Shown piece by piece: positions 1 to 64,000 of a stretch of DNA of 64,000 nt. Every line of letters starts with the position of its first letter. Position 1 is the first letter of the stretch. The notes under the pieces were generated by a model. It ran no database searches, was not told the origin of the DNA, and saw only the letters and a program-made list of their open reading frames with translations. The DNA comes from Utricularia gibba (Eukaryota; Plantae; Magnoliophyta), in NCBI GenBank assembly GCA_002189035.1, contig CM007989.1:1178001-1242000 (forward strand), read 5' to 3'. Both the position numbers and the translations under genes were made by a program.

Positions 1-196
1 TCTTTTTTATTCTCAAATCAATGGTAAGGAGGGTTGCAATCATACTTTCAGTGTGTTGTGCTAAAGCTCTAGAAATCAGTAGCGCTTTGTTTCATGCATT
101 ATTTGCTGAAGAATTCTCTCCTCTTTACAGTATGGTTTTACGACTCTACTAAATGTAGGTAATTATATGGTTTTTGTTACAAAAATTGTTGATTAG

Positions 197-1185
197 GTGT
201 TATCTTGGTACATGATCTTTCTCAAAAAAGAACGAAGGCGAGTTTGCCTAAGTGGGCTGCCGAGATTGCCTCAACAGGCTCATTTTCAGCTCCCATGAAT
301 GTCCCTGGCCCTGGAGGTCTCTGTGTCCCATTTATTGTAATTGGTAACAAAGCTGACATTGCTTCAAAGGAGATGGCAAGGGGAAGCAGTGGTAATCTTG
401 TTGATGTAGCTCGCCAGTGGGTCGAAAAACAGGGATTACTTGCACCCAGTGAGGAGCTTCCATTAACTGAGAGCTTCGCTAGCGGAGGAAGCCTTACAGC
501 TGTAAGTTCAGAATATCATTTGTATTACATTACAACCAATGCATCTTGAGAGGAACCTATTCCGCAATGCACACAAAACTGATTTGGTGTTGGATACTGT
601 CCTATACAATCCTCATTATCTTGAAGAATAACATTGAGTCATTCAAATTCAGGCTGCCAAGGAAGGGAGGTATGACAAGGAAGCAGTGATGAAGTTTTTT
701 CGAACGGTTTGCATTTAGCTGCTATTCAGTGAGCAATTTTCTGCTGTAACAACAGCCTGCCTTAGCCTTTTTGCCCTTGTAGTTGATCAAGCGGAGGTAC
801 TTCTCAGATGAATTGCCCGGTGCAAGTCCATGGTCTTCCCACATGATTACCTCATTGTCGACATCAAGAGAAATCGTAAGTGAGGATGACCAACCACACA
901 GAAACACAAGGTACCACAGATGAGCAATGCCAATGGCAACATCTATCAACATATATATACAAACGTGTGCAATGACTCAACTCTGTCTTCAGTTTTGGAG
1001 ATCAGCTCAAGTACAATGTGCTGCCTCCTCTTCCAGCACAGCGCAACTTGACGCCACCACCCACACTCTACCCACAGCAGCCCATGTCAGTGATGCCAAA
1101 TAGCTACAGCATACCACGGTTTCCTTTTCAGAGCTCCCCAGACGGCACAAGTGTGAGATCTAAGCGTACGGACCTAAATGTTTAA
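197..1185 (+). CDS. LIP1: Small GTPase LIP1 (LIGHT INSENSITIVE PERIOD1)-like, 3' part; exons 197-501, 653-706, 783-910, 993-1185 (5' exons lie before the window)
   Basis: GT-AG spliced reading GVILVHDLSQKRTK...VPFIVIGNKADI (G4 NKxD)...AAKEGRYDKEAVMKFFRT|LIKRRYFSDELP...TLYPQQP...YSIPRF...RSKRTDLNV* matches the recalled LIP1 C-terminus; frame is kept across all junctions. Confidence 0.9.
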
Positions 1186-1988
1186 GTGGTATGCTTGCTA
1201 CATACTAATATGTAGAACAACTTCCTCTGCGAGCACAGTTTGCTAGCTAAAGGGGCTGTGTGTAGTCGGACAACTCCATTCTTTCTTCTGATTGTAAATC
1301 ATTTTTAACTGGCTGTTTAACTTTTTACATGGCTGAATGCGTGTTGCATGTAATTGCAGTTGCAACATTATGCTACCGCAATGCCCCAAAGGCTTGTTTG
1401 TGATTTTTAAGAAAAGGAAGAGATTTTTTTCGTAGCTACGGTCACAGAGGTAGAAAGAACCGAGCTTGGAGCTTTTGCATGGTGTGTCGACCAAACAGGC
1501 AGGAACTGTGACCATCACGAGCGAAGTTGGTGTGAAAGAACCGTGATACAGGCCCACTTGAAGATGGGTGTATGTTTGGACAATAAATTGAGACACAGCT
1601 AGGCGCAAGGTATGAAAATATTGAAAACGAATGGTGAGCGCCAGTTGTAGGGGAGAAAAGAACACAACCTAAACCGTGTCCCGACTCCCGTGTCGAAATG
1701 TGGTAGAGCGTTTTGTTTATGACTCTTGGATTTTCATGGTCTCCCATTTTGACTGACATCATTCTTCCTTGCTCGGTTTGCTATCTATAAAGTAACGTAA
1801 TTTCTCACGGAAGAAAAGTCCCACCTTTCCTTATTTCTTCAACTCGCGGTGTTGAGATTTTGTTTGCTCAGCCTGCCGCTTGTTTACCCATCTCGTCATT
1901 CTCTCTCTAGGAAAACCCAGCTGCATAGTTGAGTTTCTGGGTTTCGGGGAGGGGAAGAATAGATTCTCAAGAAAGGTTCAGTCAGAAA

Positions 1989-3569
1989 ATGGACGCTCGC
2001 AAGGAGGTAAAAGGAACAGACTTGAAAAGTTTTTATCTTGATCACTTGGTTGCATGCTTCGGTTTCCCGAGTTTCCTGCGCGCTGGTTTTTGTACTTTTT
2101 GACCGAATTTGTATTCTGCAATTCAGCCGGTAGTTCCAGGGCAATTTTTCCATCATAGGAAACGATGACTGTGTAGGATACTTGTCCCTGATTCTTCTGA
2201 ATCTCTTCAACCAACAGTTGAATTATACATGTATCCTGAAGTCGAAGGATATTTTGCTACCTGGGCTTTAATAGTTGCTGCTGCAAATCATGAATACCTT
2301 CTTATAAAATCCTGGCTAGTGTGTTTCTCCGTCTGTAAAAAAGTCAACTTGAAAAGATACGGCACATTAATTTAACAATTGGTTGTTTTTTGTTGGATTA
2401 GAAAGTGGAACCATGGCTATCTGTACCTCAATTTGGGGACTGGGAGCTGAAGGGGGAGATGCCCAACTACTCAATGGATTTCTCAAAGATCCGAGAAATG
2501 CGAAAGCAAAACAAGAGGGATCCATCTAGAGCCAGTCTCGGAAATGAGGAAGAGCTTATTGGTTCAAATACAACAATCTCAACCACCATTCACAGTGCTC
2601 AACACACTTATCATGGAAGTCACACTCCTGCAGTAAGCTTCATTTTAACTTTTCAAATGCTTCATGCCATCAGTAAATACTGATATTTTATCTATGAAAG
2701 CTCGTTTAATGTCATTAAAACTTGGTGGGGTTGAATGGATGAACATAAAATGTTGTTGGTACCATTAAATGAAAAGGTAGGGGGTGCATGTGCGGCTTCA
2801 ATCATGGTTTCTGTGGGGGACACTATTGGCTAGCTGATACCTATAACTTTCAGTGTGTATTCTGTAATGATAATTTGGCATCATTTTTGGATCTCCAGCT
2901 TTAAAAGTAGTAGTTTTCATAATTTTGTCCTGCCTAAAATGCAAACATTCCTGCCTTTGGGCTAAGCACTCGTGCTTATTAGCCTTTTTTGCACCACAAA
3001 AACACTTACGCTTTGGGCTTTTGCGCTTGGTTTGCAAAAAGCTTATCGAAAGCTTATTCCTGTGTCTGGAAGTCTTCACTGCGTTGGTTTTACATGCCTG
3101 CCTGATGATATCCTAGTTGATGAGTTGGTTGGCCATTGAATAGAAAGCTGTGAATAGCTTTTATGTGGTCCTATTTGCACCATGTAGAAAAGTTAACCTC
3201 AAAGAGAATATTTTTAGAAGGACCACATTGGATTTAAGAGTACTTATGATGCAGATTGCAACTGAAAATCTTAACCGATGGAAGTTCTTAACTTTTACTT
3301 TGTTTTATGCAAGCCATCTGACCTTCTACAGGAATTACGTTGTTGTATGTTTCATAACAACCCACTCATCCCTCCTCCAGGTTGTCTGTTTTAGCTGCTA
3401 AACTTGCCCCCTTTAGCCTTACAGTCTCAAAACTGAACCCCATCCTTGTTGTGTTACTGAAAGAAACGAATAACTACCAGATTCTTAGTCGCATGTTGAT
3501 CCTCTGTGGTCTCTGTTACAGGCTAGGAGGAGCATCTTCGGATTCTTCAGTTGCTGTGCAAAAGCTTAA
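1989..3569 (+). CDS. Small NOI/RIN4-family protein (98 aa); exons 1989-2006, 2402-2632, 3522-3569
   Basis: MDARKE|KVEPWLSVPQFGDWELKGEMPNYSMDFSKIREMRKQNKRDPSRASLGNEEEL...|ARRSIFGFFSCCAKA*; VPxFGxW motif and C-terminal di-Cys; canonical splice sites, all phase 0. Confidence 0.85.
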
Positions 3570-4646
3570 GGATAGAAGGTGGCTGATGGTGTGGTGCTTG
3601 TTGAGAAAGGAGCTCAAGTCAACCATTTTTAAAAGTACTTTGTACCAAAAGCGTGAGAATTCTGTGTTCAAGAGCTTGTTTCCCTTTGGTATCAGCGTCT
3701 GCGAAGTCTGTTTCTGGGCATGATCCATAAAAAAAAAAGCTTGTATTGTTTCTCAACTTTCAAGCGTCCACTGTGTTATCTCCCAGCCATTGACTGATCT
3801 TTCTGTAGGCCTTCCAAAGTACACACGGGTGGCGTTTGGTATAGTTTTCTTCTCTGAACTTGGCGTTCATGAATTTTCCGGTCTCCTCTAAATGAATTTC
3901 CGGTCAGCTCGTGGATTGGCAAACTGGGAAGGAAATTCAGGCTACAAGCCCAACTTTTCAGCCCGTGTTGATGAAAACGGGTTTTGTTTCACGGCCCAAT
4001 ATACGCCTTGATTAAGTTGGCCCTTTTCGTTATATGCGTTTTATTATAAAAAAATTATACATTATATTGCATTTATTTTATAAATTTAATATTGAGAAAG
4101 AAAAACAATGTAAATTTCAATCAACATAAAAAATGTAACACAATCAACTTTGATTTTAAATCTAATAAAATTTCGTATTACAGTTTTTTGTATTTATATT
4201 TAAAGTTCAATGAATGAAATAATATTTTTATTAGAATTATATCACATTTACGTCTTATGATTTTTAAAGTTCAACAAAGATAAGATGATGAGACGAAGGA
4301 AGAATATAAGTTGTGAATACTATATTTTGAGAGAGTTTAACATTAAAATTAAAATTGATTAGTTTTGATAGTATGATAAATTAAATATACAATTTTATAA
4401 ATTCGATATTAAATTATTTACAAAAAAACAAAATAAAGATTCTATAAACTTTATCAATTTAATATTGAATATAAACCCACCGATCCAGTCTTTTGCTGAC
4501 TCCGGTACCTGGAGTTGCAGATCGCTTGGTAGTTTTGGTGGGGATCGAAATGGCTGGTTTTTATTCATATACGAAGACAAAAATGATAACCTTGATTTCC
4601 GATTCTCATGCGTCAGCACACGTCTGAGGGATTACAGGAATGGAGT

Positions 4647-6402
4647 CTACTCTACCGAGTGGAGAAGGGCATCGGCGACGCTTTCTCTGGTAGGGAGTGC
4701 TGGGATGGCACCTCTTTCTGTCACGGTCAAGGCGCCGCACGCGTTGGCGAACCTCAGGGCATCTCGAAGGCGGCCCTCATCCTGCAAAAACGAAACACGG
4801 AAAGTCGTCATTTTGAGACGAAGTTCGATCAACCACACGCATCTAACCTGAAGCAAACATGCATCCGAAGCGAGTTGTGACAGGATCCCAGCCACAAACG
4901 CATCCCCGGCGCCGGTGGTATCCACAGGTTCAACCTTCAGACCCTTCACTCGCCCACTGAATTCCTGAGAGAGCATTGTGTCAATTATCATGAGCATTTT
5001 TTCGACTCTGTTCTGTAATGGATGCAAAAGACGTCCAGAACCTTTGTGTAATATCTGCAACCTTCTGAGCCTTCGGTCACAAGGAGTAGCTTCAGGTTCT
5101 GATGGTACAGCTTCCTCACCACATTGTCATCGTATGGATCTTCACCATTTGTCAAAAAGCTTATCTCCTCTTCACTTATCTGAGCTTCGCAACGAAGGGC
5201 GAGATTGCTAAAAGGTAGAGGCAGTGAGAAAATATGTTGAGCAAAGAGTGAACCTTGATTATGTCAGCAGCATCCCATATGCTAAGTATGCCTTCTCTGG
5301 CGTTTTCAGCGGATGGCCATAATGGAAGCCTCAGATTTGGATCATATGACAAGATGGCACCAGCATCTTTTGCAGCTTTCATGGCTGCTATGTGGGTGGA
5401 TCTGCATGGTTCTGTGATCAGGCTTATTGATCCATAGTGGAAAATCTTGGCCTACAAAGCACCGGAGCGGGCATTATCAATATCTAATCGAGTTCGAGAG
5501 GACAAATCAAGTCAGGGAACTTCCACAGGAGTACCTTCTTAATCAATTCGAAGTCAAGCTCAGACTCTTGCAGCAGCATATCTGCACTGGGATTGCGATA
5601 AAACATGAACTCGCGCTCCCCATCCTTTCTCAGAGTTACAAATGCAAGTGCTGTCCGTGCACCGGGATCAAACCGTAGTCCTTCGTTATTTACATGGTTC
5701 TGCTTTAAAATATCCGCAAGCATGTAACCAAATTCATCTTCACCCACCTGAATAGAAATGCAATGAATGTCTCAATTCAACAACAGAATGAACTGCTGTC
5801 CAGAAGAACAGTTCCCATGAATTCACAATGTTAGGAAACTTAGGCACCTCCTTGTCAATCGAATTCAACGGAACTGGAAAACTTTGCTTTCGCATACCTT
5901 GCCGATAAACGCTGATGAACCACCAAGACGAGCAATGCCGACAGCTACATTGGCAGGTGCACCTCCAGGAGCTTTCTTGAATGCTGGCGCTTCAGCTAAA
6001 GAGAGTCCACTAACAGTTGGGACAAAATCAATAAGCATTTCTCCAAAGCAAACCACCGCAGGGGACGATTCATCTCTGCCAGGTGCATCACTAAAAGTGG
6101 CTGCAATTAATTATAACACAAAGAGAGCAAATGACCGCCACATTCTGTCACCTCATTCCTACTAATCTTCACTGGAGAACACTAGCCAAACAAAATTAAG
6201 CCAATCAATCACACAACGGATATCGAAATATCTCACCTTGAATTCTGCATCTTGATAATGCAGCTGAAGATGGCGGAGAAAAAAATGAATCTTTAACATT
6301 GCATTTTATAACAGTTGCTGAAATGGGTGCACAGAGAGGCTGAGATAACCCATAACTTTGAAAACTCAAAGAAACAAAACTGAGGCCGAGGAAAGCTGAC
6401 AT
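4647..6402 (-). CDS. FRK: Plastid-type fructokinase (pfkB family); exons 6402-6237, 6100-5898, 5747-5535, 5451-5254, 5179-5042, 4964-4848, 4781-4647
   Basis: Ser-rich transit-peptide-like N-terminus, then [52 protein letters not shown] and ANACGA motifs; exon lengths sum in frame. Confidence 0.95.
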
Positions 6403-6880
6403 TAGAGTAGCCCGATTATCTAATATATCACAGTGAAAGTCCCCCAATCCACCCTCAAGCTAAAACCGGCGGCTCAAAGAAGACACTCTGTTGTCTCGCG
6501 GATGATAAAAGATGGTCTGCGGAGAAAGCCAGGAAGTAAAAAGAGGGCACTTCCACCGAGCCACGAGCAGCAGCCACAGACTCGCAGTTGCCACTAATTT
6601 CCACCAACCGAAAGATGTCGGGTCGAACACCCGGATCTTTCTCATGACCCTCTTCCTTCTCAGAAAGCTAGAAGAGAATTTGCATTTATTATCCGCGAAA
6701 TTGCACGTGTTCCTATTCCTTATTACATAAATGGTTAGAGAAAATCGAATTACCATTACATAATCTCGACATCACCCTGAAATATTTAGCAGCAAGTTCA
6801 AAATGTAATTTGGACGAGACACTCGTCAAGATGTTGATGTCATGTTCTAATCAATATTTTTAATTATGTCGACATAACAT

Positions 6881-7034
6881 ACGCGTGAACGACCAACACG
6901 TGAAAGGCAGTAATCATCGTCACGTCTAAGCAAAGGTACCTTAATATATAACTAAAATACGATTAAAGATATTTTAAAACAAAATTTAAAACGCGTACCC
7001 CCAAACCGCGTTGGCCGTAGCCCATACTTATAAA
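6881..7034 (+). promoter_or_regulatory. CML proximal promoter: three CGCG boxes (6881, 6991, 7006) and TATAAA (7029-7034)
   Basis: ACGCGT, ACGCGT and CCGCGT(T) seen directly; TATA box about 50 nt upstream of the CML ATG; vCGCGb is the established CAMTA site. Confidence 0.55.
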
Positions 7035-7084
7035 TCCCGTAACCGTCTCAATTCCCAGCTACTGGGAACCGAAATCCCTTGCTA

Positions 7085-7555
7085 ATGGCGAGAAATACGA
7101 AATCGGCGAAGATTCCCATGGCGGAACTAGAACGCGTGTTCAAGAAATTCGATACCGACGGCGACGGAAAGATCTCCGTCACGGATCTTATGGTGATTCT
7201 CAACTCCTTGGGAACGAAGACGACCATCGACGAAGCGAAGGGGATCATGTCGGCGTTAGATGTTAACGGCGACGGATTCATCGATTTGGCGGAGTTCAAG
7301 CAGTTGCAATTAGGCGACGGGGACGGAGAGGAGTTGAAGCGGGCGTTTGATATGTTCGACAAGGACATGAACGGCAAGATTTCCGCCAAGGAGCTTCAAT
7401 CCACGCTGCGCAGCCTCGGCGAGAAGAAGTCGTTGAAGGAATGCCAGAAGATGATACGCAACGTGGATGTAAACGGCGACGGATGCGTGGATTTCGAGGA
7501 GTTCAAGAAGATGATGACGGCGTCGCCGTCAGGAGGAGCGTCGCGAAGCAAGTGA
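7085..7555 (+). CDS. Calmodulin-like (CML) 4-EF-hand Ca2+-binding protein, intronless
   Basis: EF loops DTDGDGKISVTDL, DVNGDGFIDLAEF, DKDMNGKISAKEL and DVNGDGCVDFEEF; first ATG at 7085 (the ORF track starts at a TTG). Confidence 0.95.
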   Translation: MARNTKSAKIPMAELERVFKKFDTDGDGKISVTDLMVILNSLGTKTTIDEAKGIMSALDVNGDGFIDLAEFKQLQLGDGDGEELKRAFDMFDKDMNGKISAKELQSTLRSLGEKKSLKECQKMIRNVDVNGDGCVDFEEFKKMMTASPSGGASRSK

Positions 7556-10500
7556 AATACGTGTAGGTTTTTAACCCATAAATCCCGCGTTTAATTTGGG
7601 GATTTTTAACTCTTTATTAATATTATAATTGAATAATATATTCATTTTCATTATTGGGCCGCCAACCTTAGGGGTTTGGGTAGGCGAGCCCGTAACTTGA
7701 TTGGGCCAGAATATCTGTATTGGGCCGCGTCATGCTTACGACAGCCGTGTTGTGTCCCTGGCTCTCTGCTGCACGATTTCCATCCGAACATCATCATTTC
7801 CTGTCTGATTATTAGTGAAGCAGTTTCCTGCATTAATCCGCGGATGTCTTGGCAGAGAAGGCTGGATTTTGAAGTTCTTCTTAAGAAAAAAAACCACTTT
7901 TTTACATAGGCTCGGGCGCTACGACGCCTCTGCGGAGGTTCACATTGAGTGCGCTGTCTCGCCCCAGGAACCCCGCTAGCCAGACTCACCTCGAGCCTGC
8001 ATTTAATTTTATTTCAATTGTAGCTATTGAATGATAAGTATGTTTGTTTCAAAAAAAACAAAGGCTGCTGCTGCCTCTGCTGCTCCTGTTGCGTTGTTAT
8101 TTATTACAGAGAAAGAATTGTGTGTGTGTTTCATTCTAACATGATAAATCCTCTTGTGTTGCAAGCTTGTGGACCAGTGTTTGGACACAAAGTATGTACG
8201 TAGAGAGGAGTAGTTATCGTACATCAATGCTAGTGGCACACCCACAATCATCAAACTTGGGAAAATGGCATTAAATTGGCCAGAAAGAAAGAACCCAGAC
8301 GCCCATATTTCATAAAGGAGCCTGAGGCTGCAGTTGCATAACAAAATACCCAGCCCAGTCGGGAGCTGGATGTGCAGGCGGGGCTCGCCACCCGGTCCCC
8401 GATCGCGTGGCATTTACTCTGAATCGGTAAGGCCGGAGAGTTTCTTTTTCTTAGCCGGAGAAGGAAGCGGATCTGATCAGCACGTGAAACTGGATCGGCG
8501 TGTCCGGTGAGGTCCCCTTGGTGGCTCCTACCAGGAATATATATCTTCTTTTGTATTATTATTTTGGTTCATTCTCCATCTGCAGCCAGTGCCCATACGC
8601 TGCCCGATCCCAGTCCCAGTCCCATTCCGTGATTGCTGGTGCCCACATCCACCCAATCAGCCCACTTCTGTAGAGAGCACTTGAGGTTACAGTAAAGAGG
8701 GGCATTTAATATACTCGCAGTGGGTTTAATCATTGATGCAGGAAGGTGAGAATGGACGGACGGACGTCTCTGCATCCACGTTTCTCAGTCCACGGCGGAG
8801 CTCGCAAGAGCGCCTTTGGTCGACGTAATGGAGGAAGCAGAGAGAACTGCTTGACTGTGAGTGTTGTGTGGAATAAATAGGCCTGAGAGTGACGCCTCAT
8901 CGGAACAAGTCGACGCCATCCTCAACTGCAATTCAATAATACCTTTCTTGGATGCGCGTATATGTATCCTGAAAACACTGTTGCTGTTGCTGTTTCGCCA
9001 TTAATCAGGACTTTGCTGTCACCAAAAGGCGAATATCAAATGCGGGAGTCCTCCCAAATTGATGGTGTTACAGTGAAATGCTGATGTGCACATCAACATG
9101 TAACAGTAACCTTAGTGCGGAAGATCATATTAGAATATGATTCATTTTTATTGTATATTTACAGATCTATTCTATATTTAATTTCAACATATTATAAGAG
9201 TGTTTTACTTATCCCATGATTTGAATGATCACGATGAATTTCATATTGATCTAAATTATAATTATAAAAAAGATGTGTTTGATTTAGACGATGAAATTAA
9301 ATCGATCTATAATCAAATTACCACCTATAATCATACCAAAAAAACAAGTATTCATCGAATAAAATATCAATTACACTTGAATTCAGGTATATATCAACAA
9401 ATATTCACATATGAGAATTTGAAATTGAAATAAAAATATATAATAAATTATAAATCAATAATAATAGATTGAATCTAATATTTTTAATATAATTTATATT
9501 TATTATATATTTAATTTTCAAATTTTCACTTATTAGATTTTTAATTGACCAACATATGCATATTTCTAATCCCAGAAACTCAGAGCTCACATATACACTT
9601 GCCATTCTTCCTCTCCATTCCAGGCATTCACCACACTCAGATTCAGTACGGGTGGTTGTTGGTAAGTGCCAACGCCGGGCAGTCAGTCGGTCCCAGAGCT
9701 TGCCCGCGCCGGCCCATGTCCATCCCCTACGCAGAGAAGAATAGAGCATCCCTTACCATGAATGATCTAATCACCACGTGACCATCATTTCCTGTGTTTT
9801 GTTTTGTTTTTTTTTTATCTGTGTACTTATTGATTGATGACCGGAAAGTAGGAGAGAGGCGGCACTCGTCTTATCTTTCAGGCTCATCTCATCTTCACAT
9901 CTTGTGTGGTGAGGATAGATGATGAAGATATCAGGGCCGCAGGAATACCCATCGAGCTCATCTCGGTGAAGTCACCATCGCCAGCCGGAGAAAAACTCCA
10001 AAGACATGGGTTACAATCGAGGAAGAAGCAGATGAGAACACAGTCCTGCAGAGGGTAAAAAAGGTCCCTTTTTTAATCCAAGTACACCATGCTTTGGTGA
10101 AAGTGGTGCTTGGTCAAGGATGTTAGCAGCAGTTGAGTTTTGACAGATCGACAACCTTTTCTTATCCCTGTATTCATTTTCTGTTGGCGCTGTGATAAAA
10201 AAGAAACGAAAGGGAAAGGGTATAGTTTATGGCGGCATGGTGTGGAAGAAGACGATTTGGGAGATGAGAAGAGAATCCTGGAATAGTAGCAGAGGTTCCT
10301 CCAAAAGAAGAAAAACCCGTAGATGGGTAAAAACCGATGAAATTAAAGACTAGGCCTTGTCTGAACGCGCCGTAGCTCCGTTCGTTGACTTGGGGCCACC
10401 GCCACCTGCCGGTTTTCTGATTCTCCACTGTACCAAAGAGTCCGTTCCCACTGTTTTTAATACCTCCCTCTCCCATTTTCCGTTTCCCCACCTCGAGGAA

Positions 10501-10810
10501 AAAAACAAGAGGAGAATTGAACTTTCCTCTCCGATCCCCAAATACCCATCAAGCTTTTTGGGGGACAACAACAGAATTACGTATGCGCACAAGTTGAATT
10601 CAATTGTGAAATTGACTACTGGGTTTCGTTTTTGGATGTTTTTGCAGTCCTCTTTTGATTCTGCTGCACCTCGAAGGGATTGTGGTGGTTTTTAGAGGAA
10701 AGGGGACAGCTCTTCTTTTCTTCTTCATGGTTTTTCTTCTTGTCTTGTTTCGGGAATTGTTCTCTTCTTCTTGCTGCTGCTGAGAGTGGTTGAAAGAATT
10801 TGGGTTAGAG

Positions 10811-12953
10811 ATGGTTTGGGGCTGGAGAAGAGCTTTCTGCACCTCCATATCCAAGGAACAGCAGGAACGAGATTCCCCTGTTTCCAGGGAAAGATCTGAG
10901 GAACCCACTTACAAGAACAGTGGCTCCAGATTTGTTGGGTTTTTCTCCAATCCATCTACTCCTAGACTCGGATCGGGATTTGCTCTTCGATGCAGTATCG
11001 CCAAACCCGCGGTGGCGACGGAGGAGGTTCATAGTCATTCCATTTCGGCGTCGGAGTATCCGACGCTTGTCTGCGAAACCAAATTCGCGACGCCCAGATC
11101 CTTGAATCGATCGGCGCCTTCTTCACCGCGGTCCCCTTCGACTTTTTCGTTACTGAAATCAAGCTTGCGCCTCTCCAGATTGTCGACGGTTAGAGATTTC
11201 TCCTTTTTTCTTTGCTTTTTGGAAGGGAAAAAAGCGGGATTTATTTGTTTTCATGATTTGGCAATCATGGTTTCAGAGTTTCCCTTTCCTCTTCTTGGGT
11301 TTTCTGCAGGGTAGCAGGTGTGGAATATGTCTTCAAAGAGTGAAAACCGATCAGGGCACCGCCATCTTCACGGCTGAGTGCGGCCATAGCTTTCACTTCC
11401 CCTGCATTTCGGCTCACGTGAATAAGAAGGCCTCTCTGACGTGCCCCATCTGCGGCTTCACGTGGAAACAGGTCCATCTTCTAAATCAGAACAAATCTCA
11501 CGCCGCCGCCTCCGCGGCCACAGGAGGCCTGAAGATATCCGCGTTGAAAGTGTACAACGATGATGAGCCACTTTGTTCTCCCACATCAGGGGCGAGGTTC
11601 AGTTCCATCCCTGAATCTGACGAAACTGAAGGGGAATATGAAGAGTTCCCGGGGTTCTTCGCCGCTGATAATGTGGTTCCCGCGATGTCTACGCATGTGC
11701 AGGTTGCGTTGTTGCCGGAGGCGGCGATGGTTTCTAGTGGGAAGACGAGTGAGACTTGCGCAGTTGTTCTGAAACTCAAAGCTCCGGTTGTATTGCGGAG
11801 AAGGATTCCGGTGGACTTGGTGGCGGTCCTTAACGTGAGCAAGGCAATTAACGCCGAGAAGATTCAATTCATGAAGAAAGCGATGAGAATGGTGGTGGCG
11901 TCCCTCGCCGCCGATGACCGATTGTCAATTGTGGCGTTCTCTACTCTATCCAAACGGCTCACACCTCTCCGTAGAATGAACGCCACCGGCCGCAGATCCG
12001 CTCGCAGGATAATCGACGCAGTCGTATCATTGGATGGCGATGCCGCTACAGTGACGGACTCTCTGAAGAAGGCGGCGAAAGTTATTGAAGACCGCCGCGA
12101 GAAAAACCCCGCCTCTATCATTCTACTCTTCTCCGACGGCCACCGCAATGGGCCGCTGGTGTCATCCACGCGCTTTACCAGTTCGGAAATTCCCGTCCAC
12201 TACGTGAACCTCGGTGCGTGCTCTACCATCCCCGCCGGTGACTTGTTCGCCGAGCGAATCTCGGGACTGCTAAGCGAGGTTGTTCAGGATCTTCGAATTC
12301 GGCTTAGCCTCACCCCGGACTCCGCTCCGGCCGAAATCTCCGCCGTGTATTCAAATACCGGGAAACCCGCGTTCCTCGGATCCGGTTCAAATCCCTGTTG
12401 GATCGGAGCCCTCCATTCAGAGGAGGAGAGAGAGGTGTTGATTGAACTGAAAGTCCCGTCTTCATTGGACGGGTCCCGCCGCCTGCTCGCCGTGCAATGC
12501 TGTTACGAAGATTTATTAACCCAACAAACCATATACGACAAAGAGCGCCACCTGCTGATTCCCCAGCCACGCGCCGTCGGCTCCTCCACCCCGAGCATCC
12601 ACCGCCTGCGCTGCCTCTTCGTGACCACACGGGCCATCGCCGAGAGCCGCATACTCTCCGACAGAGGCGACCTCGCCAGCGCGAACCGGTTGCTGGCTTC
12701 AGCGCGCGCACTGGTTCGTCACTCAGGATCGGACTCCGCCGAAGAGTTTGTACGGGGACTGGAGGCCCGCATGGCGGAGCTGAACGCAAAGATACAAAAC
12801 TGCAGCGGGGGATGCCGAGCCGATGAGAAAGCCGAGCCGCTTACACCGACGTCGGCTTGGAGGGCCGCTGAGCGGCTGGCTAAAGTAGCCAAGATGAGGA
12901 AGTCGTTGAATAGAGTCAGCGATCTCCACGGCTTGGAGGACGCGAGATTTTAG
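10811..12953 (+). CDS. WAV3: WAV3/EDA40/WAVH-family RING-H2 + vWA E3 ubiquitin ligase; exons 10811-11188, 11310-12953
   Basis: N-terminal GWRRAFCTS, SNPSTPRL, RING CGIC...TAECGHSFHFPC...CPIC, vWA PVDLVAVL...DDRLSIVAFS, C-terminal LTPTSAWRAAERLAKVA...RVSDLHGLEDARF*; phase-0 GT-AG intron 11189-11309. Confidence 0.92.
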
Positions 12954-13768
12954 TGTATATTTTCTGGTTAATTCACAATTTCCAAAAAAAAAAAACAAAA
13001 TTACATATTTGTGGTCAAGTGGATGTGCAGTATGATTAAAGAATAATGTACAAAATAAATAAATTTAATTCAAATTCCATGTGAAAATCCCTTTCCTTGA
13101 GTTGCACCATCAATCACATCATGACTATCAATCAATGTAGAGTAGTATGCCTGTTTTACAAAAATGGTCATCTTCGTTTATCCTTGAATACATTAGTTTC
13201 AAATTTGTCCAATTAAATTTCTTTTTTCCGCTGACCAGATTCATACAAAGTCAAACGACGAGACTCGGCTCGGCTAGCCACAGCCCAGGAGGGATTGATG
13301 ATTCATTCCCCGTGACGTATTCAAAAGTCAGTTTGACGCGGGTCGGGTTCAACCCGTGAAACGAGAGATCATCCTCGTTCTCCAGTGTAAGAAAAGCAAG
13401 TGGTGGTGGGACCCTGCGATGACTGTGTTAGAATGGAGTGGATGATTGAATCCGGCTCCCCTTTCGCATGTGCCCTGCCTCTTGAATGTTGGTTCGGCTT
13501 TTGTTCTGGTTGCCCTTTCGCTATTCAATATCATATTTTTTTTATTTTGATTACAATGATTGCCAATGATGCAGAAAGATGTCCATCGCACAAGTTTTCC
13601 TCAAGGCAATCTGGAGAGTTGTTTTCAAATTGCTCTCTGACCTGGTTTTGCATGTCTTTACATTCCCTGTTGTATGGGGATTCCAGTATACATCCTACAG
13701 ACAACTCAGATATGTATCCTATGAGAGTGAAGAGATGGGCTGTGCATGTCCAGGTTTAAGTTGGATCA

Positions 13769-14912
13769 CTAGAGATGCAACTTCAGACATTTGCTGGCTC
13801 TGATCAGGGTAGTGCATTGAGGGCACTTGAAGAGCTTGGCGAAGTCATTGTTGCACAGCCTCATGATGGTTGCCAAGCACAGAACATGCCCACATGGCAT
13901 TCGCGCCGGTGGATTTGATTCCGTTGCTTCCGCAAAAGTCACCGGGCACACGAAGCTCGAGTGGAACACGAATCTGTTATCTAAATCCACTGGGAAAGGC
14001 GCTTCTTGGGCATTCTGCCACTGTTTTCTTGGGAATTCTTTCAGTAGCCTCCAAAATGCTGGGAATTCATGACACCCAGCTTCGACTGTTACACTCAGAG
14101 GGCTGTCATAAGAGAGCCCTTTTAGGTTGCAGAACTGCCGCTTGAGCTCCCAAGCGAGTCTGTCGCTGTGTATAGAGGACAGCAACTCCGAGCGTGGAGA
14201 TAAATGAAGCTTTTTGGCCCACAAGATGAAAGACATGAACTTTTGGATTTCAGGCATATGCTTGCTCGCAAAAGGAGCAAAAGCTGATCTGGCATACTTG
14301 ATAGCTTCATCTACGCCCTTGTTCTTCAATACTTGCAGAAACTGGAGGCCATGAAGCTCCACAACGACGCTGGGAACAGTTTGCATCAGATGGTCATAAT
14401 TACATGTGACCCAAGTGAGTGCAGGCTCCATATTCTGCGATTCCATGCCTTCCAGGATTTGAAGAAGTTCTAAAAAGGTGTCCTTCGTGGCTACAGCCTC
14501 TGGTTCATTGGCCTCCCAGCAAAGCAGGCAACAGCGTCGAACTGACACTCCCGATACAAGTGGCTCGCAATGATGTGGTCTAGTATTCGAACATCGATTT
14601 CCACATCAGGAAAAGCTCTAGCAATCTTGGGAATGAAGCTCCTCTCAAGAAGTTTTTCATATCTAAGTGACGCTGTGTAGAAATCATAGTAGGAGATCTT
14701 AAGCTGCCTACGTGGATCCAGTGCTTTCAGTTTTTGATTAAGTGTGCTGAGGATCAAACTATGATCCAAAACAATATCAGATTCCTCCTCGGACTGTAGT
14801 ACTGATAACGCTTTCATCATTTCATCTTCCATCATTTGAAGAATATTCGCAGAGGTAAGTGCTCCCCTGTCCGTTACAAAGTTCAAATAGTCCCTAGGCT
14901 GCCAAAATCCAT
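13769..14912 (-). CDS. RMD5: RMD5/GID2 (RMND5) homologue, LisH/CTLH/CRA + degenerate RING; CDS intronless but broken by two 1-nt frameshifts (14892-14894, 14515-14517)
   Basis: Reconstructed MDFGSL(R/G)DYLNFVT...IIASHLYRECQFDAVACFA(G)EANEP...SPLSVTVEAG...FVFHSSFVCPV...NPPARMPCGHVLC...FKCPQC...CLKLHL* follows the recalled plant RMD5 end to end; could alternatively be a pseudogene. Confidence 0.8.
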
Positions 14913-15773
14913 CACTGAGTTCTGCAATATCAACTGAAGTAGCAGCTCGTGGAAATGGCTAGCCCATTATACGCATGATAAAGGAAGCCCATGTAAGGTT
15001 GCTGTACCAAAGCAAAGCACACAAATATAGAATATCTGATCTCTACTTAAGCCTCACAAGATTACACCTTCAAATAAAAAAAAATGTCAGCTCATGGAAT
15101 CAAAAGCAAGTGAGAAGCATCAAAAGCGAGAATCTTATAGAAGTAACATGAACCGTAATGAGAGATTAGTAAATAATCATTTACAGTTGGTATTACCAAA
15201 TCATCAATCACCCATCACTTTTCTTTATGAAGTTTGGTAGGAAACGCGATGGGCACAAGACTAAAAGGGAAGAACATGCATCAAGAACATTCAAGAAGAC
15301 AATGCCAATGTTATGCTAATGTGAATATACAGAAACGAAAAGGGACGACTGCAATCAATGAACTCCTCAACTTATCAGTACTCAAAAGCATCAAGATCAA
15401 CGAAGAAGTCCAAAAAAATGTAATGAGAATTTCAGAACGAAGAACAAACGAGAAAAATCTAAATCAAGCAGTAAGCAGTAATTTTTTAAATTAAAAAATA
15501 TCTTACAGTGTGAGGCGTTTCGCATCCAGGATTATGGAAGAAGACGAATCAAGAAAAAGAAGCAGAAAATGCGCTTGGCTGAAGGGCAATGGAGTGAATT
15601 GAGAGAGGAAGATTTTGTAAAGGGAAAGTCGCCTTTCCTTAATGGGCTGAGTTTATACTGGCCCACATAGAAGAAAGTACTTTGAGGCCTACGGCCCAAT
15701 TTTTTTCGAAATAAATTTTCTCGCTGAATCCGATTTTTCGCTCGCAAAATTCCCCCAAATCCTAGAACCCTAA

Positions 15774-16917
<1,144 letters not shown>

Positions 16918-17190
16918 TTTTCTAGAGATGCGTTCTCAGACAATGAAAATGGTGCTGTTTTGCTGGAGATGCTTCTGGCTCCTGTAATCATGCCCTTCAT
17001 CTAACTATGTTATGAACACTGTTTGGATCATGCTGGATTTGTTTTCATGCAGATTCTACTATTTAGAAAAGATAACAATTTCCATTAGCCTAGACACAAC
17101 AACCCTAATGATATGCATCCGAATTCGAAAGATAAACGTAATGCCCCATGAAGAACTTGACAGAATTCCAGCATCATCAAACTACTCCTC

Positions 17191-17614
17191 TCAGGTCTCT
17201 CCCGCTTGAAGAACCTGCCAGAGCGTGGTCGCGACCTCTCGCACAGTCATATTGAACTCGATCTCCATCTGCAGAAACAGTTGGAAGAACACAATGCTAA
17301 TGTTATTACCATGACTTCACTCAGTTCAACCTAAAGTAAACAACCTCAGCAATGAGAGTGATGTCAAGTGCAGAGTTCCCAAATGGGGTGACGTTGGTGT
17401 TCACAACCACCATGTTCAAGCTCTCCACTTTGCTGAGCATCCTCGCGAGAATGCCCTTCTGTTTCCCACAGTGAACTCTTATAAGAATGTTGTCGTTCAT
17501 GGCTCTGGCCTCAATCTCCGGCATCGTCTCCTCCGCGCTGCCCGCCTTCTCCCCCGTAGAACCCTCCCCCTTCATTACGATCTTCGACTTCCGAATGACG
17601 ACACTGGACTCCAT
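17191..17614 (-). CDS. ACT-like-domain-only protein (115 aa) derived from a group IVa bHLH, lacking the bHLH; exons 17614-17345, 17268-17191
   Basis: MESSVVIRKSKIV...PEIEAR...LIRVHCGKQKGIL...VVNTNVTPFGNSALDITLIAE|MEIEFNMTVREVATTLWQVLQAGET*; same phase-0 intron as the neighbouring bHLH; in-frame TAA upstream and TATAAAA at 17679-17673. Confidence 0.75.
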
Positions 17615-19210
17615 CCTACTGCAGATGCTCCTCCCTCTTAGTCTTCTTCCCCGCACCGGTGGAGGTTGCTGGTTTTATACACACAGGTTTACGCATTTCA
17701 GGAAGTTTGCCTCCTCTGCTTTCCACTAGCTACTGCTCACATGAGAAAAAAGGTGAGAGCATGTGGGAATCGGGTTCCTTTCCTTCTTGAAGCCATGCCC
17801 AAAGAATGTAACACGAGGACACACATTTTTGCCCCAAAGTAAACACTCCACACTTGGTTTTATGCCCGTTAATTACTATTAATACTGCAAGTTTTTATTA
17901 CAGTTATTACATCCGTTAATGATTTAGTTACCGTAAAAAAAAGGAGGAGACGATATTTGATTTTTTTTCAATATTTGTATATTTTCTTCGAAAATTCTTA
18001 CTTTTAGCAATTAAATATTGACATATTTTGGACCACAGTGAGCCTACGCTTTACTTGCAGGATAAATATGCTTTTAAAAGTAAGGTTTTGTTTGAAATAT
18101 TTTATCTTTCTGAAAAAGTGATATATAAATAATTTTATTATTGAATAATACAAGTTTTTTATTAAAAAAATAAAAGCAGTTATTATTTTCAAAAAATTAT
18201 AAAAATTCAATTATTTTATTCCTCATAAAATATTTTTCGAGAGACGGAATCAAACAACGTCTCAAAATTAATCAAATAGTGAACATTCAAAGCATAAATA
18301 ACTATGAAATTGTTCTTTGGTTAGCCTAATTAACTTAAAATTATTAAAGTAGGATTTAACTAAAATTAATATAATAATTTAGTATTTTCTCTATAGAAAT
18401 GATAAATAAATTTTCCCAACTTCAATAGCCTTGTTTATGAAGGTGGTGTTTATCAAGATCGAATAATGTTGTTTATGAGATTTAAAAAATAGTAGAACTT
18501 AATTAAATAATTAAATTTTAAAATTTGATTATTCAATAAAAATATAGTGCATAATTTTAAATAATACCATATTGTTTAAAATAAAGAAAACCAACTTGGG
18601 AGGTGAGCCCTCGTGATTCTAAAATTTAAATTAGAATTTTATTTTAAATTGTTTGAAATTAGAAATAAAAGTTTGGAAGGACCAAATTATTCAATTTACC
18701 ACCTTCATGGTGCCTAGGTTTTATAGGGGTATAGGTGTAAATTGACAGGAGTGGAATTTCTGGGAAAATAATAATAAAATCTATATTAATTCCATTTTTT
18801 AATACAAAACGTGACAGTAAGCTTTGATTTTGATTTTTTTTAAGGTGCGAAAAATATTATGGGATCCGACTCCGAAAGTAGGGCGGGCCCTACCATGATT
18901 TCCGGTCGACGGCGCGGATAAGACGGCGGTTTAGCACGGCCGGCGCGGTTACTTTAATAAATGTTTTATCACTGCCCGTATGTAAACCTTTAGTTCTTTT
19001 TCGTGAGATGTGTGTCTTTATATAAAGAAGCGAAAAAAAAGGGAATGTTTTTCTTCACACGGCGCCAATTAGTGTCAATATTTCGTCTCTGTTCAGGGAT
19101 AGCTGTCTTCCCGGTGAGCTCCTTGAGTCTGAGCTGGAGGACGGTGCTTTTTTTCTGATTGCATGCATGACTGGGTGGTGTTTGTTGTGGCTTTCTTAGG
19201 TTTGCGGAGC

Positions 19211-20480
19211 ATGTATCCTGAAAATTTGAGTGATTTTATGGATTCCCTGTACGACGAAGACCTCGACGCGGCGGCGTTCGGGCAAGACATACACAATTAC
19301 TTGTCTCATCCAGGCAATTCTGTGATCAGCAGCACTACCGGAAGCAGCTCGATTGCTTCATGGTTTGGTTCCCCCGTGGTGGATGATCCCACCAAACATT
19401 GCATCATCCCGCCTGAGTTTGCGTTTGCCGGTGCACCGGAAAACCCCCTCAGGTAGTCTGGAACACTTGAATTCGGCATTGGTTGATTTTGGAATCTGAT
19501 TGTGGTTGGTTTAGGGGGGTATACTTCCAATCAACACCGAGAATCCGGCACAAGCTTATGAAGATGGGGGTTTCGAAGAAGCCCCGAGTCTGCCAAAGAG
19601 ACGAACCCGGACGCGGCCGCCGTCACAAACCCACGCCCACATCATGGCAGAGAGGCGGCGACGCGAGCAGCTCAGCCAGCTCTTCATCGCCCTCTCGGCC
19701 CTCATCCCCGGCCTTAAAAAGGTACAAAGTGTTAAGTTGATAAAGGTTTTCTGTTACCAAGATGATGAATAGTGTGGTGGGGCAAAAGGATCCTGGTAAC
19801 CATATCCATGTTTATCAGCCTCATTTTGAATCCATTTTACCGTAGATGCTACTGCTTTTCTCGTGAATTCGATCCCAAATCATACGCTCCAGAACATTTT
19901 TCATGGCAACCATACCATGTACACAGATAAATGTTCAAGCCTCCAATCTCACATTTGTCTTGTTTTAGATGGACAAAAGTTCGGTTCTTGAGGATGCCAT
20001 AAAGCACATGAAGCAGCTGCAGGAGAGGGTTAAGAAGCTAGAGGAGATGGCTGAAAGACGATCCATGGAGTCCGTGATCATCGTGAAGAGGTCTCAAATA
20101 GTGGTAGGCGATGAAGAAGAGAACGGGGATGAAAACAATGGAGTCGAGGAGCGAACACTCCCGGAGATCGAAGCTCGAGTGTGTGACAACCGCATGTTGC
20201 TCCGGGTGCAATGTGAGAAACACAAAGGGATCCTCGCCAACCTCCTCTCCAAGATCGAAAGCCTCGGAGTAATCGTCGTGAATACGAACGCTACTCCGTT
20301 CGGAGACATCGCCCTCGACATCACCATCGTAGCCGAGGTAAAGCAACACATCAACAACATTTTGAACCACATTATGATATGTGAATAGGGTTTTCATTGT
20401 TTCTCGTTTTTCAGGTGGAGAAAGAGCTCAACTTGACCGCAAGCCAAGTTGTCGCGGTGGTTCGAGAAGCTCTCCGGTGA
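19211..20480 (+). CDS. Group IVa bHLH transcription factor (bHLH18/19/20/25-like) with C-terminal ACT-like domain; exons about 19211-19452, 19515-19721, 19969-20337, 20415-20480; first junction needs a 1-nt correction
   Basis: Basic region RPPSQTHAHIMAERRRREQLSQLFIALSALIPGLKK|MDKSSVLEDAIKHMKQLQERVKKLEE, then LPEIEARV...ALDITIVAE|VEKEL; the start codon and exon 1 are less certain. Confidence 0.88.
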
Positions 20481-21475
20481 GCTCTCCACAGAAAGATTCA
20501 AGCTTTGATACTGATTTCAGAATGTACACGACCCCAATTCTCAAGGAGTGCTCCGTTCACAACAGAGAATTGAAAATGTATGCTATCCAACACAACAAAA
20601 TAACAATGATATTGTATACCTTATTAATGCCACACTGCATGCACTAAACACAATCTTACGTGTGATGTTTCATGATTCGAATTACAAATCCCCCTAGAAA
20701 GCTCTTGCAGCTGCTCCTTCAGACTACTGTCCTCCCAAAGTTCACCCTCTCGAGCTACTTACGGATCGATTTTGCGATTGAGCATTGATACATCCAGGTT
20801 TACTTAGTTCGTTTTTGAATCTTCTTCGATTGAGTAGGGAAAAAGGGTGTGAATATGATATGTCAAGAGTAGCGAGGCACCCGTGGGGGAGAAAGGGATG
20901 ATCCCGAGAGGAAGGTGGCATGGAGTTTGGCTAAGCGTGTTTTGCATGCACGCTTCATGGTCTATAAAGTTCCTACCTTTTTCCTCCATTCGAAGAGAAA
21001 ACGCTTTTTCAACGATGTCCTACAGTGCCCCTAAAGTCTCTCTTTTTATCTTGGGAACCCCAAAAAAGGAACAAAATGAAATAGGAATGATTGAAGACTT
21101 TGCTTGGGCATGATGGAGGCACAGTTGAAGGTCTATCTGGTTCTCATTTGCTTGGGCGTCTCATTTGTTTGTCTTTTCTTAGCTTTTATTACAAACAGAA
21201 ATGCCTTTTGTTAAAAACAAACTCAATTTCAATCTCAGAGTAGTGAAGACTTTATTTGAAGTTGTTCTTCATATCATTACATCATATGGAAAGTTGAAAC
21301 AAGAGAGGTTCATAGGGAAGGAAGATTCTGCACAGACTCGTCCTGAGTTGTTTCTTCTTTGTAGTATCTGCAGTTTCCCTGCAAATTTTCCAGGAAAATA
21401 TTATGATTTACACCAACATAGTCACAGTTTTAAGGTTTAGGGGATGTCCCTCATGTTCTTACACCACTGTCGTCC

Positions 21476-23470
21476 TCATTTCCTCACAAATGAGACGCCC
21501 TTGTGAATGGATCGGGCCAGTTCTTCCTTTGCCTTCTCCAAGCCGATCCTATGGAAAAACGACACCAAAGGAGATGATGTTGCGAAGAGAGATTTGGTCA
21601 GGAAAAATGCTGGCTTCTGGTTAAGAACCTTTCATGTTCATTCAGTGGGCCAAGTTGATAGATCTCTTCGACACCATTACGCCCAAGGCGAACTCTTGAT
21701 GCGAAGAATGGAATGTCTGTTACCTGATGGACAGCATTTTCTGAATCGCACAAGATGGAGTTTTTTCCAATGTATATGATCAAGTGAATAGAAGAGAAAG
21801 GGTGCCTGAGAGGCCACGAATGCGCATTCAACGATCCCTGCGTCTCCTCTCAGTCCTCTCAAGCAAGCATCAGCAAATTTTGCCGCAGCATAAGCCTGTC
21901 TCCATTTTGAAAGCATATGAAAAGTGCCGTAATTTGTGTTATATGATGAGATTTGTTTATGGAAGATGCGATCAGGATACCATGGAAAGGGTTGCAGAAC
22001 CAGTTCCAGCCTTTGCCTGGATCGAGACAAGAAAATCTCTGATCAATCATAAGGGAATGTGGGAAAAATGTGAAGAGTTACCTAGGGAACAGTTTCAACC
22101 TCAACGACTTCAGTACCACCATTCTGAATTCGAGATGTCAGATATTCAATCTCTTCTTTGGTAAAGGAACAAGAAGGCTTAGCCTACGATTCTTGAAAAT
22201 TAGCAAAAACCAGTTGATAAAAACGTAGCAAGTAGTAACAAAAATGGGATTAACTCAACCTGAGATAGAAGGGGTAATATAGTTATACCAGCATGGCCAC
22301 CAACAACGGGCACAAACACTTCCCGTGGATCTAACGCCAAGACTTCAGCCTTGATGTCAAGAAGAGGAAGAAAATATCAAATAAAAAGCCAAAAAAAAAA
22401 AGTAACAGAGAAAAGCTTTGTATTTCTGTGGGGTTCTTTACCACAAATGTATTAGCTCTGACTACATCAAGCATGGTGACTCCTAGAAGTCGTCTAGGAT
22501 CATACACACCAGAAATTTTGAAAACCTCGGCCGCAATTGGAACAGTAGAATTTACAGGATTACTTATTATGTTGACAATTGCCTTGGGGCAGCACTTGGC
22601 AATACCTTCACAAAGAGTCTTGACTATTCCTGCATTGATATTGAAAAGGTCATCCCTCGACATTCCAGGTTTCCTGGGGATGCCGGCTGGGATAATAACA
22701 AGATCCATGCCAGTAAGCGCCTCCTCTAGTTGCTGTTGACCCAGAAAGCCACGAACCTAGAAATCAAACTATTTCATGTTATGAACCCATCAATATTATT
22801 TCAGGCATCAAAATTCTCCAGTCTGAAAACACTTCTATCTTGTGAATTTGTATATCTTATCTTCACTCAACAGTGCAGGCAATCAGAACTTACAAGGATC
22901 AAAGTGTCACGGAAAACAGTAACCGAGACATCTATTACTTTTATCAAATACTCTTGTAAATTCATATAAGAAGAAAATGATATGCATTCAGTCGAAAGGA
23001 AAAACAGAGGTATTGATTAATAAAAGCATACCACAGCTCCAGTATCCATGTGGCTTATATCCGCAGTTACGCCCGGTGTGTTAACTACATCATAAAGATG
23101 AAGTACTGAAACTAATGGATTCATCTTCATCAGCATCGCCAAAGGCTGGCCTATTCCACCAGCTGCCCCAGTATCGCCACATTGAAACCTGGGGAACCCC
23201 CCTTCGCCCGACAATCCGAACGCCATAAACTTGAATAACCTCCCACCTGCGTCATAAAATCACAAATAACATCAAATACTACACTAGACACAGCACCGAT
23301 GAAGTACAAAGCCGGGGGCTTTATAATCCTCATGCCCACAAGTCCACACCCTTCACCGAGACACACTATGAAATCAAACCATCCAACGATCAAAAACCCA
23401 CCGAGGAATCATTCAGGGCAGGCTTCACGTGAGCCAAAATACGCGAAATACGCCCAAGATGCTTCTGCAT
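21476..23470 (-). CDS. PMDH: Peroxisomal/glyoxysomal NAD-malate dehydrogenase; 8 exons (first 23470-23402, 23246-23032, 22756-22442, 22349-22260; last ends 21476); 1-nt frameshift at 23166-23169; one GC-AG intron
   Basis: PTS2-like [21 protein letters not shown](G)[54 protein letters not shown]|[12 protein letters not shown]|AYAA, end [11 protein letters not shown]. Confidence 0.95.
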
Positions 23471-24722
23471 GTCCACGAATGAAATCAATTCAAACCCACA
23501 TTCACAAAAAACCTCAGTGAATCATCATAAAAACCCACCTGCAATCAATCCTTATCGCCAAACTGCTCCTTGGAATGCGTTCCAACGTTCTTTTCTACGA
23601 TCATCGCCACATTAAACATATCGGGCTGGAAAGAGGTTCAAGCCCAGGCCCATTACCAGTTCCTTATTCCATTTTTTAATATAGTTATAAATTTAAAATC
23701 ATTATTTTTAATTTAATATAATTCACGTATTTTAATATGAAAAATATATTAGATCCTTATGAATTTATACTCAATTTATGTGGCTCTATCTCATATTAAA
23801 ATATGAAGATATTAATAAACGATATCAATGGTTGATAGTAATATATTTTTGTGATATGAACGTTATGAAGAAATAAAATAATAATAATTGAAAAATATTT
23901 ATCATATATATTAATGAATGCATTACTATCACATTAATTTTTAAATATATTATGTGATGTGATAAATGAATATATAACTATCGAATCAAATTGCAATAAA
24001 ATGTGCAAAAAAACATAATTATAGCATCATTGGATATTATAAAAAATGTAGGGCAAAAAATGTGAATTAAAAATTTTAAAACAAAAATGAAATGTTTTGT
24101 CCTTTTCAGCTAAAGTGGATATTCATATAAAATGAAAAAAGAAAAAAACAAATGATGTAAAAATAAAGGGAAAAAAAGTAAAAATAATCCCACCCGTACG
24201 ATTAAATGCGTGGTCACGCCTCCAGTTCAAAATTTCAAACGCTTAAATTATTTAAATTATTATAAAGTGGATATTTAAATTATAATTTATGACTATTATT
24301 CAAATACATTATTTTCAAATTTCAAATTATTAACATGATTATTATTCATAATGTTTTTTTTTGTAAAAGGAAAATTTTATTGTTGTTGACTTTGACCCGA
24401 AATAAAAAATTATTTTGGAGATATAAATGCATGAACAAGTAGAAGTCAACTTGGAAAGTAAGATTGTTATATTCCATTTTGGTTTTTTTTTTTTTTGAAT
24501 GGCAGGAAGTTATATTTCATCTTGTTTGCGTAACTAACCGCCGTTAAAATCTCCTACAGGTGCGGTCAAAGGGTTGCAATTCAGGTACAACAGAATCCCA
24601 ACTGATTGTTGACAATGGAGGAACGACAGGAGAACGAACTTCTTAGAATCTGGTCAGGTTGAAGTACGCATTTCTGCTTCCAAGTTTCGATCTTGATCGT
24701 GTTTCTTGGTGAGCTTGCGGCT

Positions 24723-25718
24723 ATGGCGAACCAGAGCCGGAGCAACAAATCACGGGTTTGCTTCTCGTACGCTGCCTACGCCAAGAATTTGGTTGCTTAT
24801 CTACGTTCGTTGAGTATTTCGGTTGAAGTCGGGTTATCCGAGGAGGAGGTCGCCGCCGTGGAGGGTGCATTTGGGTTCGCATTTCCGCCCGACCTCCGGT
24901 GTATACTTCAAGAAGGTTTGCCTCTGGGGCCTGGATTTCCGAATTGGCGTTCTTCGTCAAAGGAGCAGCTTGAGATACAGATGAATCTGCCCATCTTGGG
25001 AATTTGCAGAAGGGTGTCGAGAAATATGTTCTGGGTTGATTCCTGGGGTAGGAGACCTGATGATGCTGATCAAGCAGCAACATTGGCTGAACAGTTTTTG
25101 AGGAAATCGCCGATACTAGTGCCGATTTTTCGGCATTTCTACATCCCCACTCTCCCCTGCGCTGCAGGGAACCCTGTTTTTCATGTGCACGGTGGGGTGG
25201 TTAGGCTGTGGAGCTTCGACATCGGAGGCTTTTTTCACGAGATTGAATTCAGAGAAAGTGGTAAGAGTGAAGGTGCAGTTTCTAGGAAGATAAGAGCGAG
25301 CGAGGAACATGATTTCCCAGCACCACCGTGGGTGGCGACGGTGGATCGCAGAGTGGAGTTCTGGACTGATGTGGCGGAGAGGAGAGAGAACACGGCAGCA
25401 GTTGGGGAGTGGGCAGGGGAACTCAGTGGCTTGCTGGAAGATATGTCACGGAGGCTGAGGGAGGGAGGTTGGAAGGAGAAGGACGTGAGGGAGATGATGA
25501 TGGACGACAGCGATGACACTGTTTATGAGGATAGCGGTGTCTGTATGTCACTTGATGCCGAGCCCTTAGGTTGGCGCTTTAGGAAGATGCACGGCAGATT
25601 AATGCATGCCGGCTGGCGCCGGGAAGACGTCGTCGACTCTCTTGGATTTTCGTTTGATTTTCACAGAGAAAAGAAGGGCGATAACAGTAGCAGCAGCAGC
25701 AGCCGCAGCAGCTTGTAA
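24723..25718 (+). CDS. Uncharacterised plant Knr4/Smi1-like protein, intronless
   Basis: CFSYAAYAKNLVAYL...GLSEEEVAAVEGAFGFAFPPDLRCILQEGLPLGPGFPNWRSSS...PILVPIFRHFYIP...AGNPVFHV matches the recalled plant SMI1/KNR4-like family; first ATG at 24723. Confidence 0.82.
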   Translation: MANQSRSNKSRVCFSYAAYAKNLVAYLRSLSISVEVGLSEEEVAAVEGAFGFAFPPDLRCILQEGLPLGPGFPNWRSSSKEQLEIQMNLPILGICRRVSRNMFWVDSWGRRPDDADQAATLAEQFLRKSPILVPIFRHFYIPTLPCAAGNPVFHVHGGVVRLWSFDIGGFFHEIEFRESGKSEGAVSRKIRASEEHDFPAPPWVATVDRRVEFWTDVAERRENTAAVGEWAGELSGLLEDMSRRLREGGWKEKDVREMMMDDSDDTVYEDSGVCMSLDAEPLGWRFRKMHGRLMHAGWRREDVVDSLGFSFDFHREKKGDNSSSSSSRSSL

Positions 25719-25891
25719 ATTTTAATGGTTTTGTAAATGCAATACGAACTTCACACAAAAGACGACTTTTACAGATGATTTCCAGGATAAAGAATGATAC
25801 GCTTTTGAATCCAATAAGTGGAACTTCATCATTGTTGCTCTCTTAGATTTTCTTATCTGTAAGCTCATTTTCTTATCCCATTTTTTCTCCA

Positions 25892-26934
25892 TCACGGTTC
25901 TGAACCTTCGCGAATCTCAGTATGGTCTTCTTTGGTTTCCACACCATTGTTCCCTCTTTCAGAACCTTCATTTTCCAGATTCAAATCCTCCGTTCCTGAC
26001 CATCACCTTCTTTATTCGTGCTCTCTTCCTCCCTATTGTTGCTCTCCTCATCAAAAGCAGTCGTTGCTACTCGGGCCACTTGAACTTCCAGCTTGTTTCC
26101 ATCATCTGAGATCAGTTCTTCAGAATCTTCTGTCCTCAAAGAATGCCTCAGATCCTTGCGCCCAAATCTATTGTCCCAGAAACATTCTCCGAAAATTGAT
26201 TAAATTGGACAGCTGACTTCGTTTCAAAAGATAGCTGCAATTGATAAAACAGCCAGATTCCTACGACATGGAATACACTTAGCTACAGAACATGCTTCAG
26301 CCTAAGCCCTTGATTCCCCTCATTCACAAAAAAGAAGCATCAAATGCCAACCTCAACAGGGTAAATTGTCATCGGCCTAGTCTGTGTTCCAGTTTGACAA
26401 AATCCCAGAACAATTGTTCCCTAGTTTCGTCCACTCCATTTCTTCTTACAGCACTTACTGTTGATCATCAAAAGTATTCAATTCAATTCAATTCTCACAT
26501 AACTAACCAACATCAAAGCAAAGAATTATCCACACTCCACATCCATTCCATACATCACTTAGATCTAAAACAGAAACTTCAATCAATCGGAGAGTCAAAT
26601 AAAACGCAGTGTAATCGAGCGAGGAACTCACCAGGTCTCCGCATTCAAAAATATAACCGAAACATCATCGAATCTGAACTTGTTGATCCAATCAATAATA
26701 CAGCCAAACAGAGGTCTTGCGTAAAACCCAAAAGAAAGGTAGATCGAGGAAGTTAAAGCATCATACCTCCAAAACCGAGGACCTCAGAATGCAAGGTACA
26801 TTTGCAATTAAAGATTCGATCTTGGATGAGGTAAACATGTGGGTTTTGTGGGCAAGATGTAGAAATCCCAAAATCTCAACAAAAGTTTCGTAACGATGCC
26901 GCAGTAAGAGGAAACAAGAAAAAAAGACAGACAT
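25892..26934 (-). CDS. Candidate unidentified gene with an acidic Glu/Asp/Asn-rich C-terminal part; putative exons 26934-26767 and 26234-25892, two apparent 1-nt frameshifts
   Basis: ATG-led 56-codon exon ending GAG|gtatga, T-rich intron ending ttgcag|, then LSFETKSAVQF...EDSEELISDDGNKLEV...DEESNNREEESTNKEGDGQE...; no family recognised. Confidence 0.4.
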
Positions 26935-27726
26935 GAGTGGAAACGATGGTGACGATTCTCAAGAAACCCGTTGTCTTCAAAAACAATTGGACTGATAGTA
27001 ATGTATATTTGATGTTTTAAAAATACGAATATTTTATAAAATAATTATGGAAAAAGTATTATAAACTTTTATTTTATACGAGTTCTGCTGATCAAAGCAA
27101 GTTCAATTTTTTTCATATTTCTCATTTATTTTTTTTTCAATTTTTACATATTTCATTTTTTTTAATTTCACTTCTTCATAGATGCAATAATAATAAAAAA
27201 TACGATAAAATATATACAGTAACAAAAAATAATGACGTATTATTATAAAAAATACAAATTTCTATTGCAAAACTATGACATAATATCTATAAGTTAAAAT
27301 ATAAAAAATAGAATTAAAAAAAACAAATTATTATAAATAAAATTATTTTCTACAATCACATCTCGGTCAAATAATGTAGTGTAATTAGGACTTGGGCGAA
27401 ACGTCACCTTCATATTCCCTACTCCCTGCCTGCTTGTTCGGACACGTCATCGTGTTGCCCAGCTAGGACTTATAGAAAAAAGGCGATTGGTTGAGCGACC
27501 TAAGCGGGGCCCAGTCATTAAATAAAATCGAGGGCCGATAATTAATGAGAGCTTGATGGATTGGAGGGTCCTTATGCCGCCACGTTATCTGATTTAAGCA
27601 TGGGCCGTACCCAATTAGAGAGACACTTACCCACTTCAGGCCCACATTACCCACAATTTATGTTCCCCAATACAAACCATGTTTCATTTAATTGTTCATA
27701 TTTATAACGTTTAAAAATAACAATGA

Positions 27727-27744
27727 ATATATATATATATATAT
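27727..27744. repeat. (AT)9 microsatellite
   Basis: Direct read of atatatatatatatatat in an intergenic spacer. Confidence 0.85.
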
Positions 27745-29354
27745 CAAGCATTAGAAATTTACTTCAAATATATTTAATTTTGGCAATATTGTGCTGGTAA
27801 TTTAATTTTACAAAATAACGTATTATTTAACCATAAAAAGAAACATTTATTTACAATAAAAAAATATTCGAAAACGTATAATTTATAAGCTATCAATAAA
27901 TACGAAAAAAATAACAGTTGATATGAATAAATAACTAGGACCAGTTTTTATAAAATTTTGTAACTATATCTAGTTATAACTAATTATCTTATTTAATTTT
28001 TTTTAATGATAAATAGTACAGATTGAAATAAACTCTCCTTAATAGGATTAAGTAAAGCTTTTTCAACTCTCTTTTTATTTAAATTCATTTAACAAACACA
28101 ACCTGATTTATAACTATTACTTTAAACCCTGCTCACTCCATCAACAAAAAAAAATTCATCCCATAAATCTATAATTTTGGATCCATGAAATGAATCTCCA
28201 TAAAGCCAAAGTTTTATTTTTAAAAGTACAAAGATTTAGAAATCCTTATTATTATTTTAAAAAAATTGTAATGAAAACTTCTATTTTATGGGAAGTAATT
28301 TTTTTTCCAGAATATAATTAATCATATTCAAAGATTTACTTTGGACCATTAACTGAATTTGGAGACATCCGAGAGTCAATGGCAAGCAGCACAGTTGCAG
28401 GGAGGCATTTGTCAACTAAAAAATAACGCCTCCGACACGCCAAGTGCGGCGTAGGGGCTCATACAACTTGAAATCCGCTGTCATGTCCGAATACCAGCGT
28501 CGTCCGCCACCGACACTCCCAGAAACCGAGCATACCCAATGAACTCTTACTCCAATGGTAAACGGCGTTTCTGCGTTTGCTGAGTTTCAGGCGCCCTTTA
28601 AAGCCCAGAAATTTGGGGTTTCCGAGCGCTGCTGTGGAAACGGAGCTCCAGTTCTCTGTATATGGTCTCTCCTGTCGGCCGTGGCTTGCAGTCGACGTCG
28701 GCTTCGTTGGCATGTGCTCCAACATCCAATTGGATCAAATGGGTGCAGTCGTAAATGAGCAACCAAAGTAGCTCAGAGAAAATATCCACATGCAGTTAGT
28801 TGTTGGCGTATCCTGCTGGCTAGCTATCTGCCCGCATCTTGGTTTATTAAACCTGCTTTTGAATTCTCTAAACGCCATTCATGGAGATGGCCCAATTTTA
28901 AAATGTAAATAGACACATGCAAGGCAATGATGAAGATAGACTCCATGCCACATAAAGTAAAGAAATAACAGAGAAAGAGAAAGAGAGAGAGATCCATTAA
29001 AATATGTTGTCTTGTCTGCGAGTTCCAACCAAGATCCGAAGTGGTCTATGTCGAATTATGGAGAGGTGGTTAATTTAGCCTTTGGAAATAATCATGATTA
29101 TAAGCAACGTGAATTTGAGCAAATACCCAGTAAGACAGCAGTTGCGGATAAGGAAGTGAGTGAGATGCGGGCGAGGACGATGGTGTTAAAAAGCACTAAG
29201 ACTGAGGTTGATGTTAGAGAGGGATTGCGGGTCCGGTGACGGCTTTTCATTAGCTGTACTCGGAAGGTGCATTCCATCCCCATCTTCGTCAATCGCCTCC
29301 CCGTCTGCATATAAATAACTAACCGTCGTCGTCCTTCCCAGCACCCCACTACCC

Positions 29355-30437
29355 ATGGCTCTTCCGCCTCTTGCTTCTCTGGGACTCCTCCTCTGTTTGC
29401 TTGCCGCCTGCGTTTCCGGCCGCCCCACCACATTCTACGGCGACTTTCATGTCTCCTGGGCCGATACCCATGTCCGCCAGTTCAACGGCGGACGCTCCGT
29501 TCAGCTGGTCCTGGACCGCAGCTCAGGTCAGCAGTGAACGGTACTACTCACTGGCTTCTGTACTTTTTGCGTAATTGTATCCAAACCTCTTTCCTTCAGG
29601 ATGCGGGTTTGCTTCCAAGAACAAGTACTTGTTTGGAAAAGTAAGCATGAACATTAAGTTGGTCCCGGGTGACTCCGCGGGGACAGTTGCTGCATTTTAC
29701 GTAAGTTTTTATTCAGCAGCAAAGAAAAAACATCTTCATTTGTCTGAATTGTTCCTTTGCGGTGGACAGCTGATGTCCGACAGTTTTGGAGTTCGTGACG
29801 AGCTGGATTTCGAGTTCTTGGGTAACCGTTCCGGTCAGCCATACACCGTCCAAACTAACGTATACGCCAATGGGAAAGGAGACCGTGAGCAGAGGATCAA
29901 TCTCTGGTTCGATCCCTCAAAGGATTTCCACAAGTACTCCATTCTATGGAATCATTATCAAATCGTGTAAGAATAGTTACACATTTTTTTTTCCTATTTC
30001 ATGGGAAAAACACTTCTTATGCCCAGGCTTAACATCCTTGGAGCAGGTTCTATGTGGACGACGTTCCGGTTCGGGTGTACAAAAACAACGAAGGAAAAGG
30101 AGTCCCGTTCCCGAAATTCCAGCCAATGGGGATCTACTCCACTCTTTGGGAAGCCGATGACTGGGCCACGAGAGGAGGTTTAGAGAAAATAGACTGGTCG
30201 AAGGCTCCATTCTACGCCTACTACTCCGATTTCGATATCGAGGGTTGCCCGGTTCCGGGGCCGGCGCAATGCCCGTCGTACGGTGGTAATTGGTGGGAGG
30301 CGGCGGCGTACCGCCAGCTCAGCGGGGTGGAGCTAGAACGGTACACATGGGTAAGAACGAATCACATGATATATGACTACTGCGCCGATAAACAAAGGTT
30401 CCATGCCGTGCCGACGGAGTGCTTCGCCGGAATATGA
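29355..30437 (+). CDS. XTH: Xyloglucan endotransglucosylase/hydrolase (GH16, XTH6/7-like); exons 29355-29526, 29600-29700, 29770-29966, 30047-30437
   Basis: Signal peptide, catalytic [13 protein letters not shown] (N-glycosylation site follows), [24 protein letters not shown]...ECF; canonical 101-nt second exon. Confidence 0.96.
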
Positions 30438-31466
30438 TCGTCGGTGGCGCTGCAATGGGGTATATATTTATATAAATACGTGATTTCCTACTTGTCCAAT
30501 CAAAACTCTCCACCTAATCATTCACCTTCTTCCTTCTACATTCAACTTATTATCCTAAAAAAATATCTTTTTTATTTTTATAATAATTTTAATTAATTTT
30601 CATTTAATTTATTATAAAAATAAAATTGACGGAAATCATAAATAAAGTTAAAAATGAGTTGAAATCTATATTATTAAATGATTTTTATATTATTTTCCCA
30701 AACAATTAAAATAGAAATATGTGAATTTGTGCAATCAAGAGTCACGTGTGCAGTGTAATTTTGTGGATATTCACTCACGTGTCAGTAAATGGCTGTGGTA
30801 CATGTGTCAGCGAAGGTGTATCTTGTTTTATTCTTATCCCACAACTAGATCCGGTCTAAGGCTAAGCCCATCTGTACGAGAGCACAATCACAACGCTGGG
30901 CCCAAACAGAGCCCATGTAATTAAGAATGGGCCCAGTAATACAAAAGTTAGTTGTGTTTAGTTTTTTCATATTAAAAACCTTTTTTAAAAAAGGTATTAT
31001 GAATATATATTTTTGAAAATTATAAACGTTTCTAAATTTCTAATTTTTAATAATAAAAATCACTAATACTTAATCATAAATATTTTTTTAGAAATAGAAA
31101 TCATTTCAAGTGAATTATTTATCGCAAATAATTTTTATTTTCTAGCAAATATACTGACTGTACAAATCAATATTAAACACATTAGTTATCTCATACCTGT
31201 TGCTAAATTGTGGGGTTAATGTCGCAATCACGTCATCAAAATTTATCGCGGGATTAATTCCCTTAATTGGCGTTGGTGAAACGATATAATGGACTAAACG
31301 GCGTCGTATTGTGGAGTAGCAGTAAGCGTGTCGAGTGCAACTTTACTTTCAAAAATAGTCAGTTTGCTCCACCGAAACCCAGACTCGGGACGAAAAAAGG
31401 CATCATTCCAGAGATTCTGAGGTTGAAGCGTGATCGAATAATGCGTTTGTAGCTCTGGATCATTCT

Positions 31467-34400
31467 ATGAAGAGCCCAGTTCCGTGGCCGGAGAATCGGA
31501 TGTCGAGTCCCGTAAATGGTGCACTTGCGCTGTCGCCGAATTCTGGTTCGGCTAGGGTTTTGAAAACCCCTTTAACCGATGAAGCTATGTGGAAACGGTT
31601 GGGGGAAGTGGGTCTCGATGAAGAGTCAATCAAACGCAGAGATAAAGCTGCCCTGATCGCGTATATCGCGAAACTGGAATCTGAGGTGTTTTATTTACCG
31701 TCTCTTTATTGAATTTTTTGTGCAAGTGGGTATTTTGACGATTTCATGCACTTTCAGTTGTCTTGTTGCTTAAGTGTGCATTCAGCTGCTACTGTTCTTT
31801 AGTAATTATAGCTGGGTGGGTTGCATCAGATAGTTGAGCACCAACACCAGATGGGGCTTCTCATTTTGGAAAGAAAGGATTGGCTGTCCAAGTACGAGGA
31901 AGCTAAAATAGAAGCTGCCACGGCTGTACTAAACTTGAAGAAGAAATGTGCTTCTGATGCTAGTGATGTTGTTGAAGCACGAAAACGGGAGGATAGTTTG
32001 AAGAAGGCACTCGGGGTTGAGAAAGAATGTGTTAAGAATGTAATACTCTTTTTTACTCTGCAATGTTGTTTCTGATTATCATCGCAATACATGTTCTCAT
32101 TGCTGAGCCTTTCCAGCTTGAAAAAACATTGCATGAGATTCGGGCTGAGTATGCTGAGATAAAGTTTTCGGCTGAAAATAAGCTGAATGAGGCAAGGAAA
32201 ATGGTAGACGATGCATCGTTGAGATGCTCAAACGCAGAGGAGAAAATGCGTGCTGCTGAATCTCTGGAAGCTGAGGCTAGTCGTTATCACCGTGCAGCAG
32301 AAAGAAAGTTGCATGAAGTAGAAGAACGTGAAGACAATTTACGGAGACGTATTGTGTCTTCTAAGTTTGAGTATGCTCATAGTCCTTACTTTCTGGTTTC
32401 CTTCTTTTTCTCAGTTCACATGATCTATATTCTCAAGCAAGATGGATATCTGTGGTTTGCGAGTAAGGTTTATAGATTCTGGAGCCTCTTTTATGAATTT
32501 CGACCCTAATATTGCTTGTCAAATAATGTATCGTTTTAGTTACAGTTGAACCTGTTTTATTTGCCACAATACCTGATGTTGCGTATTCTAGTTTTGATGC
32601 TAAAGAGCGGGAGATTCAACTTGAGAGGGAAGCACTCTCCGAAAAGCAAAGAGTTCTGCAGCAGACACAAGAAAGGTTGATGGATACTCAAGCTCTGCTG
32701 AATCAGAGAGAAGATTATGTTTTTAACAAAACGCAAGAACTGAAGAACTCTGAGGAAGAACTGGAGGTCCAAAAGTCGAGCCTTCATAAAGACCGTGCAA
32801 CACTTAATGAAGAAAAGGTGATGCTGGAGATGAAGAGTAGGTCTTTGAGTGCAAGGGAGGAGGTAAGCTTATGGGTTCATTTCGTTTTTTTAATCCCAAC
32901 GTAGTTTTCTATTCCAAAATTTTTTCTTTTGGTAGTTTTTGGTATCCATCTACGCATATTTTGTTTTCTAGGCTGTTATTCAAAGAGAGCGTGATCTGCT
33001 GAAAAAGGAGGAAGAGTTGCATTTGTTGCAGGCTGAGATTGCAAGTAAAGAAAACGTAAGTCAACGCTTTTGGGTGAAAGGAATCAACAATATGAGCATT
33101 TTTCCCTTCCGGCGGGCCATGTTTTAAAATTATTTTTCTGTTTTTACAAACTTACAGGATACTATGCAGCAAGCAGTTTCTGATCATGAAGCCACCATGA
33201 CAATGAAAAGCGCTGCATTGGATGCAGAAGTAGAGGCAAAGCTCAAATTGCTAGAGGATGAAAGCATTTCCAGGAGACGCGCCTGGGAACTAAGAGAACT
33301 GGATATCAAACAACAGGAAGATATTATTAAAGAAAGAGAACGAGAATTGGATGCTAAATCGAGGCATCTGAAGGAGATGCAGAAAGATGTTGAAGGCAAG
33401 CTAATTTTAATAGAAGAGAAAGAAAAGAATCTTTTGGTAGCAGAAGATGAGTTGGAGTCAAAGAAAAAAACCCTCGAGCTAGAAAAGCAAACAGTCGGTG
33501 CAATGAAGGGTGACGTCCAGAAAATGTCCGACCTGCTGTTGGAAAAGCAAAGGGATATGAATGATGCGTTAGAGAAATTGGAGACACTGCGGAGTGAGTC
33601 GGAAGACTTACCTGACCTTGAAGTGAGACTTAAGCAAGAGATTGACTTTGTTAATGCACAGAAACAGGCACTTGAGGCAGAGGCAGAACGCTTGAATTCA
33701 GAGAAAGCGAAATTTGAAACTGAGTGGGAATCACTTGATGAGAAACGAGAAGAGCTGGCTAAAGAGGCACAGCTGATTGCTGAGGGGAAGATGGCTGCTG
33801 CCAATTTTCTGAGAGAGGAAAGAGAGAGCTTGAAACAAGAGAAGGAAGCTATGAGAGAGCATTACAAAAGGGACCTTGACTCACTGGACCATGATCGACA
33901 GGTATTCATGACTGAATTTGAACAAGAACGCACTGAATGGTTCGCCAAGATTCAGAAAGAACGCTCAGATTTCTTGAGTGACATTGAGATGAGGAAAAGG
34001 GAACTTGAGAACTGTATCGAGAAGAGGCGTGAAGAAATAGAGCATTACCTTCAAGAAAGAGAGCGGGAAATCGAAGAAAAGAAAACGAAAGAACTTGATG
34101 ACATCAATGCACTCAAGGAAAGAGTTCGTTGGGAGCTAGAACACGTGGAATCTGAAACGAAGAAGCTTGAAGCTGAAAGAGTAGCAATCAATTTGGATCG
34201 TGAGAAAAGAGATCAGGAGTGGGCTGAGCTGAACATCTCAATCGAAGAGCTTAAGCTGCAAAGAGAAAAATTAGAGAAACAAAGAGAATCACTGAGAGCT
34301 GATAGAGAAGAGCTACTTGCCCACATTGAAACCTTAAAGAAACTGGAGGATCTGAAGGGAAAACTGGATGCAGTCGATGTGATTGAAATGTTCAAGGCCA

Positions 34401-35033
34401 ATTTGCTGGCCACTGAGCAGTTAATTTCTCCAAAAAGTGCTGTGAATCAGTCACAAGAAGAGGCCTTGCTTCAGAATGAAAATGCTGGCACTGGTCTTGG
34501 CTCTGATGCATCAAATGTGAAAGCTTCTGACAAGCCTTCCTTGCTTGCTAGCCCTTTTTTGTCGGTGAAGCGGTGGGCTAATTCACTGCTGGAATCAAGA
34601 GAGGTTAAGCGAAGAAGAAAAGAAGATGATGCTTCATCTCAGGAATCTGAAGACACCACTCCCAGGTACCCTCTAACGGCTTCTTTAGTGGTGGCGACTC
34701 ATTGTGGTTATCTGACAATCTACATGTATGCTATTGTAAAGTAACCTGGTTCTGTCCTTCATGCAGTGACGTACCCAAGACCGAAGAGGAGGCTATCCCG
34801 GTCAATGAACCTTCAGTTCGTGCAGGGACAACAACTGTTACAGAAAAAATCATCACAATTGAAGAAACAAAAACCACCACCATAGTTGATGAACTTGAGG
34901 TACACATTACTTCTTCTACCATCATTTGTCACAGGCACAATGCTCCTGCCCTTCCCTTGGTCTCATTTCCCTTCCAACTCAATAACTGCAGTATGAAAAT
35001 GGAGACCTTGAGAGTAAAGCAGACGATCAATGA
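31467..35033 (+). CDS. CRWN4: Nuclear lamina coiled-coil protein CRWN4/NMCP2; exons 31467-31685, 31830-32039, 32117-32370, 32592-32862, 32972-33055, 33158-34665, 34767-34899, 34992-35033
   Basis: VLKTPLTDEAMWKRL...DEESIKRRDKAALIAYIAKLESE, RRAWELRELDIKQ, EKAKFETEWE and EWAELNISIEELK are NMCP2-clade signatures; long heptad rod; frame kept at all junctions. Confidence 0.93.
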
Positions 35034-36574
35034 AAAGATGGATGCATTAGAGCAGAGTAGACTTAGCCGGTATTCGATGTTTGTGATTAGCGGTTCCCCT
35101 GTGTGTCATTCTCTCCACTTATTTGGCTTCTGAGTTGCCTTTGTCTTGCCCTTCCTCCCAAAAAAAAAAAGCTAACTTTTTTTCTAACCAGGATGATCGC
35201 TTTGGTTGACAGTAGTGGTTGGTGTTCTCTGTGAACTACTGTGTGTCACTCCAATTTTAAAATACCTTGTGACCTCCCCCTTCTTATTCACCAACTTCCC
35301 TCCTAAGGAGTTAAAACATAAAAAACAATGGGCATTTATTGCACACTAATATTCGATATTTTTGTCTACTTTGCAATAAAAAAATTTGTCTATTTATATA
35401 CATATCTTAGATTAGGTTATGCATGTCATATTAAATTTTAATACCTGAAAATAGAATAATAATACCTTGCCTATTACGTTATAATCATATGTTCTTTGAA
35501 TTTTACTTGAAACGAGTTCTATTTTTTATTGAATATAAATGAATTACATTAAAATAAATAATACTACATCAAGAAACTGAATAGATCATGATGACGCAAT
35601 AGGGTATATAAAAAAATATACATTATTAATAATTGATTGAATTTAATATTTTATAATGTGATATATATTTATTATATATTTGAATCTTATTTCTGTTTTA
35701 TCGAATTCTTAATTTCAATATGATATTAAATATGTATTATGGTACGATATATGTGGTTAAGATGGATTTTGTATTGATTTAAATTTTGATTAAAAAAATC
35801 AAAAAATACATTGCGATTAGAGAATACAATTAAATTGACATATGATTTAAGGAATACATATAATCACACACACACAAATAGCTATGAAAAAATAAAATAT
35901 AAATTAAAAGTTGCGGCTCAATCACATGACATATATTATTGCCCATTTTCATTGTCACATTATTTAATATTGTCGAGAAGAAATTAAGTTACTATATTTT
36001 AAATATACATTAAATTCTACACATCTCAACTTCCAACGGCATTGAACGGGTCTTTAGCCATTAACCAGCCTAGCCATATCGAATGTGTTGTCCAGACACG
36101 GTTTTTTCTCTGGTTCACATACGATACCAATAAATGGACAAGTCGCACATCTATTTCAGTTACTCAAAATATCATTACAAATCAATCGCCAATGATGCCG
36201 AGGTTTCTTCCCCTTTGTATTTGATAATCTTGTTTTAAACACATATGTATCCAGAATTAAAATGTATTTATAGACGTGTTATTTAATATAAGTGTGATTT
36301 ATTAAACGAGTTTATGTTCTTTTTATCAATATATTTGCTAAAAATATTATCTTTTTATTGACAGTGTGTTGAAGAGGGTAAAATGGTAAAATGCGCTAAC
36401 ATTTCGGAAGTTTTATTCTGTATGATTATAAGATTTGCAGGGGAGGAGAATTAAACTTTACCTTTTTACCCCTAGGGCATGGAATTTTACTGCGTATTTA
36501 CTCCCTCCACGTCCTCTATCTTATCTTATTTAAACACCCTTCCCCTCTCCTCCAAATGCCACTCTCTCAAAATC

Positions 36575-36992
36575 ATGTACAAGTTTTTCCTTCTCTTGTT
36601 GCTCCTCTCCTCCGCTGCCGTGTCCGCCCCGACACGTGATGCCGGACACGAGGTCAGTCATCATCATCCTTTTCCCCTCCTTAAACCAAACATGCTATAT
36701 AAGAAGTTTGCGCATACCATTAAACGCAGGGTTTAGATTCTCCACATCATTAGAATTCGAACGATACAACGCATGTTTTGGCGTGACCTATCAGTTTAAA
36801 CGTGATATGGATTTAGGGTTTTCATGTATCCTGTTTTTTTGGTTGCCATTTCCGGGGATATACCAGGTGTGGACGGAGCCCTCCACGGCGGAGAACGGCT
36901 GCCGGGGAATCTCTGAGGACGAGTGCTTGGTGAAGGCAACGCTAGCTGCCCACACCGACTACATCTACACTCAATCACTTCCCATGCCGTAG
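36575..36992 (+). CDS. PSK: Phytosulfokine precursor (67 aa); exons 36575-36652, 36867-36992
   Basis: Signal peptide MYKFFLLLLLLSSAAVSA, then CRGISEDECLV...AAHTDYIYTQ (PSK-alpha YIYTQ preceded by Asp). Confidence 0.93.
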
Positions 36993-38588
36993 ACCAACTA
37001 GTTGCTTCTTCTGTCATGTCCTCAGATCGATTACCATTCGCACTCTATCGTGCCCTAGTTTTCCATTACTGATTGCTCCTGCTGCTGTTTCATGAACTCC
37101 CTCTCTTTGTTGCACAGAAGTAACGCGCACACCACCACCCAAAAGGGTGGAATCGGAAAATTTCCGATGTGGGAAAGTTGAAACTTTTGAAGCGTGAATG
37201 CAGTTATTCATATGCAAACAACACCGCAGCCGATGTGCGGCCCAACCGAAGCAATTCAATGCTGAAATTTATTGCAGTGTCGTCATGCGAAGCATCATAC
37301 ACGTTACATCACACAAACCCACGCATTAGTTAGTGTAATTTCTCAACTTGTAATAAAATTTCAAACATGAATTAAAATAAGATATCTTTGTATTATATAA
37401 CTTTAAAAAGTGATAGCATAATAAGAAATACGTCCTGCTGTAAAATGAAAAATTAAGAAAGTAATTTGAATAAATAAAAATAAGAAATCAAAATGAGTGA
37501 AGTATTTAATTTTGCATTTATGTGTTATTTTTTAGAATGAGAATTTCACAAATTTATTTTGAAAAATAAAAATAACTATATTCTACACAAATATTAAATT
37601 TTCATTTCGAGAATAAAAACATATATAGAATATAACCCTAGTTTTTTGTCTTCGTAACATTTTTTTAATATTCAATTCAATAAAAGATTGATTATATATC
37701 ATGATCCTCAAGATAAAAAAAAATCGAACTAAGTGAATTTGATGTGAATGGGCTTCACTTACAAGAATCCTCGAAGTCGAACCGGGAATAATCCAACTTG
37801 AGAATCGTATGATCCAATCACTCAAATTATAATCTATAGAAGTATCTTGAGCAATTCACTATCTATCTTGTATATAGAAAAAAAAAATGAAAGATTTCGA
37901 AAAACTTGAGTGCATTTTGTAAAATATTGTTTAAGAAATAATTTAATTTAATATAAACTAATATTTGATGTTGTGTTGCGAAAGGTGAGAAGCATTCAAC
38001 TCCATTTATAGGTCAGCGTCAGCGTCCCCCTCGTACTAAAACGCTGAGTCGCAAGCTAAATAATTTCCATTTTTAAATTTAGGGTGGGCCAGACAGACGG
38101 ACGAATCGCAATCACGAGGACGCGACGTGTCGCCATGTGCAATGACGATGCTGACCTTAGGTGCTGCGTACCCTTCGTCTAGCCGCAAGCACGTCGACTC
38201 GGTCATAATTATCATCATAAAAAATGAATAGAATAATTTCCCATTTTTCTGATCTTTGTAATTCCTGAAATGTGTAGTGACGTACAATGGCACTGCATAT
38301 CATGGTGGGTTATTTTTTTAAAATTTTTTTATAAAATATTTTTTATAAAAAACAAAATGTTTTAATTATGATTTGAATCAAAATTGACCCTTTCAAACTA
38401 TAATCTTTTTTTTTGACAATTTAAAATATAATGCTCGAAGCCATAAAGAATAACCCCATCCATGTTCAACCGCCTCCTTGGTAATACTAATACGGCTCTG
38501 GTTAGAGTATTTGTTTGCCAAATACTTATTTTATTTTCAAAATAAACCGTATTTGTAATTTAAAACACATCCTACAAAAGGCAATCTC

Positions 38589-38643
38589 AAACCCTAAACC
38601 TCAAATTCTAAAACATAAAACCTCCTAAACCCTAAACTCTAAA
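38589..38643 (+). repeat. Degenerate interstitial telomere-like (CCCTAAA) / telo-box repeats
   Basis: AAACCCTAAACC at 38589-38600 and CTAAACCCTAAACTCTAAA at 38625-38643, with degenerate units between. Confidence 0.55.
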
Positions 38644-38993
38644 TATGACCCGTGTGCTTCTGATGTGTAATGTTCAAATAAAATACCTAGTCCACAAAAA
38701 ATTCATTTAAGTGGTAGGTGGGGTATTTTACAAAAAAACAAAAACAAAGTATTTTGTAATTTTTTTAAAAACAGTTATGTAAAATGCCCCGTTCCCTCGC
38801 CACGTGGCTGTAGTTCATTGGTTGATCGCCGAAGAAAATTGGTTGGATCATTTTTTGTTATGATTAATAATTGTTTTTTAATTTTTGACGATACAAAAAT
38901 TATAAAAATACCTGACCATCCGTACAAATTTCGAATTATACATTTTATATAGTTATTTAAAATGAATATATTGTATACTAATCTTAATTTAAG

Positions 38994-39014
38994 ATATATA
39001 TATATATATATATA
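38994..39014. repeat. (AT)10 microsatellite
   Basis: Direct read. Confidence 0.85.
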
Positions 39015-39298
39015 ACTTTGATGCAGTATGCTATATGTGTGCTTATTTCCAAAACAGGGTTACCCTTTTCTTCAAGAACATTTCTTCTAAAGCCCATTAG
39101 TTATTCACCAATAAACATCTTTTCTCTTGTCATATACAGACTGGGATTTGGGAATCTCTTCTTCATTTGCTGGTTTTATGTGATTAGATTTGCGGGGCTA
39201 ACAACACCTGAGACATCCATTTTTGCTGTACAGTCCAATGGAGGGCTGCAGTCATGGCCAAGAAGCTTCAACATTGCAACTCATATCCCTCTGAGAAG

Positions 39299-40411
39299 CT
39301 AACGAGGGGCGAAGCTCCAAGGGCTCTCCAGTACGTACAAACACAGGGCCAAGCAAAGGGATCCCATGGATGCTGTCTTTGCTGCTGTGTATCTCAGTGC
39401 TTCACCTCTTTTATCCCCCATCTTCCGACCAGCGTCTTCTACTCTCACCTTCAGGTTCTCCTTCATCACCTCGAGGAAAGATCTCACCGTCTCGGAGGTG
39501 GCCGCTCCGGCCATATCGAGGGCGAGCTTTCGGTTCGTGGGTATAGCGAAAGCGGAAGCGAGCATTCGGTTCAGTCCTCTGAGTTTCACCTTGGCGATCA
39601 TGTCTAGTCTCTCGAGTCCCCTGGAGTTATCCCCAAAGCTCAGGTTTCTTGCGGCCTTTGGGAGAGAGTTGGATGCTTTGATGTGTGTTTCGACTGCAGC
39701 GCTGCAGAGGGAGACGAGGAGATGGCGCACTTTAGCTTCGTGGCGGGGGTTTGTGATGCCGGAGAAGAGATCATCAAATGCGTTTATGTGCTTGGTTTTG
39801 TCGAGGTAGACAGTCACGGCTGTGGTAACTACAGCTCTAACCACGTCTCCTATCAGCTCTCTGCAGTTATCTTCCCATACAATCTGCACCCATTTGGGGA
39901 CGCTCGGTTCGGATCTCCCCGGCACCATTCGGAGTACAAAGCTGTCACTAGGTTTCTAGAGAAACTGCCGGCGATCAAGGAAGCAAAACCAGAGCCTTGT
40001 TCTGAAAAAAGCCTATCAATTACTCTGTCACCGAAGCCCGGGCCAGTCTTGCTGCCGCTTGCCGATTCACTGCCGAGGGCTCGGTTAACTCCGGCTGTAA
40101 TCGCGGTCGTGATTCCGGCTATCGATTCGTGGAATTCACCGGAGCTGGTGATTTTGCAGAGTTGCTTCAAACTCCGGGGAACTTGATCGGAATCCGACAG
40201 GAGAAAATCCTTCGTATCCTTGGAGAGAATCGCGATCGCTTCAGATGAATCAGAAACAGCTTTCACCAGTGAATCAGATGCACCGATTAAGGTAATCATT
40301 CTCTGCTTATTTTTCACCACAAAAAGAAGAGTTTAAAACCCTGTAAACACCGTAAACCGCGAACCCAATCGCACCCAGAGCAAAAACCCATCTCCTCTTC
40401 TTCAAATCCAT
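39299..40411 (-). CDS. PHLOEM PROTEIN 2-LIKE A10-like protein, intronless; frame breaks at 40321-40325 and 39917-39920
   Basis: MDLKKRRWVFALGAIGFAVYGVYRVLN, AVSDSSEAIAILSKDTKDFLLSDSDQVPRSLKQLCKI, GSGFASLIAGSFSRNLV, CRELIGDVV...TAVTVYLDKTKHINAFDDLFSGITNPRHEAKV match the recalled family. Confidence 0.85.
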
Positions 40412-40583
40412 GGAGTTCCCGCAGCAAATCGCTGTGTTTGCTTGAAAAAAATGCTTTCTTTACAGTTTTCTGGCAGCTTCGCGGTGACGAGGATACGGAT
40501 GAGAACAGAATATAATAATACAGCATCTTTTCTTTAATCTACAATCCGTGTATGTCAATCTTCTTACAGGATACAGAAATCAA

Positions 40584-41909
40584 TTAATCATGTTTGTGAG
40601 GGAAATCAAAGGGCACCGGAACTACAGATGAAGGATCCAGAAGGTGAGGGTGATAAAAGCCGTAGTTCCTGAGCACCTGATTATCTGCAAAGATCAGAGC
40701 TTTCTGCATAGAATCAAAGCAAGTTTTTCCAGAGTAAATCTGATTATGAGAGCCGCTACAGGGCTGACATCCGGTGAAATGAGTGATAAACGGCCGCCGG
40801 AGACTGCCCTTTCCTTGCCCTTTACCCTCCAACTTCTCCTCCCAAATGTCACCATATCTCTCACTCACCTTTTCGGCGTGCCGCCGCCGCAGCGCCGCTG
40901 CACTGTTCTCCATTCGCCGATATTCGTCGTCGATTTTCTCCAACTCATCGACGATCTCCGACCAATACCCCTCGAAGTAGTACTCGCTTTCTATGTAGGC
41001 TTTGTTCCCCCATTTTGTATCGTTGATAAGAAGATATATGAGCCCTGATTGATCATCGGATTCCGGAAAAATCTTGTCTTGAAACGTTTGTTGCAGAGTT
41101 ATCCCCCATTTCTCATATTCCGGCGACTGCGGCCCCATTCTGGCCCAAGTTTCAAGAAGATCCATACCCCATTGCGAGTTTCTGATTAGGAAAACGCCGG
41201 CGTTCACACTCGTCCAGCTTTTCTTCTCCTGATTCAGTAAATAACGCCACCCATGGACAACGAGGTTGTGATCTCTGTAACGCCGCAGCGGCACCGTAAA
41301 ATCCATATCGGTAATAACGGCGTCGGCGTCTACCCACCAGATCCACTCCGCCTCCGGATGCGCCATCATCGCCGCCTTCACGATCGGAGTTTTCGCCCAA
41401 AATGAATACATTTTCGGCTGCAACAGCACGTTGTTGTAGAAGATATCGATTCCGTGGCGACGGCAGTAATCCACTTTGTTTTTAAACAGCCTCAGCAAAA
41501 GATAATCCCCCACGGAGCTCTTACACGGCGTTGCCTGAGATCCCGTCACCATCACTATCCTATTCTCCGCTCCGGGAATGAATGACGGGTGCTGCCGCAG
41601 CCATTCCGCTCTTTTCTCGTCCCAATTCCTCACCGCCCCGGATTCTATAGTATAATTCACCTCCGGGTCGTCGTAGAAATTCCTCTCCGGTGGATCGTGC
41701 CGGAAATCGCACCCGGCCGACGAATCAAAACCCGCATCAGAGATACCAGAGATCTGGTAACCAGAATGTGGAGTATTGATTTGAGCATCGAAGAAGACCC
41801 ACATCACCCAAAACACCATTGAAGCAACCAAAGCCCCAGCAACATACAGAAACACATTGGAGGCAAACGTCGAAGTCTTACTGCCGCTGCGCGCGCCGTT
41901 CTTCGCCAT
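40584..41909 (-). CDS. GT34 galactosyltransferase (galactomannan galactosyltransferase / MUCI10-GT6-like), intronless type II membrane protein
   Basis: N-terminal TM helix, LLRLFKNKVDYCRRHG, HPEAEWIWWVDADA (DxD), DQSGLIYL, LRRRHAEKVSE, RPFITHFTGCQPCSG, ADNQVLRNYGF; ATG at 41909. Confidence 0.93.
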   Translation of the reverse strand: MAKNGARSGSKTSTFASNVFLYVAGALVASMVFWVMWVFFDAQINTPHSGYQISGISDAGFDSSAGCDFRHDPPERNFYDDPEVNYTIESGAVRNWDEKRAEWLRQHPSFIPGAENRIVMVTGSQATPCKSSVGDYLLLRLFKNKVDYCRRHGIDIFYNNVLLQPKMYSFWAKTPIVKAAMMAHPEAEWIWWVDADAVITDMDFTVPLRRYRDHNLVVHGWRYLLNQEKKSWTSVNAGVFLIRNSQWGMDLLETWARMGPQSPEYEKWGITLQQTFQDKIFPESDDQSGLIYLLINDTKWGNKAYIESEYYFEGYWSEIVDELEKIDDEYRRMENSAAALRRRHAEKVSERYGDIWEEKLEGKGQGKGSLRRPFITHFTGCQPCSGSHNQIYSGKTCFDSMQKALIFADNQVLRNYGFYHPHLLDPSSVVPVPFDFPHKHD

Positions 41910-44336
41910 GGCAAGACTCTGAAGGTGGATTTTTTCATCCACCACCATTATTCCCAGCAAAGGAAGACAACCCAACTCAACTTTTTGACACCCAATTCCG
42001 AATCAGCTGACAGTGAAGTCGATGCTAACTTTTAATGGCGCATTTCAGATAGGTTGCAGCAGCCCAAGGCAATGCAGCACCGACGAAAAAAAAGAGATGA
42101 ACTCACCAGACAAAGCAATGAATGTCGGTGTGGGGGCAACAGATAAAGTCTGTTACTCGGTCACGTTACTCTGTCCGGATGCTCATTCATACATTTCCCT
42201 CAGATCAGATCCCATATGCGACGGTGGGATTTCGTTTAGGTCGCCGTTGATTGACTGAAAGCCACTCTAATCCTCGTTTAGGAATCATTATGATGTCATT
42301 ACCACCATAATGTTCCATTATTGCAAAGTCATTGTCTTTTGACAAAATATTTATTCAATTAATATTTTGTCTGAATATACATAATTTTTAAAGTATTTAC
42401 ATAATCTTATTCTATTACATGAATTTTTGTTCATTTATTGTAAATCTATTTATTAAACAAAGTATCATTTTAAACAAAAATTTATATATTATAAATACAT
42501 ATATATTTTAATTATATGATATATAATTATTTAAATATCAATAATTTAAACATATTATTAATTAATATTAAAACATTTTTATTTTATAAAATAAATAATA
42601 TAGTAATATATATATTTATTTTGCTATTTGATGCTGTGGGAACAACTCAGGGACACAAGTGTAGCTTTTGACTAAGTGATGAATTACAATAATCATAATC
42701 AAAAAAATAATGAAGGATTAAGTGTTATTAGTAATCCATAATCATTATTAATCCGCCTCCGCTAGCTGCACGTTCCGCCGAAACTCCATGCATGTCTCCC
42801 TCGTGCACAGCCAAATCAGTTTCCATAATTAGCTCGCCTTCCACCTAACCCCTCGTTATGGAAATCTTAACCTTTCGTTTGATTTTACTAAAAATGTAAA
42901 TAAATAAAAAAAAGAAAAAGAAAAATGATTTTAAATGAATAAAGAAATTAAAGAAAAATAGTCTTCTTCACGCGGACGACCGCCGGAGGGGTAAAAAAAA
43001 AAAACGTTACTACGCGGTGACATATTTTCACCATCACGAGGTGAAGGTGAACCCACGCAGATGGGCTATTGGCCCAAATAACTCGCTCAAGCCTATTGGA
43101 TATAATAGGCCCAATTACGGCCCAATGAGCCCAATCTTGTAAGCCAAGTATTTTTTTTTCTAGTAGTATCATTTCCCAGTATTTTATCTATTTATTTATT
43201 TATCAGAAAATAGAGGAATCAAGATGTCAATTACAAAATTCGCCCCCGTTAAAATCCGATATTACAAATAAATCAATTTATTTTCTTATTACAGAATAAA
43301 AAAAAGGAGGGGGGCCCCCTGATAAGATAACGTCCTGCGTCGGACCAAAACGCCCTCGGTTACGAGGGAATGTTTCTTACTAATGCGACATAATTAGGGA
43401 GAAATATGTAAAAGATAGCGGTCCACTGTTTTAGGTCGGGATGGGGCCCATCTCGCCCCTAAAGTACACATTGGCATTTAATGCACGTGTTAGTCAAGCG
43501 CATGCCATTCATTGCACCAGATTTGCGGTGATCAAATTGGATGAAATAGAGGAGTCCTATTCTGCACTTGGGGGGCTATGCTTGATGACATCATTTTTGA
43601 AAAATACATATAATATATTACGAAATGATACCCCGAGAACGTGTCCGTGTCGGACTCGTTAGTGCGCTCTGCAATCAAAAAAAATATCGATTTTGGTAGT
43701 GGCATCCGTTGATTTGAAGAGTCAACTCTCACTTTGTCTATGAAATAAGATGATCTCCTGAAACCCGACTTAAAAATATTTATTTGAATAATAATTGAAT
43801 ATAACGGCGGAGGAATGGAAAGATATAATCAACAAAAGTAAAATATTTAATTAGAAATAATAATTATGGAAATGATGCGGGGCGATGTTCGTATATTAAA
43901 TAATTATTTAAATATAGCAAATGGAATCGCTGAAAATTACTACCCTGATTTGTATAAGTTTAGTGGCTCGTATTATTTTGAAACCAAATCCTTGTATAGT
44001 TGAGGAAGATATGGGACTATTTTAGAATATTGGGATACTTGGGGGACCTAATTGTAATATGTAACTGTTAGGGGGCCTACATTGTATTTGATGTGGTGCA
44101 TTATAATTTTTACTTTGGAAAAAACTAATGTAGGCCCCTACACTAGAAAGAAAACCTAACCGTCTATGTATTTTTTTAGTGAATAAAATAAATAATAATA
44201 TTAACTGAAGACACATTTGCTTTAGTAATATCCATGCATTGCTTCTCCATTTCCTGGCCCTGTTCAATTCCTCATCAATATTTTCCCGGACGTTCACTTC
44301 CAAGATCGGAGACGGATTTTCTGGCTGGTGGAGAGG

Positions 44337-45236
44337 ATGGGGAACTGCCAATCGGACGAGGCGGAGATGGTGGTGATTCAGCACCCGGGCGGGGAAAAGT
44401 CGACAGAATATACTGGTCTGTTAGAGCCATGGAGGTGATGGGTGCAAACCCCGGGCACTACGTGGCGCTGGTGATCGCCGTGCCGGAGACCGGAGCGACT
44501 CCGGGGCGGCAGCTGAAGCTTCTCCGGCCAGATGAGACTCTTGTCGTGGGACATGTTTATCGGCTCGTCAGCTTTGAGGGTTAGATCCAACTTTCGCAAA
44601 CTACCTTTTCATATTCATGTCTGCCAAGATCGAAGCCGTCTACGTGATTACTCTATTTTGCTAGTTGAATCCATTTCACACCCCTAATGCTAATGAAAAC
44701 CCCTACTCCCTTCAAAGGTTTCATCTTCTTTTTTTGATGTAGATGTGCTGAAAGAATTCGGGTCAAGGAAAAGCTCCAAGCTGGGGAAGTTGTTGAGCCA
44801 GACCGGTGCCACAAAGAACGCCGACGACGGTTCGAACCCCAGTCCATCGTCGGTAAAGTTCTCCATCTCTTAGGCTTGGAACCCGATTCGAAACAAAAAT
44901 AGACAAGATTTATTCTTCAATGGGAGAGAAATTGCAGAATCAAGCATTCAATACATTCCCTGATCATAATACTAATGTTTAGCAACCCTTAGAAATGATG
45001 GGTTTGACGCCTCTTCACTTCAATAGCATGCTACCTTTCCTACTACAAACTCCCCTTTCAAATTATATGACAGATTCTGAATTCTGATGCTTCCCATCTC
45101 TGTGTTTCTCTGCGTTGTTAACCGACAGTTGGAGGCCCGTCACGGCGAGGAAGACCCCGCCACCGGCGTCGGGAGACACGCCGGAAGAGGTGGGTGGAGA
45201 CCGACTTTACACAGTATTCCGGAGCTTGGCGCCTGA
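44337..45236 (+). CDS. DUF4228/PADRE-domain protein; exons 44337-44579, 44743-44852, 45129-45236; frame break at 44391-44398
   Basis: MGNCQSDEAEMVVIQHPGG..KVDRIYWSVRAMEVMGANPGHYVAL...LKLLRPDETLVVGHVYRLVSFE|DVLKEF and C-terminal WRPTLHSIPE. Confidence 0.88.
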
Positions 45237-45997
45237 GCTCGAATACGGCTTGTGTAGTAAAAGAAACATTTGCATTAGGAGCTTGATTGACGGATGTATG
45301 AGTTCGAAAACGGGTCGGTTATCGTTTATATGGACGGGTCTGATCCACTTTATTAATTTAACATTTTTCACCTCGTGTGTTTATTCGTCATCACTCTTTA
45401 ATTTTCCAGTCAATTAGTAGATTAGGATGTTAATTACTATGAGAAAGTTTTATCCAAGATTCAAAATTTGGATATGCTCTGGATACACATTCATTATTAT
45501 TTTTTATGTTCGAAATATAAAATTAATAATTATATAAAATATATTTATTTCTCATTTTTCAGAATGGAAAATTATTATTTAAAAACACATGGAAATTTTT
45601 AATTCTAATTTTTATATTATTCTAATAATATTTTTCTAATAATACTCGTTTTTTTTTATCTATTTCAATTATTTTTTTTAATTTCTTAATCAATTTTCAT
45701 TTCTAGGGTTTCGAAGAATTATAGACGAAATATACTATATGAACTATTAATTTTTATAAAATAATTTTTCATTTATAATAGAGCATATTTCTCATTTTGT
45801 AAATTTAATGTCAACCAAGATATATTTTTTTTCCTTTTGTAAATTAGGGCTTGAAAATACTTTTATTTTTTGGGCTGGGCTATCGTATATTGGGCTTAAA
45901 CATATATCCAACAACTTGTTGGAAGTTCGCCAACGGGCCCAATTTCCAAAACTATTTATACAGAGGGTGACAGCAGCAGGGCTGTAACACACGAGCT

Positions 45998-48900
45998 TCA
46001 CGATGTGTTGTTCCAAATCTCCAGTATTTGATAAGCTGAAAGAGCTCCCGACTCATCGGAGTTCTCTGTCTCGGTGGCCGGAGCTCCGCTTTGGGATTCA
46101 AGCGGCTCCTCATGGTGATCTCCCCATGAAGCACTGCTGCTGAAGTTCTTGTTCCCGCCGGCATTCTCTTGCTCCATCGTTGAAGCTGTGGAACTTCCTG
46201 AGTTTGGTGTTGCCTCGTCACAGGCTTCCAGTACGAAGTCCAATGCTTTAGAAAAGTTCAAGGGGTGGCTTCGTTCACGACGTCATGATCGATGAGTTTC
46301 CCCCGTAATTCGATCAGACAGGCTTCAGGGATCCTGTCCTTGTTTCTCTCAAAAAAGTGTATCCAGTCCTGGAAACTGACCTGAAATGGAGCATACCCCA
46401 TGGTGTTGATGATGCTTATAGCCCTCTCGTAGTTGAGCCTGATAATGGCTTGGCAAGTCATTTCAGTGAAAAATGAGACAGGGGGTACTCTTCCCTCTTC
46501 CAGCATCGCCTCAAATGCGTGTTCCAGGAGATGCGGCTGCAGGGAGAGGACAAGATCTCTTTCAAACCAAGAGCAGTGAAGTGCCAAATGACAGCGAGTG
46601 AAAACTCACCTTCCCTGCAACAGAAGCTTTCACTAGCAGAGAGCATTGTCTGCGTGGATCGACAGCATACCCGGCGAGGGTCATTTCCTTGTACACATAC
46701 TCGAAGTATTCCCACTGGAGAGCGGCGGCGGATGCCTCAAGCATAGAACGAAAGGTATAGGCATCTGGGCCTGGGAAGGGATCATGGCATCCCTCACTTG
46801 CCGGTGAACTCAAATCTCCCCTAATGGTCTCCTCAAATAGTTCTTTAGCTTCAAGGAACATGTCGTTCCTACCATAAACCTTCAGCATTGCGTTTATAAG
46901 ACCTGTGTCCGGAGCTATTCGAGTTTTCGAGTACTCGTAAAGAGCAATGCAGTCTCGAAGATGTCCAGCATCCAGTGAAGACATCACCAAACAGTGAATG
47001 TCACAGCTAAAGGTTTCCTCGGGTGAATGCTTTCCAGCCGATTTATCTGGGAGAGGAGTTGAAAGGTTCACCATTTGTAAGCTACATTGTATTCATCCAC
47101 AGAGTTGAGATCACATGGTGAAAGGAAAACGAACCTCCAAGATAGCTTCCTGCCATCTGCCATGGAAGCAAAGGCAGCGAGCAAGCTCACAGTATACACT
47201 TGCAGCTCCAACTATTCCCCTTCCTTCCATGTCCCGGACGGCTTTGACAGCTTCGTCAACTTTAGCCTCTTCCCAGAAGGCTCTAACAAGAACTAAATTT
47301 GCGCAACTCGTAAATCGTTGAGCAGCTGGTTGAAAACAATTCAGATTACTGGGAAAATATACCTTTGTAAGTCAATGCCTTTACTTCTCCAGTTCTCTTC
47401 AGTTTCTCAAAATACTCATGGACAAGATCATATTTTCCAGACTTGAGCATAACCTTTCAGAAGAACCAGTAGTACTAAGTCTAATAGGCAAACTATGCAA
47501 AATACGAAGGACCATCGTTGCTGTCCAGTATAAGTTGTAAGAAACGCACCTCCATTGCAAGTCCAAAGGTCGCCCCGTTTGGCCGGAGACCGCTCTTTCT
47601 AAGCTGTTGGAACACCCATGAAACACCCTTCCATTGGCAAGTGGGAACGCATGCATTAAGAACCTGCAGCATCACTTCAATCAATGAAAATGAATCACAA
47701 TCAACACCGTACGAGGACTCATGAGTAATATCAGGAACTGTCTTACAGCGTTAAAAACAACTATGTCTGGTTCAAGTACAGGGATCCACCTTTTGCGCTT
47801 CATATTTCCAACTGGGGATTTTCTTTCAATTGATTCACAATGCTTATCAGCTCTTTCAGTAAACCAACTTGACCCAATGTGACAGCCAAACTATGATAAG
47901 CTGCCATATCCGGATATATGTGTGCATCTCTCTACAAAGAGTTAACACAAGAAATTACATAGATAAGGGGAAACTCAAACCTACAGAGCAAATGCAAGAT
48001 TGTAGAGTAACTTTTACACGCATCATGTTGAAGATTTGAAGAGCCTCATGAGGTCTCCCACATCTACCGAGCACAGATAGCAATTTCGTGTATATGAACC
48101 TACATTTACCGTCAAGAAAACAAATGAAACTTATCCAAGATGATCAAATAGCAAGGAAAGATAAGCAAGTGAAAACTGCAACATACCGGCTTTTGAAATG
48201 TTTATGCTCCTTTGAGCTATACACCCACTCAACAACATGCATTGCATTCTTCCATTGTCTTTTATTCCCAAGACCTTCAAGAATCCTCAGCAATTGCTTT
48301 TCGGTAAATTGTAAGCCAGAGAACTTTACTATCCGTGCAAATTTCCAATCTTTGACATTTATTTCTGTTGCACTTAATCTACATGCATGCACAAGAAAAG
48401 ACTTAAAGTAAGAACTCACAAGGGGAGATTTCGAATTCTGTGTACCTGTCGATGAGCAATTTGATCGCTTCAGTTTCGTTCCGCTTCTTGGGAGCCCATT
48501 TCTTGTCATCTTCCTCGAACCATTCTTCACTGAGCTCAATATCATTATCCAAAATCCAGGAGAACTTTTCCGTGTCGCGCTCAATTATATCACCTAATTC
48601 CTTAAGATGCTTTCGGTTCAATCCCGGCCCTTCATGCTCCATGCTTTCGCTAGCGAGTTCCCTCAATCGAAGCGTCTCCAGTCTCTCCCACGGCTCGCCC
48701 ACCAATTTCACGGTTTCTCTGCTTCCGATGGAATTTCTGAATCTCTTGTACTCCGATTTGATTAACTGGAAATCAGATTCTTCCTTAATTTCTTGTTGCT
48801 GAGCCGCTGACAGCGCTGGCGGAAGCTTTGCAGCCTCTTTAGCCTGGCGACGGTTGAATTTCTGTATCTCCTTCATACGGAGATTGTGTAGAATCCTGGG

Positions 48901-48999
48901 TGTTGGTTGAACCCCATGTTTAATCAGCCTTTCTCTGATCTTTTCTAGGTTAATCTGCGGTTGGGGAACACTTAGCGGCACCCCTGGTAAAGCCTCCAT
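45998..48999 (-). CDS. DG1: Chloroplast P-type PPR protein DELAYED GREENING1; multi-exon; 1-nt frameshifts near 46992 and 46262-46265
   Basis: LEKIRERLIKHGVQPTPRILHNLRMKEIQK, GLQFTEKQLLRILEGLG, CVPTCQWKGVSWVFQQLRKSGLRPNGATFGLAME, LKVYGRNDMFLEAKELFE and SAYQILEIW follow the recalled DG1 sequence. Confidence 0.92.
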
Positions 49000-50360
49000 G
49001 AAACGCAGCTATTTTGAGTTCAGTTGGAGATTGAATGCCGATAAATATATACGATTACGCCTTATCGAAACTTACCCACAATCCAATTTACAGTCGTAGA
49101 AGTTTACATGTTGCCAAATTGCTCAAGATTAGGGTTTTTCTAGTTTATGCCAACTGATGAACTGAAAGATATATGCCCATATGAATGAAACTTCAACTGC
49201 ACAGTCATAATCTTCCATGGCGTCCGTGGATAAACAATTCGTTGGCGATGATGGAGAATACTCAACCCGGGAATGAACTTGGATGTTTGGTAATGGTGAC
49301 TGCTCAGCTCAGGCTCAGAAATTCCAACATGGCAAAAAGCAGACACTTTTCAGGTCAGTGATTGATTTCACAATCCTCTGAAACTTATGCATCATCACCT
49401 GCATCCCCTTCCTTCGTTAGTTGTGAAAAATGTTTGGCTACAAAATTTGTGTAGTAGGCATATTCTTTCCTTCACCTACAAAGTTTCAGTCTGCTCCGCT
49501 ACCACTAACCAGATACCATCCCCATGTTCTTCAAGTAGGTCCTTTTGCAGGTTTCATGCCTATCTTGATGTACCCGGAACTTAACGGTTTATGGTTCAGA
49601 CGGTCGACTTGATTTCAAAAGGTTTGCTCGCTCTCTTTCATCGACAAACCAACACAAGCGGGCCACAGCAAGCAAATTCATTTCTTTGATAAACATCTCA
49701 GAGTGAGACTGGACAGCTCCTTTCCTATAAAGCATGTTATTTTACTTTATTAAAGCAATGTGAGATGCTCCATCTCTTTTCAATTTCGCATTGCCTTTAC
49801 AGGCCTGTGCTGTGCCCTGTGAAGTTGGAGTCATCTTTATTGAAGTAAAGCAGAGAAGAAAGATGGGATAAACCAATAGAAGAAAGAAGAGAAATGGCTG
49901 AGGCAGATCAGAGACAACACCAAGGCTCAAGCTTGATTCCAGTAAAGATGTGGCGTTTGTTTGCCTAGAGAAGTGGAAATTGAAAAGTGGTGTAGGGGAA
50001 TTTTCTTCTTTCTATCTTTCTTCGTGTCTGTGGCAGACTTTGGACAGGAATTGGGGAGCACAGATTGTGAGTGGAATCCATTTGTCTTGGTGGGGGTGCC
50101 CTCTTGATGTTGATCATCACCATCATTGTTTTCTTCAACCTCTTCCCCCATCCATCCCTCTCCAAAAAATCTTGCTTTGAACTTAAAAAAACCATTCATT
50201 TAAGAGTTTTGCAACTCCAAACGCCCTTTCAACACGAGTTCATATCTCCTAAACTTGTCTGATTCTAACATTTTATAAAGAAAACACATCTTTTCATACA
50301 ACCCCATGACAAAACCGAGAATCAATTCCAACAGAGAACCCAATAGATTCATTGAACACG

Positions 50361-50382
50361 CCCCCCCCCCCCCCCCCCCCCC
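50361..50382. repeat. C22 homopolymer about 375 nt upstream of SHR
   Basis: Direct read; exact length unreliable in this assembly. Confidence 0.75.
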
Positions 50383-50756
50383 TCCCCACACACTTTTTCC
50401 CCTATTCCACTGTCACATTACCACACTTATTATACTAAAAGCCAATGTAGATTAAACACAGGTGTCCCTTCAAAGAAAGAGCATGTTTAGTGAAAAGATG
50501 CTCTTGAAATACATTTAGAAACTCGAATAATGTAGTAGAGTGAGGGCAAAAGAACATGGGTTATCATTACGATGAAATGAAACGTGGAAAGGACACAAAC
50601 GGGTTTTAAAATGAACAAAGAGGGTGACTGAAGTGAGAAGCTTGCTGGCTATGGCCACTCGTCTCCATAAAGGAGAAAAATGGCTTCAACTTGAGTATTA
50701 AGAAAGGATCCATCTCTTTCTCCTGAAATTCTTCATCTTCTTCACTCTCTCTGAAA

Positions 50757-52309
50757 ATGGATACTGTTTTCAGACTTGTGACCACAACTCTTCAGTCTTC
50801 TTCGCAATCTTTCAACTCAGGTAGGACAACTTCCAGCAGCTCGAGATCGCAACGTCACTGCGGAGAAGAGGAAGAAGAAGAAGAATGCTTCAACATTTTC
50901 ATGGACGATGAAGACTTCTCCTCATCTTCCTACCACCACCACGCGGCTTCTTCCACCGCGGCCACACCTTCCCCGTCGAATGACGTCACTCTGGAGTTCC
51001 CATCGGCGATTTCGGGTCAAAACCCGAGATGGGCGTCGGAGATTCTGTCGGAAACGGCGAAGGCGATGGTTGAGAGAAACACGAACAGATTACAGCAGCT
51101 GATTTGGATGCTGAATGAGATGAGTTCACCATACGGTGACGTGGATCAGAAACTGGCATCTTACTTCGTGCAGGCGATGTTCGGGCGCATGACGGATTCC
51201 GGCGAGACCACCTACAAGACTCTAGTCTCCGCTTCGGAGAGAAACTCCTCCTTCGAATCGACTCGAAGAATGGTGTTGAGATTCCAGGAAGTTAGTCCGT
51301 GGACCATGTTCGGACATGTAGCTTGTAATGGCGCCATTATGGAAGCCTTTGAGGGTGAAACCAAGCTCCACATCATCGACATTAGTAACACCTTCTGCAC
51401 CCAATGGCCTACTTTGCTCGAATCCATCGCCACCCGCTCCTCCGACACGCCGCACCTCACCCTCACCGTCGTCGTCCTCCGCACCAACTCTAAGGTAGTG
51501 TCTCTTTATCCGTTATTTTCATCATTTTTCAAAATGAAACCCAACCATAATGGATTCAGAACGGGATCTGAAGACCCCCTTTCCAATTTCATGATCATCA
51601 AACCCTAATTTTATGAATCATACTAATTTAGTTTCTGAAAGTGCAGGTCATGAAAGAGATAGGCAGTAGAATGGAGAAATTTGCTCGTCTGATGGGAGTG
51701 CCGTTCAAGTTCAACGTGAAACACCACGAGGGCGATCTCTCGTCTCTGAATTTGTTCGAACTCGACGTCAAAGACGGCGAAGCAGTCGCGATCAACTGCG
51801 TGGGCGCAATGCATACAGTTTCGCCGGTCGGGAACCACCGCGATGAGCTCATTTCGATGTTCCGACGATTACAACCGAGGGTGGTTACGATTGTCGAAGA
51901 AGAAGCCGATCTCGATGTGGTTATGGAGGGACCTGAATTTCTCAAGGGTTTCAATGAATGCCTGAGATGGTTTAGGGTTTACTTTGAGGCGTTGGATAGC
52001 AGCTTCCCAAGAACGAGCAACGAGCGCCTGATGTTGGAACGCGCGGCAGGTCGCGCCGTGGTGGACTTGGTTGCTTGTCCGCCAGAGGTCTCAGTTGAGA
52101 GGCGCGACACGGCGGTGAGATGGACACGGCGGTTGCATGGAGGTGGATTCAGGCCGTTTTTGTTTAATGAGGAGGTGTGCGATGATGTACGGTCGTTGTT
52201 GAGGAAGTACAAGGAAGGATGGACGATGAGTCAGAGCCAAGATTCCGCCGGAATATTCCTTTCTTGGAAGGATCAACCCGTTGTATGGGCCAGCGCATGG
52301 AAACCCTGA
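50757..52309 (+). CDS. SHR: GRAS transcription factor SHORT-ROOT; exons 50757-51494 and 51647-52309
   Basis: MDTVFRLV N-terminus, [111 protein letters not shown]. Confidence 0.96.
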
Positions 52310-52891
52310 TGATCTAAAAATTCACCTTTTTCCCCATAATTAAGAATATGGGCTTTTTTTTCATGATTTTTTGTCCTAACCTGATGAATCATTCACTAAC
52401 TGGAATGCATCTAACGAATCAGATGCCATTTAGCAGATGTTGCTGTTGCAAGAAATTGTGTGCAGGTAAAATGCAGAGTGAAAAGTGATGCTCTCGGTCC
52501 ACACCCTAAGATTTACTATTGGTTAGTGGGAACTTCTTTTAAGGGGTTCACTTTCTTGTGATAAGACCTGTCCCCCTCTTTTCACTTTTAACCTTCCGTC
52601 ACATATGAAGACTCACTCTAAAGTCACCTGCATCTTCATGTCCTATGACTGTTTCTGGTAGTTTCCCATAACCCATATCAGGCGCACCACATTACCCAAT
52701 GTCTGGGGTGGTTCATTTCATTCAATCACATAATGATATATACTACAGGAATGTGTAAAAGTGAGTTGGAAGATGTGGTGCACTAAAAGTAGTACATTTC
52801 TGGGTGGATGCTTCTCTTCTGGACAGTTGCTTCTGTAGCTTCAACAAGGAATGAGAAGCAGTTGTATCCCCTGCATTCATCCTTTGCTAGA

Positions 52892-55800
52892 TCAAGAGGA
52901 TGGGTCAATCAATTTTTGAGCAATGTGTAGCTTTCTCTTGTCATCTTCACAGTTTTCTGGATCCTCGACCTCCATGGTTAGTTTGGAGTGGAGCTTCTCA
53001 ATAAAGGACAGCATCCTAATGGGTCTTTCCCATCTCCTGTTTTCAGGGCTCATTAGTTTTACAAACACATAACGAACAAGGCCTAGCACAATGTCAAATT
53101 TCTTCTCTTGCAATGTGATCTGCGAGCTGTTCAATAGAATTAATCCAATGGCGTCCAGAATGTCAATGTTTGCTTTGAGTAGCTTGCATTTTGCTTCAAG
53201 TAGTTTCTTAAAGACTGGGAAGTACTTGGCATGTTCAACTCTCTCTGTCTCTGATTCTTCATCCTCAAGTTCACGTAGTTCGATTCTGGCTAATGTGTAA
53301 AACCAAGAAGGGAAACCGAGTGAAGCATTCTCAAAGGAATCACTACACCCCCCTTCTCCAGACGACTGTTTGAGAAGGGAGTGAGATCCCAAAGCCAGGA
53401 TCAGATCAGGGAGCCATGGTTTCACTACTGAGACGAAGCGAGATGCATATCCGGGGCTAAGTAACTCTTCAATAGAAACGGGGAGGTTCCACAGTTCATT
53501 GACAAGAGCATAAGCTTCTGCAATGGGTAAGGGAAGCTCACGAGACTTGAGCACAAGGCTGAGGAGTTTGGCCCCATATGTGAAGGAACTTTTCAGGCAG
53601 ACAAATATGGCATCTATGTCTTGTTCAGTGAACTGTAACTGAGCAGTAGTACATTCCCTCAGCCTTGCAATAATGAACCTAAAACATTCTGTGGCGAAAC
53701 TCAAGCATCTTTCATGGTTGTGAAGAGCTGTATTCATTGTAATAACCTCGACAATGAACTGCAGAACTGTAGTTATAATCTTCACCATATTTGATATCCT
53801 GTAGCTTTTTGTACCTTTTCAAAGTAGAATTAAGATCACAGGAGAAAAGGTGAGTTCTAAAGACGCTGCATTCAACCAATAGTTTTAGTGAAAAAGCAGA
53901 GTGCTCCCATTGTTACTTGAGAATAGCTGAACTTACCATCTCGACATTCTTCAGGATCTGAGCTGCTTCCAGGTGCGATGTTACTCAAATTGCATGACTC
54001 TAGAATCAAAGTGTATGAGCACTTAAGTAAATGATCCAAAGCCAAATTTGAATACGTTTCCTGGAAATTTAACAGTTGAATTAGCCTCAAAATTAGTATG
54101 AATGCAGTAAAATAATATGCGTACCACTTGCCTGAAGGGAATCTTTGCCATGGTCTTTATTAATGCAATGAAGAGACATATTTAGTGACAGAGCTGTGTA
54201 TGCAGATACAGGATACACACTTATGGAGTCATTTTGCATGCAATGCAAAATGCTAAACTCAGATATACTTTTGAGTGCCGTGTGTGCATGTTCTAAAGAT
54301 TCTGAATTCAACATAGCTTTCCTTGTATCATCAGAAAGAAGTAAATCTTTTATTTGCCATGCTACTCCAACAGCAACCCCATAATCTTCCAAGAATCCAC
54401 TGTTTATGGACGATGACTTTTTTCTGTTGATTTCAGATCTCTTGGATGATCCTTTTTTGGAAGATTTATTCTTTTTCCTGGTATTCTGCTGTTGAACATC
54501 TTCACTCGATTCAGGATTGCACTTCGAAGCAGCCTTATGCAGTAATTCGGCCATAAATTTAAACATGTGGTCAAAGCAACCACCTGATAAGATCATCTTA
54601 TGGGCAGCCATTATCTCAGCTTGACGTTCAGGATCATCTATTAAACCATGGCATTCTTTAATTATTCCCATGCAACGTTCAAATATGTTAGAACTCACAT
54701 CAAAGGATATAACAGACGCAATTTTATAGATGCAAGATCGAGCTCTAGCAGTTCGAGCAACAGAAAAGAGAGTCTTCATTTTTTCAGCTGGCAATTCATC
54801 TTTTAAAGCTGCCAGGATAGAAGGATCCATACCCAGACTAGTACAAAGATGGCAGGCAGCAGTAAGTAGTGCCTCAATGTTTTCCTTATCAAGATTAGCT
54901 GCAGACGTGGTTAATCCAATAATAAATCTAAAGAGCTTTGTAAGTGATTTTGGAGATGCTCCTTCAGATGCTGCAAATTCACAAAACCTTGCTCCAGCTT
55001 TTGGAGACCTTTTAATAAGAGTGATACAACGGTTACAGGCTTCTTCCTCTGTTACTTTAGAAGGTAAGTAGGATGGGATAAGAAGCTTGGTAATTTTCCT
55101 TGAGATAATTGGTTGGTCATCAGCAAGGAGAGAAAAGATTGCATCCACAGGCGCCACCTGAAGTAAGAAAATTCTATTACAAAAATGAAGAAAAAAACAT
55201 CAAAGTTGTTGGCAGTTTTCACCTGGTGGATGTGAAAATTTCGCGTTTTGTTCAAAAGAAGCAGAAGATCCAAAAAGGCAGAGCATATCACAGATGAAGA
55301 ATCCTCTATCAGATTGCCTAGCTTGGGCAAAAGAATCTTCAGAACCTCATGAGATCGTGGATTATCAAGTAAATATACGACACCCTTGATTGTTGCCAGT
55401 CTAACATCAGTGGAAGCGTCATCCTTCATGTAATAAACTATTTTTGTAATAATCTTCTTGATACAGGGTGAAGGAATAACTTCCCAGTACTGATGAAGTA
55501 TTCTACAGCATCCTTCCACTGCTACGACTCTCACATCCGGGCACTCATCCATGAGCAGTTTCTCTAACAGAAAGAATTGCTTTTCCAGTAGCATATCTTT
55601 GTCCTCATTAGTGGATAGAGGGTCCTCCAAGGGAAATAGCTCTATTAGCAAGAACAAAGCATTTCGGCGCACATTTGAGTTTGCTACCTGCAACAAGCAT
55701 AGCAACTTCTGTATCACATGCATAAGTTCATCTTCATACAATCTCAAGCAGAAGAAACAGCTAAAAAATGCTTTCTCATGGACTCTAACACACCTATTAT

Positions 55801-56976
55801 CCGAGCATAATGTAAAGACATACATGAACTTTAAAGCATAGACAGTCATGAAACTTGGTTATCAACTTTAAAGCACGTTGAATCCTACAAGATCACAAAA
55901 ATTAGAACCTGAAGTGAACGAAAAATCACAGGCTCAGACAGTTGAAAAATCATGGATGCAACTCCATCTGTGGTCCTGTTGGTCACAAAAACCCCCAAAA
56001 TTCTCCTGATGGATGCAGATAATGTCTCTGAACTTGCATAGATAGCACCCTCAATCAATACTTCTATAAAGCCTCTCTCAATTTCATGCTTTATTTCACC
56101 CTCAACACCTTTCCATGCTCTGAAAATAATTTCGCCATACGCCTCCAGCGCTGCTTTATCCCCAAACGGGATCTGAGACTTTATCAGGGCACACACTTCC
56201 TTTGTAATTTGCAGACTAAGGCCAATGATGAAAGAAATGAACTTTACACCATCCTCTGTCTTCAAATACAAAGGCGATATTACACAACGAATCAACAAGT
56301 TTTTCAAATCCTCAATACTCTCATCCTCAAAATCAAATAACAGAAAAGAATCACGCAGCATATATAGTCTGTGGACATCGGTTTTCTTCTTCAAAGTTAA
56401 CGACCGTGAGAGAATAACTGGCAATGACAATGAGATTAATGTTTCTTTCCCCAATAAATCTTTCTTCCACCAATCTTCACAAAGATCTGCAATCTCAGAT
56501 AGCAAGATTTCTTCAGATTCGAAAAAAATCAAGTTATCATGCAATTCTTGCGCTGAGGGCAGCAAATCAGAAACCTCAAAGACATTCTGGGGATGACAAA
56601 TACAGACGTGCAATATATACGCATAAACCCTCAACTTCCCTGCAACAGACAGCTTCTCATCGTCGTACTTCCCACTTGGAGATTCATCTCTTTCCTTCTT
56701 GTTTCTAGCTGACCTGCGAACACGCTTTGCGACTGGAGTTATCGGAGACACATTGGAGTCATACTCCGTTGTGTACTTTCTGAATTTCGCGATGTTGTGC
56801 GAAATGGAATTGCGAAGCGCGGTTGGAAACGTGGAAGATAAATCAGAGGAGGGTTTGATTGAAGTGACAATCGCATCCCTGATTATTGATTTCGAAGAAC
56901 GGAAAGGCAACGCTGCGGCGGAGGAGAGGAATTCCTCGGCGGAGGTCTGAAGGGACGACCGTAGTCTCTTCGCCAT
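52892..56976 (-). CDS. CAPG2: Condensin II HEAT subunit CAP-G2 (HEB1); exons 56976-55909, 55687-55223, 55157-54132, 54060-53937, 53814-52892
   Basis: MAKRLRSSLQTSAEEFLSSA, LWEDWWKKDL-type segment CEDWWKKDLLGKETLISLSLP, VIFRSLQ|VANSNVRRNAL, LFPLEDP, KLLMDECPDVRVVAVEG; frame consistent with one GC-AG intron. Confidence 0.92.
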
Positions 56977-57307
56977 GGCTAACACGCCTTCCCTCGGCCG
57001 TGAATGGAGTTTCTGATTTTCCGCATTTTCGTTTTGAATTTCACTTTGGCGGCACTGGAACGGAATTCCCACAAATTTACAATCGACAGAGAGTAAAAAA
57101 GATATCTTTTGTTTGTACAGTCTTCTTCTGAATAAACCTTTTCTTTTCATCCATTATCTCATTCTGCGCCAGTCCCTTGAATCGCGGGTGCGTAAACCCT
57201 GCAAAAACCTTCGATCATTTCTCATTGAGAGAAGTTTTAGCTATGAAATTGCAGCAGTTCTGGATGTAATTCTTGGCAAAGTTCGAACCTTTCCCATTTT
57301 CATCACC

Positions 57308-59503
57308 ATGGAGCCGTGTTCTTCGCTGGTGTCACTTTCCACTGCAGACTTATCCTTTTCCTCCTCGCTCTTGTTGGTTCCTTTCCAAACCCATTTCAAA
57401 GTCCCCAATTTCCGTTCAAGATTCAAAGTTTTAGCTGTAGCAGTTGACCCAAAGGAGCTTCCACAGAACAGCCCCAGAGACTATTGAAGGAGTTAGCGGA
57501 GCGGAAAAGGGCAGTTTCCCCAAAGAAAAAAGCGCCCCCGAGGAGGTTCATTCTTAAGCCCCCGCTTGACGATGCAAAGCTAGTTGAAAGATTTCTCAAT
57601 AGCCCACAATTATCATTGAAGTCTTTTCCTTTATTGAGTTCGTGCTTGCCTTCGTCGCGTTTGAATAATGCTGATAAAACTTGGATCGATGAATACTTGC
57701 TGGAGGCGAAACAGGCTTTGGGGTATCCATTGGAGTCTTCAGAAAATTATGGTGATGATAATCCTGCGAAGCAGTTTGATACGTTGCTGTATTTAGCTTT
57801 TCAGCACCCACATTGTGAGAGAACTAATGCTAGGCATGTGCGATCGGGGCATTCTCGGCTGTGGTTCCTTGGCCAGTATGTACTTGAACAGGCGCTCTGT
57901 GAGTTTTTCTTGCAGAGATATCCGAGGGAGTCACCCGGACCTATGAGGGAAAGGGTGTATGCTTTGATAGGGAAGAGATATTTGCCCAAGTGGATCAAAG
58001 CCGCTTCTTTGCATAATTTGGTTTTTCAGTTTGACGACATGGACAAGCTCATTAGAAAGGATAGAGAACCACCTGTGAAGTATGCTGCTATTCTGCTATC
58101 ATACTTTTAATTTTTAAGTTGTCATAACAGCATAAGGCAATCAAGTTTTAGATTTTGGGGGCAGTAAGATGAATCCATTTTTTTAGTGAATTCTCGAATA
58201 TGTCAGATGTTGTGGCGGCTATTGTTACTTATGCGTTCGTCTGGAATTCTTGTCAACAGGATCATTTGGTTCACTAGCTGTCTAGTTTGCAGGATAATGC
58301 TATGATGTAGCATTCTTTGCTAAATGATTCTTGATTTTTTTCTTAGTGACCTTTGATGAAAAGCAACATTGCTCCTAACTTGTCAATGTCATTTGTATGT
58401 AGAATGTAATGAAATGCTGTGACTGTAAACTGGCAGGTCTGTTTTTTGGGCTCTGTTTGGTGCAATATACCTATGTTTTGGCATGCCAGAAGTCTATCGT
58501 ATTTTATTTGAAGTCTTTGGGATGGATCCTGAGGCTGAAGATTGCCAACCTAAAGAGAGGCGACAGCTCGAGGATGTAGACCACGTCCCTGTTGAGTTTG
58601 AAAGCCGAAAACTCAGTTGGCAAGATGTTGCTGCTTATAAGGCAAGCCTTGTAATTTGCCTCTCCTTGAGAAATGACTGAGAGTAGGTTATGAGACCCTT
58701 TTTGATAATCTTCTTGTAATTTGTTCTCCAGGCTCCTGAAGATGCTCTTTTTACTCATCCACGGCTTTTCCGAGCTTGTGTTCCTCCCGGCATGCATCGT
58801 TTCCGTGGAAACATTTGGGATTATGATAGTAGGCCTCAAGTCATGAAAATTCTTGGATACCCCTTGTCTGTGGTGGATAGAATTCCTGAGATCACAGAAG
58901 CCAGGAATATTGAGCTTGGGCTTGGATTGCAGGTAACACCTTACCATTGCCTTTCATACCTCCCTGGTTTCCTTCTACGAATTTCAAGCTTTTTCCGTTG
59001 TGCCTGAACAATGCAGCTCTCTTTCCTTCATCCATCAAAATACAAATTTGAACATCCCCGGTTCTGCTTTGAGCGCCTTGAGTATGTTGGGCAAAAAATC
59101 CAGGTCTGTGCTCATTCAGTTTCTCGAATTCCTGGCATTTCACCAAACTGGGCGATGATATATCTATCCCCTTGTGCTTATACAGGACCTGGTGATGGCT
59201 GAGAGGTTGCTGATAAAGCATCTGGATGCTCCTGGAAGGTGGCTACAAGAGAAACACCGGCGTGTTCTAATGAACAAGTACTGTGGCAAGTATTTGAGAG
59301 CAAAGCGCCTCCACCCCTTCATCATCTACAGCGAGCAGGTGCAAGACGCGTACGACAACAACCGGAGGCTGCGGAACCCGGCCACCACTTCGGTGCAGCA
59401 AGCGATCCATGGACTTGCTTACACGGTTTATGGAAAGCCTGAAGTTAGGCGTCTGATGTTCGAAGTATTCGATTTTGAGCAGGTGCAGCCGAAGGCTGTT
59501 TGA
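57308..59503 (+). CDS. RNC1: Chloroplast RNase III-domain group II intron splicing factor RNC1; exons 57308-58079, 58437-58641, 58732-58932, 59017-59103, 59186-59503; 1-nt frameshift at 57472-57475
   Basis: (Q)RLLKELAERK, RFLNSPQLSLKSFPLLSSCLP, HSRLWFLGQYVLE, RYPRESPGPMRERV, HPRFCFERLEYVGQKIQ and end FDFEQVQPKAV* match the recalled RNC1. Confidence 0.95.
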
Positions 59504-59896
59504 GCTGTAGAGCAAAGGGGTTCAGCGTCAGATTAGTGATTCAATGGATGATCAGTGGCATCTGTGTTATGTGTAGTTTTGAGATGACATGGTAGAGCAC
59601 TGCAATGGACTACTGCACACCATTTGCTCTTGGGGACGAAGATCATTTGTGGTGTAAATTGCTATTTCTTAAACATTTGGGGTAAATTTGGAAAATCGGT
59701 AAGCATATGGACTTAATTGAAAAAATGGGAAGTGAATGGACTGTAAATTTTTTTTTTGAGAGTTTTGGGGTAAATGTGAAAAAGAAGAAAGTGGAAGGAT
59801 GGATTAAGTTGAAAACAAATATACTTGTTTCTGTGATTTGGGCCGGAGTTTGCTTCTGCGGGGGGAAGGAAGGGGTTGAAGCTTCGGGGAAGCCTG

Positions 59897-61826
59897 ATGA
59901 GACTTTCATGGCAGCGGTGTGCTACGCTTCTCACCGCGATTCTGTTGCTGAAGTTTGTAACCTGCGATCAGATCATACCAGGACACCCAGGTGCGACTCA
60001 TTTTAATCTATCTTTCTGGGTCATTTTTCCGCTCGTAAATTTTTACCCATATCAGTTCCTAGGTTTTCGGCTTGTCCAAAGTTTGTGCATTTCTAAGTGG
60101 GTAGATCTTGTTTCTGAAATTTTATGTGAAATTGGAGAAGAAAGTAACGGTTGAGCTGAAGGAGACTCCGCTGTTAAGTTCATGGGTATGCGTTAGGATT
60201 TCAAATGTTATTGATATGCATTTAAGGTGTGTTTTGACAGGAATGTTTAGTTGCTAGATTGTTGGAGATTCCTCTAAACCGTTGATAACGAATCTGCAGT
60301 TGTACTTTTGATGATTTATGTTTTAGTTTTTGTCTTTGTCGTATCATTTTTCTTTTTCGATTCAGGCGTTTCCTTCGTCCGGAGCTCCAGAGAACCGAAA
60401 TTCACAATCGAGTTCCATTCAGATGATATGAATTACCACCCTGTAAGTGACGCTGCGTATTCCATCTTATCTGCGTTTTTTTATTCTTTTTGGGTGCTTT
60501 GTTAGTGGATAATTTCGTATTGCTGCTACAGTCTTGATCTGTTACTGACTTTATGATATGGAGTCTGATGAGTATCTGGATTGAATGCACGTTTTTCTTT
60601 TGTTTCAGGGTGATGATCATGAGTCCATGGTTATGCAGAATAAAAATGGCGAAAAGTTTCACTGTTATCTTCCCAAATTAGAAAAATCCAAGAGTTCTAA
60701 GTTACCTTCCAGCAGAATGTGAGCGGTATTGTTGTCGAATCAGAAACACACACAAAATCAAAGACCCCAGATGAACTGTTGGATATCATGAAAGATATAT
60801 GCTTTATGAGGGTGAGTTTCCAAGTAATAGTTAATATAGTTGATATAAGAAGGTCTAGTAAACTAGAAAACTATATGAAAATGATTGTTTTCCCCCATGT
60901 GCCATTTTTTTTATATCCGTTTTTGTTATTGGGTCCTCACATTTCCGAGTATGTAAATTCAGCAAGAAGGTTGGTGGTCGTACGAGTTTTGCTATAAAAA
61001 TCATCTGCGGCAAATTCATGCGGAGGATGGTAAGGTATATATTTCTTTTCTTGTTATAGAGTATAAGCCGGTTTCTTTGATGAACTTTGTTTCCTGTGTG
61101 TTCTGACAATTCCAAATCAAACTTCTCACAGGCTGTTCAAGAATTTGTTTTGGGAAAATACGATGCTGAAGCTACTGAAGCTTACCATAAGAACCATTCT
61201 AATGTTTCAACATTGAAAGATCTCAGTTCAAAAGATGCATCCCAGAGGTACAAAATTTCGTTGCACTGGAAAATTATACTCCTGAATAATATTGGATCTC
61301 TTATATATAGATATATGCTGAATCTGTGAGGGCTTACTTTTCTATCAGGTACCACGTTCATATATTTAATAATGGAACCCTTTGCGACTTAACAAACGAG
61401 CCACGAGAGACTGAGGTCAGTGAATGATTCTCCTATCCGTATGTTCGCGCATTGCTTAGTACATGGTTCATGTTTGTCGTTCCAGGTCAGATTTGTGTGC
61501 AGCGAACCCAGGGCTATGATTAGTTCAATCACAGAACTGTCAACCTGCAAGTATGCTCTCACATTCCAGAGTCCAATCCTCTGCAAGCACCCGTAAGAAA
61601 CTTTACGACTGGTTCAAGCATCTGTTTGTGTTGGATTTACATATGATATTCATTGATGTGCAGATCATTTCAAGATGAAAGGCCAGCGTCGTATACAATT
61701 CACTGTTTTCCTTTTTCTCAAGAGGAAACTGAGAAGATCCCCAAAAGCAGTAGTTCTGAAGGAGGGAAGCTGACAATTTTGGGTAATGATCTTTCACACC
61801 GCTTTGAAGAACATCCAGCTACCTGA
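59897..61826 (+). CDS. OS9: OS-9 homologue (ERAD MRH-domain lectin); 8 exons; 1-nt frameshift at 60709-60710
   Basis: Signal peptide, REPKFTIEFH, KTPDELL...CFMR|QEGWWSYEFCY, QEFVLG, YHVHIFNNGTLCDLTNEPRETE|VRFVC...ISSITELSTCKYALT. Confidence 0.92.
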
Positions 61827-62385
61827 GTATTTAGTTAGTTCCTATCCCCCCAATGCTTGGTTTCTGTTGCTGGAAGTATTTTATAAGATTTCACTGTGAC
61901 CACAATGGAAGCTCGATGCTTTTGAGTACCTGCTTCGATAAACCCAAAGAAATGATGATATGTAGTTACTCTTCCAAAAGTGTTAGAACCGGAGTCGAAA
62001 GAATTTTGTGAGAAAGCAATTCGAACAAATTGCGGACTTGTTAGAATAACAAGTATATTCTTGTAAAAAAAAGAATAGTCTTTTGAAGAACAGTGGTTGA
62101 AGTTGAAGACCGCGTTTGGTGGACGGAGCCCCCGAAGACGAAAACGTGTAAAATTTTGCATCTTGACACGAAGCGCAACGCGCCAATGCACAACTACTCG
62201 TTGGGGGTTCCTCCGGTAGGAGAAGAGAACAGCAAAGCGCCACGCTTTTTCCCACTACTGTTGACTTGCGCACCACATATTCGCTAAAGTTCGCATTAAA
62301 AAGCAATCTTTGACGATAACAACGCACGAAAGGCCTCTCTTTTAAGAGTGTAGGGGGTAATACAAATGCTTTTGATGGTGAGTGA

Positions 62386-64000
62386 ATGAGGGACCAGATG
62401 GAGAAGGATATGGGTGGTGAATCTGGGGAAGTTCTTCCCAATTGGGAAAGCATGGAGGAGAATTCATCTGCGGCGGCATCTGGGTCTGATGTTTCTGTCG
62501 GCAGAGCTACTTTTCCTGTGAGTTCTAGTCGCTTCTCTGGGTCTGCTGAAATGTGATCTACTTTATCTGTATCATTTCTTGTCTATTAATCTGCGTAAGA
62601 TTTCCTTTTCCAGTATTGCGCACAAGCGAATTTTAGTCTCTCCCGTTGTAGTCTGCAATTAAAGCTTAGATTTTTAGTAGTTGTTATATTTGACTGGAGA
62701 TCCAGAGTGCGGAAATCCGGCATATTGGATCCAAAATCTAGTTTAAGTTGGCAACAAATATTCCCATAGCCTGGGATATGTTTTGATTGGGTTGTCGAAC
62801 TGGAGACATTTTGCAGGTCCAGCGCCATGCCTTTCTGCAAGAGGCATATCAATTCTATGCTGACTGCCAAATTTGAATGGATTAATCTTCTAGCTTTCTG
62901 TTTAGTCTGTAGTCTACTGATTATCAAAAGGCTGCCTTTTTGGATTGCCTCAAAAGGAATTGCTCCCTCCCCTCTTAGTTTTGATTCTTGGAATTGCATT
63001 TCCCTTGTGATGTTTCATCTCTGTGTCATCCACCATGTGTACCTTGTTTATCTAATTATGGTGGATCTACAATTTAAACTAAGTTGGTAGCCTTTGTAGT
63101 GAAATAAGTGATGCATAGTTTTACAATATGGTTGTCTGAAATTTCCCTCTAGCTTCACATTGCAGCTGGAAAATGCTTCTGAAGATTCTTCTAAACCAAA
63201 AACAAACCAGGTACAGTTCAACTTCATCCCTTCCCGTCGCCATGGGAAGTGGTCCGATATCGGAGGACGATCCGAGATGGAGGACACTCATATTTGCATA
63301 CCTGATCTGGCTTCAAGCTATGGCTATCCTATGTGCAGTGAGGAAACTGCCATATCATTCTATGGAGTAAGTCATTTGGCAAAGCTCTGCTTTGTCTGAG
63401 AATCTACTTATCTCTCCCTTGTGTTGCCATCCAAGATATATGCGATTTGATCTTCTTGGGCAGGTGTTTGATGGCCATGGCGGAAAAGGCGCGGCGCAGT
63501 TTGTTCGTGATCACTTGCCGAGGATCATCGTTCAGGACTCCAAGTTCCCCTTGGAGCTTGACAAGGTGGTGACAAGATCCTTCATGGAGACGGATGCTGC
63601 CTTTGCCAAGGCCTGTTCTGTTGAGTCCACACTGTCATCCGGCACTACTGCACTAACTGCAATGATCTTTGGCAGGTAAATGAGCGCAAACCAACTTTTG
63701 CTAGCGAGTTTTGATGGTATCTGAGCTCTGTGTATGCTTGGAACAGGTCATTGCTGGTGGCTAATGCGGGGGATTGTCGCGCCGTGCTGTCGCGAAACGG
63801 AGTTGCGATCGAGATGTCTGTAGATCACAGACCTTGCTGTGTGGAAGAACGGGTGAGGATCGAATCGGTAGGAGGATATGTGGATGATGGATACTTGAAT
63901 GGCCAGCTGAGCGTCACACGGGCACTGGGAAACTGGCACATCAAGGGGCTGAAAGAGGGGGGCCTCCTGAGCGCAGAGCCTGAAGTGAGGCAAACAACAC
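62386..64000 (+). CDS. Protein phosphatase 2C (clade G-like), 5' part; exons 62386-62517, 63166-63366, 63464-63675, 63747->64000
   Basis: [18 protein letters not shown]|[53 protein letters not shown]; exon 1 less certain; runs off the window end. Confidence 0.9.

What the first reader, a model, noticed from the sequence alone, without database searches (positions are those of the whole stretch)
17191..17770. ACT-domain-only bHLH derivative head-to-head with its parent: candidate microProtein module
Seen: an intact 115-aa two-exon ORF starts exactly at the MES motif that follows helix 2 in the neighbouring bHLH. It shares that gene's last intron position and phase, and has 38/59 identical residues over the ACT-like core (hand count) while the linker has diverged. 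It has its own TATAAAA 59 nt upstream, an in-frame stop 5' of the ATG, and two E-boxes (CACATG 17738, CATGTG 17760). I found no basic or HLH exon in the 1.6-kb gap to the parent. Known: ACT-like domains of plant bHLHs (maize R, ICE1/SCRM) mediate dimerisation, microProteins inhibit their parent TFs, and group IVa genes occur as tandem arrays. Inference: a duplicate that lost DNA binding, inverted, and was kept as a dominant-negative or feedback regulator, possibly activated by its parent through the E-boxes.
Basis: partly seen in the sequence, partly recalled or inferred. Interest (0 to 1): 0.75.

Follow-up and report, generated by a model that had tools for sequence, protein, structure and literature searches.

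The report
Truncated bHLH gene keeping only ACT domain
A plant (Lamiales) transcription-factor gene has lost its DNA-binding half, yet its 115-residue dimerisation (ACT-like) half is intact and shows strong purifying selection, so it may be a small regulator of its bHLH relatives; expression and function are untested.

Summary
There is a two-exon, 115-codon ACT-like-only ORF on the minus strand (17614-17345 and 17268-17191). It has a phase-0 GT..AG intron at the family's conserved position and 38/59 core identity to the neighbouring bHLH. The TATAAAA, the in-frame TAA and the two CACATG boxes are present, and no basic/HLH exon lies in the gap.

The interpretation needs correcting. The ORF is not a recent copy of its neighbour. 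It belongs to a different, old Lamiales group-IVa clade ("A": Paulownia, Buddleja, Sesamum, Castilleja, Striga) whose other members are mostly full-length bHLHs. The neighbour belongs to clade "B". The DNA just upstream of the ORF is the former intron 2 of a full-length ancestor and still carries that intron's conserved element. Homology to orthologues begins exactly at the ATG.

A branch model gives omega 0.03 on the candidate's terminal branch (upper bound about 0.09). That equals the value for the intact neighbour and rejects neutrality.

Comparable ACT-only ORFs starting at the same conserved Met occur elsewhere. One is population-constrained, one is a spliced transcript, and one is a RefSeq model in Jatropha. 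A nonsense-bearing copy evolves neutrally.

I read it as a probably functional ACT-only derivative (about 0.5). A recent relic is the main rival. Expression and interaction are untested. First-stage notes list two similar candidates elsewhere in this genome.

The parts
17345..17614 (-). Exon 1 of the ACT-only ORF. [quoted passage not shown] It starts at a Met that is internal and conserved in most of the full-length group-IVa proteins aligned.
   Evidence: Translation. Pfam PF22754 E 6.6e-7, above gathering score. 55% identity to the neighbour and 66-71% to clade A orthologues. A DNA profile of the orthologous exon aligns from 1 nt before the ATG to the donor site, E 1e-56.
17269..17344 (-). 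Intron, 76 nt, GT..AG, phase 0, at the conserved last-intron position of group-IVa genes.
   Evidence: There is no similarity to the neighbour's 77-nt intron beyond shuffles. PMC7901066 reports four exons and three introns as the IVa norm.
17191..17268 (-). Exon 2: 25 codons plus TGA, encoding the last helix of the ACT-like fold.
   Evidence: Translation. It is homologous to the last exon of clade A genes: shared motif T-V-x-E-V/I-A, and BLASTP E 8e-4 to the L002 exon.
17673..17679 (-). TATAAAA. It contains the in-frame TAA at 17677-17675.
   Evidence: Sequence. Promoter function was not tested. One alignment places it opposite the T-D-K codons of the lost helix-2 exon, but that similarity is not significant.
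17755..17827 (-). Conserved non-coding block. It was formerly part of intron 2 of the full-length ancestor. Its core is CCCGATTCCCACATG and it includes the E-box at 17760-17765.
   Evidence: blastn to L001 intron 2, E 3.5e-5. The block is found in intron 2 of clade A genes of Paulownia, Sesamum, Phtheirospermum and Castilleja, E 9e-20 to 6e-8, 150-215 nt upstream of exon 3. A profile built without window sequence hits the 64-kb window only here, E 2e-4. No Rfam match.
17738..17743 (+). Second CACATG box.
   Evidence: One alignment places it opposite a second CGATTTTCACATGC-like motif of orthologous introns. No significant match was found for that motif in the window.
17860..18850 (.). AT-rich block (GC 21-30%) between the conserved block and the neighbour's promoter. 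It occupies the place where exons 1-2 of the ancestor would be expected.
   Evidence: Composition. Only weak inverted repeats at 17911-17942 and 18834-18865. No bHLH remnant.
19211..20480 (+). Neighbouring full-length group-IVa bHLH (clade B), head-to-head with the ORF. Helix 2, zipper and ACT lie in 19969-20337 and the last exon is 20415-20480. The boundaries of intron 1 are ambiguous.
   Evidence: Tree placement with Rehmannia and Castilleja 037155. The only canonical in-frame pairing that uses the CAG|GTAGTC donor at 19453 has its acceptor before 19589.

Best explanation
The ORF is the surviving 3' half of an old group-IVa bHLH gene (clade A, the bHLH18/19/NAI1-like group of Lamiales). In this lineage the gene lost the N-terminal exon, the basic/helix-1 exon and the helix-2/zipper coding part. 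What remains is a 115-residue protein: a short linker plus a complete ACT-like dimerisation domain, starting at a Met that is internal in the full-length proteins. The former intron 2, with its conserved element, now lies directly upstream of the ORF. Shown here: the anatomy, the orthology, the sharp homology boundary at the ATG, and strong purifying selection on the coding sequence. Inferred: the ORF is transcribed from the ex-intronic region. The protein then pairs through its ACT-like domain with ACT-like domains of full-length IVa bHLHs, such as the clade B neighbour. This would change their dimerisation, partner choice or DNA binding in the manner of a microProtein. The direction of the effect cannot be predicted.
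For: - Orthology: the ORF lies in clade A with mostly full-length bHLHs (tree support 97/95; names).
- Ex-intron upstream: the conserved clade A intron-2 element lies 144 nt upstream of the ATG.
- Boundary: the profile alignment to the orthologous exon starts 1 nt before the ATG. The 98 helix-2/zipper positions have no counterpart.
- Selection: terminal-branch omega is 0.028. Omega = 1 is rejected (2dL 59.5, p 1e-14) and the upper bound is about 0.09. The intact neighbour gives 0.032. The protein end branch is 0.26, against 0.40 for the neighbour.
- Intactness: the ORF, the ATG and both splice sites are intact. By a rough calculation this limits any neutral phase to below 0.04-0.10 substitutions per site.
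- Start context: A at -3 and G at +4, with no ATG between the TATAAAA and the start.
- Analogues elsewhere. L002-L007 have a helix-2 remnant with two stops followed by the ACT ORF; branch omega is 0.28 and rejects 1, 2/327 exon sites vary against 64/1677 non-coding sites (p 0.001), and one protein variant is found on 17 contigs. L014/L015 are spliced transcripts with a decayed helix 2 plus a stop, then a 115-aa ACT ORF from the homologous Met. Jatropha XP_012087468.1 is a 122-aa model.
- Literature: isolated maize IVa ACT-like domains homodimerise robustly in yeast two-hybrid (PMC8202348).
Against: - There is no expression evidence. The database holds no close relative of this species (best WDR5A hit 83%), so the absence of transcripts says nothing either way.
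- The date of truncation is unknown. The low omega integrates the whole long terminal branch, most of which could predate the truncation.
- Synonymous sites are saturated (dS 1.4-4), so the omega values are rough.
- A sister copy with a nonsense codon (L001) evolves at omega 1.6, so such copies can simply decay.
- Exon 2 is quite diverged, about 12 of 25 residues differing from the usual clade A residues (my count from the sequences).
- The search that found the analogues could only find intact ORFs, which is an ascertainment bias.
- The spliced 115-aa model was not searched or folded as one piece.
Confidence: 0.5

Rival explanations
1. It is a recent relic. Deletions and an insertion in a tandem, rearranging IVa cluster truncated the clade A gene a short time ago. 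The ACT half is a young gene fragment that has not yet had time to accumulate disabling mutations and is not a functional gene.
For: - No recognisable decayed remnant of the basic/helix-1 exon or helix 2 remains. That fits physical deletion rather than slow decay.
- An AT-rich block of about 1 kb sits where exons 1-2 should be.
- The order and orientation of the A and B genes differ between Castilleja, Sesamum and this window, so the cluster rearranges.
- L001 shows that a broken copy of this clade decays at omega about 1.6.
- Branch omega cannot separate pre-truncation from post-truncation time.
Against: - It needs at least two separate losses flanking the retained intron-2 element, one of them ending within 20 nt of the conserved Met.
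- The neutral phase would have to be below 0.04-0.10 substitutions per site and at most about 9% of the branch.
- The retained block is still about 70% identical to orthologues although neutral sites are saturated.
Confidence: 0.3
2. The gene model is wrong. The ACT exons belong to a longer transcript whose upstream exons were missed. These could be diverged or non-bHLH 5' exons, exons lost in an assembly error, or an acceptor at the CTGCAG just upstream of the ATG.
For: A CTGCAG acceptor-like site lies 5 nt upstream of the ATG. An ORF from a GTG extends 14 codons upstream. A weak peptide match, KKHRPPAQT at 19152-19126 (minus), resembles the motif preceding the basic region (E about 0.1).
Against: An in-frame TAA lies 21 codons upstream. 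No HLH-like coding sequence exists in the 1.6-kb gap by peptide or DNA profile. The gap has no N runs. Orthologues have no intron at this point. The neighbour's promoter and gene occupy the DNA beyond 19000.
Confidence: 0.1
3. The conserved element upstream serves the neighbour. The region matters only as regulatory DNA or as a divergent non-coding transcript of the clade B gene, and the ORF itself is irrelevant.
For: The conserved block lies in the shared intergenic region, 1.4 kb upstream of the neighbour's ATG.
Against: This does not explain codon-level constraint on the ORF, omega 0.03 with saturated synonymous sites, or the preserved splice sites and reading frame.
Confidence: 0.05

Closest known systems
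Full-length subclade IVa bHLH factors (Arabidopsis bHLH18/19/20-NAI1/25; TSAR and BIS regulators; here Paulownia Pfo_008532, Buddleja BUALT_Bualt04G0094000, Castilleja CASFOL_037157)
   Same: The ACT-like domain is orthologous (66-71% identity). The last intron has the same position and phase. The same intron-2 conserved element is present. The Met is at the same position.
   Different: The ORF lacks the N-terminal region, the basic region, helix 1, helix 2 and the zipper. It therefore cannot bind DNA or use the HLH interface.
HLH-only inhibitors of bHLH factors (plant PRE/KIDARI/IBH1-type atypical HLH proteins; animal Id). This comparison is from general knowledge.
   Same: They are small relatives of bHLH factors that lack DNA binding and act by pairing with full-length factors.
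   Different: Those proteins keep the HLH interface. This one keeps none of it and has only the C-terminal ACT-like domain.
MicroProteins such as LITTLE ZIPPER with HD-ZIPIII. This comparison is from general knowledge.
   Same: A small single-interaction-domain protein derived from the family it would target. Feedback by the target family is possible.
   Different: The domain type differs. No interaction, expression or feedback has been shown here. No paper in the searched library links microProtein, ACT domain and bHLH.
IVa members lacking the basic region (GmbHLH105/106, LjbHLH021; PMC7901066), and the helix-2+ACT short genes found here (Castilleja CASFOL_037156, Sesamum latifolium L012 2513-3038)
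   Same: They are DNA-binding-deficient derivatives inside IVa clusters. The Castilleja/Sesamum pair is conserved at dN/dS 0.22 and sits head-to-head with a full-length IVa gene.
   Different: They keep helix 2 and the zipper, or the whole HLH. The window ORF starts after the zipper.
ACR proteins (stand-alone ACT-repeat proteins of plants)
   Same: They are ACT-fold proteins without a DNA-binding domain. PMC10175843 proposes them as the source of the bHLH ACT-like domain.
   Different: ACRs carry several ACT repeats and are not derived from bHLH genes. This ORF is a secondary loss product of a bHLH gene.

Membership tests
Plant bHLH ACT-like domain (Pfam PF22754) | Sequence match to the family profile above the curated cut-off | tested here: met
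   Exon 1 scores 29.9 bits against a cut-off of 27.6, covering profile positions 2-55 of 75.
Plant bHLH ACT-like domain (Pfam PF22754) | [quoted passage not shown] | tested here: inconclusive
   The last helix would come from exon 2, which aligns with the last exon of orthologues.
Subclade IVa bHLH transcription factor | Basic region plus HLH domain | tested here: not met
   There is no HLH match in the ORF or in the 1.6 kb upstream.
Subclade IVa bHLH transcription factor | IVa-type ACT-like domain and conserved last intron | tested here: met
   Tree placement inside Lamiales IVa clade A. Phase-0 intron at the conserved site (PMC7901066).
MicroProtein (trans-type) | A small protein with a single protein-interaction domain, related to larger multi-domain proteins | tested here: met
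   115 residues and only the ACT-like domain. Most of the closest relatives found are 286-367-residue bHLH proteins.
MicroProtein (trans-type) | Its own transcription unit that is expressed | not testable with these tools
   No RNA data exist for this species. No close relative is in the protein collection.
MicroProtein (trans-type) | Binds the related factors and alters their activity | not testable with these tools
   The only support is indirect: isolated maize IVa ACT-like domains homodimerise in yeast two-hybrid (PMC8202348).
Processed or unitary pseudogene fragment | Relaxed constraint (omega near 1) or disabling mutations in the remaining coding part | tested here: not met
   Omega is 0.028 on the terminal branch, and the ORF and splice sites are intact. 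This cannot exclude a very recent truncation.

The most novel reading that the evidence does not exclude
ACT-only small proteins have arisen repeatedly from subclade IVa bHLH genes in flowering plants, each time starting at the same conserved internal Met. Examples are this window, the L002 species, the spliced L014/L015 transcripts and the Jatropha RefSeq model. The conserved intron-2 element of clade A genes would be an internal promoter that also yields ACT-only or helix-2+ACT isoforms from intact genes. ACT-only modulators would then be a regular, overlooked layer of IVa bHLH regulation.
Probability: 0.15. Interest if true: 0.8.

Novelty: new variant of a known kind. Interest (0 to 1): 0.58.

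Why it matters
Small proteins that keep only a transcription factor's interaction domain are a known way of tuning factor activity. For bHLH factors, the known examples keep the HLH. An inhibitor or modulator that works through the C-terminal ACT-like domain would be a second, independent handle on bHLH dimers. This matters in a subclade that regulates specialised metabolism and ER-body formation in other plants (general knowledge; PMC7901066 covers the saponin and iridoid regulators). The locus offers a natural experiment, because the same genome holds an ACT-only copy next to an intact paralogue. The comparative data suggest the same outcome in other lineages. If the ORF proves silent, the case is an ordinary gene fragment in a birth-and-death cluster.

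Tried and rejected
- Residual helix-2 homology upstream of the ATG. By eye, and in one MAFFT alignment, TATAAAAC appears opposite GATAAAAC of the T-D-K codons. Local alignments against seven helix-2/zipper coding sequences (six clade A, one clade B) did not exceed dinucleotide shuffles, apart from a marginal score with the Sesamum sequence (26 of 500 shuffles as high). The exon profile also stops at the ATG. Not claimed.
- A basic-region relic. The peptide KKHRPPAQT at 19152-19126 (minus) has E about 0.1, but the DNA profile of the basic/helix-1 exon finds nothing. Left as a note.
- Recent duplication from the neighbour. Rejected by the tree and by the lack of intron or flank similarity.
- E-box enrichment. 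CACATG is not over-represented in the window. Only the conservation of one box is meaningful.
- The conserved block as a known RNA. No Rfam match.
- Transposon origin of the AT-rich block. Only weak inverted repeats. Undecided.
- Looking for the species' own transcripts or annotation. No hit to exon 1 exceeded 71% identity and none to the adjacent WDR5A exon exceeded 83%. The species and its close kin are therefore not in the collection.
- The polymorphism test in L002-L007 is partly biased, because the contigs were retrieved by identical protein sequence. I rely on the single-member cluster across 17 contigs and on exon 2, which was not part of the look-up.
All searches and codon analyses were done exon by exon.

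Full report
**What is there**

On the minus strand an ATG at 17614 opens a 90-codon exon ending ...IAE at 17345. A 76-nt GT..AG intron in phase 0 follows. A second exon of 25 codons runs from 17268 to the TGA at 17193-17191.

Exon 1 matches Pfam PF22754, the ACT-like domain of plant bHLH factors, above the curated cut-off. The neighbouring plus-strand gene (19211-20480) is a full-length subclade IVa bHLH. Its HLH is split by an intron, and its last intron lies at the same codon boundary and phase as the candidate's. This matches the four-exon IVa structure described in PMC7901066.

- Exon 1 is 55% identical to the corresponding part of the neighbour (E 1e-35).
- The TATAAAA (17679-17673), the in-frame TAA inside it and both CACATG boxes are present.
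- No basic, helix-1 or helix-2 coding sequence is detectable between the ORF and the neighbour, by tblastn or by DNA profiles of orthologous exons. The gap contains no N.

**The neighbour is not the parent**

The intron, the 96 nt upstream and the 3' flank of the candidate show no similarity to the neighbour beyond shuffled controls. A word-indexed search with exon 1 found only two short ORFs from public read assemblies, and both are closer to the candidate than the neighbour is. An exhaustive phmmer search found 736 relatives.

The closest relatives are mostly full-length bHLH proteins of Lamiales (names):
- Paulownia fortunei Pfo_008532 (341 aa)
- Buddleja alternifolia (295 aa, 71% identity)
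- Phtheirospermum japonicum bHLH19
- Castilleja foliolosa CASFOL_037157
- Sesamum and Striga proteins

In a maximum-likelihood tree of the ACT part, the candidate lies inside this clade A (support 97/95). The neighbour lies in a separate clade B (97/98) with Rehmannia DH2020_016035 and Castilleja CASFOL_037155. Clade A and clade B genes are also neighbours in Castilleja, and a clade A gene lies beside a clade-B-like gene (61% identity to the Rehmannia B protein, not placed in the tree) in Sesamum. Their order and orientation differ between species. The candidate is therefore a truncated member of an old paralogous lineage, not a trimmed copy of the adjacent gene.

**The upstream DNA is a former intron**

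A block at 17827-17755 (minus) is about 70% identical to a block inside intron 2 of the clade A copy L001. The same block occurs in intron 2 of the clade A genes of Paulownia, Sesamum, Phtheirospermum and Castilleja, 150-215 nt upstream of exon 3 (E 9e-20 to 6e-8). A profile built only from those orthologues hits the whole 64-kb window at this one place and strand (E 2e-4).

The other box may correspond to a second, similar intronic motif, but no significant match supports that. No Rfam family matches the region.

A DNA profile of the orthologous exon 3 aligns to the window from one base before the ATG through to the donor site (E 1e-56). Its first 98 positions, which encode helix 2 and the zipper, have no counterpart. 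Targeted alignments of the 143 nt between the block and the ATG did not, overall, exceed shuffles. Upstream of the block lies an AT-rich stretch of about 1 kb (GC 21-30%) with no bHLH remnant.

**Selection**

Synonymous divergence between the candidate and other Lamiales clade A genes is saturated (dS 1.4-4). Among those other genes it is 0.4-0.7. The adjacent WDR5A gene also reaches only 83% identity to its best database match. This is a fast-evolving lineage without close relatives in the collections.

I fitted a GY94/F3x4 branch model that I wrote for 94 codons and 10 sequences (exon 1 only). Results:

| Branch | omega | Test result |
|---|---|---|
| All branches (one ratio) | 0.17 | n/a |
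| Candidate, terminal | 0.028 | omega = 1 rejected, p 1e-14; 95% upper bound about 0.09 |
| Intact neighbour, terminal | 0.032 | omega = 1 rejected, p 1.6e-15 |
| L002, terminal | 0.28 | omega = 1 rejected, p 9e-4 |
| L001 (nonsense copy), terminal | 1.6 | not different from 1 |

- The candidate's protein branch (0.26) is shorter than the neighbour's (0.40).
- A rough count of disabling mutational targets in the 345 coding nt, the start codon and the splice sites limits any neutral phase to below about 0.04-0.10 substitutions per site.
- L001 keeps intact HLH exons but has a TAA between the zipper and the Met. It is a useful control showing that broken copies of this clade can decay.

These results exclude a long-dead pseudogene. 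They do not date the truncation, so a very recent truncation remains possible.

Three points argue against a recent truncation:
- At least two separate losses are needed, on either side of the retained intronic block.
- Homology ends exactly at the start codon.
- The intronic block is retained even though neutral sequence is saturated.

**Analogues elsewhere**

- Contigs L002-L007 (six samples of one species) carry a helix-2 remnant with two stop codons, then an ACT ORF from the homologous Met and a conserved second exon. Only 2 of 327 exon sites vary among the samples, both synonymous, against 64 of 1677 non-coding sites (p 0.001). The protein has a single variant across 17 contigs. The retrieval by identical protein sequence biases exon 1 of this test, but not exon 2.
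- Contigs L014/L015 are spliced, so they are most simply read as RNA assemblies. They carry a decayed helix 2 with a stop, followed by a 115-residue ACT-only ORF from the same Met, in a different IVa clade.
- RefSeq annotates a 122-residue ACT-only "bHLH18-like" protein in Jatropha curcas.
- Castilleja and Sesamum share a short helix-2+zipper+ACT gene. In both it sits head-to-head with the clade A gene, and dN/dS between the two is 0.22.

All of these were found with a query that can only find intact ORFs. They show that such genes exist and can be expressed or constrained, not how often truncated copies survive.

**Mechanism**

This part is inferred. ACT-like domains of plant bHLHs are dimerisation modules. 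In maize, the isolated ACT-like domains that homodimerised robustly in yeast two-hybrid belonged to subfamilies III(d+e), IIIf and IVa (PMC8202348). Recent work assigns the domain a role in partner specificity (PMC8892516; PMC13640561).

A free IVa ACT-like domain could therefore pair with the ACT-like domain of full-length IVa factors and alter their dimer state or partner choice. Whether that represses or activates cannot be said. No paper in the searched library combines microProtein, ACT domain and bHLH.

**Limits**

Searches, family scans and codon analyses were done exon by exon, and no fold of the whole protein was made.
- The species was not identified beyond Lamiales.
- First-stage notes of this scan list two similar, unchecked candidates on other pieces of the same genome: a basic-less HLH+ACT paralogue and a helix-2+ACT derivative.

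**Verdict**

The feature is real and is correctly described as ACT-only. Its origin is corrected: it is a truncated old paralogue whose former intron now lies upstream. I put a functional ACT-only gene at about 0.5, a recent relic at about 0.3, a mis-modelled longer gene at about 0.1, and a purely regulatory-DNA role at about 0.05. If functional, it is a new variant of the microProtein theme.

Noticed in passing
L001:1166-1261 and 1262-1537: This clade A copy is closely related to the Paulownia gene (dS about 0.13). Its basic/helix-1 and helix-2 exons are intact, but a TAA nonsense codon sits between the zipper and the Met. Its ACT part evolves at omega about 1.6, so it is probably a young pseudogene.
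   Followed up: yes
L008:6298-6944 (minus) and L012:2513-3038 (minus): Castilleja CASFOL_037156 (142 aa) and a 145-aa Sesamum latifolium gene share a helix-2+zipper+ACT architecture (motif YLEYLQ). Both sit head-to-head upstream of the clade A gene, and dN/dS between them is 0.22. In Sesamum a degenerate basic/helix-1 remnant (ERKRAVQQLLLPVLSAIVGLEK) lies about 0.9 kb upstream, near L012:3920-3988.
   Followed up: partly
L014:328-675, L015:318-665, L013:1053-1400: Spliced contigs from three sequencing runs carry a decayed helix 2 plus a stop, followed by a 115-aa ACT-only ORF (P0038). In L013 the ORF follows a complete GINS/PSF3 ORF, which suggests read-through or a chimeric assembly.
   Followed up: partly
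window:17860-18850: An AT-rich block (GC 21-30%) has weak inverted repeats at 17911-17942 and 18834-18865. It may be an inserted element at the place where exons 1-2 of the ancestral gene would lie.
   Followed up: partly
window:19126-19152 (minus): The peptide KKHRPPAQT resembles the KK(R)TRPPSQT motif that precedes the basic region of IVa bHLHs (E about 0.1). The DNA profile does not support it. It overlaps the neighbour's 5' region.
   Followed up: partly
intron 2 of clade A genes (L011:10760-11068, L012:10740-11017, L009:10615-10879, L008:11040-11268): Two similar motifs (CGATTCCCACATGC and CGATTTTCACATGC) lie about 100 nt apart and are conserved in intron 2 across Lamiales families. A weak copy occurs in the Castilleja clade B intron. 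Their function is unknown.
   Followed up: partly
window:15813-16917 (plus): A WDR5A-like gene converges on the candidate, with the two stop codons 274 nt apart. The best database identity is only 83% (Salvia) and 82% (Rehmannia DH2020_016027, eight locus tags from the Rehmannia clade B bHLH). So the synteny is old, and the window species is a fast-evolving Lamiales lineage with no close relative in the collections.
   Followed up: partly
window:19453-19589: Intron 1 of the neighbouring bHLH is ambiguous. The good donor CAG|GTAGTC at 19453 is in frame only with an acceptor before 19589, which would give an unusually short exon 2.
   Followed up: partly
P0003 (459 aa), P0004 (840 aa): These database proteins carry two ACT-like domains each. 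They look like annotation fusions of tandem IVa genes.
   Followed up: no
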